A stretch of DNA of 64,000 bases, taken from contig JAYEFY010000048.1 in NCBI GenBank assembly GCA_034658815.1, positions 62,020-126,019 of the forward strand. Direction: 5' to 3'. A program made the translations under genes and the position numbers. This document shows positions 1 through 64,000 of this stretch, one piece after another. The stretch comes from Patescibacteria group bacterium (lineage in GTDB: Bacteria; Patescibacteriota; Minisyncoccia; Moranbacterales; DUUL01). Numbering within the stretch: the first letter of the stretch is position 1; each line of letters begins with the position of its first letter. The notes beneath the pieces were generated by a model. It was not told the origin of the DNA, searched no databases, and saw nothing but the letters and a program-made list of their open reading frames with translations.

Positions 1-698
1 CTGATGTCCTTTTTCCGCTCTTCTTCAATTTCTTTTTCGAGTTTTTCAACTGCTGAGGGTCTTTTGTCCGGTTCTTTATCTTTATTTATCTCTTCAGGAT
101 CATTTCGAACAGTTTTTTGCGGTGCTTGCGGCGTCAAAAGTTCAGCCGCTTTTCTGACAACATTTTCAACAGCGCCCCAAACCGCGTCACCATCGCGCGG
201 GATAACAACAGTGACCTCATCTCCGAGCTCAATTTTAAAATATGTTGCCGCGGCAAGTAAAACTTTGTAAGTCTTATCTTCTGTCTTGATGACAAAGTTG
301 CCTCGCTCATCTTGCTTTACAACACCGATAAGAAATTTTCTTTCAACAGGGCCAATTTGCTTATACATAAAACCTCCATCGCTTGTGATGGTCAGCTTGA
401 GCATATCGCCTTCAACAAGCTTTGATTTCGAGGCATAATTTGCCGGTACGGGGTATTGTCTTCCGTCCTCGCCGATCATGATCTGACCGTCAAAAGTACC
501 GTGGATAACTTGCCCGTTAGACTCTGAGTGTGAAGCGGTTGTTGGTTTTTGAACTCCGTTTGCATCTTGGATCTGGTGGAGCATTTGCTTGGCAGATGTG
601 ATCGTGCGTTCGGCAGTAGCGATCATCTCCTGAAGCGAATTGATCTTTTCAAAATTATCCTGATCCTTTTTTGATCGGGAATTCTTTTTCGAAGCCAT
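1..698 (-). CDS. hypothetical protein, 5' end inside window (ATG at 698-696), continues past window start
   Basis: Manual minus-strand translation from the ATG at 698 (MASKKNSRSKKDQDNFEKINSLQEM...) reads through to position 1 without a stop and has protein-like composition. The listed + ORF 4..270 is its antisense shadow. No recognisable family. Confidence 0.5.
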   Translation of the reverse strand, partial: MASKKNSRSKKDQDNFEKINSLQEMIATAERTITSAKQMLHQIQDANGVQKPTTASHSESNGQVIHGTFDGQIMIGEDGRQYPVPANYASKSKLVEGDMLKLTITSDGGFMYKQIGPVERKFLIGVVKQDERGNFVIKTEDKTYKVLLAAATYFKIELGDEVTVVIPRDGDAVWGAVENVVRKAAELLTPQAPQKTVRNDPEEINKDKEPDKRPSAVEKLEKEIEEERKKDI

Positions 699-1328
699 AT
701 TTTTTTGTTTTGATTATTTGTTTTGACTTTTCTTTTTGGCTCTTTCTTCTTTTAGTATTATAGTTCACGCTGATTTTTAGCGCAAGGATATACTATAAAA
801 AAACATTGAGAGCCAATATCACAGTAAAACAAGCAACCAAATTTATGTTTGTTATTATTACTATATAAATGTAAATCTGACATATAATACTAACAAAGTA
901 TTGGAATTATGTCAAGCGAATGTGATACAAATTACCAATTCCAATATCTAATATCTAATTCTTGAGCATTAGTTTATGGAGTGTTGGATGCCAACCACAG
1001 ACTAGTCAGCCTTTGGCTGAGATATTGAGTATTGAATATTCATTCTCCTTGGCGCTGAAACACTTCTTATTCTCTATAAAAGGCCCCTTTAGTTTTTAAA
1101 TAAATGGTCTCTTGCAAGAATGGGCCGGTGTGAGTAAGATTTTGCGAATAGCCGGTAATTTTTGAAAAGGGGCTCTAAATTCTTGAATTTCCAGTGCGTG
1201 TATCTTGTCATATGCAACACAGATAATGAGAGAGCTGGACATAATGAACAAACCGTGTTAAGTTGAAGCGTGAAATAAAGGAATAGCTCGTTTTCAACTA
1301 AATATAAAAGGGGAGGGAGATAGTAAAA

Positions 1329-1868
1329 ATGCATAGAATTATTATTATTCCGGATGAAGGATATAGTAGATCCATTTACCAAAAGGCTGCTAGGATCTAC
1401 AAACATTTAACTGAATGCAATGATAGCAGCGATCCCATTATTATAGTCTCCGGTGCTACTCGAAATCCAGCTCAACAAAAAGCATCCAAGTTTAAATTTT
1501 TTTTGGAAGATTTTTTAAACATTATTCCAATAAAGGAACAACTGGATTATTTAGTGGGACAAAATATTCCAAAGAATTGTCTGATTCATGAAAGCCGCTC
1601 TCAAAATACAAGAGAGAATGCGATTAATTCACTTGGCATTCTAAAGAATTATGATTGTTCCATGATCTATCTGATAGGATCAATCAAGGGAATGTTGCGA
1701 AGATATCTGACTTTTCAAAAGGCAAAAAAGGATATGGGCTTGCGAGTTAAAATTATTCCTTGTCCGACTTGGAAGTTATTTCCAATTAAATTAACAGTTG
1801 CCAGATTGTTTTTAATTCCCGGGGAATTTGTTAGGATTTGGAAATATCATAAATTGGGACATCTTTAG
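1329..1868 (+). CDS. DUF218 / YdcF-ElyC-SanA-like protein
   Basis: Motifs IIIVSGATRNP and SQNTRENA resemble the conserved DUF218 Gly-rich and T-x-ENA motifs. Length ~180 aa. Confidence 0.5.
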   Translation: MHRIIIIPDEGYSRSIYQKAARIYKHLTECNDSSDPIIIVSGATRNPAQQKASKFKFFLEDFLNIIPIKEQLDYLVGQNIPKNCLIHESRSQNTRENAINSLGILKNYDCSMIYLIGSIKGMLRRYLTFQKAKKDMGLRVKIIPCPTWKLFPIKLTVARLFLIPGEFVRIWKYHKLGHL

Positions 1869-1912
1869 TTGCCGAGAAAGATATAAAGAGGATTTACAAT
1901 CTTAACAAAAAC

Positions 1913-1962
1913 AAAGCTGTTTCTTCTGATCCTAAAAAGAGGGAAGAAGAAACAGCTTTTTT
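1913..1962 (+). terminator. rho-independent terminator after the DUF218 gene
   Basis: aaagctgtttcttc ... gaagaaacagcttt forms a perfect 14-bp stem, followed by TTTTTTG. Confidence 0.7.
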
Positions 1963-2007
1963 GATCTACGGTAACTGGTATTTGAAAATTGATATACGTC
2001 ATTTTCT

Positions 2008-2036
2008 TTGCGAAAAGTCCTAAAATATGCTAATAT
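2008..2036 (+). promoter_or_regulatory. sigma70-like promoter (TTGCGA-17-TAATAT) upstream of LigD-PE gene
   Basis: Hexamers with 17-nt spacer, 8 nt upstream of the ATG at 2045 (short or leaderless leader). Confidence 0.35.
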
Positions 2037-2044
2037 AGAGGTGT

Positions 2045-2557
2045 ATGAGCTTAATTGAATACAGGCTCAAAAGAAACTTTCGCGCTACCCGCGAACCGGA
2101 ACCCGAAACTCACAAGGATCTTGGGCAGAGGTTTGTTGTTCAAAAACATAACGCGTCGCATCTTCATTATGATCTTCGGCTTGAGATGAAGGACGATAAA
2201 ACCGGAGATGTCGCGCTGAAATCGTGGGCAATTCCCAAAAATATCCCTCTCGAAAAACAAGTCAAACACCTTGCGATTCAAACAGAGGACCATCCGGTTC
2301 GATATCTTTTATTTGAAGGGGAAATACCAAAAGGTAACTATGGAGCAGGTACAGTCGAAATATGGGATTCCGGGAAATGGGGAATGATGAAAGGAAGTGT
2401 TGAAAGCGGAGTGTTATCGTTCAATCTTTTCGGTGATCGAATTAAGGGACGCTACCAAATGATCAAAACAAGAGGATTTAAAAAAAATGAAGAGAAAAGC
2501 GGAAAAGATAAAAAACAGTACTGGCTCATTTGGAGAAAAGGCAATGAGATTGCTTAG
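2045..2557 (+). CDS. stand-alone DNA ligase D 3'-phosphoesterase (PE) domain protein
   Basis: KRNFRATREPEP, VVQKHNASHLHYDLRLE, KSWAIPK, LAIQTEDHPVRYLLFEGEIPKGNYGAGTVEIWDSGKW: the canonical LigD PE-domain motif series. Confidence 0.85.
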   Translation: MSLIEYRLKRNFRATREPEPETHKDLGQRFVVQKHNASHLHYDLRLEMKDDKTGDVALKSWAIPKNIPLEKQVKHLAIQTEDHPVRYLLFEGEIPKGNYGAGTVEIWDSGKWGMMKGSVESGVLSFNLFGDRIKGRYQMIKTRGFKKNEEKSGKDKKQYWLIWRKGNEIA

Positions 2558-2562
2558 GAAAT

Positions 2563-2627
2563 CATTGGAAACATTATTCTCTGCGTATCAGCAGGCAGGT
2601 ATTGGTCTCGAGTACTCGGAACCATGA
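2563..2627 (-). repeat. GC-rich modular intergenic repeat, family 2 copy (inverted orientation)
   Basis: Shares ccgagtactcgg(a)accaatg and cagcaggcagg modules with the copy at 34120-34250 in reverse order/orientation. ttggaaac at 2565-2572. Confidence 0.4.
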
Positions 2628-2683
2628 TATTTTTGATAGGAGTTATTTGGAAATAATTATAATACACGAAATACAAAAAAATA

Positions 2684-5341
2684 ATGTACCAAAACTGGCA
2701 TGCGCATGCGATTCAAAAAATTCTGAAACAATTGCGAAGTTCACAAAATGGGCTGAGTTCGGCATCAGCGGCTCGGCGGTACGCAAAGAATGGACCGAAT
2801 GTTCTTCCAAAAAAAAAGCCGCTGTCAAAAATCAGGCTTTTTCTGGAACAGTTCAACAATTCGCTGATGTTTATTTTATTCATTACGGTAGCGATCTCGT
2901 TTTTTCTCGGGCATTATTCGGATTCGATCTTTATTTCCATTGTGATCTTTATCAATACATTTGTTGGTTTTTACCAAGAGAGCAAAGCAAATAATTCTCT
3001 GCGTGCGCTGCAGAAAATGGTTCGCGTTAAAGTTCGAGTGATGCGTGATGGAAGGATGAAAGAGATCGACAGTGAACAAATTGTACAGGGAGACGTTATC
3101 TTTTTTAGCCCAGGCGACAAAATTCCGGCGGATTGCCGAATTATCAAATCGAAAGATCTGAAAGCAAACGAATCTTCATTAACGGGAGAATGGCTTTCGG
3201 TTAATAAAAAAATAGGAAAACTCGATCGGGAAACCGCCGTATCTGACAGGTACAACACACTCTTTATGGGCACGTCGGTCGAGATGGGCGAAGCGCGAGC
3301 TGTAGTCGTAAAAACAGGCGTGGAAACCGAGTTTGGAAAAATTGTAGAGCTTGTTAAGCAAACGGATGAGCCTCGAACGCCTCTTCAGAAAAAAATTGCT
3401 CATCTGTCGAGAGTTATCGGCATATTCATTATTGGACTGATAGCGCTTATTATTGCAGAGGGATATTTTATGGGTAAAGATATTGCCGAAATCTTTATTG
3501 CGTCACTGGCGCTGGCTGTTTCCGCAATTCCGGAAGGATTACTACCGGCTATTACGGTTGTTCTTGTTCTAGCCATGAGGCGCATTCTTAAACAAAGAGG
3601 AGTTGTCAAAAAATTGTCCGCGGCTGAAAGCTTGGGTAGTGTTACGGTTGTATGTTCAGACAAAACAGGCACTTTGACTGAAGGAAACATGAAAATGAGC
3701 CATATGGTTACTGACATGTCCGAACTGCTTCCCAATAAGAAATTCGAAAACGCCAATGTTTCCGGTAATCAGCAAAGATCAAACAAGACAGCTTTTACAA
3801 TCATATCTTTAACCAATGATGCGTACATTGAAAATCCGGAAGACGAGTTGCACGAATGGAAAGTAAGGGGATACTTCACAGACAAAGCGTTGCTTCTTGC
3901 CGGAGTGCAAGCAGGCTTTGATATTCAGAAGCTCGAAAAAGAATGTCCTCTGATCGAAAAGCAGAGCTTCAGTTCTCATAAGCGGTACGCGCTTTCCTTG
4001 CGCTCGAAAGGTTCCAAAAAGTATCTTTTTGTGGTTGGAGCTCCTGAAGAATTAATATCCCGTTCGAGTAATATCCACGCTGATGGTTCGCATATTGCGC
4101 TTGAAAAATCGGATAAAAAACATTTGCACAACAAAGTCGACCAAATGACCTCAAAAGGACTGCGTGTTATCGCCTGCGCGTACCGTGAATTGAAAAACGG
4201 GCAAAATGATAAATTAGACAGCCTGGTACACTCATTGTCGTTTGTTGGTTTTGTGGCTCTGCGTGATCCTATTCGCAAGGACGCGAGGCGGGCAATTTTA
4301 GAAATTCAGGAAGCCGGCATACGGCCGATAATAATAACCGGTGATCATAAGCATACGGCTATGGCGGTTGCTCGGGAGGCCGGAATCAATGTTTCTAAAA
4401 GCCAAGTGCTTGAAGGACGCGATATTGAACGAATGAACGGAGCTGAACTCAAAAAACATTCCAAAAGCGTTGCAATTTACGCGCGGGCGCTACCGGAACA
4501 TAAACTCAATGTTATCAAAGCCTTGCATCAAAACAATGAAATTGTCGCAATGTTCGGTGACGGAGTAAACGACGCGCCGGCGCTGAAAGCGGCTGACATC
4601 GGAGTGGCTGTCGGTTCAGGGACGGATGTTGTGAAAGAAGTTGCCGATGTTATTTTGTTAGATGACAATTTTAAAACGATCGTGAAAGCCATCGAACAGG
4701 GAAGAGTAGCGTTTGCAAATATCAGAAAGGTATTTATTTATCTTGTGGCCGATGACTTTACAGAGATATTTTTATTTTTAGGCGCCATGGCGCTTGGTTT
4801 GCCTCTTCCGCTTCTGGCCGCGCAAATTTTATGGATCAATCTCATTGAAGACGGACTGCCGGATATCGCGCTTACCACCGAACAGGAAACTGAGGATGTA
4901 ATGCGGGAAAAGCCAAGGAGGTCTGATGAGCCAATATTGAGTACGACAGTAAAAAAATGGATGATCGCGGTTTTTTCGATCAATAGCCTTATAACTTTTG
5001 CTTTTTTCTGGTTTTTATATCAAACAACTCAAGACATCGTCAAGACAAGGACACTGGTTTTTGCTCTGATGGCGTTTGACTCGCTTGCGTTCGCCTATTC
5101 AGTGCGTTCGCTTAAGAGGACAATATTTCGAAGAGATATTTTTTCCAACAAGATTCTTAATTGGGCTGTTGCCGCAAGTTTTTTACTTTTACTTGTGGCA
5201 ATATATGTTCCGTTCGCGCAAAAGTTTGTCGGAACTGTAGGAATATCATTATCGGGATGGCTTTTTGTTCTTGGCATCACATTTTTTGAAATTATCATAA
5301 TAGAAGTTGCGAAAAAAATAAGTTTTAAAAGCGCGGAATAG
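2684..5341 (+). CDS. P-type cation-transporting ATPase (PIIA-like, Ca2+/Mg2+ type)
   Basis: DKTGTLT phosphorylation motif, TGD, GDGVNDAPALK hinge, ~10 TM segments, 885 aa. Confidence 0.9.
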   Translation: MYQNWHAHAIQKILKQLRSSQNGLSSASAARRYAKNGPNVLPKKKPLSKIRLFLEQFNNSLMFILFITVAISFFLGHYSDSIFISIVIFINTFVGFYQESKANNSLRALQKMVRVKVRVMRDGRMKEIDSEQIVQGDVIFFSPGDKIPADCRIIKSKDLKANESSLTGEWLSVNKKIGKLDRETAVSDRYNTLFMGTSVEMGEARAVVVKTGVETEFGKIVELVKQTDEPRTPLQKKIAHLSRVIGIFIIGLIALIIAEGYFMGKDIAEIFIASLALAVSAIPEGLLPAITVVLVLAMRRILKQRGVVKKLSAAESLGSVTVVCSDKTGTLTEGNMKMSHMVTDMSELLPNKKFENANVSGNQQRSNKTAFTIISLTNDAYIENPEDELHEWKVRGYFTDKALLLAGVQAGFDIQKLEKECPLIEKQSFSSHKRYALSLRSKGSKKYLFVVGAPEELISRSSNIHADGSHIALEKSDKKHLHNKVDQMTSKGLRVIACAYRELKNGQNDKLDSLVHSLSFVGFVALRDPIRKDARRAILEIQEAGIRPIIITGDHKHTAMAVAREAGINVSKSQVLEGRDIERMNGAELKKHSKSVAIYARALPEHKLNVIKALHQNNEIVAMFGDGVNDAPALKAADIGVAVGSGTDVVKEVADVILLDDNFKTIVKAIEQGRVAFANIRKVFIYLVADDFTEIFLFLGAMALGLPLPLLAAQILWINLIEDGLPDIALTTEQETEDVMREKPRRSDEPILSTTVKKWMIAVFSINSLITFAFFWFLYQTTQDIVKTRTLVFALMAFDSLAFAYSVRSLKRTIFRRDIFSNKILNWAVAASFLLLLVAIYVPFAQKFVGTVGISLSGWLFVLGITFFEIIIIEVAKKISFKSAE

Positions 5342-5353
5342 CAGCAAAAGTTT

Positions 5354-5471
5354 AGAGCCTGTCTGAGAACCCCATATCCTGCTGCAATTTCTCCTCCAGA
5401 GGCGGACAAGCATATTTTGGCTGTCCCGCTTAGGCGGGATCGCAACGAAGAGGGTTTTCAGACAGGCTCTT
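5354..5471 (+). repeat. structured intergenic element, family 1 copy A (putative ncRNA or miniature mobile element)
   Basis: 5' agagcctgtctgagaaccc pairs with 3' gggttttcagacaggctct (19 bp). Inner hairpin cccgc-ttag-gcggg. Homologous to 14363-14484 and 39957-40083 with compensatory changes in both stems. Confidence 0.6.
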
Positions 5472-5532
5472 AAAACAAAAAGCATTGTTGAAAAAAATAT
5501 CTTATGTTATCCTATAGTATAGTCCGTTAAGA

Positions 5533-5599
5533 GACTGCTCCCAAACGCTCTTCCTGCTGCAATTCTGAAATTTCGCAGCGAAATACGATACTTGGAAAC
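5533..5599 (+). repeat. GC-rich modular intergenic repeat, family 2 short copy
   Basis: gactgctcccaaac...gaaatttcgc...cttggaaac is related to the termini of the 34120-34250 copy. 35 nt upstream of the ftsK ATG. Also carries the cctgctgcaatt block shared with family 1. Confidence 0.35.
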
Positions 5600-5634
5600 A
5601 GTTTCATAAAACTAATAGTTTCTACTTCTAAATC

Positions 5635-8073
5635 ATGGGAAAAAAATCGAAACAAGATGCAATAGACGTTCAAAATGACCAGGAGGAATATCCGGCATTA
5701 GACCATGGCGTAAAAAAGAGCATTTTTGCGGTATTGCTTTTAATGCTTGCCGTGATATTTATTTTAAGTTTGGTTGATCTGGCGGGAATTGTCGGACAGC
5801 ATATAGACAAGGGTATTGCGTTTCTGTTCGGATGGGGAAGATTTGTTCTGCCTTTAGTGATGATCGTTCTTGGAACGCTTTACTTCAAGAAAATGCAGCC
5901 AATTCGCTATACGCTTGCGGCAGTGGGAGCTATCCTATTTTTTTTAATGTTTCTCGGCCTTGTGCACATAACGAAAGATATGGATGGCATGGTCATCCAA
6001 GCTAAAATAGGCTGCGGCGGAGGTTATGTGGGTCTTGGGATCGCTTATCCTTTAGCGCATTATCTCGGAAAAATCGCCGGTGTAATTATTCTTGCAGGTT
6101 TTTCATTGATTGGGATAATGCTCATATTTAACGCTCCGCTTTATCAATTCATTGAGTTGGTAAGATCAAAAATTCCGGAAAGAAAAAAGGATAAGGAAGC
6201 GAATGGCAAGGAAGGCAAAGAAGATCTGGAAGATAAGAAAGATCAAGAAGATAAGGAGAACGGAAAGGATGCCATCGGAGAGGACATTAGTAAGACGCAA
6301 AATAATAACGAAGAAAAGAATGACAGTCAGATGGAGCAGTCAAAGCAACAAGAAGATTCAGATGAAGACAATAAAAAACACGCCGATTTATCCAACAACA
6401 TCAAAACATTTTCTTTTGATGACCGATCGGAAGATAAATTGTTTAAAACAGTACAGGGGCAATTCTTAGAAGGGAAAAAACAGGATGAGTTAAGACAGAG
6501 AAGCAATGCTTACGCTAAAACTCTGTGGAGTTCTCCTCCTTTTAACTTACTTAGGGGAAATAAAGAGCGTCCTCATCAAACCAATCTTGATCAAACAGTG
6601 GATATAATCAAAAGTACTCTGCATAATTTTGGAATCGAAGTAGAACCAAGCGAATATCATATTGGTCCCACCATAACACAGTTCACTTTCAAGCCGGCAA
6701 ACGGGGTGAAGCTGAGCAGAATTCTCGCGCTGCAGGACAATCTTGCTTTGGCTCTTGCCGCACATCCTGTGCGTATTGAAGCTCCAATACCCGGGAAATC
6801 ATTAATCGGTATTGAGGTTCCCAATGAAACCAAATCACTTGTCCAATTGCGTACGATGCTTGAGAGTGACGCGTTCAAAAAGAGACCTTCTAACTTAAGT
6901 ATTATATTAGGAGAAGATGTCAATGGACTTCCAATGTTGGCGGATATTAAAAAAATGCCGCATTTGCTTATTGCCGGATCAACCGGAACAGGAAAAAGTA
7001 TTTGTATCAATGCGATACTAACGACTTTATTGTATCAAAATTCGTTTAAAGATCTGTGCTTGATCCTTATTGATCCGAAGCGAGTTGAATTATCCATGTA
7101 TAAGGGTATTCCTCATCTCTTAACGCCTGTAATTACCGAACCTCAAAAAGTTGTCAATACGCTTCGCTGGTCCGTTGATGAAATGGAAAAAAGGTTTTGC
7201 CTGCTTCAAGAAGTTGGCTCCAGAGATATTCACTCATATAATAAAAAGGTCAATGAAGGGGAAAGGCGCCGAGTTATTGATAAAGAAACAGGAGAAGAAA
7301 AAAAGGAGATAATGGAAAAAATGCCATATATCATTATTGTAATAGATGAACTTGCGGATCTAATGGCGGCTTACGCGAAAGATATTGAAGGACCGATTGT
7401 GCGGCTTGCGCAGAAATCCCGCGCGGTAGGCATCCACCTGATTGTTTCCACTCAGCGACCATCAGTCGAAGTTATTACCGGGTTAATTAAAACAAATATC
7501 GCAACTCGAGTCGCGTTTCAAGTTCCAACGCAAATCGACTCACGGACAATTCTGGATATGGCAGGCGCTGAAAAACTGTTAGGCAACGGGGACATGTTAT
7601 TTCTAAGCGCTGATGCCGCCAAACCGCGAAGAGTTCAGGGAGTTTTCATATCAGAAAAAGAAATAAAAAGAGTCGTAAAATTTATCAAAGAGCAAGCAAA
7701 AGAGATCGATTTTGATGATGGTAAGAATCTTTCAGTATCTCTTAAACAGCAACTTGAAAGTTCAGCCAGTACTCCCGGTGGTCTTGGATCAGAGAGCACC
7801 CATGATGAAGAAATCTATAAACAAGCGAAAGAAATCGTAATACAGGCAAAAAAAGCGTCAACGTCAATGTTACAAAGAAAACTCAGCATTGGCTATGGAA
7901 GAGCGGCGAGAATCATTGATATATTGGAAGAAAATGGCATTGTAGGTCCGCCTGACGGAACAAAACCGCGCAAGCTATTGATTGACGTGAACGAGAACGT
8001 GTTGTATGGAAACAATAATAAGGAAGACCAAAAGAAAAGAGATAAATGGGCTAGAGACGAAAACGTTGATTAG
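5635..8073 (+). CDS. ftsK: DNA translocase FtsK/SpoIIIE
   Basis: 4 N-terminal TM helices, KE/D-rich linker, Walker A GSTGTGKS, VSTQRPS motif, C-terminal gamma winged-helix (MLQRKLSIGYGRAARIIDILEENGIV). Confidence 0.9.
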   Translation: MGKKSKQDAIDVQNDQEEYPALDHGVKKSIFAVLLLMLAVIFILSLVDLAGIVGQHIDKGIAFLFGWGRFVLPLVMIVLGTLYFKKMQPIRYTLAAVGAILFFLMFLGLVHITKDMDGMVIQAKIGCGGGYVGLGIAYPLAHYLGKIAGVIILAGFSLIGIMLIFNAPLYQFIELVRSKIPERKKDKEANGKEGKEDLEDKKDQEDKENGKDAIGEDISKTQNNNEEKNDSQMEQSKQQEDSDEDNKKHADLSNNIKTFSFDDRSEDKLFKTVQGQFLEGKKQDELRQRSNAYAKTLWSSPPFNLLRGNKERPHQTNLDQTVDIIKSTLHNFGIEVEPSEYHIGPTITQFTFKPANGVKLSRILALQDNLALALAAHPVRIEAPIPGKSLIGIEVPNETKSLVQLRTMLESDAFKKRPSNLSIILGEDVNGLPMLADIKKMPHLLIAGSTGTGKSICINAILTTLLYQNSFKDLCLILIDPKRVELSMYKGIPHLLTPVITEPQKVVNTLRWSVDEMEKRFCLLQEVGSRDIHSYNKKVNEGERRRVIDKETGEEKKEIMEKMPYIIIVIDELADLMAAYAKDIEGPIVRLAQKSRAVGIHLIVSTQRPSVEVITGLIKTNIATRVAFQVPTQIDSRTILDMAGAEKLLGNGDMLFLSADAAKPRRVQGVFISEKEIKRVVKFIKEQAKEIDFDDGKNLSVSLKQQLESSASTPGGLGSESTHDEEIYKQAKEIVIQAKKASTSMLQRKLSIGYGRAARIIDILEENGIVGPPDGTKPRKLLIDVNENVLYGNNNKEDQKKRDKWARDENVD

Positions 8074-8118
8074 AAAAAATGTCTAGGGGGGGCTTTCTAA
8101 ATTGTTTCATCATATCAC

Positions 8119-8817
8119 ATGTTGCTTGGAGGACTGCAAAAATTAACTCTGATCGATTATCCGGGTAAAATTGCCGCGACAGTGTTTACGGTCGGATGCA
8201 ATTTCCGTTGTCCATTCTGCCATAATCCTGAACTTGTTCTTGCGTGTCATAGAGCAGAACATAAGCTGTTTCCCGAAGAAGAATTTTTCGCGTTTATTGA
8301 CAAGCGAAAGAAGAAACTGGATGGTATTTGCATAACCGGCGGCGAACCGATGATCCAGCAAGATATTCTGGAGTTTATTCGGAAAATAAAAGACAGAGAA
8401 TTCTTGGTAAAACTTGATACAAATGGAGCCTACCCTGATGTTCTTAAAAAAGCTTTCGACATGGAACTTGTGGATTTTGTCGCAATGGATATAAAAGATT
8501 CCATTGAGCATTATTCAAAAGCATGTGGTGTTGACGTTGATACTGAACGAATAAAACTTAGCGTTAAACTTATACGAAGTTCAAGGGTTGATTACGAGTT
8601 TCGCACAACTGCTGTTCCGGGAATTCATACCTATAGTGATTTCGAGAAAATAGGGTTATGGCTCAAAGGATCAAAGAAGTATGTTATTCAAAAATATCAT
8701 GACGAAGGAAAAATTCTTGATGAAAAATTAAGAATAAGGCAAAAGAACAAAACAATAAATTTGGAAAAAATAAAGCAAAAGGCTCTTCCTTATTTTGGTC
8801 ATGTCGAAATACATTAA
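8119..8817 (+). CDS. radical SAM protein, anaerobic ribonucleotide reductase activase (NrdG, TIGR02495)-like
   Basis: LIDYPGKIAATVFTVGCNFRCPFCHNPEL (CxxxCxxC-like cluster plus preceding DYPGK) and TGGEP. Confidence 0.6.
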   Translation: MLLGGLQKLTLIDYPGKIAATVFTVGCNFRCPFCHNPELVLACHRAEHKLFPEEEFFAFIDKRKKKLDGICITGGEPMIQQDILEFIRKIKDREFLVKLDTNGAYPDVLKKAFDMELVDFVAMDIKDSIEHYSKACGVDVDTERIKLSVKLIRSSRVDYEFRTTAVPGIHTYSDFEKIGLWLKGSKKYVIQKYHDEGKILDEKLRIRQKNKTINLEKIKQKALPYFGHVEIH

Positions 8818-9292
8818 GTATCTAAGTTCTAACAAGAAGATTGGCGAAGATACTAAATTCAACGCAACAGAAAGCGAGCCTCATTTCCAATTTTTTGAAT
8901 ATTTAAGAAGTAATCTACGGTATATGAACAAAAAGAACAAGCTTATCGAAATTCAAAGGGAAATTGACAGAAAGATGGGGAATGAAATTATATTGGATAA
9001 GATCAGATCAGGTGAATACAGACTGCGAACAGGAGAGGCACTTGCCCTGGAGGATAGGCCGAGCTTTTATTCAGACAGGTTTGATAAAGAATTTGAAGAT
9101 ATCGTGAAATATATAGATCAGAACGAAAAACTGGATCTTAATAATCGCGAAATGAAAGGTCACGCTAACGAGCTTAAGCTACAAATGGATGAAGGAAGAG
9201 ACAAGTTGACAATGCGAATTAAAGAAAAAGACGGAAAAGAAAAAAGCGGGGAAAGCGGGAAAGAAAAGAAAAGAAAAAAGTCATTTTTTTAA
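8795..9292 (+). CDS. hypothetical protein (charged, K/E-rich C-terminus)
   Basis: ORF only. Overlaps the preceding gene by 23 nt. No recognisable motifs. Confidence 0.4.
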   Translation: MVMSKYIKYLSSNKKIGEDTKFNATESEPHFQFFEYLRSNLRYMNKKNKLIEIQREIDRKMGNEIILDKIRSGEYRLRTGEALALEDRPSFYSDRFDKEFEDIVKYIDQNEKLDLNNREMKGHANELKLQMDEGRDKLTMRIKEKDGKEKSGESGKEKKRKKSFF

Positions 9293-9302
9293 GAATTACG
9301 GC

Positions 9303-9524
9303 ATGAAAATTTCAGTTCAAGTGCATACGCGAAGCAACAAAAGTGAAGTGGCTAAAAAAAGAGAGGGCGAGTATGATATTTATACTACCAAGCTTCCCCA
9401 AAAAGATGCTGCGAACAAAGCGATTATCAAATTGCTGGCGGAATATTTTGATGTTACCCAAAGTTGTGTTTTGATCAATAAAGGCAGGATATCAAATAAA
9501 AAAATAATTGAGATTATACAATAA
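9303..9524 (+). CDS. DUF167 / YggU-family small protein
   Basis: 73 aa. Pattern I.V.V...SNKSEV...PQKDAANKAIIKLLAEYF...INKG.ISNKK matches the UPF0235 architecture. Confidence 0.55.
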   Translation: MKISVQVHTRSNKSEVAKKREGEYDIYTTKLPQKDAANKAIIKLLAEYFDVTQSCVLINKGRISNKKIIEIIQ

Positions 9525-9540
9525 TAATTTATAAAAAGTT

Positions 9541-9846
9541 ATGAGAAAACATGTGAAAATTGAACGTATTGTTAATCCCCGCCTTGAAGGCAGTGATGTG
9601 CGTGTTAAAAAAACGGGAGCTAATTCTTACCAGATAACAACCGGCAAGCCTGAAAAGCATAAGTTTTCACGATTTAGTTCAAGGCGGGATTCTTTTGACA
9701 GAAAGTTTATCGAGGAATATAATCGCGTCGCGGAACGTGATGATTATTTTGATCTGGGGCATCGTGATACGAAGGACAGCTTAGGCGGTTTGAGAGAAGG
9801 TCTTGAGCGCGGGGATTCGAATTTTGATCTTAAAGTCAGGGAATAA
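9541..9846 (+). CDS. hypothetical protein, tandem paralog 1
   Basis: Shares with the next ORF the pattern TGK..(N/K)F....R(D/E).FDR(K/N)FI...N.V......D...RD....L.G(L/V)RE.LER.D. Confidence 0.45.
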   Translation: MRKHVKIERIVNPRLEGSDVRVKKTGANSYQITTGKPEKHKFSRFSSRRDSFDRKFIEEYNRVAERDDYFDLGHRDTKDSLGGLREGLERGDSNFDLKVRE

Positions 9847-9855
9847 CTAAAAATT

Positions 9856-10209
9856 ATGGGCAATCAACAAAAAATTATTAACCATATCAAAACCATGAGT
9901 AAAACTTTTATTTTTGAAAGAAAAATAGAATTTCGGCTTGGAGGCGAGAATGTTCGGATGGAAAGAATAGGAGTTAATAAAATTCGGCTCTATACCGGTA
10001 AAACAGATAACTTTGATTTTAACAATACGATGAGGCGGGAACAGTTTGACAGAAACTTCATTAACGCGCTCAACCAAGTTCTTAAAGAAGACAAACAGCT
10101 TGACATTGAGGACAGGGATGTTGAGCGAAGGATGGACGGCGTGCGCGAGAGTCTGGAAAGGGACGACAACAAAATCATTTTCAAAATAACATTCCGAATG
10201 CTGCACTAG
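9856..10209 (+). CDS. hypothetical protein, tandem paralog 2
   Basis: See paralog 1 (same conserved pattern, ~30% identity by eye). Confidence 0.45.
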   Translation: MGNQQKIINHIKTMSKTFIFERKIEFRLGGENVRMERIGVNKIRLYTGKTDNFDFNNTMRREQFDRNFINALNQVLKEDKQLDIEDRDVERRMDGVRESLERDDNKIIFKITFRMLH

Positions 10210-10296
10210 GAATCGGTGAAATTCTGATTTTTTGTTGCAAAAGCATATTTGGGAATAGTCCCATTTCGATTCTCACAATAGATTAGCCAAACTGTC

Positions 10297-11751
10297 ATGG
10301 AAGGGAAATTACGCTTAAGCGATGCGATAGTTTATCTTTGTTTTGGAATATTGGGCGGCGTTTTTTTAGCGTCGCTTTTTGGTATTGCCACGGCGCTTAT
10401 TTCAGGAACAGTATTATGTCTTGGCTGGCTTATTTTTATAAGAAAACATATTTTTGTCGTAAGTATTCTAATTCCGGGATTTGCATTGGGGCTTTTCGGA
10501 ATGAATTTGGAACTTCATTTTATTGGCGCGCAATACCCGGATCATTTTAAGGGATCGGCGGCGGTCATCGGCGATCCGGTAATGAAAAGTGATTATCAGC
10601 GTGTTATTCTTGAACCGATAGACAGTGAAAATTCACACAAGCGGCTAATTGCGTTCACTCCTCTATATCCGCGATTTCAATCACAAGACCGTCTTTATGT
10701 CGAGTGTATATTGAAAAAGCCTGAAAATAAAAACGACGGGTTTGACTATGTCCGTTATCTTGCCAAGGATGGAATATATAGAATTTGCGCCAAAGCTTCT
10801 TTAAAGCCATTAAATAATGGTCAGCGAGCGCATAGCGCGTTCTTATTTGATCTGAAACGAAAAATTGAGAACAGCATTGAAAGATCATTGCCGGAACCGG
10901 AATCGTCATATCTTGCCGGGCTATTGCTGGGTGGAAGCGATAGATTGCCGAAAGACATTGCCGAAGCATTTCGTCTGACCGGAACAACTCACACAGTCGC
11001 GGTGTCCGGACACAATATCACGATCATCGCGGGTGCGATATCAGTATTTCTGTTATTTTGCGGAATGTGGAGAAAGCAGGCATTTTGGTTTTCCGTAATA
11101 GGGATCGTTTCATTTGTATATTGCATCGGCGCTCCATCATCAGCAGTGCGCGCGGCGATCATGGCTATTTGCGTGCTTTGGGCGGCCAAGAACGGACGGC
11201 TTGCAAATTCAGGGAAAGCGCTGCTTTTCGCGGCCACCGCGATGGTTATGTGGTCTCCTCTTATTCTTATCTATGACGTAGGATTTCAATTGTCATTTCT
11301 CGCAACGCTGGGCATTGTATATATCTATGCCCCTTTAGCCGAGAAATTAGATATTTCAAGGGATTTTCTTGAACTTAGATCAATTATCCTCATCACTTTT
11401 TCCGCTCAAATTGCCGTGGCCGGGATTATCATCTACCAATTCGGTGCCTTTTCTCCGTATTCATTGGCAGTAAATTTTATTATTTTGCCGCTGATCCCCG
11501 TCATTATGCTGATTGGATTTATAATGATAGTGCTAAGTTTTGTTTCGATGGCTTTTGCTCAGCCGTTTGCCATCGGAGTGTGGGCGCTGCTTCATTTCGA
11601 AATTGAGACCATTGAATTTTTCTCCCATATTCCATATGTGAACATTGGCATTGAAAACGTGAGTGCCGCATGGCTGGCACTCTATTATATTTTTATTGCC
11701 GGAATTATTATATACTTACAAAAGCCAAGAATGTTATATCCCGAGAAATAA
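10297..11751 (+). CDS. comEC: competence protein ComEC/Rec2 (DUF4131 + competence channel domain)
   Basis: Polytopic membrane protein. LTGTTHTVAVSGHNITIIAG corresponds to the ComEC TGxxHLLAVSG motif. Confidence 0.85.
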   Translation: MEGKLRLSDAIVYLCFGILGGVFLASLFGIATALISGTVLCLGWLIFIRKHIFVVSILIPGFALGLFGMNLELHFIGAQYPDHFKGSAAVIGDPVMKSDYQRVILEPIDSENSHKRLIAFTPLYPRFQSQDRLYVECILKKPENKNDGFDYVRYLAKDGIYRICAKASLKPLNNGQRAHSAFLFDLKRKIENSIERSLPEPESSYLAGLLLGGSDRLPKDIAEAFRLTGTTHTVAVSGHNITIIAGAISVFLLFCGMWRKQAFWFSVIGIVSFVYCIGAPSSAVRAAIMAICVLWAAKNGRLANSGKALLFAATAMVMWSPLILIYDVGFQLSFLATLGIVYIYAPLAEKLDISRDFLELRSIILITFSAQIAVAGIIIYQFGAFSPYSLAVNFIILPLIPVIMLIGFIMIVLSFVSMAFAQPFAIGVWALLHFEIETIEFFSHIPYVNIGIENVSAAWLALYYIFIAGIIIYLQKPRMLYPEK

Positions 11752-11763
11752 AAATATACTAAA

Positions 11764-12630
11764 ATGCATCAGCGCTATAAGCAATTTCTAATATTTTTTA
11801 TTCTGATCCTTTTGCTTCTGCTTGTTGGTTTTGAAACTGTATCTCTTTCCTTCAAAAAACACAATCCACTTGAAGTACACTTTCTGGATATTGGGCAGGG
11901 CGATGCCACGCTTGTTCAATATCTTGGGTCATATCAGATCCTTATCGACGGAGGGCCGAATGGCAAAAAACTTTTGTCCGAATTGTCGAAAGTTATGCCG
12001 GCCACTGATCGCACGATCGAGATCGTAATTATGACGCATCCCGATAAAGATCATTTTGGCGGGTTGATCGATGCCATGAAAGCATATTCGGTAAAAATTG
12101 TTTTGTGCAATGGGCAGGAAGCGGATACGGAGATTTTCAGACAATATAAAAAAGTTATTGAAGAACAAGAGATAAAAGAATATACGTTGGGCGAAGGATC
12201 GAAAATATCTATTGGAAAAAAACTTGATCTGAGAAGTTTTAACCCCGATGTTATTGTGTCATCGAAAAGTGACAGAAATGAACACTCGATCGTGATAAGG
12301 ATGGACTATGGAGAAAATTCATTTCTTTTTACCGGTGACGCGGATTCCAGATCCGAAGCGGATATGTTAGAAGACCAAGAGGATGTTAATGTTGACTGGC
12401 TCAAAGTGGGGCATCACGGATCAAAACATTCAACAACAGAGAATTTTATCAAGAAAGTAACTCCGGAGTACGCGATCATTTCCTGCGGAAAGAATAATCG
12501 TTATGGCCATCCGCATGAGGATGTTCTTGGGCGACTGCGTTCACGCGATGTGGAAGTATTAAGGACTGACACGGTAGGGACGATCTTGGTGGAATGCTTC
12601 GATTCTCGAAGTAAATGTTCGGTGAGATGA
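11764..12630 (+). CDS. MBL-fold metallo-hydrolase, ComEC C-terminal domain encoded as a separate gene
   Basis: HFLDIGQGDATLV, MTHPDKDHFGG, VGHHGSKHS. N-terminal TM anchor. Confidence 0.8.
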   Translation: MHQRYKQFLIFFILILLLLLVGFETVSLSFKKHNPLEVHFLDIGQGDATLVQYLGSYQILIDGGPNGKKLLSELSKVMPATDRTIEIVIMTHPDKDHFGGLIDAMKAYSVKIVLCNGQEADTEIFRQYKKVIEEQEIKEYTLGEGSKISIGKKLDLRSFNPDVIVSSKSDRNEHSIVIRMDYGENSFLFTGDADSRSEADMLEDQEDVNVDWLKVGHHGSKHSTTENFIKKVTPEYAIISCGKNNRYGHPHEDVLGRLRSRDVEVLRTDTVGTILVECFDSRSKCSVR

Positions 12631-12643
12631 GCGGATAGAGGGA

Positions 12644-12867
12644 AATGATCAATGTTCAATAACCAACCTTGCCTACCGGTAGGTAAGGTTTACAATCAAT
12701 TATCAATAGCAAACTCTTTGTCGTCTTGAGCGGATCCCGCGTCTAGCGGGAGAAGTCGAAAGATCCCTTTGCGGAGAATAGAGTCAATTTCAAAAATAGA
12801 AGACATTTCAACGTAGAGGGATTCCATTCAACTTTACTCAGGACAAAATAATGATCAATGTTCAATA
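12644..12867. repeat. direct repeats (aatgatcaatgttcaata x2, about 200 bp apart) inside a 570-bp non-coding spacer
   Basis: Copies at 12644-12661 and 12850-12867. Adjacent cttgcctaccggtaggtaagg palindrome and attgataattgaaaa x2 at 12887-12927. Confidence 0.5.
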
Positions 12868-13197
12868 TTCAATTGCTGATTTAATTCATTGATAATTGAA
12901 AAATTGTAAATTGATAATTGAAAATTCAGTGCAGGATCCATTGCTGGAATGATCAAAACAAAATACCACTGTAAATTATTGATTCGAGTTGCTCTCCAAC
13001 ATGGTGAGACAGGTCAAATCCGCACCAGCGCTAAGAACACCAAATAGAAAATTTTCCAATAACAAGCCGGTGGGGTCGTTTTAAAAATCGTGATGAATCG
13101 CTTGCGCTAATTTAAAATTTTTTCTACAATAATAATACAAAAGACTCCCTCGCGGAGTTTTTAATTAAGGGGATAGCCCATTAAAGTAATTAACTTA

Positions 13198-14292
13198 TTG
13201 TGTCCAAATAGTATGAAATACGAAAAAGAATTTCCATTGTTCAAAAGCAAAGTCAAAGGAATTGATGAAAAGTTCAACTTATTTGATCTTGAAGGAAGAA
13301 AACGCTACTTTGAGGCGAAAGCCGGAGAGGATATAAAAAAACTCAGACGGTATTTTGATAATGGGAATACTTTTATCGCGTACATGCTCGGAAAGAAAAA
13401 TTCCGGCAAAGGAACTTACACCAAGCTTCTCATGGAACTATTTGGAAAAGATAGAATCGAACATATTTCTGTTGGTGATGTGGTAAGGTCAGTGCATTCT
13501 GACATAAGAAACGAATCAAAAAAGAAGGAACTTATCGAATACATGGAAAAGAACTACAGGGGATATATTTCGGTTGATGAAGCAATCGATGCATTTTTTG
13601 GTAAATCACAGGAGAAGTTGCTTCCAACTGAGTTTATTCTCGCACTGGTAAAGAAGGAGATGGACGAACTCGACAAAAAAACACTGTTTCTGGATGGTTT
13701 TCCCAGGGATCTTGATCAAGTTTCATACTCACTTTATTTTAGGGATCTCATAAATTATCGTGAAGACGACGATATTTTTGTGCTTATTGATATTCCGGAG
13801 TCGGTAATTGACGCGAGAATGAAAAGCAGGGTTGTGTGTCCCAAATGCCACACGCCAAGAAATCTAAAACTGTTCACGACAAAAGAAGTTGGATACGATG
13901 AAGAGAAAAACCAATATTATCTCAAATGCGATAATCCTAATTGTAATAATGAGAGAATGATCGGCAAAGAAGGAGATGATCTGGGAATTGAGTCAATTCG
14001 TAAACGGCTGGAACTTGACGGCCAACTTGCTGAAAAAGTTTTTTCGCTTCACGGCATTCCTAAAATTTTTCTCAGAAATGCCGTTCCGGTTAGCATGGCG
14101 AAGACGCATGTCGATGATTATGAAATAACGCCGGAGTACTATTACGAGCGAGATGAAAATACGAGCGAAATTATGACGAAAGAAAGGCCGTGGACCGTAA
14201 AAGACGATGAAGGAGTTGAAGTATACAGTTTACAGGCTCCTCCTGTTGCGGTGTCTTTGATAAAGCAACTGGTTAAGGTTCTCGGGTTGTAA
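13198..14292 (+). CDS. adk: adenylate kinase-family protein with N- and C-terminal extensions
   Basis: P-loop GKKNSGKGT, HISVGDVVR (AK NMP-binding H-S-GD-R), LFLDGFPRDLDQ (AK DGFPRT), Cys4 zinc LID (CPKC...CDNPNC). 364 aa versus ~215 typical. Confidence 0.65.
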   Translation: MCPNSMKYEKEFPLFKSKVKGIDEKFNLFDLEGRKRYFEAKAGEDIKKLRRYFDNGNTFIAYMLGKKNSGKGTYTKLLMELFGKDRIEHISVGDVVRSVHSDIRNESKKKELIEYMEKNYRGYISVDEAIDAFFGKSQEKLLPTEFILALVKKEMDELDKKTLFLDGFPRDLDQVSYSLYFRDLINYREDDDIFVLIDIPESVIDARMKSRVVCPKCHTPRNLKLFTTKEVGYDEEKNQYYLKCDNPNCNNERMIGKEGDDLGIESIRKRLELDGQLAEKVFSLHGIPKIFLRNAVPVSMAKTHVDDYEITPEYYYERDENTSEIMTKERPWTVKDDEGVEVYSLQAPPVAVSLIKQLVKVLGL

Positions 14293-14362
14293 AAACCGTA
14301 AATTGGTAGATTAGAGCAAGTTTGACTTTTAAATAAAAATCGTATATAATCCGTGGGATACT

Positions 14363-14484
14363 AAGAGTTTGCTTGAAAACTCCATATCCTGCTGCTGCAA
14401 TTTCTCCTCCAGAGGCGAACAAGTATATTTTAGCTGTCGCCTAGGCGAGATCGCAGCGGAAGAGGGTTTTCAAGCAAACTCTAA
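14363..14484 (+). repeat. structured intergenic element, family 1 copy B
   Basis: agagtttgcttgaaaactcc / gggttttcaagcaaactct outer stem. Inner hairpin tcgcc-ta-ggcga. ~80% identical to copy A with covariation. Confidence 0.6.
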
Positions 14485-14555
14485 GCTGTTTTATCGACAC
14501 ATTGAATTTTTATGTGAATATTTTGTTTTTCTTATAGCGCAGCCTATTCATAATT

Positions 14556-15239
14556 ATGAACATAGAAATACCAACAAATGACGCTTCTCGATCAAGTGTG
14601 GCTGATTCAGGAGGAGAAAAACCGGTGAAGTTGCAAGTTTCCGGGAAGAAGAAAGGGAAACAAGGCGTCTCGTTTTTTGTTGAGTTAGTAAAAACTCTTT
14701 TTTTGGCGTTTTTAATCATAATTCCGATCAGAACGTTTGTTTTTCAGCCTTTTTTTGTGCAAGGTTCATCAATGAAACCGAATTTTCATGATGGGGAATA
14801 TCTTATTATTAACGAACTTGGTTACAAGAAAACAGTAATTGCCGCGGGTAATAAGGAATTTTTTTCTATTGTTCCGTTCAAAAATCTAAAGCGAGGCGAT
14901 CCCGTCGTATTTCGTTATCCTCAGAATCCACGCCAATTTTTCATCAAAAGAATCGTTGGTCTTTCCGGAGAGCGTGTGGATATCCGTAATGGAAAGGTGA
15001 CAATATGCAATGAAGAGCATCCCGGAGGATTTGTTTTAAATGAAAATGAATATATCCCGAACCATGTCAAAACAAAAGGAAATGAGGAATTTGAACTGGG
15101 AAGCAATGAATATGTTGTTTTGGGAGATAATCGTTCGCATAGCAGCGACTCCAGAACATGGGGTACGCTTTCCGGTGATTTTATTGTTGGAAAAGTGCTT
15201 CTTAGAGCTTGGCCGATCAGTGAATTTGAACTTTTCTAA
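14556..15239 (+). CDS. lepB: signal peptidase I
   Basis: GSSMKPNF (catalytic Ser box), GDNRSHSSDSR (box D/E), N-terminal TM. Confidence 0.85.
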   Translation: MNIEIPTNDASRSSVADSGGEKPVKLQVSGKKKGKQGVSFFVELVKTLFLAFLIIIPIRTFVFQPFFVQGSSMKPNFHDGEYLIINELGYKKTVIAAGNKEFFSIVPFKNLKRGDPVVFRYPQNPRQFFIKRIVGLSGERVDIRNGKVTICNEEHPGGFVLNENEYIPNHVKTKGNEEFELGSNEYVVLGDNRSHSSDSRTWGTLSGDFIVGKVLLRAWPISEFELF

Positions 15240-15287
15240 CAGGTCTAGCACACTTTATAAGCGGTATTTTAAATCAATGTCAAAAAA

Positions 15288-16682
15288 ATGGCCGTAAAAG
15301 AGAAAACCCAAAAAGGTAAAACTAAGCAAGAACATAAAAAACATACAAAACGATTTCAGACTGTTAGAGGAATGCGAGACATTTTACCGCAAGACCAGCC
15401 TTATTGGCAAAAAATAAGGCGGGTGGTTGAAAAAGTCGCTCATGATTTTAATTACCAGCGGATTGACATGCCGATAGTGGAATTTGTGGAGCTGTTTGAA
15501 AGAGGGACTGGCGCAGCGACCGATATTGTTGAGAAAGAAATGTTTAAGTTCAAGACACGCGGCAGAGACAGTGTTTGCCTAAGGCCGGAAGGAACTCCAT
15601 CCGTAGTCCGCGCCTATCTTCAACATGGCATGCAATCATATCCCAAACCGGTCAAACTTTTTTATATAGGTCCTATGTATCGATACGACAGACCGCAAGA
15701 AGGTCGATTCAGGGAGTTTTTTCATTTTGGATTCGAAGCAATTGGGGAGCGAGACGCGATTCTTGATGCTCAGCTTATCCAGCTTGCCTTAAGAATTTTC
15801 AAGTCAATCGGTCTTAAAAATACTTCTTTACAGTTAAACAGCATTGGATGCAGGGAGTGTCGTACGAATTATAATAAGCTTTTAACGACTTATTTTAATA
15901 ACAGAAAAAAGGCGCTATGCATGGATTGTAAAAAACGGCTTAAGAAAAATCCGCTAAGAATTCTTGATTGCAAAGAAGAAAAATGCACGCATGTTGTTTT
16001 TCAGGCGCCTCAGACAATTGATCATTTATGCAGTGAATGCAAAAATCATTTCACAATGCTGCTTGAGTGCCTTGACGAGATCGAAGTATCGTACGCCATC
16101 AATCCGTGTCTTGTTCGAGGACTTGATTATTATACAAAAACAGTGTTTGAATTTTGGCCGCAAGAATTTGAAGATAGAGCCCAGTTATCGTTGGGCGGCG
16201 GCGGACGCTATGATTACTTGGTGAAGACTTTGGGCGGGAGTGATACGCCTGCGGTTGGTTTTGCCTGCGGCATTGATAGAATGGCATTGGAAATGCGGAA
16301 ACAGGATGCCAAGGCGTATTATCCGTCGCCGCCGAAAGTTTATCTCGCTCAACTTGGCAATCTTGCGAAAAAGAAAAGCTTAAAAATATTTGAGGAGCTT
16401 GAAAAGAACGGGATCATAGTAACTGAAAGTTTTGGCAAGGGCAATCTTGGGTCGCAATTTCGGCAAGCCAGCCAACTCGGAGTTAGTATTGTTCTTATTC
16501 TTGGACAGCGTGAAGCTCTTGATGAAACAGTGATTCTGAAAGATATGGAAAGCGGAAGCCAAGAGGTCGTGACATTCAAACAGGTAGTCAAAGAGGTAAA
16601 AAAACGGATTAACAAAAACGCTAAGAACGCAAAAAAAGCCGTAGCGCAAAAGTCCGGCAAGCATAATAAGCGCAAAAAATAA
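15288..16682 (+). CDS. hisS: histidine--tRNA ligase
   Basis: MRDILP..., LRPEGT, GGGRYD, class II motifs, anticodon-binding domain, K-rich tail. Confidence 0.9.
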   Translation: MAVKEKTQKGKTKQEHKKHTKRFQTVRGMRDILPQDQPYWQKIRRVVEKVAHDFNYQRIDMPIVEFVELFERGTGAATDIVEKEMFKFKTRGRDSVCLRPEGTPSVVRAYLQHGMQSYPKPVKLFYIGPMYRYDRPQEGRFREFFHFGFEAIGERDAILDAQLIQLALRIFKSIGLKNTSLQLNSIGCRECRTNYNKLLTTYFNNRKKALCMDCKKRLKKNPLRILDCKEEKCTHVVFQAPQTIDHLCSECKNHFTMLLECLDEIEVSYAINPCLVRGLDYYTKTVFEFWPQEFEDRAQLSLGGGGRYDYLVKTLGGSDTPAVGFACGIDRMALEMRKQDAKAYYPSPPKVYLAQLGNLAKKKSLKIFEELEKNGIIVTESFGKGNLGSQFRQASQLGVSIVLILGQREALDETVILKDMESGSQEVVTFKQVVKEVKKRINKNAKNAKKAVAQKSGKHNKRKK

Positions 16683-16684
16683 TT

Positions 16685-17050
16685 ATGAGAGAATGCATTT
16701 TCTGTAAAATTGCAAATAAAGATACTCATTCGGAGGATATTGAATATGAGGATGATACCGTTATTGCATTTCCGGATGTACATCCCATTGCTCCCGTGCA
16801 TATTTTAATTATTCCGAAAAAACACATTGCGAGTATTAATGATCTGCCAGAGAATGGAGAAGGAGAAAAGATTGTCGGGAAATTGATCATGATAGCAAAG
16901 AAGCTTGCCGAGAAAAAAGGAATTGACAAAGATGGATACAAACTTTTATTTAGAACCGGGAAATATGGAGGACAAGAAGTTCCGCACATTCATCTTCATC
17001 TTATCGGAGGCGCTCGATTAAGCGAGGATATAAAGCCGATATATTCATAA
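16685..17050 (+). CDS. HIT-family (histidine triad) hydrolase
   Basis: HIHLHLIGG histidine triad, 121 aa. Confidence 0.8.
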   Translation: MRECIFCKIANKDTHSEDIEYEDDTVIAFPDVHPIAPVHILIIPKKHIASINDLPENGEGEKIVGKLIMIAKKLAEKKGIDKDGYKLLFRTGKYGGQEVPHIHLHLIGGARLSEDIKPIYS

Positions 17051-17112
17051 AAAGGACTCAAGGTCATGGTATCAATTTTTATAAATTATTTACGAAAGAA
17101 AGGAGGTCTGTC

Positions 17113-17373
17113 ATGGTAGAAGTCCAAAAGAAAGACAGGGAAACGTCCGAAGGTCTTGTTCGCCGATTTTCAAGACAGCTTCAGCAAAGCGGTGTTTTGC
17201 CGCACGCGCGAAAGCTTCGTTTTCGATTAAAGAAAAAAACAAGGCGGCAGCTTAGAGAAGAGGCTATGTACAAAGAAAAAGTTAGAAATGAAGTTGAGAA
17301 AATGAAAAAAATGGGAATTTTTGACGAAGAAAAGCTGAAAGATATTAAAAAGAAAATTAGCGCTAAACAATAA
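17113..17373 (+). CDS. rpsU: 30S ribosomal protein S21
   Basis: EGLVRRFSRQLQQSGVL...RKLRF...KKTRRQ matches S21. Preceded by AAAGGAGG RBS. Confidence 0.7.
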   Translation: MVEVQKKDRETSEGLVRRFSRQLQQSGVLPHARKLRFRLKKKTRRQLREEAMYKEKVRNEVEKMKKMGIFDEEKLKDIKKKISAKQ

Positions 17374-17389
17374 CGAGTAATATTTTAAT

Positions 17390-17863
17390 ATGAGCCTTAA
17401 AAAAATCATTGCTGAAGACTTCAAAAACGCTTTCAAAAACAAGGAAACGGACAAAAAAGAAACATTATCAATGATACAATCGGATATCAAAAATAAGGAG
17501 ATCGAATTGAAAAAGCGCGAAAAAGGCCTTAATGATGAAGAAGTTATTGAAGTGCTTCGGCGTGCGATCAAGCAACGCAAAGATGCTCAGCAACAGTACA
17601 AAGATGGCGGCAGAGATGAATTAGCCGAAAAGGAGAAGAAAGAGGCCGATGTTTTAATGAACTATCTTCCTAAACAAATGGGTGATGAAGAAATTGAAGC
17701 CCGGCTTGTTTTGATTATTGAGCAAGTTGGCGCGAATGGCGAAAAAGATTTGGGAAAGGTGATGGGTACTGCGATGGCGTTGCTCAAAGATAAGGCTGAT
17801 GGCTCAAAGGTCAGGAAAATTGCCCGGCAACTATTGCAAAAACAAGGTGATGAACACGATTGA
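17390..17863 (+). CDS. GatB/YqeY domain protein
   Basis: Full-length similarity to the YqeY family (...LRRAIKQRKDAQQQYKDGGRDELAEKE...DLGKVMG). Confidence 0.8.
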   Translation: MSLKKIIAEDFKNAFKNKETDKKETLSMIQSDIKNKEIELKKREKGLNDEEVIEVLRRAIKQRKDAQQQYKDGGRDELAEKEKKEADVLMNYLPKQMGDEEIEARLVLIIEQVGANGEKDLGKVMGTAMALLKDKADGSKVRKIARQLLQKQGDEHD

Positions 17864-18287
17864 AGTCACAAATGCCACTTCAAGCAGGGTGCCTTTGTCG
17901 TTTTCGCAGTGTACCGCAGACGGATGCGTCCAAATAATAAAAGAAGAAAATTTTTTGTTTTTGCCCGCTAATATCATAATAAGCATTGCCTTTGTCGGCG
18001 AAAAAACAATTAAAGAACTGAATAATCGTTATAGAAGAAAGAACCGAGTGACTGATATCTTGTCGTTTTGTTATGAAAAAAAAGATGATACAATAGCGGG
18101 TGAACTGTTATTGTGCTGGCCGGTGATCAGAAGATACGCGCACGCGGATAAAAAAAATGAAAAAGATGAATTAAGAAAAAATATTGTTCACGGATTACTT
18201 CATGTATTTGGTTTTGAGCATAGCAAGATGATGTTTTCGTTGCAAGATGTTATAATAGAGAGGCTAAGTAAAAGATCTATTTCCTAA
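17850..18287 (+). CDS. ybeY: rRNA maturation endoribonuclease YbeY
   Basis: HGLLHVFGFEH zinc-binding motif. Start taken at the ATG at 17850 (the track ORF begins upstream at 17799), overlapping the yqeY stop by 14 nt. Confidence 0.8.
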   Translation: MNTIEVTNATSSRVPLSFSQCTADGCVQIIKEENFLFLPANIIISIAFVGEKTIKELNNRYRRKNRVTDILSFCYEKKDDTIAGELLLCWPVIRRYAHADKKNEKDELRKNIVHGLLHVFGFEHSKMMFSLQDVIIERLSKRSIS

Positions 18288-18350
18288 TTTTTGCCAGCGC
18301 TTCGCTCTACCTGCCCTGCCTATTGGCAGGCAGGGAGCTAGCTTGGAAAC
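18287..18350 (+). repeat. GC-rich modular intergenic repeat, family 2 copy (upstream of dgkA)
   Basis: aatttttgccagcgc...cctgccctgcc-tatt-ggcaggcagg hairpin...gagctagcttggaaac, ending 20 nt before the ATG. Confidence 0.45.
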
Positions 18351-18370
18351 TGATCTCTTAATACAAAAAA

Positions 18371-18727
18371 ATGGGTAGTATTAAAAAATTGATCAAAAGC
18401 CTCAGCCATGCGTTTAGCGGATTCGGGTTTATACTGCGAAGAGAGCAAAATATGAAAATTGAGCTTATTGCCGCAGCGCTTGTAATAATCGCCATGATCA
18501 TTACTCAAGTGCGGACATGGGAAGCAGTTGTCTTGACGATCATGATATCCGCGGTATTGATACTTGAAACACTTAACACCGCTCTTGAACAATTTATAAA
18601 TATGCTTAAACCCCGCGTTCATCCCAAAGCGAAGATCCTTAAAGATCTTATGGCTGCTGCTGTGTTTCTTGCTTCGATTACCGCCGCGGTTGTTGGCATA
18701 TTAATTTTTTTACCATATATTGTATAG
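18371..18727 (+). CDS. dgkA: diacylglycerol kinase (prokaryotic DgkA family)
   Basis: 3 TM helices, ETLNTALE motif. Confidence 0.8.
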   Translation: MGSIKKLIKSLSHAFSGFGFILRREQNMKIELIAAALVIIAMIITQVRTWEAVVLTIMISAVLILETLNTALEQFINMLKPRVHPKAKILKDLMAAAVFLASITAAVVGILIFLPYIV

Positions 18728-18866
18728 TTTTTTCAATGCAATCAATTGAATGAGAAGCGGCATTTTTCTGAAAGGAAGAAAGATATAACGAGATCATTCT
18801 TAAACTAATTCCTGCCAAAAATTGTCCCGGGTACTTGAGATCCACAGTCTTAAAAGAAGTTTCATA

Positions 18867-18983
18867 ATTTTTGCTAACGCCCTGCCCTGCCTACTTCTGC
18901 CTACCCGGTAAGCAGGCGCTTGCAAGCAGCGAGGCAACGTTTCGCCTTTCATGAAAGGCGGGGCAGGCAGCTAGGTTGGGAGC
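18867..18983 (+). repeat. GC-rich modular intergenic repeat, family 2 long copy
   Basis: aatttttgctaacgccctgccctgcc...internal hairpins (cgcttgc-aa-gcagcg, gcctttc-atg-aaaggc)...ggcggggcaggcagctaggttgggagc. Runs into the putative start of the LTD protein. Confidence 0.45.
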
Positions 18984-21246
18984 AGTGCCAATAAGAAATA
19001 AGAATAAAAATAAGAATTTGCGCCAGCCAGTACTTTTTTGCGCACTGGCCTGTTTTTGTTTTGGAGCCGCTTTTCTTGTTTTGAATGCAAATGCTGGTGA
19101 AATAAATGTTGGAAATGCTGTGAAGCATGTTGTAGCAGACGATAATATTTTGAATGACGGCAATGAGAAAGAAAATGAAAAGAATGAGAAGGGCAAAAAT
19201 AGTGAAGTTGAAAACACTCAAGGGATGAAAAAGGAAAAAGAAGATAATGAAGCTGAAGAAACTTCAGAAAAAAAAGGAGAAAAGAAAAATGAAATAAAAA
19301 TAGAAGAAAAAAACACAGGAGAAAAAAATCCGGAAACGGGCAAAAATAGTGAAGAAGTCAAAGATGGGCAGGGAGAGGCGAAAAATGTTGAAAAAGGAAC
19401 AGTTAGAGAAAAAAATAAAAGCACAGTAAAAAGGTTAAATGAAGGAAGTAGAAATGAGATTCCGGAAAAGGATGAAAAGGAGAAAGAAGGTGAAGGGAGA
19501 ATGATTGGATTGGTAATTAATGAAATTATGCTTGGCGATGGGAAAAGCTCAAAGAATGAATTTATTGAGCTTTACAATTTTTCAAACAAGAAAATTGATC
19601 TAGACGGCTTTTCATTGAAAAAAAGAACAAAAAGCGGCAGAGAAAGTAATTTGGTAAGTTCCGCAAAATTTTCGGGCAGTATTCAAGCAAGAGGATTTTT
19701 TGTGATTGCTCATCCAAATTATGCAGAAGCCATCAATGCGGATTTAAGATATTCAGGAGCCTCTTATTCAATTTCAAGGAATAATTCGATTTTTTTACGC
19801 AACTCGGACAAGGAAACCATTGATGTTTTGGGATGGGGAGAATGTTCGGGAGCCTGCGTCAAAGACGCTATTTGCAAAAGCAATCCCCCCAATGGACAAA
19901 GTTTAAGCAGAAAAGGATCAAACAAGCCTAAAAGTGAAAATGCCGAAGAGTTTGAAATTACCAGCATTGTAACGCCGGGAGAAAAGAACATTTTTTCAAG
20001 CAGAGTTAAATATCCTAAAGACATTTTCCTTAATGAGATTCTGCCTAATCCTGACGGCAGGGATAAAAATTCCGAGTGGGTTGAACTGCGAAACGAAAAT
20101 AAAAAAGAAATTTCACTAGACAGATGGAGCATTCAAAATCGCTCGGGGAAAAGATTCAAATTAGAAGATCTTACAATAAAACCCAAAGAACTGAGAGTCA
20201 TTTTTTTGAAAAACACCAGTTTTGTAATTCGTAATTCAAAAGAGAATTTACAGCTTATTGATCCGGCAGGAAATATTGTTGATGTTGTTGAGATCAAAGG
20301 ATCCGCGCCTTCCGGAATTTCTTATGGTTGGAGTACAGAAAGAGGATGGAGCTGGAACAGAAAAATTTCACCGGGCTCTTCCAATGTCATAAACAAACTG
20401 CCAAAAATCCACGTTAAAAAACAAAAAAAGATTTATAAAGATACTTATGCCGTGTTTGACGCGTCCAAAACAAAAGATGAAAATGGCGATAAGCTTAAAT
20501 TTCGCTGGGATTTTGGAGATGAGCATCGGAGTTATTTGAAAGAAACAAGACATAAATACGCCGAAACAGGAACATTCCACGTGTCCCTGGAAGTCAATGA
20601 CGGATATGAGATGGCGAGTAAGCATTTTAAAATTCGTGTAAGAAAATATCCCCGTTATAATTTACAAATAGTTCGGCTCATTCCAAATCCATCCGGATCT
20701 GATAGGGGCAATGAGTCAGTAATAATACGAAACAATACAAGAAAGAAAATAAATTTATGCGGATACTATGTTGCGACAGGAAGGAATAAAAGGATGAGCT
20801 TAAGGCATCCGATATATGATGATTTTATTATTGGTTCACGCAAAGAGAAGTCATTAAAGAATAGCGATATTTGTAAATTTTCACTCTATAATACAAAAGG
20901 AGCTGTTGTGCTTCTTGCTCCCGACGGAAGCAGAATAGATTCGGTGAAATATCAAAAAGATAAAATAGGCGACGATGACATTTATTTTAAAAATGATGAT
21001 AATACATGGGAATGGATTGAAGCAAAAGACGGTTCCTCAAAGGCAAACGCGGTTGCTGTTATTGATAAAAAGACCGAAGAAATTCAACAACAATTCCAAT
21101 GGTACAGGGTAACTAGGAATGAAAAACTGACAATATGTGAAACGGGCAGAAAACAGAAAATTGCAAATTGGATAAATAAAAGGAAAACGTGGCTTCAATA
21201 TTTAGAAAAAATTCTCAAAACACAGATTTTTGTTTTTGACGTGTAA
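18976..21246 (+). CDS. secreted protein with three lamin-tail domains (LTD) and a PKD domain
   Basis: Signal-peptide-like N-terminus. INEIMLGDG...EFIELYN, LNEILPNPDGRD..EWVELRN and RLIPNPSGSDRGNESVIIRN are LTD signatures. WDFGDEH...TGTFHVSLEVNDG is a PKD signature. The track start is a TTG and the true start is uncertain. Confidence 0.7.
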   Translation: MGAVPIRNKNKNKNLRQPVLFCALACFCFGAAFLVLNANAGEINVGNAVKHVVADDNILNDGNEKENEKNEKGKNSEVENTQGMKKEKEDNEAEETSEKKGEKKNEIKIEEKNTGEKNPETGKNSEEVKDGQGEAKNVEKGTVREKNKSTVKRLNEGSRNEIPEKDEKEKEGEGRMIGLVINEIMLGDGKSSKNEFIELYNFSNKKIDLDGFSLKKRTKSGRESNLVSSAKFSGSIQARGFFVIAHPNYAEAINADLRYSGASYSISRNNSIFLRNSDKETIDVLGWGECSGACVKDAICKSNPPNGQSLSRKGSNKPKSENAEEFEITSIVTPGEKNIFSSRVKYPKDIFLNEILPNPDGRDKNSEWVELRNENKKEISLDRWSIQNRSGKRFKLEDLTIKPKELRVIFLKNTSFVIRNSKENLQLIDPAGNIVDVVEIKGSAPSGISYGWSTERGWSWNRKISPGSSNVINKLPKIHVKKQKKIYKDTYAVFDASKTKDENGDKLKFRWDFGDEHRSYLKETRHKYAETGTFHVSLEVNDGYEMASKHFKIRVRKYPRYNLQIVRLIPNPSGSDRGNESVIIRNNTRKKINLCGYYVATGRNKRMSLRHPIYDDFIIGSRKEKSLKNSDICKFSLYNTKGAVVLLAPDGSRIDSVKYQKDKIGDDDIYFKNDDNTWEWIEAKDGSSKANAVAVIDKKTEEIQQQFQWYRVTRNEKLTICETGRKQKIANWINKRKTWLQYLEKILKTQIFVFDV

Positions 21247-21330
21247 TTGTGATAAGGTATAATTGTGAGGAATGAAGCTTTTCAATAAAACGCAAAACAC
21301 AAAACAATAACTAATAATAAAAAAACAAAA

Positions 21331-21834
21331 ATGAAAAAAATTCTACTAGCCCTCGTAATAGTGGCGGTTTTTGTTATTATTGTGCTTGGGTTCACAATTA
21401 TGAAAACAAAACAACAAAATCTGCTTAACCAACGATCTTCCAAGCAACAAGAACAGAACAATCAAAGTGAACGTCAAAACAAAAATGATGCCACGAGTGA
21501 GTTTATTAATGGAGTAACGGAATCAAAAGAATTCATTGGAGTAATTGATACAGTTTATGTTCCCAAAGGAAAAGATGTCTGTTTTTTCAAAATTGAAGCT
21601 GATATTATTAATGTTGATGGGCTCAAAGATGTTGATTTTGCACGAAAATCAATGGAATTGCCAATGATAAAGCAGGTATATCGTGTTGCTGTTGATGATA
21701 ACACGAAACTCAAGAATGTTGATAAAAAAGAAGATATTGAATCCGGTAATATGGTAAGAGTGGTGTCCGGCTCAAGTATTTATGACATAAAAAAGTTTAC
21801 TGCTTTAGAAGTCGAAGTTATTGCAGTGCGTTAA
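21331..21834 (+). CDS. hypothetical membrane-anchored protein
   Basis: N-terminal TM helix, Q/N-rich linker, no recognisable motifs. Confidence 0.4.
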   Translation: MKKILLALVIVAVFVIIVLGFTIMKTKQQNLLNQRSSKQQEQNNQSERQNKNDATSEFINGVTESKEFIGVIDTVYVPKGKDVCFFKIEADIINVDGLKDVDFARKSMELPMIKQVYRVAVDDNTKLKNVDKKEDIESGNMVRVVSGSSIYDIKKFTALEVEVIAVR

Positions 21835-21880
21835 ATAATGCGCAAAAACACAATTCTTTATAACTATAAATACGAGATCA

Positions 21881-24800
21881 ATGATTAGATATTCCACTTT
21901 CCATAAATTTACAGGAATCGTAGCTGCGATTTTTGTGCTCGCGGTTATTGGTGTCGCAAAACATACACAGGCGGCAGTTCCTATTATCTCATTCTCTGCT
22001 GATTTGACTGTGATTCCGGTTAATACTTCAACGAATCTTAATTGGGACGTATCAGATGCGGTTTCCTGCACGGCATCCGGATCATGGGGCGGCAATCAGC
22101 CATTGTCAGGTACATATGATACGGGGAATTTGCTAAGCGACGCAACATATGTTTTAACATGCGTGGGCGATTTTGGAGAAACAAATTCAAGCCAAGTAAC
22201 AATTACTGTCGCTGATCCGCCGGAACTGACATTTTTTGCCGACAACACGACTATTCCATATAATACTTCAACTGACTTAAACTGGTCGTCGACTAATGCT
22301 GATTCATGCATTGCTTCCGGAGCATGGTCTGGCGATGTCGGAGTATTCGGAACATATAACACCGGAAATCTTATTTCCTCAAAAACATATACGCTTCAGT
22401 GCGCTGGTCCCGGAGGGACAGCCATGAAATCAGTACAAATTACGATCGAATCGCCGACATTACCGCCGGAACTTGATTTTAGCGCTGACAATTATTTTAT
22501 TGAATATAACGAATCGGTAACTTTACAATGGAGTTCAACGAATACTGATGCTTGTGTTGCTTCAGGGTCATGGTCAGGGGCAAAACCTCTTTCCGGAACG
22601 CAGGGCTCGGGTAATCTTCAGAGTGATAAGAATTATGTATTAACGTGTACCGGGGAAGGAGGGAGTATCACGCGATTTGTGGCAATTGTTGTCGCGCCGC
22701 AAGTTACTGATCCTCCCGAACTTACGTTTACGGCTGACGATCAAGATATAGACTATGGTACGTCAACAACCTTAAATTGGACTTCAATTAATGCGCATAC
22801 CTGCACGGCGTCCGGATCATGGAGCGGCAACCGGCCGTTATCGGGTACATATGATACCGGAGCATTATACGCAACAAAGGCATATACTTTAACTTGCGTA
22901 GGTGATGGTGGAAGCGTTTCGCAAAAGATCACAATTAATGTCGGCGAAAACCCATTTCCTTCGCCGACATTGAGTTTTACTGCCGATAATAATGCGATCC
23001 CATACGATTCTTCAACGAATTTAAATTGGAGTGTGGCAAACGCGACATCTTGCACGGCGTCAAAAGCATGGTCAGGGGCAAAATCGCTTACAGGCAGTGA
23101 AAATACGGGGAATTTAACAAGCGATAAAATATATCGATTAACCTGTACGGGACCGGGCGGCTCAGCAACAAAAGACGTGGCAGTCATAGTCGGTGATCCC
23201 ACTGTTCCGCCGAGTGTTTCCTTTTGGGCTGATGATTATAGCGTGAATTATAATTCCGGGACAGTTGTTAGATGGACGTCTGATGACGCGAATTGGTGCC
23301 AACTTTCATATGGCGCTTCAACGGAAAATGTTGCGCTTGATGGCAGTTACGCGACGGGAAATCTATTTGACAACACAATCTATTCTCTATCATGCGGGAA
23401 CGCGTCCGGAACAACCACAAGAACGCTAACGATTACAGTGAATATGGTTGGACCCGCGCCGACGATTAATTTGTGGGCTGACGAGAATCCGATTGATTAC
23501 GGTTCTTCGACTACTGTTCGCTGGACAACTGCGAATGCCGATGAATGCCAGATGTCCGGTGTCGGCGATGTCTCTGTAAACGGATCAATCGGAACAGGAA
23601 CATTGTATAGTCCGAAAACGTACACATTGTACTGTGTCGGACCCGGAGGGGAAGATGAGGACAGTTTAACGATCAATATTCGTGAAGATACAATTCCTTC
23701 TGATCCGCCTGATCTGTTGTTTTGGGCTGACAGCTATTTGCTTCTGGAAGGAGAAAATACTGACTTGCATTGGATTGCGTCAAATGCTGATTGGTGCCAG
23801 GCTTCATTGGGATGGTCGGGAAGCAAACCAACCAGCGGTGATCAGAATACCGGATCGTTGTATACCACTACCAGTTACAAATTGAAATGTGGAAACATTC
23901 GGGGAAGCGTATCAAAAACGCTTACGATTGAAATTGGAAACTTGCCTGACGTACAGTTGGATTTTTGGGCCGATGAATACAGTGTTCCGAATAATGGCAA
24001 CACAACTTTGCGTTGGAATTCAGCAAACGCGAACTATTGCCGGACTCTTGGAGGTGAATGGGGTTGGAATAACCCCAAGCCGCTTAATGGAACGGAAAAT
24101 ACCGGACCACTTTCGAATTACGCGAATTTATATGTTTTGCAATGCGTAAACTGGCTTTCATCGGAAACGAAGTCCGTAACAATATTTGCGGGTGATCCTC
24201 CTCCAAGCGTGTCATTCTACGCGGCCAGTTATACTATTGGTTATAATACGCCGGCAACACTCTTTTGGAATGCGTTTAATTCCACATATTGTGAAGCCTG
24301 GTCGAATAATCCGGAGGAACTAACCTGGAACGAAAATAACATGGTAGTTTCCGGATCGCAGCAGACAACAAATCTTAGGAGTAATACCAGGTTCTATATT
24401 CGCTGTTATGGTCCCGGCGGGACCATAACGAAAAGATTAACAGTAAGGGTAGCGTCTCCGAACGCTCAAGTTCCGACAATAAGCTTTTGGGCGGATGACT
24501 ATATTGTACCCGAAAACGGATCTACCGTTGTGCATTGGACAAGCCAGAACGCGGATGGATGCAAGGCCATTTCAACTCCTGATGTCGTTGGGTGGAGCGG
24601 AAATAAAACGACAAGCGGAAACAATAACGTAGGGCCATTTATTCAAAATTCGGAACTGCAGCTTATTTGCTGGAACGGGTCAGCGTCCAGTTCAGCGATA
24701 CTTAATATTCAGGTCGGGGAAGGTACGATTGCGAGACCAAGCTTAAGTTTCTGGGCGGATGCTTATTCTTTGGCAGCCGGAGATTCCACGTGGCTTCGCT

Positions 24801-25675
24801 GGAGTGTACTTAACGCTAATGGCGGCACTTGCGTAGCTTCAGGAGACTGGAGCGGCAATAAAAGTACGGGAACAGGCAGTGAAAACACCGGTCCGATAGC
24901 GGTGCCTAAACATTATATTCTCACATGCAGTAATGAAGCAGGAGAAGTCTCGAGCTTTGTTGATATAAACGTAGGAGGACCGGCTGCTCCGCCTACACTG
25001 ACATTTCTTGCTGATGACTATGATATCGAAGACGGACAGGAAGTAATGCTGACATGGACAAGTACCAATGCGGCAAATTGTTTTGCAACCAATGATCCAT
25101 CCGGGCAATGGAGCGGAAGTGTGATGTTAAACGGCAATAAAAATGTTACGCCGCATTTTACGACAACATACGCATTAACGTGTATAGGGGACGGAGGCAG
25201 TATTACGGTAAATGTGCGGGTTTCAGTAGCCAAAGTTATTGTTTGCCCTTCAGATGTACAACTCAAAAAAGGCAGAATCAGGCAGCTTGAGGCGTGGTAC
25301 AAAGAAGATGCTGATATTAATTTCTCATGCGAGAATCTTGCCGGGGCAATGAATGTAACAAGTAAAACCGTTCCGTTTCCAACCAGCTGGTCTACTTCTG
25401 ACAGCAGTCTTGTTTCTCTGCAGGGAACGCCGGGTTTGATCAAAGCAGAGGATTATACTATGGGAACGGTAAATGTGTGTGCGGAATATAAAGAAATTAA
25501 GGGGTGCGCCGGAGTGCAAGTTGTCTTAACATGCTGGCAATGCGAAACTGACGGATCATGCTCTCCCGTTCCCGTTCCGCATGACACATGTCCGGAACCG
25601 TATTTTTCAGATAAAGCGTCATGCCTGCGTGTTTGCGGGTTAAAGTGGGGAAGTTGGAGAGAAGTTACTCCGTAA
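21881..25675 (+). CDS. giant cell-surface protein with ~13 tandem ~90-aa Ig-like repeats, a Big_2-like domain and a Cys-rich C-terminus
   Basis: N-terminal signal/TM. Repeat consensus P.L.F.AD......STNLNW.S.NA..C.ASG.WSG...L.GT..TGNL.....Y.L.C.G.GG. C-terminal ...CWQCETDGSCSP...C...CGL. Confidence 0.75.
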   Translation: MIRYSTFHKFTGIVAAIFVLAVIGVAKHTQAAVPIISFSADLTVIPVNTSTNLNWDVSDAVSCTASGSWGGNQPLSGTYDTGNLLSDATYVLTCVGDFGETNSSQVTITVADPPELTFFADNTTIPYNTSTDLNWSSTNADSCIASGAWSGDVGVFGTYNTGNLISSKTYTLQCAGPGGTAMKSVQITIESPTLPPELDFSADNYFIEYNESVTLQWSSTNTDACVASGSWSGAKPLSGTQGSGNLQSDKNYVLTCTGEGGSITRFVAIVVAPQVTDPPELTFTADDQDIDYGTSTTLNWTSINAHTCTASGSWSGNRPLSGTYDTGALYATKAYTLTCVGDGGSVSQKITINVGENPFPSPTLSFTADNNAIPYDSSTNLNWSVANATSCTASKAWSGAKSLTGSENTGNLTSDKIYRLTCTGPGGSATKDVAVIVGDPTVPPSVSFWADDYSVNYNSGTVVRWTSDDANWCQLSYGASTENVALDGSYATGNLFDNTIYSLSCGNASGTTTRTLTITVNMVGPAPTINLWADENPIDYGSSTTVRWTTANADECQMSGVGDVSVNGSIGTGTLYSPKTYTLYCVGPGGEDEDSLTINIREDTIPSDPPDLLFWADSYLLLEGENTDLHWIASNADWCQASLGWSGSKPTSGDQNTGSLYTTTSYKLKCGNIRGSVSKTLTIEIGNLPDVQLDFWADEYSVPNNGNTTLRWNSANANYCRTLGGEWGWNNPKPLNGTENTGPLSNYANLYVLQCVNWLSSETKSVTIFAGDPPPSVSFYAASYTIGYNTPATLFWNAFNSTYCEAWSNNPEELTWNENNMVVSGSQQTTNLRSNTRFYIRCYGPGGTITKRLTVRVASPNAQVPTISFWADDYIVPENGSTVVHWTSQNADGCKAISTPDVVGWSGNKTTSGNNNVGPFIQNSELQLICWNGSASSSAILNIQVGEGTIARPSLSFWADAYSLAAGDSTWLRWSVLNANGGTCVASGDWSGNKSTGTGSENTGPIAVPKHYILTCSNEAGEVSSFVDINVGGPAAPPTLTFLADDYDIEDGQEVMLTWTSTNAANCFATNDPSGQWSGSVMLNGNKNVTPHFTTTYALTCIGDGGSITVNVRVSVAKVIVCPSDVQLKKGRIRQLEAWYKEDADINFSCENLAGAMNVTSKTVPFPTSWSTSDSSLVSLQGTPGLIKAEDYTMGTVNVCAEYKEIKGCAGVQVVLTCWQCETDGSCSPVPVPHDTCPEPYFSDKASCLRVCGLKWGSWREVTP
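21974..25217 (+). repeat. in-frame tandem coding repeats, ~270-bp period, ~13 units (diverged)
   Basis: Periodic recurrence of ...NW.S.NA..C.ASG.WSG... blocks in the translation. Units are ~40-60% identical. Confidence 0.6.
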
Positions 25676-25711
25676 CAGTCTTGTAAAAACTTTTAGGAAC
25701 AGCCTCCATAA

Positions 25712-25747
25712 AACATAAAACCGGATTTTAATGTCCGGTTTTATGTT
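25712..25747. terminator. bidirectional terminator hairpin between convergent surface-protein gene and efp
   Basis: aacataaaaccgga-ttttaa-tgtccggttttatgtt forms a 14-bp stem flanked by A/T runs on both strands. Confidence 0.6.
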
Positions 25748-25749
25748 AT

Positions 25750-25909
25750 TACCTTGAATTACGAAATGGCTTTTACTGCGGTTTCCGCACGAGCGCGATT
25801 TCATCTTTCAAGCTCAATTTTGGTAGCCCTGCTGCGAAAAATCTCGCTTTCAAGCGAACTCGCGCTCGTGCAAAACCCTTGCTACAAACCCATTTCGTAA
25901 TTCAAGGTT
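25750..25909. repeat. ~160-bp extended imperfect palindrome (19-bp perfect outer arms plus nested inner arms)
   Basis: Outer arms accttgaattacgaaatgg / ccatttcgtaattcaaggt. Inner arms ccgcacgagcgcga / tcgcgctcgtgc. Lies in the efp 3' region. Confidence 0.55.
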
Positions 25910-25926
25910 ATTAGAAATGGATAGAT

Positions 25927-26490
25927 CTAATCGTTCACTCTTTCGGCATATTGGCCTGTCTGTGTATTAATGCGGATTTTATCGCCGGTTTTTACAAATA
26001 GGGGAACATTTATTTTTGCTCCGGTTTCTATGGTAACTTGCTTCGAGCCGCCATCAGTTGTATTGCCTCGAATTGACGGTGGCGCCTCGGTAACTTCAAA
26101 TTCCATTTTTATCGGAAGTTCAATGTTAATTGGGCATTCATCAAAATACAAAATGTCGATCTTTGTTTCTTCTGTCAAGAATTTGGCATTTTCTCCAATT
26201 ACAACCGCGTCAATATCAAACTGTTCGTATGATACGCTGTCCATAAAAAAATATCTGTCATTGTTGCTATAAAGGAATTGGGCTTTTTTGGTTTCGATCA
26301 CAGCCAGTTCGATTTTATCAGCGCCTTGAAAAGTTTTGCTAACACAGGATCCTGTCTTGATGTTTTTCAGTTTTGTCCGCAAAACGGCTCCCGCACGTCC
26401 GGTTTTTGAATGTTGTGAAAATAATACGGCAAAAGGTTCGTCATTCACAATGATCTTTGTTCCGACTTTTATTTTAGTAAGAGAGAGCAT
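25927..26490 (-). CDS. efp: elongation factor P
   Basis: Full-length EF-P similarity, three OB/KOW-like domains, KTGRAGAVLRTKLKN loop. Confidence 0.9.
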   Translation of the reverse strand: MLSLTKIKVGTKIIVNDEPFAVLFSQHSKTGRAGAVLRTKLKNIKTGSCVSKTFQGADKIELAVIETKKAQFLYSNNDRYFFMDSVSYEQFDIDAVVIGENAKFLTEETKIDILYFDECPINIELPIKMEFEVTEAPPSIRGNTTDGGSKQVTIETGAKINVPLFVKTGDKIRINTQTGQYAERVND

Positions 26491-26636
26491 AAATAATTGG
26501 CTGAATTATGGAAAGCAAAAAACGCCTCTTTGTGCCTGCACAACTTTAAAGCGTGAAAAGGCTGTCTTCAAATTAACTTCTGCTCAAAATCGTTAATTTT
26601 AATTCACAGAGCCCATTTGAAAATAGTCCCATAAAT

Positions 26637-26849
26637 TTAACGGGCAACAAACGGTAAAAGACCGATAATACGCGAACGTTTAATGGCTTTTGAGAGAACC
26701 CGTTGATGTTTTTTACATGTACCTGTCCTCCGAGTCGGAATAATTTTTCCAACAGTATTGATAAACCGCCGCAATAAAATCACGTCCTTATAATCTATTT
26801 GCTTGATATCATTCGCGCAAAAATAACAGTTCTTTGAATCGTTTGTCAT
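26637..26849 (-). CDS. rpsR: 30S ribosomal protein S18
   Basis: [50 protein letters not shown] matches the S18 core. Confidence 0.85.
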
Positions 26850-26869
26850 GATATGTCGATATATAATCG

Positions 26870-27349
26870 TTAAAATGGGATATCTTCGACTTTGATCTCC
26901 TCCTTGTCTTCATCAATATCAATGGTCGGAATTTGTTCAGGTGACGGAATCGATATTTTGTCTTCGGGTTGCACAGCATCAGGATTTGGTGCTGCGGCAC
27001 TTGCGCCTTCATACTCTCCTTTTCTGGAAAGCATAATCGCACTTTCAGCGACAATTTCGGAAGTATATCGCTTTTGCCCCTGCCGATCTTCCCATGTTCG
27101 ATGGTTGAGCCGTCCCTCAATATAAACTTTCATGCCTTTTTTCATGTACTGTGAACATATTTCCGCGAGCTTGCCCCAAGCAACGATGTTGTGATATTGG
27201 GCATCCTCATTAAATTCACCGGTGGCTTGATTTTTCCAGCGGCGGTTTGTCGCGATGCGAAAACTTGTTACATTTTGGCCGTTTTGCGTTGTACGCATTT
27301 CCGGATCGTTGACGATATTGCCAATAAACATTACCTTGTTCAAATCCAT
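26870..27349 (-). CDS. ssb: single-stranded DNA-binding protein
   Basis: OB fold ([14 protein letters not shown]...), acidic C-terminal tail ending DIPF. Confidence 0.9.
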
Positions 27350-27380
27350 CGTTTTGTATTAGTGATTAAATTAAATTGTT

Positions 27381-28082
27381 CTAAATGTTTAGGATCTCAT
27401 CAAGTTTTTTATCAAGATCATTGAGCATGTTCTCCCCTTCTTTTTTCGTTGTTGTAGATCTTTTCATCTTCTCTTTCTTTATTTGTTTTTCCTGTGTTGA
27501 TTCTTCGGTTTTCGGTTCAATTTCCTTCTCTACTGCCTCTTTTTTATCTATGTCTTCCTTCTCCATTTCTTTTACTTTTCTTTCTTTCTTTACTTTTATC
27601 TCATCTTCTTTTATCTCTTCATTGTCTTCCACTGCTGTTTTTTCAACTTTTTTCTCCTGGTCTATCTTTTTCTCGGCCAATAATTTTTCTACATCTTCTT
27701 GCTTAAGGATCTTCTTTTTCTCAACTGATTTTTCTTGTATCTGCTCAACTTTTTTCTTTAACAGAGGAAGTTCATCAGCACGGACAATGATATAACGAGC
27801 AATATTTTGATAAAGATTGAGATCTCTTTTAAGTGTTTCTATAACTGACGTATCATGGAGTGTAAAACGAAAAACAGTATAAAAACCGTATAGTTCATGG
27901 TCGATCTTGTATGCCAGTTTTCGTTTGCGATATTCAAGAGTGTCAGTGATCGTGCCTTTATGGGACTCGATCGTCTTCTTCATCTGTTCCTTGATTTTTT
28001 CCAATAATTCAGCCCGTGACTGGAGAACAAGAAAATTAATTTCATATTCCTTGTGATTCTTATGTTCCATATTTTTTGCCAT
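27381..28082 (-). CDS. rpsF: 30S ribosomal protein S6 with long K/E-rich C-terminal extension
   Basis: YEINFLV...G.I......RKLAYKI....GFYTVFRF matches the S6 core. Conserved rpsF-ssb-rpsR order. Confidence 0.8.
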   Translation of the reverse strand: MAKNMEHKNHKEYEINFLVLQSRAELLEKIKEQMKKTIESHKGTITDTLEYRKRKLAYKIDHELYGFYTVFRFTLHDTSVIETLKRDLNLYQNIARYIIVRADELPLLKKKVEQIQEKSVEKKKILKQEDVEKLLAEKKIDQEKKVEKTAVEDNEEIKEDEIKVKKERKVKEMEKEDIDKKEAVEKEIEPKTEESTQEKQIKKEKMKRSTTTKKEGENMLNDLDKKLDEILNI

Positions 28083-28247
28083 TCGAATAAATTAGCGCAA
28101 GTTACTGCTTATAGCTTATATTACATGTTAGATAAACAAAATCCACCCGAAAGTGGTAGGCGGTTTTTCTAATCCGACAAGACGGCGGAAAAACCAGGGT
28201 CATTTAATAACTGCAAAGTATCATTTATTCGTGGAAAAGTCAAATGA

Positions 28248-28550
28248 GTGTCCAAGATGTACTCATCTAGTACAGTTCTAGAAAAATATGTAAAAAACAA
28301 GAAATCAAATGACTATATTTTTGAAAGCACGCGAGGAAGCAAATTAACCGAAAGATCTGTTCAAAAAATATTTAGACAGGCGCTAAAAAAGTCTAAAATA
28401 AAGAGACAAGCAAGTTGTCATAGTCTAAGGCATAGTTTTGCTACGCATTTACTTGAAAACGGAGTTGATATAATATATATACAAGAACTATTGGGACATA
28501 AAAGATTGGAAACAACACGAATTTACCAAGCACTTTTAAATAAAAGATAA
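28248..28550 (+). pseudogene. tyrosine recombinase/integrase, C-terminal catalytic fragment only
   Basis: [36 protein letters not shown] (R...H..R...Y catalytic region). No room upstream for the N-terminal ~200 aa. Very AT-rich. Confidence 0.6.
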
Positions 28551-28572
28551 AATATTATTTATTTATGCTTTT

Positions 28573-28836
28573 ATGTGTTATGTTTATTTATTAAAAAGCA
28601 AAAAGATTGATCATTGGCATTATGTGGGTTCAACAAATAATTTAAAAAAGAGATATAAAGAGCATCAGAAAGGAAAAGTATTCTCTACAAAAAATTATGA
28701 ACCATTTATTTTAATTTATTATGAAGCATTTTTATCAGAGAAAGACGCGAGAGAAAGAGAGAAACAATTAAAATACAAAGGAAATTCTTTAAAGTTTTTG
28801 AAAAAGAGACTTGAGTATAGTTTAATTGAGAATTAA
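28573..28836 (+). CDS. GIY-YIG nuclease family protein
   Basis: VYLLKS...WHYVGSTNNLKKRYKEH and downstream E..Y.EAF....A.ERE.QLK match the GIY-YIG pattern. 87 aa. Confidence 0.7.
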   Translation: MCYVYLLKSKKIDHWHYVGSTNNLKKRYKEHQKGKVFSTKNYEPFILIYYEAFLSEKDAREREKQLKYKGNSLKFLKKRLEYSLIEN

Positions 28837-28918
28837 AAGTGCTTGGTTTACATCAAAGTGGCAAATAATAAGATTAAAAACATCATTAATCCGTTGGATT
28901 TAAATTAAATTTATTTAT

Positions 28919-29701
28919 ATGAAAATCAGAAAAAAGTCAAAAAAAGAGATAGTAACGCTTCGAGAGGGCGGTAAAATTCTTGCCGAAGCCCTTTATGCTG
29001 CCGCGGAAGAAGCAAAATTGGGAACAAAAAAAAATGTGAGTACGTGGAAACTTAACGAGATTGCCGAGAAAATAATTCGTTCACATGATGCCGTTCCGTC
29101 ATTTCTCGGATATCCGGATGAAAACGGGCTCAAATACCCGGCGTCTCTATGTGTTTCAATAGATGATGAAATTGTCCATGGGGTTCCCAAAAAAGATCGA
29201 ATATTGCGCGATGGCGATCTTGTGACGCTGGATCTGGGAGTTATCTATAAGAAACTTTATACTGATTCGGCTTTAACTGTTATTGTCGGCAAAGGATCAC
29301 CTATTGCGCATAAAATAACCGAGGTGACAAAGAGGGCTCTTGAATTAGGCCTTGAGCAGATGTATTCCGGTTCAACATTGGGAAATTACGGGAATGCCGT
29401 GGATCGATATGTCAGAAGCAAAGGTTTTGTAACCGCGAAAGGAATCGGGGGACATGGTGTGGGATATGCCGTCCATGAACCTCCGTTCATACCAAATGAC
29501 GGGTCTCCCGGAACCGGGCTCAGGATCGAAGAAGGAATGGTTCTTGCCCTGGAGCCGCTCATCAATGAAAAAACGGAGATGATCGAACAAGCGCTTGACG
29601 GAATAACATTTAAAACTGTTGACGGCGGTTTATCTGCGCAGTTTGAACATACCGTGGCGATAACAAAAGACGGGCATAAAGTGCTAACGGAGCGAGAATA
29701 A
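28919..29701 (+). CDS. map: type I methionine aminopeptidase
   Basis: Pita-bread fold motifs (HGVP, DLGVIY..., GHGVG, LEPL). Confidence 0.9.
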   Translation: MKIRKKSKKEIVTLREGGKILAEALYAAAEEAKLGTKKNVSTWKLNEIAEKIIRSHDAVPSFLGYPDENGLKYPASLCVSIDDEIVHGVPKKDRILRDGDLVTLDLGVIYKKLYTDSALTVIVGKGSPIAHKITEVTKRALELGLEQMYSGSTLGNYGNAVDRYVRSKGFVTAKGIGGHGVGYAVHEPPFIPNDGSPGTGLRIEEGMVLALEPLINEKTEMIEQALDGITFKTVDGGLSAQFEHTVAITKDGHKVLTERE

Positions 29702-29707
29702 GATAAT

Positions 29708-30121
29708 ATGAATATTAATAACAAAACACAATATATTCTTGGAATTGATTGGGGCATGAAAAAATGCGGAATTGCCATTGCGGATGATGAAACGCGTATC
29801 GCGACTGCGAAGAAAGAGTGTGGCGCAACAACTCTTTTTGAATTGGTTGACTCAATAAATAAAAGATATCCGCTAAGCGCCATTATTATAGGCAGTTCAA
29901 AATTAAATGTAAATGACCGGAATTTAAAACATATCAAGAAAGTTATTGAACAATTCACAAAAAATGGTTTTTCTGTCCATGAAGAGGAGGAAATGTTCTC
30001 CACTTTACTGGCACAACGAAATCTGGCAGAGGCCGATAAAAAAAACATATCTAAGAATGATAATGCTGAATCTGCCCGTGTAATTTTGCAAAGCTGGTTA
30101 GACAATAACAGGCGAACTTGA
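29708..30121 (+). CDS. ruvX: Holliday junction resolvase-like RuvX/YqgF
   Basis: ILGIDWGMKKCGIAIAD N-terminal RNase H-like motif. ~137 aa. Confidence 0.75.
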   Translation: MNINNKTQYILGIDWGMKKCGIAIADDETRIATAKKECGATTLFELVDSINKRYPLSAIIIGSSKLNVNDRNLKHIKKVIEQFTKNGFSVHEEEEMFSTLLAQRNLAEADKKNISKNDNAESARVILQSWLDNNRRT

Positions 30122-30197
30122 TATAATTTAATTGGAAAGTATTTTCGAAGATAAAATAAAAATAAAGAGAAAGGGATATTAATTATTTGAATATATT

Positions 30198-30983
30198 ATG
30201 CAAAACACAAAACCTGTGTATTCTGTTGTTATTCCCGCATACAATGAATTCTCGAAACCCAAGGAAATGGAAGAGCATCTGCACTCTATCGAAAGCTTTT
30301 TTGATCGACTGGGACAGCATTACGAAATAATAATTGTGCTTGATGGGCCAAATGACGGCACCCCGGATCTCGTTCGAGAAAAAACGAAGGATATGGATCA
30401 TGTGCGCATCATTAAAAGAAAAGAAAATAAAGGGAAAGGATATTCAGTTCGAGAAGGAATGCTTGCGGCAGAAGGGCAGATCAGGTTATTTACGGACATG
30501 GACGGCGCGACGCCGATCACAATGCTTGAAAGATTTATTCCTAAATTTCAGGAAGGAGCCGATATCGTTGTCGGTTCAAGAGATCTGAAAGAATCACAAA
30601 TCAAGATACACCAGCCGAAATGGAAAGAATGGATAGGGGATTTTGGAAATTTGTTTATTCAAGCGGGAACAGGATTATGGGGAATGAAAGATACTCAGTG
30701 CGGATTTAAAGTATTAACTGAAAAGGCAGTGAAAGATATCATGCCGCGGATGACAATTGATCGTTGGGGATTCGATTTTGAAATGTTAATGGTGGGTCGG
30801 TGTCTTGGATATAAAATTGTTGAAGTGCCGGTAGAGTGGCTTGACAAAGGCGATAGCCTTGTCGGAATTAGCGGATATATAAGCACCTTTCGCGATCTTA
30901 TCCGCGTGAGATGGAATATGATCCGGGGCGTATACAAATTTGGAAAGAAGATCAATGAAATTGAAATGAGAAAGATGGACTAA
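30198..30983 (+). CDS. family 2 glycosyltransferase (dolichyl-phosphate hexosyltransferase-like)
   Basis: VVIPAYNE, DGPNDGTPD (DxD region), GT-A fold length. Confidence 0.85.
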   Translation: MQNTKPVYSVVIPAYNEFSKPKEMEEHLHSIESFFDRLGQHYEIIIVLDGPNDGTPDLVREKTKDMDHVRIIKRKENKGKGYSVREGMLAAEGQIRLFTDMDGATPITMLERFIPKFQEGADIVVGSRDLKESQIKIHQPKWKEWIGDFGNLFIQAGTGLWGMKDTQCGFKVLTEKAVKDIMPRMTIDRWGFDFEMLMVGRCLGYKIVEVPVEWLDKGDSLVGISGYISTFRDLIRVRWNMIRGVYKFGKKINEIEMRKMD

Positions 30984-31094
30984 CGGCAAAATTGTTATTA
31001 GGGATTGTTGCCAAACTAACTTGCTCTGAAAAAAAGCACACTTTATTAAATATTTTCTATTATTTTTTGCAGCTAAAATTATTATTTTTCCGTA

Positions 31095-32204
31095 ATGGGA
31101 ATAAAAATAACAATCGAAAAAGATACAAAACCAAAAAAGGCGAAAGCAAAATCCTTGAAAAAGGTTCGAAGATCGAAAAAAGAAACACCCAAGCGAAAAA
31201 AGGCGGCATCGCAGTTGCGTCATGATCTGACAACAGGAGACTGGGTGGTTATTGCGACCAGCAGGAAAGCGCGTCCGGATGATTTCAAGGATGGCAAATC
31301 GAAGGCAAAACCAAAAGAAGATGATAATGTGAAAAAATGTTTGTTTTGCGACCCCGTCGCTTCAAGACAAGCGCCGGACGTCTTGATCTACAATACATCT
31401 GATGGCGATTGGTCTTTGCGCGTTTTTCCAAACAAATATCCGGCGTTTTCCCGTCCGTCGAGCGGACGCATCCGGCACGAAGAAGAAGGTCCTTATTTTT
31501 GGATGGATGGCGTGGGATATCACGAAGTTATTGTCACAAAAGACCACAAGAAACACATTGGACAAATGGATCCTTTGCGCGTTGCGGAGATTTTTGATGC
31601 TTACCAAATGAGATATATAGAGCTTATGAATAAAAAATCGGTTCGTTATATTGAGATCTTTCATAATCATGGGAAAGCCGCCGGAGCATCTATAACTCAT
31701 CCGCATTCTCAGCTTGCCGCAATTCCTATCATTTCCCCATATGTCAATCTGGAATTGAAGAGTTCGGAGTTATATTATGAAGCAAATAACCAATGCGTCT
31801 TTTGCACTATGATCGAGTGGGAGTTGGAACACAGAAAGCGAATCGTATTTGAAAATGAAATGTTCGCAGTATTCTGCCCGTTTGCGTCGCGAGCGGCATT
31901 TGAAATGTTTGTAATTCCAAAAAAACACAAGTCATATTTTGAGCGTTCTTCTGACGAGGAAAAAGTGGCTGGCGGAGAAGCGCTTCACGAGGCTATTCGA
32001 AAACTGGATGCCGTGCTTGGGAAGCCGTCCTATAATTTCTATCTTCAAACATCACCATGTGACGGAAAAGACTATCCGTATTTTCATTGGCATATAGAAA
32101 TACTTCCGCGTACTTCAACGTGGGCAGGCTTTGAGCTTTCAACCGGCGTCGAGGTTTCCGCGATCGAACCGGAGCGTGCGGCTGAATATCTTCGAAAAGC
32201 TTAA
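31095..32204 (+). CDS. galactose-1-phosphate uridylyltransferase-like HIT-superfamily nucleotidyltransferase
   Basis: KCLFCDPVA zinc motif, FPNKYPAF, HPHSQLAAIP (GalT HxHxQ). K-rich N-terminal extension. Confidence 0.7.
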   Translation: MGIKITIEKDTKPKKAKAKSLKKVRRSKKETPKRKKAASQLRHDLTTGDWVVIATSRKARPDDFKDGKSKAKPKEDDNVKKCLFCDPVASRQAPDVLIYNTSDGDWSLRVFPNKYPAFSRPSSGRIRHEEEGPYFWMDGVGYHEVIVTKDHKKHIGQMDPLRVAEIFDAYQMRYIELMNKKSVRYIEIFHNHGKAAGASITHPHSQLAAIPIISPYVNLELKSSELYYEANNQCVFCTMIEWELEHRKRIVFENEMFAVFCPFASRAAFEMFVIPKKHKSYFERSSDEEKVAGGEALHEAIRKLDAVLGKPSYNFYLQTSPCDGKDYPYFHWHIEILPRTSTWAGFELSTGVEVSAIEPERAAEYLRKA

Positions 32205-32230
32205 AGATAAAATTTGAGTATTCTATTGCT

Positions 32231-32809
32231 ATGTTCATGAACATACATACTGCCGTTGGAATAGTTGCAGCGCTCATGTTGCTCGATTATTTTCTAACTT
32301 TCAAGGGATATCAAAGTTACAAGAAACATTACGCGAAATATGTTGAGATCGAGACATATGAGTTGAACCCATCTTTTAAAAAGAGCATTAAAGAAGGCAA
32401 ATATAGCGCAAAACATGGTGCCTCGGTTGTTTTTGTTGCGCTTATATTATATGCGTTGTATTATTATATACAGGTTGTTTTATCGCCGATCTTTAATGTG
32501 GCAATGCTGATAATGGCGCAAGGAATGCTTATTTCGGCATTTTTATATGTTAACGTACGCCATCTCCGAAATCTTTTGATCTTTTCAGGGATCAAGAGAG
32601 GTGCTAAGATGCTTGAGGGAAAACTGTACCAAAGCAATTCATTTTCTTTGAGAGCGTCTTGTATTGACGCGTTTGGAATGTTTCTAATGTTATTTTTTGT
32701 GTTTCTATTTTTTCCAAACGTGTTCACTCTCGGATTTGCGTCCGGTCCATTGATCATTCTCTTGGTGCATTTACGGTGGATGTTCCCACAATCTCATAGT
32801 AAAAGATGA
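32231..32809 (+). CDS. hypothetical integral membrane protein
   Basis: 4-5 predicted TM helices. No motifs. Confidence 0.4.
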   Translation: MFMNIHTAVGIVAALMLLDYFLTFKGYQSYKKHYAKYVEIETYELNPSFKKSIKEGKYSAKHGASVVFVALILYALYYYIQVVLSPIFNVAMLIMAQGMLISAFLYVNVRHLRNLLIFSGIKRGAKMLEGKLYQSNSFSLRASCIDAFGMFLMLFFVFLFFPNVFTLGFASGPLIILLVHLRWMFPQSHSKR

Positions 32810-32810
32810 A

Positions 32811-33308
32811 ATGATTATTGATACACAATTCGCCGTGGAACTGTTGCGAGAAATATCTCCCGAGATGGCTACTGTGATCATCGCGGCAACACCGATCTTT
32901 GAATTAAGGGGATCACTGCCGATCGCGATGACGGTTTATAATATGAATATACCGAATGCGTATTTTTGGTCTGTTGTTGGAAATGTCATTCCTGTAATAG
33001 TTATTATGTTTCTTCTTGATTCAGTTTCCACTTGGCTTTCAAAACATTTTTCATTTTGGAATAGATTTTTCACGTGGCTTTTTGAGAGAACCAGGAAAAG
33101 AGCCAAAAGCAAGATCGAAAAATACGGGCACTGGGGACTTTTCTTTCTTGTCGCGATTCCACTGCCCGTAACAGGCGGTTGGACGGGAGCAATGGCGGCG
33201 TTTCTTTTCGGCATTAAGAAGAGGAAAGCAATCCCCGTCATGTTGTTGGGAATTATGGCTGCCGGCGTAGTTGTTACACTTATTACAATTGGAGCAATAC
33301 ATTTATGA
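32811..33308 (+). CDS. hypothetical integral membrane protein
   Basis: 4 predicted TM helices. Abuts neighbouring genes. Confidence 0.4.
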   Translation: MIIDTQFAVELLREISPEMATVIIAATPIFELRGSLPIAMTVYNMNIPNAYFWSVVGNVIPVIVIMFLLDSVSTWLSKHFSFWNRFFTWLFERTRKRAKSKIEKYGHWGLFFLVAIPLPVTGGWTGAMAAFLFGIKKRKAIPVMLLGIMAAGVVVTLITIGAIHL

Positions 33309-34090
33309 GTACGAAAAAAGAAGCACTCGTTGTCGCGAATTTCAAAATGAATTTTAACATGCGGTACGAGTTGCAGCATTGGTTTACAAGTTTTATAAAA
33401 GCAAAAAGAGGGATAAGGCTTGATTCAACGCGTCTTGTTTTATGTCCGCCTTTCATTCATCTAAGTTCATTTATAAAAAAAATAAGATCAAAACAAATTT
33501 CTTTTGGCGCGCAAGATTGTTTTTGGGAGCAGAAAGGCGCGTTTACCGGTGAAGTGAGTCCGACAATGATCAGGAGTTTTGGCGGAAAATATGTTATTGT
33601 AGGACATTCTGAGCGGCGCCGATATAAAGGGGAAACAAATAAAATAATAAATTACAAAATTATAGCAGCACTGAAAGCCGGGTTGCAGCCAATTTTATGT
33701 ATTGGGGAAAACGCCCGGGAGAAAAAACATGGCAGGCTTCTTTCCGTAATAACTAAGCAGTTTAAGGAATGCCTTTATGATATTAGCAAAAGTAGGATCA
33801 AGGATATAATTATTTGCTATGAGCCTGTGTGGGCGATCAGTGCTAATAAGCCTGACCATCTTCCAACAACAGACGAAATAATGGAAGCGAAGCTTTTAAT
33901 AAAAAAGCTTCTTATCCAAAAATATGAAAGGTTGATTTCTGAGCATGTGCGAATAATATATGGAGGAAGCGTTGTTTCAAAAAATGTGTCGGAAGTGTGC
34001 ATCGACGCGGGAATGGATGGAGCACTTGTAGGCGGAGCGAGTCTTTTGCCTTATGAATTCATCAAAATAGCCCAGGCCATCGATTTATGA
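33305..34090 (+). CDS. tpiA: triosephosphate isomerase
   Basis: VANFKMN, VGHSERR, IYGGSV. Confidence 0.9.
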   Translation: MSTKKEALVVANFKMNFNMRYELQHWFTSFIKAKRGIRLDSTRLVLCPPFIHLSSFIKKIRSKQISFGAQDCFWEQKGAFTGEVSPTMIRSFGGKYVIVGHSERRRYKGETNKIINYKIIAALKAGLQPILCIGENAREKKHGRLLSVITKQFKECLYDISKSRIKDIIICYEPVWAISANKPDHLPTTDEIMEAKLLIKKLLIQKYERLISEHVRIIYGGSVVSKNVSEVCIDAGMDGALVGGASLLPYEFIKIAQAIDL

Positions 34091-34119
34091 ATAAAATGTA
34101 AGATATAACAAGGGACTGT

Positions 34120-34250
34120 CTCCAAACTAACTTCTACCGAAAATTTCCTAATCCCGAGTACTCGGGACCAATGCCCCAAGCAGGTGTTCGCTAAAAGCGG
34201 GGCAGTACTCCGTTTTTAGCAGGCGACAGGCAGGGAAGCTGGCTTGGAAA
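34120..34250 (+). repeat. GC-rich modular intergenic repeat, family 2 full-length copy (upstream of fba)
   Basis: gactgtctccaaac...gaaaatttcctaatcccg | agtactcgggaccaatgcc...GC hairpins | cagggaagctggcttggaaac, ending 16 nt before the ATG. Confidence 0.45.
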
Positions 34251-34265
34251 CACCCCTATAAATTT

Positions 34266-35123
34266 ATGAAAGCCAATACGATCGAAATTTTAAAAGACGC
34301 GATGAAGGGAGGATATGCCGTTGGCGCGTTCAATACCTTTGGTTTAGAGATTACGCAGAGTATTGTGCGTGCGTCGCACAAGCTTGGGAAGCCGTGTATT
34401 GTTCAAGCTACGACAAATGCTATGAAATATGCCGGCGGTAAAGTACTGGGAGATATCGTACGATCAGTTATTGCACACGAGTCAAATTCAACACAAATTG
34501 GATTTCACCTTGATCATGGCAAGACATTTAATGACGTGGCAAAAGCAATAGATGCGGGTGCGGATTCTGTTATGATAGACGCATCTTGTTCGGAATTTAA
34601 AGAAAATTGCGAGATTACCTCACATGTTGTCAAATATGCTCATGGAAAGGGCGTTGCTGTTCAAGCAGAACTTGGAAGTGTTCCCTATTTAGGGAGAGAA
34701 GATCAAGAAATTGACTGGGAGCAAGTTATGACAGATCCAGATCAGGCCAAAGCACTTATCGATAAAACGGAAGTTGACGCTCTTGCCATAGGCATTGGCA
34801 ATGCGCATGGATTTTTTCGAGAAAGACCGGTTCCGGATTGGGACAGACTCAAGATGATCCGCAGTATGATCCCCGATATTCCTCTTATTCTTCATGGCGC
34901 TTCAGATTGGACTGAGGAAAAAGTAAAACGTGCAATTATTGAGGGAGTTACTTGTTTCAATATCGATACTGACATTCGTATAGCTTTTGTTACATCTGTG
35001 CGCAATGCATTGGCGCAAGAATATGATATTGCTGTTGCTGATCCGAGAAAAATACTCGGAAACGCGCGTGAAAGCGCTATGAACAAAATAGAAGAAAAAA
35101 TACGAATGTTTAATAATCGGTGA
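34266..35123 (+). CDS. fba: class II fructose-bisphosphate aldolase
   Basis: GGYAVGAFN, HLDHG, class II FBA/TBP length. Confidence 0.9.
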   Translation: MKANTIEILKDAMKGGYAVGAFNTFGLEITQSIVRASHKLGKPCIVQATTNAMKYAGGKVLGDIVRSVIAHESNSTQIGFHLDHGKTFNDVAKAIDAGADSVMIDASCSEFKENCEITSHVVKYAHGKGVAVQAELGSVPYLGREDQEIDWEQVMTDPDQAKALIDKTEVDALAIGIGNAHGFFRERPVPDWDRLKMIRSMIPDIPLILHGASDWTEEKVKRAIIEGVTCFNIDTDIRIAFVTSVRNALAQEYDIAVADPRKILGNARESAMNKIEEKIRMFNNR

Positions 35124-35450
35124 TAGCCGGCTAGTGATACATCATTTAAAAACCTAACCGTAGCCCTTATCGATTTATCATTAAAAACCTGACTGACTGA
35201 AGGATAAATATAATTAAGACTATCTTTTTTAACAAATTAAATTTCTTTTAACTTTTTATCAATTTTTCTTTTTAATTCTGCTGGATTAAGTGTAGCATAA
35301 ATCTTTCTTAATTTCTCTTTTTCTTTTTCAGAAATGTAGAAAGATTCGGTTTTCGTAAAAAGCAAAAAACAGGCCAATAAAAAAGAGGATTAGAAAAACT
35401 TTGTGAATATGTTTTTCCAATCCCCGCGAAAGTTAGTTTTTGAGTCCTGA

Positions 35451-35783
35451 TTATTCCTCTAAGGATTTTAAATACTCCTTAGCATTTGCAGCTTCTCTAA
35501 TTGCATGGAGCAATATACTCGAGTTAAGCAATTTGGGCGCATCTTCTACTATTGTAGTAAGGCTAGCCACTATGTCAGTTGTCATTTCATTTGTTATTGT
35601 TTCTATATCTCTATGAGACAATAACTCTATATGTCCCCTTAGCCATGATACATTATCATGCAATAGATTTGTACCTTTAAGTAAGCTGGCCATTAAAGTA
35701 GCAGTCGAATTAGCTATTGCTTCAGCTGATTCACTTGCTCTTCTCAGATTTTTATTTTTTAATGATTTGCTTCTATCTTCCAC
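35451..35783 (-). CDS. hypothetical protein
   Basis: ORF only, within the AT-rich IS-associated region. Confidence 0.3.
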   Translation of the reverse strand: MEDRSKSLKNKNLRRASESAEAIANSTATLMASLLKGTNLLHDNVSWLRGHIELLSHRDIETITNEMTTDIVASLTTIVEDAPKLLNSSILLHAIREAANAKEYLKSLEE

Positions 35784-35935
35784 TTTTCCCTCCTTATCCT
35801 ACTCACAATAATTTAAGTGTTTTTTCCAAAGAACATTTTTTATTGCCTTAAGCCAATCTCAAGGCGATACAAAAGCGTAGCAAAACACAATAAAAAAGTC
35901 AAGGCCTATTTTATGAGTTTTTATTTCACTTAGCA

Positions 35936-35969
35936 TAATCACTTTTATGCATATGCATAAAAGTGATTA
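35936..35969. repeat. perfect 34-bp palindrome taatcacttttatgcat|atgcataaaagtgatta at the 3' side of the transposase gene
   Basis: Read directly. Followed by a second hairpin cctctcgtcacg-gt-cgtgagcagagg at 35990-36015. Confidence 0.7.
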
Positions 35970-36069
35970 CATTAAAATTTTTTACCTCTCGTCACGGTCG
36001 TGAGCAGAGGTGAAATTTGGAAATTGTTATTATAATAAGTTTCGCTTGTTGAGAATTCACTTGTTGCGG

Positions 36070-36957
36070 CTAAGTAAAGCGCGTGCAATAAATAAACGAC
36101 AAAAAGATGCCAACCAGTTTTCTAACATGAGTCCAGTTCTTTTGCTCGATATGAGCATTGTCATTTTTCTTGTAAGGTCTGCCTCTGGTAAATTCAATAT
36201 CCTTTTCAATGCAATGTCTGTATAGCTGCCAATTGATAAATTCGCCTCCATTATCAGGATCAATTCCTTTTAAAGAAAAGGGTAGTCTTTCTTCGATATT
36301 ATCTAATCCTTTTTTAATCCTGATTTGAGCTTTTCCCATGACAGCTATGCTTTCTGTCCATTGAGTGCTGATATCAGTAAAAGTAAGGCTATTTATGAAT
36401 TCTCCAGAAGCAGAGTGTCCGCAATGAGCTACCGTATCCAATTTGCCAAATCCAGCTCTTTTCTCATCCCAAGAGGAAGTTTTAATGGGGATTTGTTTTT
36501 TTAACATACTTCCCGGTTTAGTAGTGGAAAATACTTTTTTCTTTTTGATTCTCTTGCTTCTTTTCAGTCTTCTATCAATAGTAGCTGATGATATCTTTAA
36601 TAATTTCTCTTTAACAGAATCAGTAAAAGAAACTTCTTCAAACTTTTCTAAAACTTCAATATATTCAGGAAGCATCGGAGCTAAATTCTGTCCGCAAGGA
36701 TAATCAAATATTTCCCAAATCTTTTTTAACTTCACAATAACATAACCGTCATATTTCTCCCTTCTTTTTCTGTTGATCGGATTGGCATAATCCAAATCTA
36801 TCTTAACGGAAAGTATTTGAATTAAATAGTTTCTGTTTAAAGTTGTGTTAACGCAAAGCTCATCTAAGATACTCCCTTTGCCTGTTCTGTTTGATTTTAA
36901 ATATCTCACCTTAACCTTTTTAACTAATTCTTTTTTAGATTTTTGACTCATTTCCAT
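36070..36957 (-). CDS. DDE transposase (rve integrase-core, IS481/IS3-like), possibly C-terminally truncated
   Basis: N-terminal HTH-like region. LDTVAHCG (D1), GIDPDNGGEFIN (D2), NAHIEQKN (E) in DDE spacing. Very AT-rich. Confidence 0.7.
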   Translation of the reverse strand: MEMSQKSKKELVKKVKVRYLKSNRTGKGSILDELCVNTTLNRNYLIQILSVKIDLDYANPINRKRREKYDGYVIVKLKKIWEIFDYPCGQNLAPMLPEYIEVLEKFEEVSFTDSVKEKLLKISSATIDRRLKRSKRIKKKKVFSTTKPGSMLKKQIPIKTSSWDEKRAGFGKLDTVAHCGHSASGEFINSLTFTDISTQWTESIAVMGKAQIRIKKGLDNIEERLPFSLKGIDPDNGGEFINWQLYRHCIEKDIEFTRGRPYKKNDNAHIEQKNWTHVRKLVGIFLSFIYCTRFT

Positions 36958-37270
36958 AGAGATAGTTATTAATTATTACTATCTCCAAGGTTAGATTTTA
37001 AATGATTTATCGTATAGGCTTTGGGTTAGGTTTTGGATGATTTAATTCGCGGCTTTGACAGTTTCTCTAAAAAAATGTACAGTACATGGCAGGGATTTGA
37101 ATAGATATAAATATAGAGTAGAAATGCTTAACAAATAGATAAAAACATTGCAGCCGCTTGCAACTGAAAACATTAGCAAAGTGATTTATTCAATGGAAAC
37201 CAATTTTTTTTTGCACACACATTTGTTTTTGAATGTTCTTTTGTGCTTAAAATAAACACTGTTTAAATTT

Positions 37271-38815
37271 GTGGCGGTTTGTTTGGAACAAACCATGGAC
37301 ATTATTATTATAGTTGCCGGAACATTGGTGGCTGGGGTTATAATTGGGTATTTTACCCGAATAATTTTGGCGCGCAATCAAATTGATTCTGCTGAAGCAA
37401 AAGTGTCTCGAATGCTTGAGGATGCCAAGATTAAATCAAAAGAACAACTCCTAAATTCTAAAGATAAGGCGGTTAGAATTCTGGAAGAAACAAAGAAAGA
37501 AGAAAAGAAACGGCGAGATGAAGTCCGAAATCTTGAGCACAGGATTGAAATTAAAGAGCAGAAGGTAGACAGAATTTTTGCCCATTCGGAAAAAGAAAAA
37601 AGAGTGCTTAAAAACAAAGTTCGAGATATTAAAAAGATCCGGGAAGAGATATTAAATGTAAAACAACAACAAATTGAAAGGTTGGAAAAGATTGCCTGCA
37701 TGAATAAAGACGAGGGGATAAAAGTACTCTTGAAGATTGCCGAGAAAGAAAATAAAGATGAGCTTATTAAAAAAATAACTGAACTCGAAAAAGAAAAAAA
37801 AGAAGAACTTGAAAAGAGAGCAAAAGATATGATGGCGGTAGCAATGCAGCGATATGCCGGTTCGCATGCCGCGGACACAACAACAACGACGATTACGATC
37901 CCGTCTGATGAGTTGAAAGGACGAATTATTGGGCGCGAGGGTCGAAATATCAAGACTCTTGAACGGCTTACAGGAGCAGAGATTATTGTTGATGATACGC
38001 CTGAGGCAATTGTAATTTCCGGTTTTGATGCTATGCGCCGAGAAATAGCAAAAATTGCCCTGGAAAGATTAATTGAAGATGGGAGGATTCATCCGGCTCG
38101 CATTGAAGATGCAGTCAAAAAAGCAAAAGAAGAACTTAATCAAAAAATAAAAGAGGCAGGGGAGGCGGCAGTGTATGATGTCGGAATTCCCGGCCTTGAT
38201 CCGCATTTGATCCAGCTTTTAGGAAGGATGAAATATCGCACAAGCTATGGACAAAATGTATTGCTTCATTCGCTTGAAGTAGCGCATCTTTCCGGAATGC
38301 TTGCTTCGGAACTCGGTCTTGACGTCCTAATAGCAAAGAAAGCCGGGTTACTTCATGATATTGGCAAATCCGTTGATCACGAAATGAAAGGAACTCATGT
38401 AGAGATCGGGATGAGTATTCTTAAAAAGTTCAATCAGTCGCCCGAAGTGATAAACGCGATGAAATCTCATCATGAGGATTATCCGTTCGAGAGCAATTAC
38501 GGGCTTGTCATTGCCGCTGCGGACGCATTAAGCGCATCTCGTCCCGGAGCGCGCAAAGATACCTTGGAAAATTATTTAAAGCGGCTGACGGAACTTGAAG
38601 AAGTAGCAATGTCTTTTGAGGAAGTTAATAAATGTTACGCAATTCAAGCGGGACGTGAAGTGCGCGTGTTTGTAAATCCGGAGAAAGTTGATGATCTTGA
38701 AGCGATGAAGCTTGCGAAAAAAATCGCATTGAAAATAGAAGATAAATTGAACTATCCCGGGGAAATAAAAGTTAATGTTCTGCGAGAGACGCGTTCAGTT
38801 GAATATGCCCGATGA
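37271..38815 (+). CDS. rny: ribonuclease Y
   Basis: N-terminal TM, coiled coil, KH domain ([26 protein letters not shown]), HD domain ([10 protein letters not shown]...LLHDIGK). Confidence 0.9.
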
Positions 38816-38952
38816 GTATTGACAAAAAATGTTTTGCTATTGCGCATTTTGGGCAATATGGTGTACAATCAAACAAAGTATATGGTTTCGCTGTTTGAGA
38901 ACAGTTCCTGTAAACAAAAATAATACATAAGTACTAGATTGGAGGTGACATC

Positions 38953-39228
38953 ATGAATAAAAGTGCAGTAGTCGACGCAGTTGCATCAAAAACAGATCAT
39001 AGTAAAAAAGATGTCGAAATGGTAATCGAGGCTGTATTGGATGTGATCACTGATGCGCTTCAAGAGGGGGAACAGGTAGCGTTCACAGGATTTGGAACTT
39101 TTTCAGTTTCAAGAAGGTCAGCGCGGGACGGTGTTAATCCAGCGACTGGGGAAAAGATCAAAATTCCTGCTATAGATGTACCGAAATTTAAAGCCGGTAA
39201 AAGTCTCAAGGATGCTGTAAGAAAGTAA
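38953..39228 (+). CDS. hup: DNA-binding protein HU
   Basis: GFGTFSVSRRSARDGVNPATGEKIKIPA HU/IHF signature arm. Confidence 0.9.
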   Translation: MNKSAVVDAVASKTDHSKKDVEMVIEAVLDVITDALQEGEQVAFTGFGTFSVSRRSARDGVNPATGEKIKIPAIDVPKFKAGKSLKDAVRK

Positions 39229-39252
39229 CTGAGTTCGTGTTGTTTTTTAAGT

Positions 39253-39280
39253 GTAAAGCCGCCTTTGCTGGCGGCTTTAC
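39253..39280 (+). terminator. stem-loop after hup (gtaaagccgcc-tttgctg-gcggctttac), weak T-tract
   Basis: 11-bp perfect stem. The downstream U-run is poor, so it may be a rho-independent terminator or an RNA-stabilising hairpin. Confidence 0.4.
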
Positions 39281-39513
39281 TGCTGTCTGATTAAACCACT
39301 GGTTTACCGGAAGAATCAAGAGAATTTACAGCAAGAAAACCATCACTTATCATCTTAGTGCCGGTGTCAAACCGGCAAAAATAGAAACAACCGGTGTTAC
39401 AGCTAGTGGTAGTCCATTTAAAATTGTTTTATGTAACCCGATTATTCTTTTGAATGTTTTACATTATTGATTTTTTCATCTATAATACTTAATAAAGAAT
39501 TCAAAACAAAAAA

Positions 39514-39954
39514 ATGAAAACAATAATAAAAACAATTAAAATCACTACCGAGAAACAGTTAGAGTTTATTGATGTTACCAGTAAAGTTGAAGAGGTGTTA
39601 GACCTTTCAGGGATGAAAGAAGGGTTTATCGTCGTTTATTCTCCGCACACAACATCATCAATCATAATCAATCAAAATGAGCCGATGTTATTGCAGGATA
39701 TGACGAGAATATTATATAAGCTTGTTCCAATCGATGAACGATACGGACATGATATGTTTGAGCTTACTAAACATGTAAAATCTGATGGGCGCAGTAATGG
39801 CCATAGTCACTGTAAAAGTATTATTCTCGGGTGCAGCGAAACAGTTCCATTTCAAAAAGGAGAAATGATTCTTGGAAGTCGCCAAAGTATTTTTTTTGTT
39901 GAGTTGGATGGCAGTAGAAAGCGCGATTTTTTGGTACAAATCGTGGGGGAATAA
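39514..39954 (+). CDS. YjbQ/UPF0047 family protein
   Basis: Full-length match to the YjbQ pattern (FIDVT..V......G...G...V...HTT.S....NE...L..D.......VP...Y.H). Confidence 0.75.
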   Translation: MKTIIKTIKITTEKQLEFIDVTSKVEEVLDLSGMKEGFIVVYSPHTTSSIIINQNEPMLLQDMTRILYKLVPIDERYGHDMFELTKHVKSDGRSNGHSHCKSIILGCSETVPFQKGEMILGSRQSIFFVELDGSRKRDFLVQIVGE

Positions 39955-39956
39955 TA

Positions 39957-40083
39957 AGAGCCTGTTTGAAAATCCCACATCCTGCTGTAATTTCTTCTCC
40001 AGAAGCCAGAGGCAGACAAGCATATTTTGGCTGCCATGCTTCGGCAGGATCGCAACGGAGAAGGGTTTTCAAACAGACTCTTA
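39957..40083 (+). repeat. structured intergenic element, family 1 copy C
   Basis: aagagcctgtttgaaaatccc / gggttttcaaacagactctt outer stem. Inner hairpin ctgcc-atgcttc-ggcag. 12-nt insertion relative to A and B. Starts 3 nt after the yjbQ stop. Confidence 0.6.
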
Positions 40084-40168
40084 GTTTGTAAGTTCGTTAA
40101 AATGTTATTGGAAACAATACCTTATCGCATTCGGAAGAATGCGTTTTTTGATGCAAAGACCGCGGTGC

Positions 40169-40197
40169 TTGACAAACGATTTACTGTATTGTATAAC
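40169..40197 (+). promoter_or_regulatory. sigma70-like promoter TTGACA-17-TATAAC upstream of OmpA-family gene
   Basis: Consensus -35, 17-nt spacer, near-consensus -10, ~80 nt upstream of the ATG. Confidence 0.5.
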
Positions 40198-40277
40198 AAT
40201 GCAGAAGGTAGAAAGTACATTAAATTAGGAATCAATTTAATAACCTAAGGCTCAAAAAAATTACGGGAGGATTTGAC

Positions 40278-40955
40278 ATGATGAATCGGAAGAAAAAAAT
40301 GAAGTATTTGGTTGTTATGGTGGTTATGTTGTTCATGGTCGCGAGTTGCGCGACTACAAGCCATGACCAGTGGTCGAAACAGAAAAAAGGCGCGGTTTGG
40401 GGAACAGCGGGAGGCGCTGCTGCCGGTGCTATTCTTGGCCAAGTAATTGGCGGAGACACGAAAAGCACAGTATTGAGTGCTGTTGCCGGTGCTGCCGTTG
40501 GCGGTCTTGCCGGACACCAAATTGGCGGGTATATGGACCAGCAAGAGCAAGCGTTAAACAACGCGTTTGCCGCGTCAGAAGCGGCTAGTGTCAGGCGGAG
40601 TCGGGACGTATTGATCGCGTGTTTCGAAAGTGATTATATGTTTGATTACGATTCCGCTAAACTTAAGCCTGGAGCTTATACAGAGATCTCACGAGTTACG
40701 CGAGTTCTAAAACAGTATGGCCAAACGCGGCTGATTATTGCCGGACATACCGATAGGGAAGGATCTGAGGCATACAACATGGATCTTTCCGAACGTCGCG
40801 CCGAAAGTGTCGCAGCTGCTCTTGTAAATGAAGGAATACCGGAGCGGAGAATGACGGTGATCGGTTATGGCGAATCCCAACCTATCTCCTCGTCCGATGC
40901 CGTAAACCGGCGGGTTGAGATAATCATCATTCCGATCGAACAGCAACGTGGTTGA
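40278..40955 (+). CDS. OmpA-family lipoprotein (glycine-zipper + OmpA C-terminal peptidoglycan-binding domain)
   Basis: Lipobox VASC, Gly/Ala-zipper segment, OmpA_C motifs (FDYDSAKLKP, IAGHTDREGSEAYNMDLSERRAESV, VIGYGES). Visibly higher GC than neighbours. Confidence 0.8.
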   Translation: MMNRKKKMKYLVVMVVMLFMVASCATTSHDQWSKQKKGAVWGTAGGAAAGAILGQVIGGDTKSTVLSAVAGAAVGGLAGHQIGGYMDQQEQALNNAFAASEAASVRRSRDVLIACFESDYMFDYDSAKLKPGAYTEISRVTRVLKQYGQTRLIIAGHTDREGSEAYNMDLSERRAESVAAALVNEGIPERRMTVIGYGESQPISSSDAVNRRVEIIIIPIEQQRG

Positions 40956-40976
40956 TATTCATTTAGTTTAAAAAGA

Positions 40977-41013
40977 AGTGCCTGGCAGAGAATTCTCTGT
41001 TAGGCACTTTTAT
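40977..41013 (+). terminator. rho-independent terminator after OmpA-family gene
   Basis: agtgcctggcagag-aatt-ctctgttaggcact: ~14-bp stem including two G-U pairs, followed by TTTTAT. Confidence 0.7.
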
Positions 41014-41234
41014 CTTACCAGTCATGGAGATTGAGAAAATTACCGGCTAATTAGTACTTTCCAAGATTATTTCCCAAGGTTCAACCTCAAGTATTCTGGG
41101 TTGAACCTTAAAACCGGAATTTTTTACGCTGGAGCAGGCTTGCAGCCCGGTCCAGCGCGAGAAACTAAAGGACCGGGCTGCTAATACACATTTTAACCGG
41201 AATTAGCTTTTTAGAGCTCATTCTAGCAAAAAGT

Positions 41235-42287
41235 GCCATATGTGTTTAGACATTACCAAAATGTTTTATGCACACTCTTTTGTCGGTCTTTGTATTTTAA
41301 TTAAATTATAATTTTCTAAAAATTGATTAGGGCTTTTTCCATTTAAGCTACAATGCCTTAAATCATTGTAATACATATTCCATAATCTAACACGATATTT
41401 CAATTCATCAATACTAGCAAACTTTTCTCGAGAGTATAATCTTCTCTGATCGCTTCCATGGCTTCTTTCAACAGTGCCATTCTGAGCTGGCTTTCCTGGA
41501 TCAATTAAGTAGTGAATAATTTTATTCTTGGCGCAAAACTTATCCAAGTAGTGAAGCTTGGGGTTAAAGGGGTCGGCGCTTTTCAAATAACCGGTATATC
41601 TATTGGTAAATGTGGAATGATTATCTGTCTTTACGGCTCTAATTTCAAAAGGAGCCTTTCTAATTATTTTTTCTAGAAACTTAACAGAGTGGCAATTAGA
41701 TTGTTCGTCATATATTTCCATGTGTCTCCACCTGCTGGACAAGTCTATAGCTGTATACTGATAATATTGCTTATTGGCGACTTTTCCCGGAACATACTTA
41801 ACATCTATTTCAATTATTTCTCCGGGTTTCAATTCACTTCTAATATATTTATACTTCACTCTCTTAATTCTATATTTCCTGACTAAGCCTTCTGTTTTTA
41901 ATATTTTACCGACAGTTCTTTCGTGAATATTGATATTTTCATCTTTTAAATCCCATTTTATCTTTAAAGCGCATTCTTTCTTTTCTTTCCTTAATTCAAT
42001 AACCCTTTCTTTTACTCTAATGGAAGTTTCTTTGGGATTAGTTTTGGGCCTAGTTGATTTAGGAATCAATTCCTCCTCCCCATATTTCTTATACAAGGAA
42101 ATCCATCTTTCTAAACTTCTTTGGCTGTAAGGACATACTTTAGCGGCGTCTTTTAATTTTACTTCTTTGTTATAGATGGGAAGCACCCACCTTAACCTTT
42201 CTTCTTTAATTGTTTTTGGCATATTTATACACATACATGAGAATAATACTATTCTCAGAAAACCGCCATAGGTGTGTGCACATTACC
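41235..42287. mobile_element. IS481-like element bounded by imperfect 24-bp direct repeats
   Basis: gccatatgtgtttagacattacca at 41235-41258 and gccataggtgtgtgcacattacca at 42264-42287 (20/24 identical, same orientation) bracket the transposase gene. No clear terminal inverted repeats found. Confidence 0.45.
41266..42234 (-). CDS. IS481-family transposase (HTH + rve DDE integrase core)
   Basis: N-terminal HTH. KTDNHSTFT (D2), DPGKPAQNGTVERSHGS (E region). 322 aa single ORF, typical of IS481. Confidence 0.8.
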   Translation of the reverse strand: MCINMPKTIKEERLRWVLPIYNKEVKLKDAAKVCPYSQRSLERWISLYKKYGEEELIPKSTRPKTNPKETSIRVKERVIELRKEKKECALKIKWDLKDENINIHERTVGKILKTEGLVRKYRIKRVKYKYIRSELKPGEIIEIDVKYVPGKVANKQYYQYTAIDLSSRWRHMEIYDEQSNCHSVKFLEKIIRKAPFEIRAVKTDNHSTFTNRYTGYLKSADPFNPKLHYLDKFCAKNKIIHYLIDPGKPAQNGTVERSHGSDQRRLYSREKFASIDELKYRVRLWNMYYNDLRHCSLNGKSPNQFLENYNLIKIQRPTKECA

Positions 42288-42408
42288 AGTTTCGCTTGAC
42301 AAAAGATTAAAAGTGGTGTAGAATGTGGCTGAAAGTAGAAGAACAAGTTTTTTAAAAACCTAGATCCGAAATGAAGAACGGATTAAAAGAATATACGGAG
42401 GCATAACT

Positions 42409-42591
42409 ATGAAAAGGAAATCAATTTTTTTAGTTGCTATTGTGCTGATATTGGCTTTTCTCTCATTGAGCGTATTGAGTGGCTGTGCCACTCGAACATA
42501 CGAAAAAACATTCTCTAGAGAAACAAACAAGTTTCTCAAAGATGTACTCAGGCAAGGAGGAAAGGAAATAAGAAAAGAAATTTATGATTGA
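42409..42591 (+). CDS. small lipoprotein
   Basis: Signal peptide plus lipobox LSGC. C-terminal motif YEKTFSRETNKFLKDVLRQGGKEIRKEIYD is shared with the next gene. Confidence 0.5.
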   Translation: MKRKSIFLVAIVLILAFLSLSVLSGCATRTYEKTFSRETNKFLKDVLRQGGKEIRKEIYD

Positions 42592-42656
42592 CGATTCCTG
42601 TTTTAAAAATCAAGATGGAAGCAGGGAATAAAGAATAAAAGGAAAAGGAGAATGTC

Positions 42657-43121
42657 ATGAAGAAAAGCTTAGTAGTAACTATACTGGCAATCGGTTTTGC
42701 TCTTGCAATTTCCTTTCCGGCGGATGCCAGGAGACAAAAAGGCATCTCGGCAGAGGATGTAAGGGCACTGCAAAACATAGGGATTGACCTGCGGCACGCG
42801 TCCGCGGCAGAAATTAACCGAAAAGCCGCGGCGATTGAGCGGCTCGTGAAAACTCTAAAAGACCTCTCAAATGCGAGAATTTTGGAGGCAAAAGCCCGCC
42901 AAGAGGAAGCTAAAGCCGCCAAAGCTGAAATAAAACTTCAACAGCAGTTGCAAAAAGCCGGCTATACCCAACAGAAGAGGGCGGCTAAACAGCAGAGAAT
43001 AGACGCGAAAAATGATCCGTTCAATCCATATGAGCGAACATTTTCGAAAGAAATAAACAGAACCTTCCGAGACTTCCTCAGTCATGGACGCCGGGAGGTA
43101 ATAAGAGACATTTTTAAGTAA
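42657..43121 (+). CDS. secreted hypothetical protein with coiled-coil and conserved C-terminal motif
   Basis: Signal peptide. C-terminus NPYERTFSKEINRTFRDFLSHGRREVIRDIFK is paralogous to the 42409 product. Confidence 0.5.
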   Translation: MKKSLVVTILAIGFALAISFPADARRQKGISAEDVRALQNIGIDLRHASAAEINRKAAAIERLVKTLKDLSNARILEAKARQEEAKAAKAEIKLQQQLQKAGYTQQKRAAKQQRIDAKNDPFNPYERTFSKEINRTFRDFLSHGRREVIRDIFK

Positions 43122-43173
43122 CTTTTACTGTTGCTGTGTGTCCCCGTCTTGAAAATTAGGATGGGGACTCAAC

Positions 43174-43641
43174 TTGTATAAAATGGAAGACGGTAAAAAG
43201 GGAGAAATCATGGAAAAATGGAAGATCTGGGTTTTGATACCGGCAGTAATGTTAGTATTAAGTTTATTCTCTGCCTGTGCCGCGCCTCAGGCAAAATATC
43301 GCACAAAGGAATTCTTACCGTTTGCAAATGTGAAACCACTGGAAGTAAATCCAAATGTTGTCGAAAACATGAGCCGCGCGCAATATGAGGAATACATGCG
43401 CCGATTGAAAGAGTATAATGTTTGGGTGCGCGATACTGCTTATGCCAACGCTTATACGGCCTACGGTGAGAAGCAGTGGGTGAACAATGAAGAAGGGGGA
43501 CCTCCCATTCCCCCGCAAAATAATTATGGCATCCAAAGTTTCAGCCCATCGGTCAGTGTGTTCGGCAAAAGAAGCGAAGAGTATCGCAGGGCATCAGACG
43601 AACTGTGGCAACAGGTAAAAAAGGAGCTAGAATCGGAATAA
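43174..43641 (+). CDS. lipoprotein, hypothetical
   Basis: Signal peptide plus lipobox LFSAC. Confidence 0.5.
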   Translation: MYKMEDGKKGEIMEKWKIWVLIPAVMLVLSLFSACAAPQAKYRTKEFLPFANVKPLEVNPNVVENMSRAQYEEYMRRLKEYNVWVRDTAYANAYTAYGEKQWVNNEEGGPPIPPQNNYGIQSFSPSVSVFGKRSEEYRRASDELWQQVKKELESE

Positions 43642-43842
43642 GAAAAAACAACAAAGCAACAAAAAAACGGGCAATCCCATCGAGGAGAACCCGTTTTTTA
43701 TTTTGCCAAGAATGTGGTATTATGGGATTGCTACCATTATATATACGTGCGATTAATTTAAAGAAATAAGCGCTTGCGGACGCGAAATGTGTGTTTGAGG
43801 CAATTTTTGAGTGCGCGCTTCGAAAAATTTATTTAAAACAAA

Positions 43843-46215
43843 ATGACAATTGTCAATAAGCACAATAAGCGCTATCGTCGGATAGTAACAAAAATAAACA
43901 AGCTGGAAAAAGAAATGGCCGAACTGCGCGGTGATGATTTTTCGGCGAAAACGGCGCTTTTAAAAATGCGGCTCAAGTCGGGAGAATCTCTGGACGAATT
44001 ACTGCCAAGCGCGTACGCGCTGGCTCGCGAGGCCGCCAAGAGAGTGATAGGATTGAGAGCATTTAATGTTCAATTGCAGGGAGCTATAGCGGCTCATGAA
44101 GAAAAAATCGTTGAAATGAAAACAGGAGAAGGGAAAACACTGGCGATTCTTTTTCCGGCATATTTAAACGCTCTTGAAGGAAAAGGAGTTCATGTGGTGA
44201 CGGCCAACGATTATCTTGCCGAGCGTGATGCCAAGTGGATGGGAAAAGTTTACTCGTTTTTAGGTTTAAGCGTCGGGTCGATCACCAATAAAACGGAAGA
44301 ATTTGAACGCCAAGTGTCTTACTTGGCTGATGTAACGTACGTTTCAAATAATGAGGTCGGCTTCGATTTTTTAAAAGACAATATGCTCTATGACCGAAAA
44401 AATAAGTGCCAAAGAGATCTGCATTTTGCCATTATTGACGAAGCTGATAGTGTGCTTATTGACGAGGCGCAAACTCCACTGGTAATCTCTGACAGCACCT
44501 CGTCTGATGAAGACAGTAAAAAGCAATTCGTGGAGCTTAATTCGATAATCAGAGAACTGCGCAAAAGTATTGATTTTGAGATAAACGAAAAAGAGCGCGC
44601 CATTTCATTGAAGGTGGCCGGCGTAAAAAAATTGGAGACATTGCTTGGCGTTAATAATCTTTACGATTCTGAAATTGATTATCTCTACTACATTGAATGT
44701 TTGCTTAGAGCGCATCTGCTTTTTAAAAAGGATAGAGATTATGTTGTTGATGAAAAAAATGTTGTTATTGTCGATGAATTTACCGGACGGCTTATGCCCA
44801 ATCATAGATATTGCCAAGGAATCCATCAGGCGATTGAAGCCAAAGAAGGGCTGACGGTGCAAAACGAAGACAAGACGCTGGCCGCAATCACATTTCAGCA
44901 CTTTTTTAAACATTATAATAAAATGTCCGGACTAACCGGAACTGTGGCAACAGCCAGAAAAGAATTTCGTCTGATCTATAAGAAAGAGGTCGTACAAATC
45001 CCAACTGATAAGCGCATTATTCGTGATGACGTGCCTGACCGCTTTTTTCTTAATTGGAACGATAAACTTGATTATCTCGCGTGGTTTGTTCAAGAGCACT
45101 ACTTTAAGAAACGAGCGGTGCTTATTGGAACCCGGTCGATCAGAAAATCTCAGAAAACATATCAGGTGCTTATGGGGGAAAATATTCCAAGCGCCGTACT
45201 TAACGCGAAACACACTTCTCGGGAAGCGGAAGTTATCGCGCAGGCAGGGCAGCCTCAAACGGTAACAGTCGCTACAAATATGGCCGGAAGAGGCACCGAT
45301 ATTGGACTTGCGAAATCCGTACGTGATCAAATAGGGCTTGTGGTTATCGGAACAGAAAGACACAATACGCGGAGAATTGATGATCAGCTTATTGGAAGAG
45401 CCGGACGGCAGGGAGATCCCGGTTATGCCCAGTTTTTTGTATCAGCGGAAGATGAATTGATCAAGACCCATTTTAAGGAAGAATACATCGCAGAACTTAA
45501 ACGAAATAAGGAGTGGCCGGAAGGAGTAAGCAGCGCGCGATTGCAGGCGATTGTAAATAAAACGCAAAAACGGATGGAAGGCCTGTTCTTTGATCAACGT
45601 GTTTTAAATTATGAGTTCGACCGCATACTTGAAGCGCAACGAAACTCATTTTACCGCCAGAGGAACAGAGTGCTGTGTGACGACAATTTAAAAGAAGAAA
45701 CACTCGGTCTTTTGAAAAAATATGCGTACAGCCATATTATTTTGCCTCAACAAACACGAAGCAATGAGTTTTCGCAACAGCAGGCAGCCGCAATTTCCAC
45801 GGCTCTTAAAAAAGCCGTCATAAATAAATGGTTTCAACCCAATTTTGAAGCTCACTCCTATACAATTGCTGAAATGAGAAAAGAGGCCTATGAAAGTATA
45901 ATAAAATATTATAACAATGTTGAGCATTATGTGTCGGAAAAAAAGATGAGAAAGATTGAGAAGGCAGTTACCTTGAAGGTTCTGGATCTATTATGGGTGG
46001 AACATTTGCGCAATGTTGAAAGTATGCAACAGGCGGCACTGATCAGTTCGATCGGCAAAGCGAATTTTTTTGAAGAATATGAAATTGAAATGGCTAGGGT
46101 TTATAAGTCAATGCTTTATTCCGTGCCACGGATCATTTGCTTAACACTGCTTAGAGCCATGAATACTTTTCTTGTTTCCAACGAGAATAATAACAATGAA
46201 TATTCACGGCAATGA
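43843..46215 (+). CDS. secA: preprotein translocase ATPase SecA
   Basis: MKTGEGKTL Walker A, DEAD-like motor, TNMAGRGTDI, helical scaffold domain. Confidence 0.9.
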   Translation: MTIVNKHNKRYRRIVTKINKLEKEMAELRGDDFSAKTALLKMRLKSGESLDELLPSAYALAREAAKRVIGLRAFNVQLQGAIAAHEEKIVEMKTGEGKTLAILFPAYLNALEGKGVHVVTANDYLAERDAKWMGKVYSFLGLSVGSITNKTEEFERQVSYLADVTYVSNNEVGFDFLKDNMLYDRKNKCQRDLHFAIIDEADSVLIDEAQTPLVISDSTSSDEDSKKQFVELNSIIRELRKSIDFEINEKERAISLKVAGVKKLETLLGVNNLYDSEIDYLYYIECLLRAHLLFKKDRDYVVDEKNVVIVDEFTGRLMPNHRYCQGIHQAIEAKEGLTVQNEDKTLAAITFQHFFKHYNKMSGLTGTVATARKEFRLIYKKEVVQIPTDKRIIRDDVPDRFFLNWNDKLDYLAWFVQEHYFKKRAVLIGTRSIRKSQKTYQVLMGENIPSAVLNAKHTSREAEVIAQAGQPQTVTVATNMAGRGTDIGLAKSVRDQIGLVVIGTERHNTRRIDDQLIGRAGRQGDPGYAQFFVSAEDELIKTHFKEEYIAELKRNKEWPEGVSSARLQAIVNKTQKRMEGLFFDQRVLNYEFDRILEAQRNSFYRQRNRVLCDDNLKEETLGLLKKYAYSHIILPQQTRSNEFSQQQAAAISTALKKAVINKWFQPNFEAHSYTIAEMRKEAYESIIKYYNNVEHYVSEKKMRKIEKAVTLKVLDLLWVEHLRNVESMQQAALISSIGKANFFEEYEIEMARVYKSMLYSVPRIICLTLLRAMNTFLVSNENNNNEYSRQ

Positions 46216-47042
46216 AACAAAAAACGCGCAAACTGTTATCGAGAATCGGGGCGGCGCTTATGCTGGGGATGAGCTTGTTTAATTTGGGAGCGGTTTGGAG
46301 CAAGCAACGCGGAGGAAAAATGCCTTATAGGGTGCGGAATATTCGGAAAAAACACACCGAGAAAGTCGATTCAGAGACGCAATATGTAGCTGATATCGCA
46401 GAAAAAGAAGCACAAATTGTTTTGGCATTGGAACAAAAACAACAGGAAGAAAGCACTCAACAGCTTCAGGAGGAACTCGGGGCGATGCTCCAAAAAATTA
46501 TTCGCTACGCGGCAATTTCGACCTGGATTTTTTCGGCCTCAGTAATTTTCTCATCTGCTATTTTTAATTACCCGTTTGCGCTTGGCAAGGGAATTATGTC
46601 AATATTTCCGGGAGTTCCTCACGTTGCAGAACTATCGCTGCAAACTGAAAAAAAATACTATAAGGTCAATGAACAAGCGAGTATTGCTGTTTATTTGGAT
46701 ACAAACAATGAACAAGTGGATCTTGTGAAGTTGACTATCCGCTATGATCCTTCCTTCCTTGCGTTCAATGATTATGTTATTGATCAGAAATACTTTGATT
46801 CACTTGAAAAACGAACGATCAATAAAGATCAAGGGTTGATCTGTTTATCGTTCAGAAATTCGGATGGTGGAATTGCGATCGTAAAAAGTGAAGTGGCAAT
46901 GTTCCATTTTGATACGCTGCAAGAAGCAAAAACGTGCGGTGTAAGTATCGAAAAAAGTGAATCGGCGGTAATTAAACATAACACTGGCGCGAATAATATA
47001 CTTGGGAAAACATCTTCTGCCTCGTTTAGAATTGTTGATTAA
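46212..47042 (+). CDS. hypothetical membrane/secreted protein, translationally coupled to secA (ATGA overlap)
   Basis: N-terminal TM/signal, coiled region, C-terminal beta-rich region. No motifs. Confidence 0.5.
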   Translation: MKQKTRKLLSRIGAALMLGMSLFNLGAVWSKQRGGKMPYRVRNIRKKHTEKVDSETQYVADIAEKEAQIVLALEQKQQEESTQQLQEELGAMLQKIIRYAAISTWIFSASVIFSSAIFNYPFALGKGIMSIFPGVPHVAELSLQTEKKYYKVNEQASIAVYLDTNNEQVDLVKLTIRYDPSFLAFNDYVIDQKYFDSLEKRTINKDQGLICLSFRNSDGGIAIVKSEVAMFHFDTLQEAKTCGVSIEKSESAVIKHNTGANNILGKTSSASFRIVD

Positions 47043-47212
47043 AAGGGAGCCGTTTCCAGACCAGCTTCTGCCAAAAGTTGTTGATTTTGTTTGTTGTTAT
47101 TGTCTGTAGACAGTATTGATACTGGATACTCGGAATGGTTTTTGATGAGAATCAATTAAGAAATAGTCCCGCATATATTTTATAATTTCAAGAGACAAGA
47201 GCTGAAATAAAA

Positions 47213-48472
47213 ATGCAAACAAAACAGGCCTTTACTATTTATGATATTGAAGCTGATGAATTCAAAACTCCTGTTCAAAGCCTTCCCTTATGGAAACTTT
47301 TACTTGAAGCCAGCGGAGTTTTTGTAGTAATTACGTTTATCGTTTTTTTTATTGCCAACTATCAGTACATTCAAAGCCAGCTTGTCGATTGGAGACAAGT
47401 AAAAACCGATGGGAAAGATTTTGTTAAGGATAATGATAATGATAAAATGCCTGACTGGTGGGAGCAGTCTTACGGGCTTAATACAGCAGACTCAATGGAT
47501 GGGATGAAAGACGAGGATAATGATCTTATGCCGAATATTATGGAGTTTCAATTCGGCACGGATCCGCGAAATCCGGACACTGACGGCGATGGATATTTTG
47601 ACGGTGAAGAATATCTGAATGGGTATAATCCAAATGGAGTTGGAAGAATTGACACGGATAAAGATGGAATTCACGATTGGTGGGAAGAATCGAACGGTCT
47701 CAACAAAAAAGACCCAGCTGATAGCTTGCTTGATTATGATAATGATCAGCTCAATAATAAAGAAGAATATGAATATGGCACTAATCCGCGAAATCCGGAC
47801 ACTGACGGCGATGGTTATTCTGATAAGCAAGAAATTAATAGAGGATCTAATCCAATAGGCCGGGGTTTTCTTAATGAGACATCAAAGAATAGCGGCAAAG
47901 ATAAAGATCTTGATAAGCTTGAAATAGATTACGAAAATTTATTTGGAACAGATCCTGAAAATAGAGACACTGACGGCGACGGTTTTAATGACTATCACGA
48001 GTTGACAAGAGGATATGATCCCTCAGGTTCCGGCATGATAGACGCCGTTATTGAAATTCCATCAATTGATGTCGAGGCGCCGATTATTTGGTCTCAAAGC
48101 GAAAAGGAAAAGGAAATTTTGAATGATCTCAGCGATGGAGTCATTCATTATCCGGGAAGCGCTTTCCCCGGGATGCGCGGCAATGTTTATATAACCGGAC
48201 ACAGCAGTTTTTACAGTTGGAGTAAAAGCTCATGGAAAGAAATTTTTAAAGACATCGAACGGCTGGAAAATGGCGACGAAGTGATATTCCACCTGAAACT
48301 TAAAAATAAAAAAAATATTGATATTGTTTATGAAATTTGCTTGTCGGAAATTGTGCAGCCGGATGACGTTCGCTTGTTCAGAGATTATGAAGGATATGAA
48401 TTGACGCTTGTTACATGCTGGCCGATTGGAACAGATCTTAAACGCCTGATGGTAAAGGGCGTTCTTAAGTAG
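47213..48472 (+). CDS. sortase-family transpeptidase with N-terminal TM and three thrombospondin type-3-like Ca-binding repeats
   Basis: N.RNPDTDGDG(Y/F).D x3 (TSP3 D.D.DG..D). C-terminal sortase fold with conserved His (YITGHSSF) and TLVTCWP (TLxTC catalytic Cys). Confidence 0.7.
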   Translation: MQTKQAFTIYDIEADEFKTPVQSLPLWKLLLEASGVFVVITFIVFFIANYQYIQSQLVDWRQVKTDGKDFVKDNDNDKMPDWWEQSYGLNTADSMDGMKDEDNDLMPNIMEFQFGTDPRNPDTDGDGYFDGEEYLNGYNPNGVGRIDTDKDGIHDWWEESNGLNKKDPADSLLDYDNDQLNNKEEYEYGTNPRNPDTDGDGYSDKQEINRGSNPIGRGFLNETSKNSGKDKDLDKLEIDYENLFGTDPENRDTDGDGFNDYHELTRGYDPSGSGMIDAVIEIPSIDVEAPIIWSQSEKEKEILNDLSDGVIHYPGSAFPGMRGNVYITGHSSFYSWSKSSWKEIFKDIERLENGDEVIFHLKLKNKKNIDIVYEICLSEIVQPDDVRLFRDYEGYELTLVTCWPIGTDLKRLMVKGVLK

Positions 48473-48506
48473 CCGCATTTTAATAATTAATTTTTTTAAT
48501 TTATTA

Positions 48507-49460
48507 TTGCAACGTATTATGGGGTTTATTAAATCACTTAAACAAGATAGCAAAGAATTTGGAATAGCTATTTGGAAATTGCCGGATTTTATCTTTGTAG
48601 CAATGGGTTTGGCAAACATTGTTGTCATGGTCACTACTTATTTTTGGGCATCCGGGTCGGTTAACGATCCTCGAGAAGCTGTACTTTTAGTAGCAGCTGA
48701 ATCAGTGGTTATTTTGATAATCAGTAATGTATTTGTAGAGTCCGCCAAGCGGATCATTGAAATAAACAAACTCAAAAAAGAATTTGTTCAAATAATTTCG
48801 CATCAAATACGTTCGCCGTTAACAGTGATGAAATGGCAAATCGAAATTCTTCAACAGAGCTGTGAAAAGAACTTTACTGAAAAACAAAGGGGGTACGTTA
48901 ATAGAATATTTGAAGAAAATGAGCGGGTCATGGAGATGATCAACGATATTCTCAATATGGCAAGGGTTGAAAAACAATCTGAAGACATGGCTGTTTCCGA
49001 AGTTGTAATTGAGGATTCAATTAAAGAGTGCATTCATATGCTTAGCAGTTTTGCCAAATTCAAGAAAATTCAAATAAATTTTCAAAATGGCAATAAGTCC
49101 CATATTATAGCAGCCGATAGTGAAAAATTAAAAATAGCAGTGGTTAATTTGCTTGAGAACGCAATAAGCTACAGTCTTCGTAACAGCCAAGTCATTATTA
49201 GTGTTAAAGAATCAGGAAATAAAGCTGAAATTATGATAAAAGATAGCGGCATTGGCATAAACAAGAAAGAACAGGAGCTGATATTCCATAAATTTTACCG
49301 TGGAGAAGGAGGAAAAAAGGCTCAACCCAAAGGCACCGGACTCGGATTGTTTATGGTAAAAAAGGTGGTTGAACAAATGAACGGAAAAATTAGATGTAAA
49401 TCAAAAATAAATAAAGGAACAGAATTCTATATTATTTTTCCACTCGCACGTATTATTTAA
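48507..49460 (+). CDS. sensor histidine kinase (HisKA + HATPase_c)
   Basis: 2 TM segments. H-box ISHQIRSPL, N-box LLENAISYS, DSGIGI (G1), GTGLGL (G2). Confidence 0.85.
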   Translation: MQRIMGFIKSLKQDSKEFGIAIWKLPDFIFVAMGLANIVVMVTTYFWASGSVNDPREAVLLVAAESVVILIISNVFVESAKRIIEINKLKKEFVQIISHQIRSPLTVMKWQIEILQQSCEKNFTEKQRGYVNRIFEENERVMEMINDILNMARVEKQSEDMAVSEVVIEDSIKECIHMLSSFAKFKKIQINFQNGNKSHIIAADSEKLKIAVVNLLENAISYSLRNSQVIISVKESGNKAEIMIKDSGIGINKKEQELIFHKFYRGEGGKKAQPKGTGLGLFMVKKVVEQMNGKIRCKSKINKGTEFYIIFPLARII

Positions 49461-49543
49461 AGTATGATATAATAGAACTGTTTCCATAATATCAAGGTGT
49501 TGAATAAGCTAAATTATTTTTTAAATTTCTAACGCCAATTGCC

Positions 49544-49927
49544 ATGGATAAAAAAACGATTCTTATCATTGAAGATGAGCAAGGAATGAGAGACACGCTT
49601 AAAGAATCCATCGAGAATGCGGGGTATCAAACAATTATTGCCGGAGATGGCGAAAAAGGGATCAAACTTGCCAAACAGTACAATTGCGATCTTATTTTAC
49701 TTGATATCATTCTTCCAAAGAAAGACGGATTTGAAGTTCTTCGCGAGCTTAAGATGGATGAAAAAATGAAAGATCTGCCGATTGTTCTAATAACTAATCT
49801 CAGTGAGCCGAGCGATATTCAAAAAGCGCTTGATCTTGGCGCTACAACCTACCTTGTAAAATCAAGCTATTCACTGGCTGATATTGTTGAAAAGATCAAT
49901 AATATTTTAGAGGAACAGAAAAATTAA
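49544..49927 (+). CDS. stand-alone response regulator receiver domain (CheY-like)
   Basis: LIIEDE, DLILLDIILPKKDGFEVL (phospho-Asp), LVKS. 127 aa with no output domain. Confidence 0.85.
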   Translation: MDKKTILIIEDEQGMRDTLKESIENAGYQTIIAGDGEKGIKLAKQYNCDLILLDIILPKKDGFEVLRELKMDEKMKDLPIVLITNLSEPSDIQKALDLGATTYLVKSSYSLADIVEKINNILEEQKN

Positions 49928-49959
49928 AATATTCAAACAGTCCCATAACATAAACATGT

Positions 49960-51702
49960 ATGAAAGTCGATTCAAAACAACTTCGCGAATTTTTGCTCGA
50001 TTCCGGCCTCATTAGCAAAGAAATTGCTGATGAGGCAGTAAAAAAGGCAAATGCAGGGGGAAATGATCTGGGAAGTGTTCTCTTAGACATGAAGGCGATC
50101 GGCGAAGACGATCTACGGAAAATGTACGCCTATATATTAGGCATACCCTATGTCAGTTTGGAAAAAAAACGGATATCAAAAGACATATTACAATTAATTC
50201 CGGAGCCAATTGCCAGCAAGAATAACATTATTGCTTTCCAAAAAGATGGACAGGAGCTGCGCGTGGCAATGCTCAATCCTGATGATATTCAAACAATTGA
50301 TTTTATTAGAAAAAAAACCGGACTTAAAATTTTAGCTTGCCTTACTTCAAAAAACAGCATCGACACTGTTTTGAAACAGTATAAAAAAAGTCTTCAAGCG
50401 GAATTTGGAGATATTATAAATAAAAGCAGTGAAGAGGCTTCAAGCGATGAAAATCTTGAAAAAATAGCGCAAGATCTTCCAATAATTAAAATTGTTGATA
50501 CCTTGCTTGAACACGCAATTCTTCAACTGGCATCCGATATACATATTGAACCCGATGAAAACGAAGTACATATCCGTTATAGAATAGATGGGATACTGCA
50601 TGATGCGATGACATTGCCTAAGCAAGTTTTACCGGGAATTGTCGCTCGCGTGAAAGTTCTCTCAAACCTTAAACTTGATGAACATCGCGTTCCTCAAGAC
50701 GGAAGATTCAAAATTGAGGAGAATGACAAAAAAATATCATTTCGTGTTTCGATCTTGCCTGTGTTTAACGGAGAAAAGATCGTGATGCGCGTTCTTGATG
50801 AATCATCAAAAGGACTAACGCTGGAAGATATAGGTTTGCGAGGCCGCTCGCTGGAACACGTTCATTCTGTAATAAAAAGGCCAAACGGAATGATCCTGGT
50901 AACCGGTCCAACAGGGAGCGGAAAGACCACAACTTTATATACAACAATGGATATCTTAAATACTCCCGAAGTAAATATTTCAACGATCGAAGATCCAATC
51001 GAATATCGAATGCCAAGAATCAATCAAACACAGGTTAAGTCGAGTGTTGGCATGACATTTGCAAAAGGCCTAAGAGCTCTTTTGCGCCAAGATCCGGATA
51101 TTATTATGATTGGCGAGATTCGAGATGCAGAAACAATGAATATTGCGCTCAATGCGGCCATGACCGGTCATCTTGTACTTTCAACTTTACACACAAACTC
51201 TGCAGCGGCAACAATTCCGCGAATGCTTGATATGAAAGCGGAGGCATTTCTCGTTGCTTCGATAGTTAACGTTATTATTGCGCAGCGTTTAGTGCGAAAG
51301 ATATGTCCTGATTGCAAAACAAAATATTCGCTTGATGAAAATCAGATTGAAAAACTAAGCAAAATGGTCGATTTTAAAAGAATTCTCAAACAACTTGGCA
51401 AATTGAAAGATGCTGAAACGAAAGAAATTCTCCAAATGAATAGTCTTAAGGAAGCGGTTTTCTATAAGGGGAAAGGATGCGAAAGATGTAATAATGAAGG
51501 GTACAAAGGAAGACTTGGAATTTTTGAAGTTCTTGAAGTTTCAGAAGCAATACAGAAACTCATAATTGGCAATGCTACTGCAGCCGAGATAAACAATACG
51601 GCAAGAGAAGAAGGAATGTTTTCTATGTTTGAAGATGGAATTATTAAGGTGTTGCAGGGCACTACAACAATTGAAGAAGTGCTGAGAGTTACAAAGGAAT
51701 AA
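49960..51702 (+). CDS. pilB: type IV pilus assembly ATPase PilB (GspE family)
   Basis: N-terminal T2SSE_N domain, Walker A GPTGSGKTTTLY, His box LVLSTLHTN, tetracysteine CPDC...CERC. Confidence 0.9.
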   Translation: MKVDSKQLREFLLDSGLISKEIADEAVKKANAGGNDLGSVLLDMKAIGEDDLRKMYAYILGIPYVSLEKKRISKDILQLIPEPIASKNNIIAFQKDGQELRVAMLNPDDIQTIDFIRKKTGLKILACLTSKNSIDTVLKQYKKSLQAEFGDIINKSSEEASSDENLEKIAQDLPIIKIVDTLLEHAILQLASDIHIEPDENEVHIRYRIDGILHDAMTLPKQVLPGIVARVKVLSNLKLDEHRVPQDGRFKIEENDKKISFRVSILPVFNGEKIVMRVLDESSKGLTLEDIGLRGRSLEHVHSVIKRPNGMILVTGPTGSGKTTTLYTTMDILNTPEVNISTIEDPIEYRMPRINQTQVKSSVGMTFAKGLRALLRQDPDIIMIGEIRDAETMNIALNAAMTGHLVLSTLHTNSAAATIPRMLDMKAEAFLVASIVNVIIAQRLVRKICPDCKTKYSLDENQIEKLSKMVDFKRILKQLGKLKDAETKEILQMNSLKEAVFYKGKGCERCNNEGYKGRLGIFEVLEVSEAIQKLIIGNATAAEINNTAREEGMFSMFEDGIIKVLQGTTTIEEVLRVTKE

Positions 51703-51752
51703 TAAGAAACTGCTGCCAAATTAACTCCTATCAAAAATTGTTAATTTTATTT

Positions 51753-51805
51753 ACCAAGCTGTTCACGAATAGCAGGCATGGCAGGTAGGAAGCTAGCTTG
51801 ATAAC
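51753..51805 (+). repeat. GC-rich modular intergenic repeat, family 2 short copy (upstream of pilC)
   Basis: ccaagct...agcaggcatggcaggtaggaagctagcttgataac. Contains the perfect palindrome AAGCTAGCTT. Ends 13 nt before the ATG at 51819. Confidence 0.4.
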
Positions 51806-51818
51806 AATCCCAATATTT

Positions 51819-53033
51819 ATGGCAAAATTTAGTTATACTGCCAGAAACAAGGCTGGTAAAATACTGAAAGGTAAAATGGATGCCTCTAATCAGCGAGAAG
51901 TCGCTGAAACATTAAAAAAAGACGGATTTTGGTTGACCGGTGTGCGTGAAATTAAACGAAAGAAAAAGGTCGGATCGTCTTTTATGGATAGGTTTGCAAA
52001 AGTTCCGCTTAAAAATAGAATGATCTTTTGCCGGCATTTGGCTGTAATGATCGGTTCGGGACTCACACTCTCTAAGGCATTAACGATCCTCTCTGTTCAA
52101 GAAAAAAATAAAGTATTGAAAACTGTGTGCGGTAAGTTGGCTGCCGATGTTAAAAGAGGAATATCATTTGCCGATGCTCTTGAAAAATTTCCAAATGTGT
52201 TTAACTCAATCTTTTTTTCCATGGTTAGAATGGGAGAAGTGAGCGGTAGCTTAGAAGAGGTTTTAAATATATTGTCTAACCAGCTGGAAAAAGACCATAA
52301 ACTGCTATCTAAAATTAGAGGTGCAATGGTTTATCCGGCTATTATCATTATTGTCATGTTTGTGATCGGAATTCTGATGATGACATTCGTACTTCCAAAG
52401 ATCACTAAAATTTTCGAAGATTTTGATGCCGAACTGCCCATTATGACACAAATTATAATTAGTACAAGTCATTTTATGGCTGACAACTCTTGGAAAGTGG
52501 TTGGAGGAATGGTGATTACCATTATTGGAATTTGTTTTTTTATGAAGACAGCGATTGGAATAAGAATTTTTCACAAATTCTATATCAAAGTCCCGATTTT
52601 TGGATCAATAGTGGTTAAAGTTAACAGCGCTCGTTTTTCAAGGATATTAAGTTCTCTTTTAAAAAGCGGCACCTCGCTTGTTGACTCGCTGCGCATTACA
52701 TCAGAAACACTTGGCAACTATTATTTCAAACGCGCAGTACTACAAGCGTCTAAGGAGGTGCAGAAAGGAGTAACCTTGTCCAGTATTTTAGAAAGGCACA
52801 ATAATATATTTCCCTATCTTGTTGTTCAAATGATCGGGGTTGGTGAAGAGACAGGGAAAACCGATGCTGTGCTGTTAAAACTTGCTCAATTTTATGAAGA
52901 TGAAGTTGATCAAATAACTAAGAATCTCTCTTCAATTATCGAACCGGTTCTAATGGTAATAATCGGTGCGGCTGTTGGATTTTTTGCAATATCAATTATT
53001 TCTCCAATTTACTCAATTATGGATAGCATGTAA
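51819..53033 (+). CDS. pilC: type IV pilus inner-membrane platform protein PilC (GspF family)
   Basis: Two GspF repeats, 3 TM segments. Start moved to the ATG at 51819 (the track start at 51798 is a TTG inside the repeat). Confidence 0.85.
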   Translation: MAKFSYTARNKAGKILKGKMDASNQREVAETLKKDGFWLTGVREIKRKKKVGSSFMDRFAKVPLKNRMIFCRHLAVMIGSGLTLSKALTILSVQEKNKVLKTVCGKLAADVKRGISFADALEKFPNVFNSIFFSMVRMGEVSGSLEEVLNILSNQLEKDHKLLSKIRGAMVYPAIIIIVMFVIGILMMTFVLPKITKIFEDFDAELPIMTQIIISTSHFMADNSWKVVGGMVITIIGICFFMKTAIGIRIFHKFYIKVPIFGSIVVKVNSARFSRILSSLLKSGTSLVDSLRITSETLGNYYFKRAVLQASKEVQKGVTLSSILERHNNIFPYLVVQMIGVGEETGKTDAVLLKLAQFYEDEVDQITKNLSSIIEPVLMVIIGAAVGFFAISIISPIYSIMDSM

Positions 53034-53044
53034 ATATAGGAATT

Positions 53045-53092
53045 GTTTCCAAACCAGTTTCCCTGTTTAGGCGGGATTAGGAAATTTTCCCC
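53045..53092 (-). repeat. GC-rich modular intergenic repeat, family 2 short copy, inverted orientation
   Basis: The reverse complement reads gaaaatttcctaatcccgcctaaacagggaaactggtttggaaac, matching both termini of the 34120-34250 copy. Confidence 0.45.
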
Positions 53093-53382
53093 AATGACGA
53101 CGATCAACCTGTTTCTTCGGCGGGAGTGAGCAAGATCTTTGTCCGCCCGTATTAGCGGCACGTTTGGGCAGGCTGTCCTAGAAAAGAATTTATCCACGCA
53201 TTCATTAATAGGCTCATACTCATGCTCATGGTCTTTTCTGTTTTGCCCGGTCTGCCGCTAGGTCGGACAGGTAGGTGTAGGGGAAAGGGCGGATGAAATT
53301 GCAAGAATAATATAAGTCCGATCCAATCAATGGTAGAAATAAGTTTTCCGCGGCAATCAAGACTCAAAATTGAAGACTATGC

Positions 53383-53410
53383 TTGACGTAAACAATTTTT
53401 CGTGTAGAAT
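53383..53410 (+). promoter_or_regulatory. sigma70-like promoter TTGACG-16-TAGAAT upstream of rpsA
   Basis: Near-consensus hexamers. Transcript would carry a ~100-nt leader containing a gcatat-gggcta-atatgc hairpin followed by a T7 run. Confidence 0.5.
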
Positions 53411-53519
53411 GGCTTACAGAAAGAAGTCGATACTTATTAGACTTTTTAATTATTAACCACAATGTAAGCACTAAGGCATGCATATGGGCTAATATGCAGC
53501 TTTTTTTGTTAATACTATT

Positions 53520-55037
53520 ATGAGCAAAAATATTTCTGATATTACACAGGAAATTGATGATGTGCTTGAAATGAGCGCATCGGCAAAAAAATCTTTAAAG
53601 AGCAATAAAAATAGTTCTCTAATGAAACAGCTTCTTGAAGATCATCCTATGAAGATGCTGCAAGTCGGTGAAAAAATAGAAGGGCTTGTTGTAGGAATTG
53701 ATTCCAAAGCATTATATATCGATCTTGAATTATTCGGTTCGGGCATTGTCTACGGCAAAGAAATTAAAGATGGCTTTGGGGCAAACAGAAAAAAACTTGA
53801 AATTGGCGATAAAGTTGTGGCTGTTATACAAGATCTTGAAAATGAAGATGGCTATGTCGAGTTATCGATTCGTGAAGCTGTTCTTGAGGAAGTATGGAAG
53901 GATCTTATCCAAAAGAAAGATAGCCGTGAACCGGTTGATACAAAGATTCTTGATGCAAATAAAGGCGGTCTTATGGTTGAAATTAATGGTGTAACGGGAT
54001 TTATGCCCGTAAGCCAGTTGACATCGGAACATTATCCTCGCGTTGAAGACGGGGATAAAAATAAAATTCTTGAGATCTTAAGGACTTATATCGGTACCGA
54101 AATGTCGGTAAGTGTTTTAGATGTTGATCAACAGGAAGACAAACTTATTGTTTCTGAAAAAGAGGCAAATCGTGACAAGGAAAAAACAGCGATTTCCGAG
54201 CTTAAGGTCGGAAATATAATTGAAGGAGACGTGAGCGGGGTTGTTGACTTTGGCGCGTTTGTCAAATTTTTTCCGCCTTCAAAAAAAGGTTCAATGAGAG
54301 AAGAAGATAAACTCGAAGGACTTGTGCATATATCACAACTTGATTGGCAGTTAATTGATGATCCGCGAAAAATTATTAAAGTTGGTGATAGGATCAAAGC
54401 AAAAATTATCTCCATTGATGACACGAGAATTTCACTATCTGTTAGAGATCTCAAGAAAGATCCTTGGGTTGCAGCCAATGAAAAATATGGCAAGGACGAT
54501 ATCGTCAAAGGAAAAGTGCACAAAATCAACCATTTCGGAGCATTTGTATATCTTGATAACGACATTCATGGACTGGCCCATGTTAGCGGTTTTGAAGCAT
54601 ATCCGCAGAAAGGCATAGACGAAATTGTTAAAATAGGTGAGGAATACATGTGGCAAATTATGTCGATAGAGCCAAGCGAGCACCGTATGGGGCTTAAATA
54701 TGCTGGTGAAACCGAAAAAGTGAAGCCCTCTAAAGTTGGCGAACGAAAGGAGATCAGAGAGCCGGGAAATAAAAAAGAAGATAAAAAGAATTTTAAGAAC
54801 AGGAAGAAGAAAGAAGACAAAAAAGAAATGAGAAAAAGCGTGAAAAATGGAGGAGAGCCGAAGGATAAAAAGGAAGAGAGAAAGAAGAAAAAAGACGATG
54901 ATAAAAATGGCAAGAAGAAAAAACGAGACGGTAAGAAAGAATCGGATAAGAAAAAAGAGCCGAAAGATAAGAATGGCGGCGAGAAAAAAGAAAAGAAGGA
55001 TAAAAAGATAAAAACCGATAATAAAAGTCTGTCTTAA
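53520..55037 (+). CDS. rpsA: 30S ribosomal protein S1 (four S1 domains) with K/E-rich tail
   Basis: Repeated S1 OB-fold domains (G..V.G.V......GAFV.), ~120-aa Lys/Glu/Asp-rich C-terminus. Confidence 0.85.
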   Translation: MSKNISDITQEIDDVLEMSASAKKSLKSNKNSSLMKQLLEDHPMKMLQVGEKIEGLVVGIDSKALYIDLELFGSGIVYGKEIKDGFGANRKKLEIGDKVVAVIQDLENEDGYVELSIREAVLEEVWKDLIQKKDSREPVDTKILDANKGGLMVEINGVTGFMPVSQLTSEHYPRVEDGDKNKILEILRTYIGTEMSVSVLDVDQQEDKLIVSEKEANRDKEKTAISELKVGNIIEGDVSGVVDFGAFVKFFPPSKKGSMREEDKLEGLVHISQLDWQLIDDPRKIIKVGDRIKAKIISIDDTRISLSVRDLKKDPWVAANEKYGKDDIVKGKVHKINHFGAFVYLDNDIHGLAHVSGFEAYPQKGIDEIVKIGEEYMWQIMSIEPSEHRMGLKYAGETEKVKPSKVGERKEIREPGNKKEDKKNFKNRKKKEDKKEMRKSVKNGGEPKDKKEERKKKKDDDKNGKKKKRDGKKESDKKKEPKDKNGGEKKEKKDKKIKTDNKSLS

Positions 55038-55153
55038 AAGTCCACGCTCTACTGCAAATTCCAGATTCCGGCTGTTCCGAGTGCTCACTCAGGATTTATC
55101 ACTCGTCCCATCACTCGCGAACGATGGAACTCGCTCGCCGCGGCGAGTACTCC

Positions 55154-55225
55154 GCATATGCTTCCTTGTGCTTCATCCCGCCTCGGCGGGATCGCGGCGA
55201 AAGAAATTTTCAAAACAGGCTTTTA
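55154..55225 (+). repeat. structured intergenic element, family 1 partial/degenerate copy D (3' half)
   Basis: gcatatgc...cccgcc-tc-ggcgggatcgcggcgaaagaaattttcaaaacaggctttt aligns with the 3' half of copies A-C. The 5' half is replaced by an unrelated GC-rich hairpin region. Confidence 0.45.
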
Positions 55226-55239
55226 GTAATGACAAAGTG

Positions 55240-55803
55240 ATGATTATTTCATTTAATGGTGATCACGGATCCGGTAAAAGCACTATTGCCAAAATGGTTG
55301 CTGAAAAACTTGATTATCCCCGATATTATGCCGGGCAGATCTTTCGTGATATGGCAGAGAAAAATAAAATGTCTCTTGTGGAATATCTAAAGTTGGGTGA
55401 AAAGGACGCCTCGATTGATAAAAATGTTGATGATCATATCATGGAACTTGCGAAAAAAGAGAAAGATTTTGTTGTTGAAAGCCGAACGGCATGGCATTTT
55501 ATCCCAAACTCACTGAAAATTTTTTTAAAAGTTGACGAAGAAGAAGGCGCTCAAAGAATGTTAAAGCATTTGAAAAAATCGAATGCCAGGAGCAATGAGG
55601 ATAAAGGCGTGCAGACAATACAAGATGTGATCGCGAGCAATAGAAGAAGAAAAGAGTCAGACGAAAAAAGGTACAAAAAATATTATAGTATTGATGGCGG
55701 TGATGCGGCTAATTATGATTTTGTTTTAGATACGACAAAGTTGGGTATTCAAGAAGTTTTTTTGAAGACGATCAACTTCATTGATAAAAAAATAAAAAGT
55801 TGA
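55240..55803 (+). CDS. cmk: cytidylate kinase, short archaeal-type
   Basis: IISFNGDHGSGKSTIAKMVAEKL P-loop. ...AGQIFRDMAEKNKMSLVEY...IDKNVDDHIMELAKKEKDFVVESR closely parallels archaeal/short Cmk. Start at 55240 (the track ORF begins in the upstream repeat). Confidence 0.75.
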   Translation: MIISFNGDHGSGKSTIAKMVAEKLDYPRYYAGQIFRDMAEKNKMSLVEYLKLGEKDASIDKNVDDHIMELAKKEKDFVVESRTAWHFIPNSLKIFLKVDEEEGAQRMLKHLKKSNARSNEDKGVQTIQDVIASNRRRKESDEKRYKKYYSIDGGDAANYDFVLDTTKLGIQEVFLKTINFIDKKIKS

Positions 55804-55842
55804 TCTTCGCGTGACACTAACTTAACTATTCCAGGCATCTAA

Positions 55843-56826
55843 ATGTCCTTTATTAAAAAAATTCAAAATTTTTCTTTCCATAACAAGCTTTTTTCCAAAG
55901 GAAGCAAGATTATTATTGGAATTTCCGGGGGTCCTGATTCTGTTTGCCTGGCGAGAATTTTTTTAAGTTTAAGAAACAAATGCTCTCTGAAACTGTCGCT
56001 AGTGCACATAAATTATGGTCTGCGAGGCAAGGATTCCATGGAAGACGAAGAATTTGTGAGAAATTTTGCAAACCGGTATTTGTTGAATTTAAGAGTGGTT
56101 GAGTACAAAGATTCTCGAGATACGGAAAATTCCGAGAACGCTTTAAGAAGATTTCGCTACAAAGAGCTCGAAAAAGAAAGAAAGAAAAAGCAGTATGATT
56201 TGATTGCGGTCGGGCACACGCTTGACGACCAAGTAGAAACATTTCTGATGAATATGATGCGCGGAGCGGGACTGGAAGGCCTTGGCGCCATGCGATTTTG
56301 CCGAGGGAATATTGTCCGCCCATTGTCAGCGGCAACAAAAGAAGAGATTATTGGACATCTTGGATGCATCAAACAACCATACAGAATTGACAAAAGTAAC
56401 TTTGACTTGAAGTTTACGAGAAATAAAGTGCGCGCGAAACTTATTCCGTTAATTGAAAAAGAATTTAACCCAAATTTTAAAAAGACAATTTTTTGCTTAA
56501 CAGAAAATATTAGGCGAACAAATAGTGTTGTTGATGAATATTTAGAAACAACGTACAATAGAGTTATCCGGAAGCAAAAAAGGGGACTTTCCGTTGATGT
56601 CAGTTGTTTAAAAGAACTTTCGGATGGGGTTCAAGCGTTATTATTCAGGAAAATCATCAAGTATTTAAAAGGGGATAAGAATAAACTGAACAGCTTGCAC
56701 TTTTTTGAATTTCAAAAAATTATCAAAAGCATAAAGCCAAAGATTCAAAAATGCAAATTTCTGGGAATTGTGATCGAGAAAAGACGTGATAAAATAACAT
56801 TTACACCGCAGAACGATAACTTATAA
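55843..56826 (+). CDS. tilS: tRNA(Ile)-lysidine synthetase
   Basis: PP-loop SGGPDS, N-type ATP pyrophosphatase architecture. Confidence 0.85.
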   Translation: MSFIKKIQNFSFHNKLFSKGSKIIIGISGGPDSVCLARIFLSLRNKCSLKLSLVHINYGLRGKDSMEDEEFVRNFANRYLLNLRVVEYKDSRDTENSENALRRFRYKELEKERKKKQYDLIAVGHTLDDQVETFLMNMMRGAGLEGLGAMRFCRGNIVRPLSAATKEEIIGHLGCIKQPYRIDKSNFDLKFTRNKVRAKLIPLIEKEFNPNFKKTIFCLTENIRRTNSVVDEYLETTYNRVIRKQKRGLSVDVSCLKELSDGVQALLFRKIIKYLKGDKNKLNSLHFFEFQKIIKSIKPKIQKCKFLGIVIEKRRDKITFTPQNDNL

Positions 56827-56840
56827 TTTAAATCTTTTCT

Positions 56841-58781
56841 ATGAAAAAAATTGGAAAAATTATTCTAATTGCCATATTTGTTTTTCTTGTTTTCTCGGGT
56901 CTTGTGACGCTCTATACTGCTGATATTGAAAAAATAGAAAAAGTTGATCTTTCGACCGTTGCGTTACAGATAAATGAAGATAAAGTAAAAAGTATCCAAG
57001 TTTCGGGAAGCAAGCTTGAAATTGAATTGCATGACGGCACGAAAGAGCAATCAAGAAAAGAAGCAGAGTCGTCTCCTACAGAAACGTTTGCCAATCTTGG
57101 AGTGGAAAAAAGCAAACTTCAAAATGTTAAGATCGAGATCAAAGACACATCCGGCGCTGATCTATGGCTGACAGTGATCTTGCCATTTCTTCTGCCGTTC
57201 ATGCTTATAGCATTTTTTATTTGGTTTTTGATGCGTCAAGCGCAACGCGGCAGTAATCAAGCAATGATGTTTGGTTCATCGCGTGCAAAGATGTTAACTC
57301 CAACAAAAAATGGGAAAGACAAAATAACATTTAAAGATATCGCCGGAGCGAAAGAAGCGAAAGAGGAGCTTCATGAAATAGTGGAATTTTTAAGTGATTC
57401 AAAAAAATTCTTTCGGCTTGGCGCGCGCATTCCACGCGGTGTTTTATTACTCGGACCTCCCGGAACAGGGAAAACATTAATGGCAAAAGCGGTTGCCGGA
57501 GAAGCCAACGTTCCGTTTTTTACGATCTCAGGATCAGAGTTTGTTGAAATGTTTGTGGGTGTGGGAGCGTCTCGCGTACGGGATTTGTTCAAACAGGCCA
57601 AGAAAAACGCTCCATCAATCGTGTTTATTGATGAAATTGATGCTGTTGGACGCCATCGCGGCGCCGGACTTGGAGGGGGGCATGATGAACGCGAACAGAC
57701 ATTGAACCAAATACTTGTTGAAATGGATGGTTTTGATACCAACACTAACGTTATTGTAATTGCCGCGACAAACCGGCCTGATATTCTTGATCCGGCGCTG
57801 CTTCGTCCCGGACGATTTGACCGCCGTGTTATTATTGAAAATCCTGATATAGTTGAGCGCGAAGCGATTCTTAAAATTCATATCAAAGGAAAACCGCTAA
57901 AAAAAGATATCAATCTTCGCCAAATTGCGGAACGGACTCCGGGTTTTTCCGGCGCTGATCTGGCAAATCTCGTCAATGAAGCCGCGATTATTGCCGCGCG
58001 AAGAAGTAAAAAAGCGACAGGTATGCAAGAGTTAAGAGAAGCAATCGAAAAAGTACTTCTCGGTCCGGAACGTCGAAGCCACATTTTATCCAAAGAAGAA
58101 AAGAAAATCATCGCTTACCACGAAGCCGGACACGCGTTGGCTGCGACGTTATTTCCAAAGGCGGATCCAGTACAAAAAGTATCGATCATTTCACGCGGAC
58201 ATGCCGCCGGTTATACGCTTAATGTTCCGAAAAGTGACAGATCTCTCCACTTTCGCTCCTATTACCTTGATCAAATTTCCGTTTTGCTGGCGGGATATGT
58301 AGCCGAAGAAATGATCTTTGGAGAAGTAACAACCGGCGCGTCGAATGATCTTGAAAAAGCTACGGAAATCTCACGAAAACTTGTCACAAGATTCGGTATG
58401 AGTAAATTGGGTCCAATGACATTTGGCAAAAGCGAAGAAATGATATTTTTGGGGAAAGAAATTCATGAGCAGAAAAATTATTCGGAAAAAACAGCGGAAG
58501 AGATTGATGAACAAGCAAGCAATCTTATAAAGAACGCGCATGATCGAGCCAGCAAGGCGCTTGCCGAGAACAAGGATACTTTGAAACGAATAGTCCGGGC
58601 GCTTATTAAAAAAGAAACGCTTGAAAAGGAGGAATTTGATAAGATTATAGCAGGTGAAGAGGTGGAAAATGATGTTGAAAGCGGCCAGGAAAAGCAAAAA
58701 GAGAATGGCAGTAAAAATAATAAGGAAATGAAAGAAATGAAAGAAATGAAGGAAGTGAAAGAAAGGAAAGGAAGCAAGTGA
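56841..58781 (+). CDS. ftsH: ATP-dependent zinc metalloprotease FtsH
   Basis: 2 TM segments, AAA Walker [18 protein letters not shown] zinc motif. C-terminal [14 protein letters not shown] repeat. Confidence 0.9.
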
Positions 58782-58934
58782 ACTCGTCATACCCCGTTTA
58801 TTCTGTAGAATAGAAATGTTTTGTTATACTGGGAATAGTCTTGTATTACACGATAAGTCTAATAAGTAAATTATATACGACTATTACACATGGTAGCATT
58901 CTGCGCTACAGCGTGTAGTTTTTGTTTTTAAGGG

Positions 58935-59501
58935 ATGAATCAAATGATCATCGGTCTGGTCGGTGAGACGGGGTCTGGTAAAGATACCGTAGCTGATCAT
59001 CTTCATGACAAATATGGCGCAAAGTTAATGAGATTTGCCGATCCAATGAAAAGCACGTTGTCGATATATTTTGACAAGCTTTCTAAGGCGGATCAGCAAT
59101 GGTTTTACCATGTATTTAAACAGCGATTCGGAGAGGATATTCTGTGTCGTGCAATGAGGAAACATCTTGAGCGCGAAGCTGCGCAACTTATAATGATAAA
59201 TGGTCTTCGAATGCCTTGTGACCATGATTTTATTAAAAGTTATCCGCGCGCGAAAGTACTATACGTAACTGCTGATCAGAAAATACGCTGGCAGAGAGTA
59301 ACAAGCCGTGGAGAAAAAACCGACGACAATATTTCTTTTGAGAAATTTAAAGAACTTGATAAGCAGGAGACAGAGATACATATTCCCGAAATTGGCAAAA
59401 AAGCCGATAAAACAATTGTAAATGAGAAAGATCTGGAGTATTTGCTTTCAGAGACCGATAAATTTATGGAAGAATTGAAAATTAAAAAAAAGCAGGTTTA
59501 A
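58935..59501 (+). CDS. P-loop nucleoside/nucleotide kinase-like protein ((d)NMP kinase-like)
   Basis: GLVGETGSGKDT Walker A at N-terminus, ~190 aa. Distant resemblance to the 63331 product. Specificity unknown. Confidence 0.4.
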   Translation: MNQMIIGLVGETGSGKDTVADHLHDKYGAKLMRFADPMKSTLSIYFDKLSKADQQWFYHVFKQRFGEDILCRAMRKHLEREAAQLIMINGLRMPCDHDFIKSYPRAKVLYVTADQKIRWQRVTSRGEKTDDNISFEKFKELDKQETEIHIPEIGKKADKTIVNEKDLEYLLSETDKFMEELKIKKKQV

Positions 59502-59570
59502 AAAGAGAAACACAGAATTAGTTTTTGCGTAAACAATGCTAAAAAAGCTTGTAAGTTAAAAACATAAAAA

Positions 59571-60110
59571 ATGCAGAACAAAAAAGCAAAAACGACGCGC
59601 TTAAGTTGGGATGAAACATTTATGAATTTAGCGCTTTTGGTCGCGAAACGAACATCTTGCAAGTTTCATGAAACGGGTGTTGTTTTCGTGGATAAACGGA
59701 AAAGGATCATTTCTATGGGTTACAATGGTCCCACTGAAGGAGATTTACATTGCATCGAGGTTGGGTGCGCAAAAGTCGATGGCGATCCTAAAACAGGAAA
59801 ACTGTACAGATGCCGAGGCGCTCATGCCGAAATAAACGGCATTATTAACGCGCAAGATACGCGGAGACTGCGGGAAGCTACGGCGTATTTGGTTCTTTTC
59901 CCGTGTTACGATTGTATGAAGGCGCTTAATAACGCCGGGGTAAAAGAAATTGTTTATTATGAAGAATATAAAAGGATTCAAACAGGCGGCGAAAAATTTG
60001 AAGAAGAAGACGAGGCCCATGATTTGGCGAAAAAAAGAGGAATTAAAATCAGAAAATATAAAGGGGCGATCTACTGCAGTCATGAAAAACAAGCTCAATG
60101 CGATTGTTAA
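59571..60110 (+). CDS. dCMP deaminase (ComEB/cytidine-deoxycytidylate deaminase family)
   Basis: HAEINGI and PCYDCMKAL zinc motifs. Confidence 0.8.
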   Translation: MQNKKAKTTRLSWDETFMNLALLVAKRTSCKFHETGVVFVDKRKRIISMGYNGPTEGDLHCIEVGCAKVDGDPKTGKLYRCRGAHAEINGIINAQDTRRLREATAYLVLFPCYDCMKALNNAGVKEIVYYEEYKRIQTGGEKFEEEDEAHDLAKKRGIKIRKYKGAIYCSHEKQAQCDC

Positions 60111-60203
60111 AAAATGGCAGGATAGGACATAAATAAAAGTGCGAAAATTAATACGGCGTTTTATTTTAGTGATAAAACGGAGGAGAAATGCAAATATAAT
60201 TAT

Positions 60204-61022
60204 ATGGGAAAAGTATTGAAATTAAATGAAATTAATAAATTCATAAAACCTTATTCTTCTGTTTCTGCTGGCGGTTTTTTTGATTTATTGCACATTGGGC
60301 ATGTTCGTTTTTTAAAAAAATGTTCTAAATTTAAATATCCTCTAGTGGTTAGTATAATGTCTGATAAATATGTAAGGTCTATGAAAGGATTAGGGCGGCC
60401 AATTCAAAATCAAAATGATAGAGCTGAGATTATTGCTTCGCTAGGCTTTGTTGATTATTCCGTAATTATGAATTTACCATCTTATGATTTTAGATATTTA
60501 AGTATCTTAAAACCTAAAATATATATATTTTCCAAAGAAAACCTTGAATTTAGATTAGACAAAAAAAGAGAAATTGAAAACAAATATCCTAAAACAAGAG
60601 TTGTCTTTTTGCCTATACAATCTAAAAAAATAAGTACTTCATTGCTAGAACGAAATATTATCAAAAATGAACTAAAAAAATTAAGAGATCCAATCAAATT
60701 TGAAGTATACAAAATAGCTGCCCGAAGCAATGTTGAAATAGGTAATGTCGGGACGTTAATTGTTTATAAAAATAAGATTGTAGCAAAAGCTTGCAATACA
60801 AGCAAGGAACATGCTGAAATGCGTGCTCTGCGGATCGCGAAAAGAAAAAAGATTCCTCTTTCTAAGTGTAAAATATATTCAACCATACCACCGTGTAAAT
60901 TATGCGCTGAAAAAATAGTTCAACATAAAATCAAAGAAGTTTATTATATGGATACTTGCTTTAAAGGCGAAGGATTAAACTTTTTAGAAAAAAATAACAT
61001 TAAAGTATTAAAATATAATTAA
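60204..61022 (+). CDS. fusion protein: cytidylyltransferase-like (HxGH) nucleotidyltransferase domain + CDA-fold deaminase-like domain
   Basis: [15 protein letters not shown] (HIGH nucleotidyltransferase motif) N-terminally. HAEMRALR...[10 protein letters not shown] (H-A-E / PCxxC) C-terminally. Strongly AT-rich relative to flanks. Confidence 0.5.
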
Positions 61023-61032
61023 TTCATTAAGC

Positions 61033-62034
61033 ATGCGAAAACAGCATCCAGAACATCAATATCTTAATCTCCTTCAAGACATTTTAGATAACGGGTCCGA
61101 TAAAGAACTTTTTTTTACCCCGGAAGTTTTACAGCAATATAAGGATAGAGGCGTTGGGCCGCCTTATATCCGGTCTGTTTTTGGCAGGCAAATCCGCTTT
61201 GATTTGTCAAAAGGTTTTCCTTTGCTAACTACCAAGAAAACATTTATCCGCGGCATTATTTCCGAACTGCTTTGGTTTTTAAAAGGCGATTCTAATGTTA
61301 AATATTTAGTTGATCGCGATGTTCATATCTGGGACGAATGGGCTTGGAAAGGATATCATAAACATTGTTTGGAAAATTGTCCTGAAAAAGATATATCCCA
61401 GGAAGAATTTATAGCAAAATTAAAAGAACTGTCTGCTGATGACGAATTTGTAAAAAAATGGGGCGACCTAATTACTATTTACGGAACAATGTGGCGCAAA
61501 TGGCCGGCTTCGGACGGCAGGGAAATTGATCAGCTTGGCTGGGTTATTCAAGGATTAAAAGACAAGCCGTTTCGCAAGTCTTATGTTGTGTCAGCATGGA
61601 ACCCGGATTTTATTTATGCTATGGCTTCTGAAAAAAATAAAAATGAAGTTCCGCCTTTTTGCCATACCACCTATCAATTCGCGGTTACTAATGGCAATAA
61701 ATTAAATTTAGGATTATATCAAAGAAGCGCTGATGTATTTTTGGGCGTTCCGTTTAACATAGCAAGCTACGCCTTGCTTTTAATGATGGTCGCGCAAGTA
61801 ACTGGATTAGAAGCAGGAGATTTTGTGCATACATTCGGCGATGTACATACTTATTCCAATCATGTTGATCAGATAAAAGAACAGCTGTCCCGCGAACCCA
61901 GACCATTTCCAACTATGAAATTAAATCCAGAAATTAAAAATATTGATGATTTTAAATACGAGGATTTTACTTTAGAAAACTATAATCCGCATCCGGCCTT
62001 AAAAGCGGAAATTGCCAATATCGGAGGGTTTTAA
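61033..62034 (+). CDS. thyA: thymidylate synthase (ThyA type, with insertion)
   Basis: Full-length ThyA similarity ([13 protein letters not shown] catalytic-Cys region, [16 protein letters not shown]). Confidence 0.9.
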
Positions 62035-62052
62035 AAGTTAAAAAGTTTAATT

Positions 62053-62523
62053 ATGGTCTCAATAATAGTCGTAATTGGCAAAAACAGGGAAATTGGCTGC
62101 AACAATAAATTACTTTGGGATATTCCCGAAGACATGGAAAGATTCAAAAGAATTACAACGGGGCACACAGTGATAATGGGTGACAAAACATATGAATCAA
62201 TCGGATATCCGCTTCCCGGGCGCAAAAATGTTGTAGTGACTCTTGATAAAAATTACAAAGCCGAGGGATGCGAAGTGAAGTACTCTCTGGAAAATGTGCT
62301 TAATGATGCCAAAGAAGGCAGTGAAGAAGTTTTCGTTATCGGTGGCGGACAAATATACAAGCAATCGCTGCCCTATACTGATAAACTCTATTTAACAATT
62401 GTTGATGACGCACCGCAAGCCGACACGTATTTTCCCGACTATTCGGAATTCAAAAAAGTTTTAAGTGAAGAAAAAAAGGAACACAATGGAATAAAATACA
62501 GATTTCTAGAATTAGTCAAATAG
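62053..62523 (+). CDS. folA: dihydrofolate reductase
   Basis: IIVVIGKNREIG, LLWDIPEDMERFK, VIMGDKTYESIG, VIGGGQIY. Confidence 0.85.
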   Translation: MVSIIVVIGKNREIGCNNKLLWDIPEDMERFKRITTGHTVIMGDKTYESIGYPLPGRKNVVVTLDKNYKAEGCEVKYSLENVLNDAKEGSEEVFVIGGGQIYKQSLPYTDKLYLTIVDDAPQADTYFPDYSEFKKVLSEEKKEHNGIKYRFLELVK

Positions 62524-62550
62524 CTGAATAAATGATTTAAAACATACAAA

Positions 62551-63099
62551 ATGATTTTAGGGATCAAAGAACTGCACAAACTTGTCAAAGAAAAAGGTCT
62601 CGTTGAAAATTTATGCGACAGGGAACTGAATAATCCCGAGGGTGCCGGTTTTGATCTGCGCTTGGGAGAGGTTTATGAATTAGAAGGAGATGGATTTCTA
62701 GGTGTTGAAGACAGAAATACGCCTGATGCCAGGTTGGTCGCTAGTTTTGATCCCAAAAAAACGGAAAAGGAAAACTGTTTTGTTTTTGGACCGGGGAAAT
62801 ATCATCTCATCAAAACCATAGAGAAGGTGAATCTTTCTATTGATCTTTCCGGAATAATTTTTCCTCGTACGACGATGTTTCGTTCAGGACTGGGGCTTTT
62901 CAATGGTGTTGTACAACCCGGATACTCAGGCGAGTTAACGTTTGGCGTTTGCAATCTCGGACGCAGTAATATTAAAGTTTCTCTCGGTGCACGCGTGGTA
63001 CATATTACGTTTCATGAGGTTTTTGGAAAAGGCAGCCAATATCGCGGACAATGGCAAGGAGGGCGCGTCAGCACTGAAAGAAAAGAAACTCAGGTCTAA
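62551..63099 (+). CDS. dcd: dCTP deaminase / dUTPase-superfamily protein
   Basis: Length and pattern (GAGFDLRLG, GLGLFNG, beta-rich jelly-roll) fit the dCTP deaminase family. Sits in the dTMP cluster. Confidence 0.7.
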   Translation: MILGIKELHKLVKEKGLVENLCDRELNNPEGAGFDLRLGEVYELEGDGFLGVEDRNTPDARLVASFDPKKTEKENCFVFGPGKYHLIKTIEKVNLSIDLSGIIFPRTTMFRSGLGLFNGVVQPGYSGELTFGVCNLGRSNIKVSLGARVVHITFHEVFGKGSQYRGQWQGGRVSTERKETQV

Positions 63100-63330
63100 A
63101 GATATAAAAATGGATAGTCGTGATAATAAAACAAAAAATGTTTTTTCAACTGCTTACGCTGAAGCAGTTGAGAGGCATAGAGCGTATAAAACAAAAAATC
63201 TCAAAAAGATTGAACGGTTAAAAAAGAAATTAAAGGGCACCATCGACAGATTTTTAATGAAATGCAGAGGCTATTAGTTAGCATTGAAGTCTCAAGACTA
63301 AGATAATTAAAAGTTAACAATTATTGTGTC

Positions 63331-63930
63331 ATGAAAAAACATCACAAAAAGATCTTTGCCGTTGTGGGAATGGCAGGCAGTGGGAAAACTGAAGCAATTG
63401 AATATCTCAAGAGAAAGTTTCACTGGCCCAAAGTCTATTTTCCAGAAAGTCTTTTTAATGAGATTGAAAAACGAGGGCTTGAACTTAATTGGGACAACGA
63501 GCGCAAAATGAGGGAAGGTCTTCGCGGAGAGCACGGCCAAGGTGTTTTTGCAAAGCTGTCGTTGCCAAAAATCCAAAAGATGTTCAAGCAAAGTGACGTG
63601 GTGCTGGTGGAAAGCTTATACAGCTGGGATGAATACAAGATCATTAAACGCTCCTATCCTGATTATTTTGAAGTTATTGCCGTGTACGCATCTCCGGCTG
63701 TGCGGTTTGAACGATTGCAAAATAGAAAGATCCGGCCGATCAAAACCTTCAAAGAATTTCAAGAGCGGGATGAGAGCGAGATCAAGGTAACTGGCAAAGG
63801 AGGCCCGATCGCCATAGCGGATCACACGATTATCAATCATGGATCAATTAATAATCTTTACAGTGAGGTTGATAAGATAATGGTCGAAGAGGGAATCACG
63901 GAAAGTCCTCGTGCATCCGACGATCAGTGA
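63331..63930 (+). CDS. P-loop nucleoside/nucleotide kinase-like protein
   Basis: VVGMAGSGKTEAIEYL Walker A at N-terminus, ~200 aa. Adjacent to the dTMP-synthesis genes, so possibly a (d)NMP kinase. Confidence 0.4.
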   Translation: MKKHHKKIFAVVGMAGSGKTEAIEYLKRKFHWPKVYFPESLFNEIEKRGLELNWDNERKMREGLRGEHGQGVFAKLSLPKIQKMFKQSDVVLVESLYSWDEYKIIKRSYPDYFEVIAVYASPAVRFERLQNRKIRPIKTFKEFQERDESEIKVTGKGGPIAIADHTIINHGSINNLYSEVDKIMVEEGITESPRASDDQ

Positions 63931-64000
63931 AAACAGAAACTGTAAAAATATATTGATAATATGGTGGTGCGTGGTGTTGACGAATAAGAATGTTTCGTGT

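Follow-up and report, generated by a model that had tools for sequence, protein, structure and literature searches.

A probably MITE-like palindromic repeat family at gene ends in a Patescibacteria genome, and a seven-base duplication in its copy downstream of yjbQ

The window analysed here is a 64-kb stretch of DNA from a Patescibacteria MAG, and the feature under study is a palindromic repeat directly 3' of a yjbQ-like gene (39514-39954, + strand; recognised through PF01894 homologues, the closest 94% identical). Homologues of YjbQ and FtsK assign the window to Patescibacteria, close to Moranbacteria, and the FtsK is 100% identical to a protein of a Patescibacteria MAG. The stop codon of this ORF, a TAA, occupies 39952-39954, the next bases read TA-AGAGCC..., and the repeat, copy C of what we call family 1, extends on the + strand from 39955 to 40083 as a TA, a core at 39957-40081 and a second TA (inverted repeat I6; both arms recovered by nhmmer). 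It starts 1 nt after the yjbQ stop, and the initial annotation was right to place it against that gene. With CM R1 the copy scores 123.9 bits on the + strand versus 32.7 on the − strand. Further 3' is an intrinsic terminator-like hairpin with a T-run (40126-40150, hairpin 40126-40143, + strand), which is conserved in the syntenic contig 9 (L005) of the nearest genome compared, MAG GCA_030626045.1, where copy C is absent. A promoter-like site at 39458-39486 and this terminator bracket yjbQ and copy C together, and copy C appears to be part of the yjbQ 3' UTR, between stop and terminator.

All statements on family 1 cover six copies, A to D in the window and E and F in GCA_030626045.1, and these are imperfect palindromes of 105-205 nt. 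In each the order is TA, a 19-nt arm, a 5' inner arm, a variable core, a 3' inner arm, the complementary 19-nt arm and TA. The 19-nt arm has the family consensus AGAGCCTGTTTGAAAACCC, the terminal repeat sequence is GAGCCTGTTTGAAAA and the termini of the element are TAAGAGCC...GGCTCTTA. Inverted-repeat and pairing analysis of copy C pairs the 5' arm AGAGCCTGTTTGAAAATCC (39957-39975, +) with the 3' arm GGGTTTTCAAACAGACTCT (40063-40081, +) in a 19-bp stem of 17 Watson-Crick pairs, one G.U and one C x A. Family-wide the terminal inverted repeats have arms of 19-22 nt that are 90-95% complementary, and over the six copies 95.6% of the terminal-stem positions are paired. In 8 of the 19 pairs both sides have changed; none of 500 shuffles reached this, and slid controls were also far off. 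The 5' inner arm (CACATCCTGCTGTAATTTCT at 39976-39995 in copy C, + strand; family consensus CCATATCCTGCTGCAATTTC) is near-invariant over A, B, C, E and F, where C departs from it at two substituted positions and B by an inserted CTG. The 3' inner arm consists of GGCRRGATCGCRRCG plus a purine tract of 7-8 nt; copy C has GGCAGGATCGCAAC at 40043-40056 (+) as its form of this motif, and the pattern occurs in all four window copies versus zero expected, and also in E and F. Candidate inner helices of the family are UGCAAUUUC/GGGAUCGCA and AUCCUGC/GCRGGAU.

The core is where the copies part company: C has a 7-nt duplication, B a CTG expansion paired with an A-to-G change that lengthens pairing, E a deletion of about 20 nt, and F and D carry 60-80 nt of extra unrelated sequence. 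A local hairpin beside the conserved GATCGC motif recurs with differing sequences (CCCGC/GCGGG, UCGC/GCGA and CUGCC/GGCAG). The element is non-coding, only short frames being present in six-frame translations of the copies, and a concatenated six-frame peptide query, aimed at gene calls running into copies, matched no protein. At 46-51% GC, against 39% for the genome (0.38-0.41 in the window), it is not AT-rich, unlike the typical, though not strictly defining, state of MITEs. A possible degenerate relic of family 1 lies in the ftsK leader at window positions 5528-5600, having TAAGAG, CCTGCTGCAATT and TCGCAGCGAA in common with the family and no clear 3' arm; its scores are marginal (CM 16-25 bits; nhmmer E = 1.2) and it is absent from the syntenic contig L015.

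The sequence difference that drew attention to copy C falls within this core. The strings quoted in the initial annotation are accurate, copy C having ttcttctccagaagccagagg where A and B have ttctcctccagagg, and the 3' side reading ggagaaggg in C, gaagaggg in A and ggaagaggg in B (at greater length, GGAGAAGGG in C, GGAAGAGGG in B and GAAGAGGG in A). The insertion, put there at 12 nt, is in fact of 7: the two quoted strings differ by 21 − 14 = 7, and the alignment holds one 7-nt MAFFT gap. It is a tandem duplication specific to C (39999-40012, +), in which CCAGAAG (39999-40005) is followed by CCAGAGG (40006-40012), the units being identical at six of seven positions, and A and B have a single CCAGAGG; in a single register such a match has a chance probability of 0.0013. 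In the copy C MFE the duplication gives a C-specific pairing of GAAGC (40002-40006) with GCUUC (40038-40042), and removing the 7 nt costs 3.8 kcal/mol. These 7 nt may well have arisen as a slippage duplication within the variable core. The extra bases of copy C are an ordinary 7-base tandem duplication in a variable middle and not a new functional helix, and the copy-specific indel is, by itself, of little consequence. The other option first offered for it, an evolving variable stem, was broadly right, no two copies having the same centre.

The helix that the insertion was said to create does exist as a complement, CTTCTCC (39994-40000, +) being the exact 7-bp reverse complement of GGAGAAG (40057-40063, +), the latter within the conserved purine tract and with its last G common to the terminal stem. 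Creation by the insertion is, however, wrong, since the complement arises from three substitutions, the CTTCTCC strand is upstream and overlaps the duplicated unit by 2 nt, and the homologous columns of A and B (CUCCUCC/GGAAGAG) already make five or six of the seven pairs and have a single C x A mismatch. Against these columns copy C shows one double change, from C-G to U-A, and the repair of the C x A mismatch, which speaks for a copy-specific helix; what tells against it is that a comparative signal of this size was reached by 170 of 500 shuffles and comes from one copy or lineage, and that the seven pairs have a probability of 0.001-0.004 in the copy C RNA ensemble, the helix being predicted to be populated at less than 1%. 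The best copy C structure that contains it lies at −46.8 kcal/mol against −49.7 for the MFE (ddG +2.9 kcal/mol), and a perfect 7-bp complement turns up in 19% of dinucleotide shuffles of the C interior, with at least two in 5.8%. The MFE of copy F contains an analogous UCUUCC/GGAAGA helix. In copy E the 5' strand has shrunk to UUUCC. Predicted folds place the purine tract opposite the 5' stem or CAUAUCC region in A, B, C and E, and pair it with interior sequence only in D and F. Copy C has a second perfect 7-bp complement, ATCCTGC (39979-39985) with GCAGGAT (40044-40050), a pairing also available in A, E and F with one G.U; it crosses CTTCTCC/GGAGAAG, so the two cannot share a nested fold and would be mutually exclusive or form a pseudoknot. 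Overall the comparison of copies is suggestive but thin for CTTCTCC/GGAGAAG, and the modelled energetics make it thermodynamically minor and argue against a dominant role. It may be a minor alternative pairing of a pyrimidine run with the conserved purine tract that competes with the consensus hairpin.

Copy A (5352-5472, or 5354-5472 without the leading TA; + strand; CM R1 139.2 bits) follows the stop of a P-type ATPase gene (2684-5341; Pfam) at a distance of about 12 nt. Copy B (14362-14484, or 14364-14484 without the leading TA; + strand; CM R1 127 bits) lies 70 nt downstream of the upstream stop. A promoter-like site at 14322-14350, conserved also in L015, a more distant relative, precedes it by 12 nt and puts it in the lepB leader. 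Copy D (55022-55225, +), which is long and divergent and has both arms recognised by nhmmer (E = 3.8e-09 and 3.8e-11), contains the TAA at which the ORF of an S1-domain protein (53520-55037) ends, so the repeat there supplies the last codons and the stop. The first bases of the 105-nt copy E (L005, 4196-4300) form the TAG stop of a GalT-like gene, and copy F, on the − strand of contig L009 of the same MAG (6757 to 6577), is overlapped by the end of a UvrD-like ORF that terminates within the element and likewise takes its last codons and stop from it, copy and gene being co-oriented on that strand of the contig. All six copies are thus co-oriented with the upstream gene and five of them overlap a stop codon or come within 12 nt of one; were both orientations equally likely, co-orientation of six in six would have a chance of about 1/64. 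GC skew is positive across the whole window and its four copies are all on the + strand, so gene direction, replication direction and element orientation are inseparable here.

Hairpins immediately after stop codons raise the matter of whether the element is distinct at all. It might simply be a transcription terminator, or an attC-like site of the kind that ends integron cassettes and shares a variable centre with it; we consider this very improbable. Identity with a terminator was rejected, the stem having no T-run after it and the real, canonical terminator of the copy C locus being a separate structure further 3'. Identity with attC was likewise rejected, the termini having no RYYYAAC/GTTRRRY core sites, and no cassette arrays and no nearby integron integrase being seen: the copies are 9-25 kb apart and follow housekeeping genes that are syntenic in relatives without the element.

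Comparison with relatives indicates that the element comes and goes. L005 keeps the gene order of window 28-49 kb, with most aligned blocks at 86-91% nucleotide identity and two at 75-78%, and its copy C site is empty (9977-9996), the window having 147 extra nt there; the L005 yjbQ site reads GGGGAGTAG-TCATCGC-TGGAAACA, straight into the conserved terminator hairpin. Conversely the copy E site, filled in L005, is empty in the window (spacer at about 32200-32215), and the copy B site is empty in L015, though the lepB promoter (TTGACT-17-TATAAT) is conserved there. With orthologous sites filled and empty in both directions, the element must be inserted or lost. No family-1 copy was found in relatives at about 75% YjbQ identity (L007, L012-L014) or in L015 and L016. 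Each of the six copies has a TA at both ends, and a 3-nt TTA/TAA flanking repeat is exact only in A and B (two of six). At the empty site of copy E a single TTA/TA remains, alongside a further difference in the form of a 6-nt indel, and the TA may itself belong to an inverted repeat TAAGAG...CTCTTA, so a target-site duplication is unproven.

A pattern scan of GTDB genomes gave E and F, in one related MAG, as its only real matches; four matches in a JGI metagenome scan were discarded as chance hits to GC-rich coding DNA. The pattern scan of viral contigs gave no family-1 match, nor did blastn find one in plasmids or phages. A known Rfam family was rejected, the 64-kb window having no covariance-model match at or near the gathering score, with chance-level matches only around C (E > 2) and none at E <= 1 around A, D and F. 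An autonomous partner was not found in the window either, where the only transposase ORF (rve type, 41266-42234) has unrelated ends; that the family ends might be those of the IS481-like element to which this ORF belongs, or of the island at 35132-37050, was considered and rejected for want of common termini.

Another reading is that the family is a structured RNA with a function in the UTRs that carry it, such as a hairpin that blocks decay or directs RNase processing, and that its helices are under selection, in which case the changes in C would be a real remodelling of an alternative helix. The double-sided changes in the terminal stem, the lengthened pairing in B, the compensatory change and mismatch repair on CTTCTCC/GGAGAAG, the near-invariant 5' inner arm, the strict orientation relative to genes and the analogous helix in the MFE of F are all consistent with it, as are the RNA folding z-scores of −4.5 to −5.8 on the + strand. 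However the − strand folds about as well, and the stem has four G.U against two C x A, a tally that shows a preference for neither strand. The element also follows unrelated genes, is present or absent between close relatives and conserves neither the length nor the sequence of its interior, and the C helix is, as above, readily matched by shuffles and thermodynamically minor. Templated mutation in quasi-palindromes can, besides, mimic covariation without selection. On balance we hold the RNA module to be unlikely, if still a reading of some weight.

Fixed orientation could alternatively reflect a DNA process acting on one strand, in which a HUH enzyme of the IS200/IS605 or REP/RAYT kind, or some other recombinase that recognises hairpins, mobilises a single-strand DNA hairpin strand-specifically and gives it a constant leading-strand orientation. 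The four + strand copies under positive GC skew would fit, as would the co-orientation of F with its gene on the opposite contig strand, the conservation of stem pairing over stem sequence and the recurrence of a local hairpin next to GATCGC in different sequences. Against this, no Y1/HUH gene was seen among the window ORFs that were scanned or in the loci with a Pfam gene table, no tetra- or pentanucleotide is conserved on the left flank, IS200/IS605 ends do not typically consist of long perfect inverted repeats with TA at either side, and gene orientation and replication direction are confounded in the window; we judge such mobilisation improbable. A similarly slim chance attaches to the family being a strand-specifically inserted, hairpin-dependent element with a selected RNA or ssDNA fold, having covarying stems around a near-invariant CCAUAUCCUGCUGCAAUUUC / GAUCGC core. 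Were that so, it would be a previously undescribed structured mobile module targeting stop-codon-proximal sites in streamlined Patescibacteria genomes, and the changes in C would record a switch between mutually exclusive helices.

The reading we favour, and regard as somewhat probable, is that copy C belongs to a lineage-restricted, non-autonomous palindromic MITE-like repeat resembling ERIC and Correia elements. The copies are non-coding and shorter than 500 bp, they have terminal inverted repeats of the class of about 4-30 bp, and they are dispersed and polymorphic, all of which are MITE features. The element would insert at TA-containing sites at gene ends, always oriented as its genes are, and would for that reason be transcribed within their UTRs; co-transcription with neighbouring genes is what the arrangement suggests. 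Its RNA would fold into a long hairpin, and the core between the arms may change freely through the replication slippage, deletion, insertion and templated changes typical of quasi-palindromes. Mobilisation would be in trans by a putative transposase, perhaps a TA-targeting DDE enzyme given the TA flanks, and the GAG termini with TTA/TAA flanks recall the ends of the IS5 family; candidate DDE transposases are those of the IS630 type (TA target) and the IS5 type (TNA target). Certain features sit awkwardly with the MITE-like reading. The terminal repeats vary with compensation and the 5' inner arm is near-invariant, the reverse of the usual MITE pattern, a hint that selection acts on the pairing and not on a sequence bound by a transposase, and cut-and-paste transposition alone does not explain an orientation bias of six in six. 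These two points, together with the lack of a partner IS in the window and the unproven duplication, keep the RNA-module and DNA-hairpin readings alive.

Family 1 is not the only mobile or palindromic sequence in this part of the genome. A second, unrelated palindromic family with GGGAYTGTYKCCAAAC-type arms has one full copy of about 150 nt after the TIM gene (window 34110-34258), two partial 5' arms (window 31000-31032 and 1687-1719) and, in the related MAG, a perfect 22-bp palindrome (L009, 6380-6429). A 164-nt nested hairpin at window 25748-25911, with 26-nt arms that are 92% complementary and 23-nt inner arms, is placed between the gene of a 1264-aa protein and a minus-strand ORF reading towards it, and matches neither family 1 nor Rfam. 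Absent from the syntenic L005 are the IS481-like element at window 41017-42295, whose ORF with an rve integrase core is on the minus strand, and a 1.9-kb island at window 35132-37050 with two minus-strand ORFs without a Pfam match and, inside it, a perfect 34-nt palindrome at 35936-35969. In L015 unrelated palindromic elements occupy equivalent gene ends (9757-9830 and 18163-18270, after the ATPase and ADK genes), so gene-end hairpin insertions seem recurrent in this lineage. Of another kind are three tandem-like repeats at window 47543-48023, which encode Asp-rich TSP3-type calcium-binding motifs in a protein upstream of a sortase-like region.

Patescibacteria (CPR) have small and compact genomes, and a repeat that inserts right at the end of housekeeping genes, at times contributing the stop codon, is useful in them for tracking recent genome dynamics and the remodelling of UTRs. 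In the literature searched no MITE family is described from Patescibacteria/CPR genomes, and on the best reading family 1 is a new repeat family of MITE-like kind. For annotation, the family explains several "structured" intergenic hairpins that could otherwise be mistaken for regulatory RNAs.

Precedent for such elements is considerable: the defining features of MITEs and the cases of ERIC, Correia and QMITE2 have been set out together, including location at gene 3' ends, effects on transcripts through RNase E or RNase III, and stable hairpin transcripts (PMC10969869). Likeness to the REP/REPIN and RAYT system lies in extragenic palindromes whose stems keep their pairing by compensatory change and whose presumed mobile form is the hairpin. 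REPs measure 20-40 nt and bear a GTAG or CGTC tag at one end (PMC3733652), whereas family 1 is of 105-205 nt with neither tag at either end, and no RAYT gene was seen among the genes scanned. QMITE2 of Coxiella burnetii, a type II prokaryotic MITE, is similarly small and non-coding with terminal inverted repeats; it is found mostly in the 3' UTRs of ORFs and has a stable predicted hairpin transcript (PMC10969869). Its direct repeats are clear, at 7-9 bp, in contrast to family 1, which is flanked by TA (or TTA/TAA) only with duplication unproven, and for which no related IS is known.

Closer resemblances are to ERIC and Correia elements. The six family-1 copies are uniformly oriented and come from Patescibacteria MAG sequence, whereas ERICs occur in both orientations. 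Family 1 also shows no homology to the 127-bp ERIC consensus: blastn (word size 11) gave no match to it in 5,426 complete E. coli genomes, a species of which K-12 is reported to carry about 30 ERIC copies (PMC10969869). Like family 1, the ERIC/IRU repeats of the Enterobacteriaceae and Vibrionaceae are imperfect palindromes, of about 120 nt in transcribed intergenic DNA, and come in several sizes through internal deletion or insertion. Their copies also lie at gene 3' ends, where they can alter transcript fate (PMC10969869), and vary in number and position between related genomes. The Correia elements of Neisseria (CREE/NEMIS) are unrelated to family 1 in sequence, neither a promoter nor an IHF site was recognised within the family-1 element, and the compensated variation of the terminal repeats is a further difference. 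Correia elements are co-transcribed with their neighbours and their inverted-repeat RNA hairpin is cleaved by RNase III (PMC10969869), and family 1 is like them in its size class of 100-200 nt, its long terminal inverted repeats, the TA at the insertion site and its length variants.

Follow-up and report, generated by a model that had tools for sequence, protein, structure and literature searches.

Does the stretch at 40169–43641 represent a single block of imported DNA, or was it put together from parts of different origin? The stretch belongs to a 64,000-nt window (the whole piece of DNA that was analysed) from a genome whose protein records name a Patescibacteria MAG as the source. It carries a gene for an OmpA-family lipoprotein, a transposase gene on the opposite strand and three genes for small exported proteins, designated S1, S2 and S3. 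A preliminary description regarded it as a horizontally acquired islet with a GC content of about 50%. Our analysis indicates that the stretch is probably a mosaic of three layers of different age and not one imported island. The GC content of the stretch is 40.7% versus 39.1% for the window, and the figure of about 50% applies to OmpA only (50.4%, the highest of 60 ORFs); S2, S3, S1 and the transposase ORF have 46.7%, 44.7%, 34.4% and 32.9%, respectively. When the 60 window ORFs are ranked by GC3, OmpA, S2 and S3 occupy the top three places, and the same three genes lead in a sister genome (L001). The high GC3 of S2 and S3 is without an identified donor. A TTGACA-17-TATAAC promoter that had been singled out as special to the islet does exist, but ten sites in the window resemble the sigma70-type consensus with a score of at least 11 of 12, including one at 42296 inside the stretch that had been missed.

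The sister genome shares about 90% DNA identity with the window genome. By blastn of the window against L001, the two are collinear over window positions 28.3–49.4 kb at 85–91% DNA identity, and OmpA, S1, S2 and S3 are also located between yjbQ and secA in L001, with the transposase missing. The envelope cluster therefore predates the insertion of the IS. In a more distant, CPR-like relative (L008), whose SecA is 64% identical, an S3 homologue lies directly upstream of secA. The gene orders OmpA-S2-S3 and OmpA-lipoprotein-S2 were found in L003 and L004, respectively, both of which are short contigs below the length needed for phylum assignment. The first layer is probably a resident cell-envelope cluster between yjbQ and secA, composed of two transcription units, A and B. 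Acquisition of the whole 3.5 kb as one islet, brought by or with the IS, could be argued from the elevated GC3 common to OmpA, S2 and S3 in both genomes, from the IS inside the block and from the foreign affinity of OmpA. It could also be argued from the divergence of OmpA, S1, S2 and S3, which are the least conserved orthologues of the window and L001 (73–83% amino acid identity versus 85–95% for their neighbours). However, L001 keeps the block in synteny while lacking the IS, S3 precedes secA even where SecA has diverged as far as in L008, and OmpA genes of the donor type lack adjacent S genes. Moreover, the IS is low in GC and endemic to CPR, the GC of the stretch as a whole is near that of the window, and no tRNA, integrase or boundary repeat was found. 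A single acquisition is thus very unlikely, the reading being largely refuted by L001 and L008. The earlier proposal of horizontal transfer is supported for OmpA, with its Desulfobacterota matches and its GC and GC3, and does not extend to the whole islet.

Unit A would be the OmpA gene with its own promoter and terminator, encoding a YiaD-type lipoprotein. The promoter is the TTGACA-17-TATAAC sequence at 40169–40197 on the plus strand (TATAAT in L001), the ORF occupies 40278–40955 (plus strand, GC3 0.478), and the strong intrinsic terminator that had been reported lies at 40974–41011 (plus strand, −27 kcal/mol, z = −6.7) and is conserved in L001. The assignment as an OmpA-family lipoprotein was confirmed. 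The protein matches the OmpA-like domain PF00691 (E = 7e-24, profile positions 1–94 of 98) and, over its full length, NF053611 (YiaD_Gzip_OmpA) with 203.2 bits against a cut-off of 175 (positions 2–206 of 206). The lipobox VASC is read at residues 21–24, Pfam Gly-zipper matches place a glycine zipper at residues about 38–90, and the peptidoglycan-binding domain covers residues 121–212. Like the YiaD family (NF053611; E. coli YiaD) and Pal, OmpA thus combines a lipobox, a glycine zipper and a C-terminal OmpA-like domain, and it carries the TD..G...N..LS.RRA and NRRVEI peptidoglycan-binding signature. By analogy with the family, OmpA would be lipid-anchored at Cys24 and would bind peptidoglycan through its OmpA-like domain. 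Patescibacteria are without an outer membrane. In such a host, unlike that of YiaD or Pal, the anchor would be the cytoplasmic membrane, which OmpA may tie to the wall.

OmpA is the only gene of the stretch for which a horizontal origin is supported by sequence comparison. Its closest match is the L001 orthologue with 83% identity. The next-best matches listed are 53–64% identical, and every one of them that has a taxon name is from Desulfobacterota (55–65% identity for the named best matches); only about one fourth of the OmpA matches carry such names, and the direction of transfer rests on best-hit taxonomy. Among the top 120 matches, no Patescibacteria name appears besides the window's own protein. 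The most likely history is a transfer from a Desulfobacterota-like donor that predates the split between the window genome and L001; the elevated GC3 of OmpA in both genomes fits an old transfer. The Desulfobacterota homologues differ in that the orphan small exported genes clustered with the window OmpA are missing there; no S1–S3 neighbours were found beside OmpA homologues of the Desulfobacterota type. Alternatively, nothing in the stretch may be foreign. OmpA would then be inherited vertically, and its GC and its affinity would arise from the Gly/Ala-rich zipper, from a codon preference of well-expressed envelope genes and from over-representation of Desulfobacterota in the databases. The GC1 and GC2 of OmpA, which are also high (0.58 and 0.46), agree with this, as does the S3 gene of L008, which is GC-rich relative to its own contig. 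OmpA-type genes beside S2 or S3 in L003 and L004 may further indicate an old member of the cluster. Nevertheless, an identity of 55–65% between OmpA and Desulfobacterota proteins is far above the cross-phylum expectation for a non-housekeeping envelope protein, and the window OmpA is nearer to these proteins than to the OmpA of L003 or L004. The match list without other Patescibacteria names and GC3, which is independent of protein composition and about 2 sd above the mean, also speak against vertical descent, so that we consider it unlikely. The L003 OmpA is 38% identical to the window OmpA and 46–54% identical to the Desulfobacterota-type set, values compatible with one as well as with several acquisitions of OmpA. 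Both genomes are metagenome-assembled and the affinity of OmpA is foreign, so that an assembly or binning error might be suspected in which a piece of Desulfobacterota DNA was fused to a CPR contig. However, two NCBI assemblies obtained independently show the same gene order, and a Logan contig (L002) shows part of it. The sequences differ by 10–20%, and promoters and terminators have the local character; an artefact is hardly credible.

Unit B would comprise its own promoter, one terminator and internal hairpins, and would encode three exported, helix-rich orphan proteins. Its sigma70-type promoter, TTGACA-17-TAGAAT, is at 42296–42324 (plus strand), with hexamers and spacer identical in the IS-free L001. 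All further elements are on the plus strand. S1 (42409–42591) is a 60-aa prelipoprotein with the lipobox LSGC, the mature lipopeptide of which is 35 aa and consists almost wholly of a C-terminal motif shared with S2. It is followed by an intercistronic hairpin at 42595–42627, weak in the window and stronger in L001. S2 (42657–43121) has 154 aa and carries the SPase-I type signal (ADA|RR) of an ordinary secreted protein; its conserved N-domain is followed by a predicted helix of about 70 residues and by the C-terminal motif helix (residues 123–154). A second intercistronic hairpin (43140–43168) has a 13-bp stem conserved in L001, and the intergenic fold has z = −5. S3 (43210–43641) is a 143-aa prelipoprotein with the lipobox FSAC (LSAC in L001) and a conserved core of 80 aa. 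The motif is truncated in the tail of S3, whereas the homologues P0134 and P0135 have it in full length. The intrinsic terminator of the operon at 43662–43705 is conserved in L001. Thus, the description of three small lipoproteins is right for S1 and S3 and wrong for S2, which has no Cys. Judged by these sequence features, S1 would be a lipopeptide, S2 a secreted protein with one long predicted helix and S3 a lipoprotein; the confidence of the structure models is low, with pLDDT values of 56 and 66.

The C-terminal motif noted earlier in two of the proteins is real: S1 and S2 share 41% identity over 29 aa (E = 4e-7), and the motif is kept in the L001 orthologues. It is predicted to be an amphipathic helix. 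The motif, which had been suggested for a search as a new domain, has no wider family: a profile search of 1.84 billion representatives returned S1 and S2 alone. Searches of 5.8 billion proteins gave five homologues for S2 and four for S3, the query's own cluster counted in, and homologues of S1–S3 come only from the sister genome, from a single relative that is CPR-like and from a small number of short contigs without classification. On these searches, S1–S3 are orphans restricted to this lineage. The preliminary description had expected that best matches of all genes within the same CPR lineage would speak against a foreign origin; such matches were obtained for the transposase and not for OmpA, and S1–S3 have only the few homologues named above. 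S1–S3 have in common a predicted helical tail of about 30 aa, cationic and amphipathic, which could dock them onto a common partner or a membrane surface. In Braun's lipoprotein (Lpp), which is very small, a single helix makes up nearly all of the mature part. A loose analogy, with no membership claimed, can be drawn to S1, the 35-aa mature part of which corresponds to the motif that is predicted to be helical in S2. In contrast to Lpp, S1 has no conserved C-terminal lysine and its host lacks an outer membrane, and the two show no sequence similarity.

The IS is a complete IS481-like element of 1026 bp on the minus strand (41262–42287) that is missing from L001. The transposase ORF (322 aa, 41266–42234, minus strand) contains HTH_28/HTH_32, rve and rve_3 domains in one frame, with no programmed frameshift. 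Its earlier classification as an IS481-type transposase on the opposite strand was confirmed in that IS481 (NF033577) is by far the best NCBIfam family with 204.7 bits, just below the cut-off of 224; IS3 follows with 74.8 bits. The right inverted repeat (IRR) is at 41262–41290 and the left one (IRL) at 42259–42287, with one mismatch to the family consensus GGTAATGTGCACACACATATGGCGGTTTT. The IS has homologues at 80 genome loci, most of them in MAGs that carry names of CPR groups, and the 29-nt inverted repeats are conserved across about 100 family loci. A perfect 4-bp TSD is present at 20 of 70 family loci, in the predicted register (0) only; the window IS has no intact TSD (AAAA versus AGTT). 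The IS is native mobile DNA of a CPR-wide family and arrived separately from the envelope genes.

Imperfect direct repeats of 24 bp had been described as flanking the IS. A repeat of 30 nt with 80% identity does exist (41229–41258 and 42259–42288; no match is expected by chance), but it does not flank the element symmetrically, as the right copy is the IS's own IRL inside the IS and the left copy lies 4 nt beyond the other end. The left copy corresponds to a solo IRL-like relic at 41229–41257 (minus strand), which has five mismatches to the family IRL consensus and about 10 more nt of left-end similarity. It is separated from the right end of the IS by the spacer AAAA (41258–41261), equal in length to the family TSD. 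The relic and the IS's own IRL account for the direct repeats, which as IS ends are not island boundaries. Target-site duplications or att-like boundaries of a mobile element might be proposed from the way in which the repeats bracket the transposase gene at a spacing of 1030 bp. This is extremely unlikely in view of the right copy, which belongs to the IS itself, of the 4-bp TSDs of the family and of the 80% identity, since the TSD of an IS that is still intact could not have diverged so far. No second IRL beyond the IRR was found in about 40 other genome loci of the family. Most simply, the relic would be the trace of an earlier insertion at the same promoter.

The IRL tip of the window IS is separated from the −35 box of unit B by the 8-nt spacer AGTTTCGC (42288–42295, plus strand). 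Neither these 8 nt nor any of the DNA farther upstream of TTGACA can be aligned with L001, which therefore offers no clean empty site for this IS. A second, unrelated IS of the window (ISNCY/ISLbi1-like) shares this geometry, and L001 has the exact empty site for it. Across the IS481-like family, TTGACA with at least five of six matches lies exactly 8 nt from the IRL at 26 of 40 loci in genomes and at 41 of 58 in metagenomes. Combined, 66 of 97 distinct flanks have such a hexamer at nt 9–14 from the IRL tip, while the other scored offsets have 0–2; the hexamer is perfect at 43 of the 97 loci. The IRL always faces TTGACA, and a TG-n-TAtaaT (−10) signal follows at the right spacing. We propose, with about equal chances of being right or wrong, that a CPR-wide IS481-like family homes to sigma70-type promoters, IRL-first and exactly 8 bp upstream of TTGACA, and that S1–S3 separately form a new envelope tail-helix module. 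At the present locus, the transposase-proximal end of the 1026-bp element lies at what is probably the family's preferred target, with 8 bp between it and the downstream −35 box of unit B, and both transcription units are left physically intact. The transposase could recognise the hexamer directly, or targeting could proceed through contact with promoter-bound RNA polymerase or sigma.

The positions could also reflect survival, if insertion is random and, in a compact CPR genome, only copies just upstream of promoters are tolerated. CPR intergenic regions are short, the −10 signal is enriched as expected of real promoters rather than bare TTGAC words, and the low proportion of perfect TSDs would mean that many copies are old and filtered by selection. 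However, the single-nucleotide register is beyond what selection can give, the orientation is invariably IRL-first with many perfect hexamers, and other neutral positions exist in number, for instance downstream of terminators. Survival in place of targeting is therefore improbable. If targeting is correct, promoters would be places where these ISs can land safely even though the genomes are very compact, and no DDE insertion sequence that chooses its target by promoters would have been described before, as far as the literature found shows; no report of orientation-specific insertion next to a −35 box was found in the literature for the IS481 family. The S1–S3 tail-helix module would be new among the envelope proteins of an episymbiotic lineage.

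The family of the window IS resembles IS481 elements in having a single long ORF with an N-terminal HTH and an rve DDE core, a length of about 1 kb and a short TSD. Most IS481 members generate a 6-bp TSD. The range reported for the family is 2–15 bp (PMC10045372). The window IS family differs by its 4-bp TSD, by an IRL that starts GGTAATGT rather than TGT and by its orientation-specific insertion beside the −35 box. XerCD dif/pdif sites are the targets of the ISAba32/ISAjo2 subgroup (IS1202 family), which is of the rve type and related to IS481. In this subgroup, the transposase-proximal IRL always points to the protein-binding site, from which it is a constant few bp away, and a short TSD lies in the gap; one site can take several insertions (10.1101/2022.12.17.520857; PMC10132070). 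A safe haven was discussed by the IS1202 authors as a possible rationale (10.1101/2022.12.17.520857). Our family similarly keeps a fixed distance and orientation to a specific sequence in independent insertions, but its target is a sigma70-type −35 element, 8 nt away, in place of an xrs site, its TSD has 4 bp, and the hosts are CPR. Tn7 at attTn7 downstream of glmS, like the window IS, has a defined place of insertion and leaves the neighbouring genes intact. Tn7 relies on a target-selector protein dedicated to this task and has one site in each genome, whereas the window IS family would use one transposase and hundreds of potential promoter sites.

Between the OmpA terminator and the relic, 41017–41228 is window-specific filler DNA with hairpins (e.g. 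41142–41181), and blastn gives no L001 counterpart. Just past the yjbQ stop codon, blastn against L001 and an alignment of copies (three from the window and one from L001) delineate a MITE-like element of about 125 nt at 39953–40109, with terminal inverted repeats of about 19 nt (AGAGCCTGTTTGAAAACCC...), which is missing at the same place in L001. A terminator-like hairpin after yjbQ at 40126–40143 (plus strand) is conserved in L001.

The contig that contains the window is 130,751 bp long and belongs to a Patescibacteria (CPR) MAG. Five genes lie between yjbQ (39514–39954) and secA (43843–46215): OmpA, a transposase, and the small-protein genes S1, S2 and S3. NCBI records MEA1926480–86 hold the exact protein sequences of OmpA, S1, S2, YjbQ and SecA. 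The OmpA lipoprotein (225 aa, 40278–40955) combines a glycine zipper with an OmpA-like domain, and its score of 203 bits exceeds the curated cut-off of 175 for the YiaD family model. The 322-aa HTH+rve transposase (41266–42234, minus strand) has IS481 as its best family model, at 204.7 bits and thus under the cut-off of 224. S1 (60 aa), S2 (154 aa) and S3 (143 aa, start ATG at 43210) have no credible match in Pfam or NCBIfam. The promoter TTGACA-17-TATAAC at 40169–40197 and the terminator at 40974–41011 (−27 kcal/mol, z = −6.7), both noted in the preliminary description, are real. The promoter is not exceptional for the window as had been thought, since ten window sites score at least 11/12. 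A second near-consensus promoter, TTGACA-17-TAGAAT (42296–42324), lies ahead of S1 and a terminator is also present 3′ of S3, so that the cluster forms two transcription units. Related hairpins of the type GUCCCyGUCUUGA-AAA-UCAAGAUGGGGAC, without a U-tract, precede S2 and S3 (42595–42627 and 43140–43168), as they do in the sister genome L001 (11278–11305 and 11815–11843). These suggest duplicated hairpin-plus-gene units, or a common signal for mRNA processing or stability.

Relatives of the transposase, 50–78% identical over the best segment, are encoded at 80 loci from species-representative genomes. About 52 of these are in CPR-named MAGs (Saccharibacteria, Paceibacterota, Kerfeld-, Falkow-, Giovannoni-, Buchanan-, Sungbacteria and others); the 7 loci under other labels are every one on contigs of 1.6–5.4 kb. 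The IS is native CPR mobile DNA. In several CPR MAGs many contigs end inside the element (L011, L070–L078 of C24_maxbin.066; L080, L082–L085 of E14_metabat.bin.214; L063–L065), which suggests several near-identical copies breaking the assemblies. The multiple copies at contig ends imply that the family is active now or was recently. The window holds no further copies of the IS or of its ends.

The family element is about 1.0 kb long, and its aligned ends give the left inverted repeat (IRL) as GGTAATGTGCACACACATATGGCGGTTTT and the right one (IRR) as the reverse complement of TGTTTTAGGCACACACATTTGGCGGTTTT. At the predicted register, 20 of 70 loci keep a perfect 4-bp target-site duplication (TSD); shifted registers give 0–1. 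A first model of the ends, the best inverted repeat in the window (18/24), was replaced after about 100 related loci were aligned, which shifted the ends outward by 5 nt on each side and fixed the TSD at 4 bp. The window IS thus occupies 41262–42287. The imperfect direct repeats described as flanking the element do exist, but they are parts of IS ends: the right copy is the IRL of the window IS itself, with 1 mismatch to the consensus, and the left copy (41229–41257) is a second, degenerate IRL with 5 mismatches, 4 nt beyond the IRR. At about 40 other loci, no second IRL follows the IRR. The 4-nt gap equals the TSD in length. A second insertion at the site of an older copy would leave such a gap, and several insertions at one site have been described for the related xrs-targeting ISs (10.1101/2022.12.17.520857). 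Alternatively, the degenerate IRL may be the relic of a tandem dimer; the 4-mers flanking the window IS, AAAA and AGTT, are unlike each other, and this counts against the second insertion. For the filler at 41017–41228, origin from a decayed IS body or from an IRR-bearing MITE was also considered and rejected, because the similarity stops after about 40 nt of the left end.

It is the target choice of this family that would surprise a specialist. In the window, the IRL is followed outward by AGTTTCGC and then by the TTGACA of the S-operon promoter. Distinct left flanks were scored for a match to TTGACA at 5 or more of its 6 positions, placed exactly 8 nt outward of the IRL tip. Among genome loci 26 of 40 have the hexamer at this distance, against 0–2 at each other offset; among independent metagenome loci the count is 41 of 58, against 0–1. 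Pooled with the window excluded, 66 of 97 loci carry it, 43 of them with a perfect TTGACA, and a TG-n-TAtaaT signal appears 17 nt downstream. The TSD separates the IRL from the hexamer, so TTGACA belongs to the target DNA rather than to the IS. The S-operon promoter is present in L001 without the IS; the two genomes are not alignable upstream of its TTGACA, and for the IS481-like element L001 thus offers no clean empty site.

Pure selection after insertion could be argued to produce the promoter-adjacent position, yet the single-nucleotide register and the fixed orientation speak against it. In targeted insertion, the transposase could either recognise the TTGACA hexamer directly or contact promoter-bound polymerase. 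The transposase N-terminus shows no Pfam match to sigma70 region 4 even at E = 10, and no solved structure of a relative was found by sequence. The target −35 region was also compared by eye with the IS ends as a possible mimic, with no convincing similarity. At most genome loci an ORF starts 60–150 nt outward of the IRL, and many of these outward ORFs encode signal peptides. The outward flanks of L009–L060 hint at a possible preference for the promoters of monocistronic genes for surface proteins. For instance, signal peptides or lipoboxes occur 3′ of the targeted promoters in L012, L013, L014, L019, L023, L026, L038, L039 and L042.

Among described elements, those of the ISAba32/ISAjo2 subgroup (IS1202 family) behave most similarly: they are always found with the IRL leading, at 5 bp from XerCD sites and with 5 bp duplicated (10.1101/2022.12.17.520857; PMC10132070). 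Literature searches found no report of promoter-directed insertion by IS481-like or other DDE ISs and no study of IS481-like elements in CPR, which is absence of evidence only. If true, the ability of a one-gene IS to locate the upstream border of promoters to the single nucleotide would represent a new rule of target selection for DDE transposases. It would also explain the persistence of the IS in genomes with hardly any spare DNA, and IS positions would mark real promoters in uncultivated CPR genomes.

A second IS, present only in the window, extends from 35133 to about 37040 with terminal inverted repeats of about 27–45 nt. It encodes a transposase (36070–36957, minus strand) about 44% identical to ISNCY/ISLbi1-type transposases and an extra ORF (35451–35783, minus strand). 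L001 has the exact empty site, in which AGCCGGCT runs directly into TTGACA; in the window AGCCGGCT is followed by 1.9 kb, by CGGCT and then by TTGACA, giving a 5-bp TSD of CGGCT. The TTGACA before rny (37046–37051) is 5 bp away from the transposase-proximal end. The second IS thus shares the promoter-adjacent, IRL-first geometry of the IS481-like element. Another element, of about 125 nt, is dispersed over the window (5346–5475, 14364–14482 and 39953–40109) and also occurs in L001 (4190–4301); it has terminal inverted repeats of about 19 nt (AGAGCCTGTTTGAAAACCC / GGGTTTTCAAACAGGCTCT) and no Rfam match. The copy after yjbQ is missing at that place in L001, and the element thus behaves like a MITE.

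The stretch had been read as a horizontally acquired islet. L001, a contig of GCA_030626045.1, is collinear with the window from 28.3 to 49.4 kb at 85–91% DNA identity, and its yjbQ–secA interval holds OmpA (224 aa), S1 (62 aa), S2 (153 aa) and S3 (141 aa) without the transposase; the promoters, the terminators and the hairpins between cistrons are shared with the window. In the more distant relative L008 an S3 homologue lies directly 5′ of secA, where SecA is 64% identical and the downstream genes are collinear. Two short metagenome contigs carry OmpA-S2-S3 (L003) and OmpA-lipoprotein-S2 (L004). From these gene orders, the cluster is resident and predates the IS insertion. Rfam and tRNA scans of the whole window gave no match, and therefore no tRNA-linked island boundary. 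The seeming foreign island is mostly resident DNA together with native CPR mobile DNA; acquisition stands for OmpA only, through its affinity to Desulfobacterota. OmpA and S1–S3 are the least conserved orthologues between the window and L001, at 73–83% amino acid identity versus 85–95% for their neighbours. The additional lipoprotein of L004 (361–912, between OmpA and S2; 183 aa, lipobox MTGC) is weakly S2-like (25% over 142 aa), and the small-protein complement thus differs among lineages. At 28248–28550 the window retains the C-terminal third of an XerC/D-like tyrosine recombinase (100-aa ORF, GC3 0.22), of which L001 keeps the full 262-aa version; the collinearity begins here, which may mark a rearrangement breakpoint.

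The closest match of OmpA is that of L001 (83% identity), and the next top matches listed are at 53–64%. Among these listed matches, the taxon-named ones are all Desulfobacterota (Desulfosalsimonas, Desulfonatronovibrio, Desulfobacterales, Desulfohalobiaceae, Thermodesulfobacteriota), and none besides the window's own protein is named Patescibacteria. At only 38% identity, the OmpA fragment of L003 is further from the window protein than from the Desulfobacterota-type set (46–54%). No S-type neighbours were seen beside Desulfobacterota-type homologues in the three genomic contexts inspected. The sequence comparisons fit a family centred in Desulfobacterota that entered the window lineage at least once, and OmpA, alone in the cluster, is a good candidate for transfer. 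The host type is a wall-bearing bacterium without an outer membrane. The result is modest and bears on how CPR bacteria build and borrow envelope parts.

S1 and S3 are predicted lipoproteins, as first described, with lipoboxes LSGC and FSAC (LSAC in the S3 of L001), but S2 is not one: it lacks cysteine, and its signal is of the SPase-I type (ADA|RR). The C-terminal motif common to two of the proteins is genuine: S1 and S2 share 41% identity over 29 aa (E = 4e-7), and the mature S1, of 35 residues, is nearly the motif alone. The orthologues in L001 keep the pattern Y-E-x-T-x-S-x-E-x-N...D-x-L...E...I. The tail is full-length in the S3 homologues P0134 and P0135 and truncated in the window S3. 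The motif does not extend to a wider domain family, as a 32-column profile searched against 1.84 billion representatives retrieved nothing beyond S1, S2 and one repeat ORF (P0136) that is spurious. Families are tiny, with 5 proteins for S2 and 4 for S3 (5.8 billion searched, the query's own cluster included); S1–S3 are orphan proteins whose function can for this reason only be inferred. The AlphaFold model of S2, of modest confidence (pLDDT 66), has a single long helix at 50–118 and a tail helix at 125–153; that of S3 is poorer (pLDDT 56), and neither has the quality that a fold search needs. Read from sequence, hydrophobic residues at i/i+4 spacing form a stripe along the tail, whose net charge is positive. 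S1–S3, encoded beside the predicted peptidoglycan-binding anchor OmpA, are probably exported, helix-rich envelope proteins in which the tail would act as a common docking or membrane-surface helix.

The GC content of about 50% attributed to the stretch belongs to OmpA only (50.4%, top of 60 ORFs, +2.7 sd), whereas 40169–43641 as a whole has 40.7% versus 39.1% for the window. S2 and S3 reach 46.7% and 44.7%, S1 has 34.4% and the transposase ORF 32.9%. For this cluster GC3 tells more than GC: the top three of 60 ORFs are OmpA (0.478), S3 (0.474) and S2 (0.465), with a mean of 0.366 and sd of 0.057, and OmpA, S2 and S3 are also the top three in L001. The other GC-rich patch of the window is a 1264-aa ORF at 21881–25675, with 46% GC and an unusually high GC of 0.52 at second codon positions.
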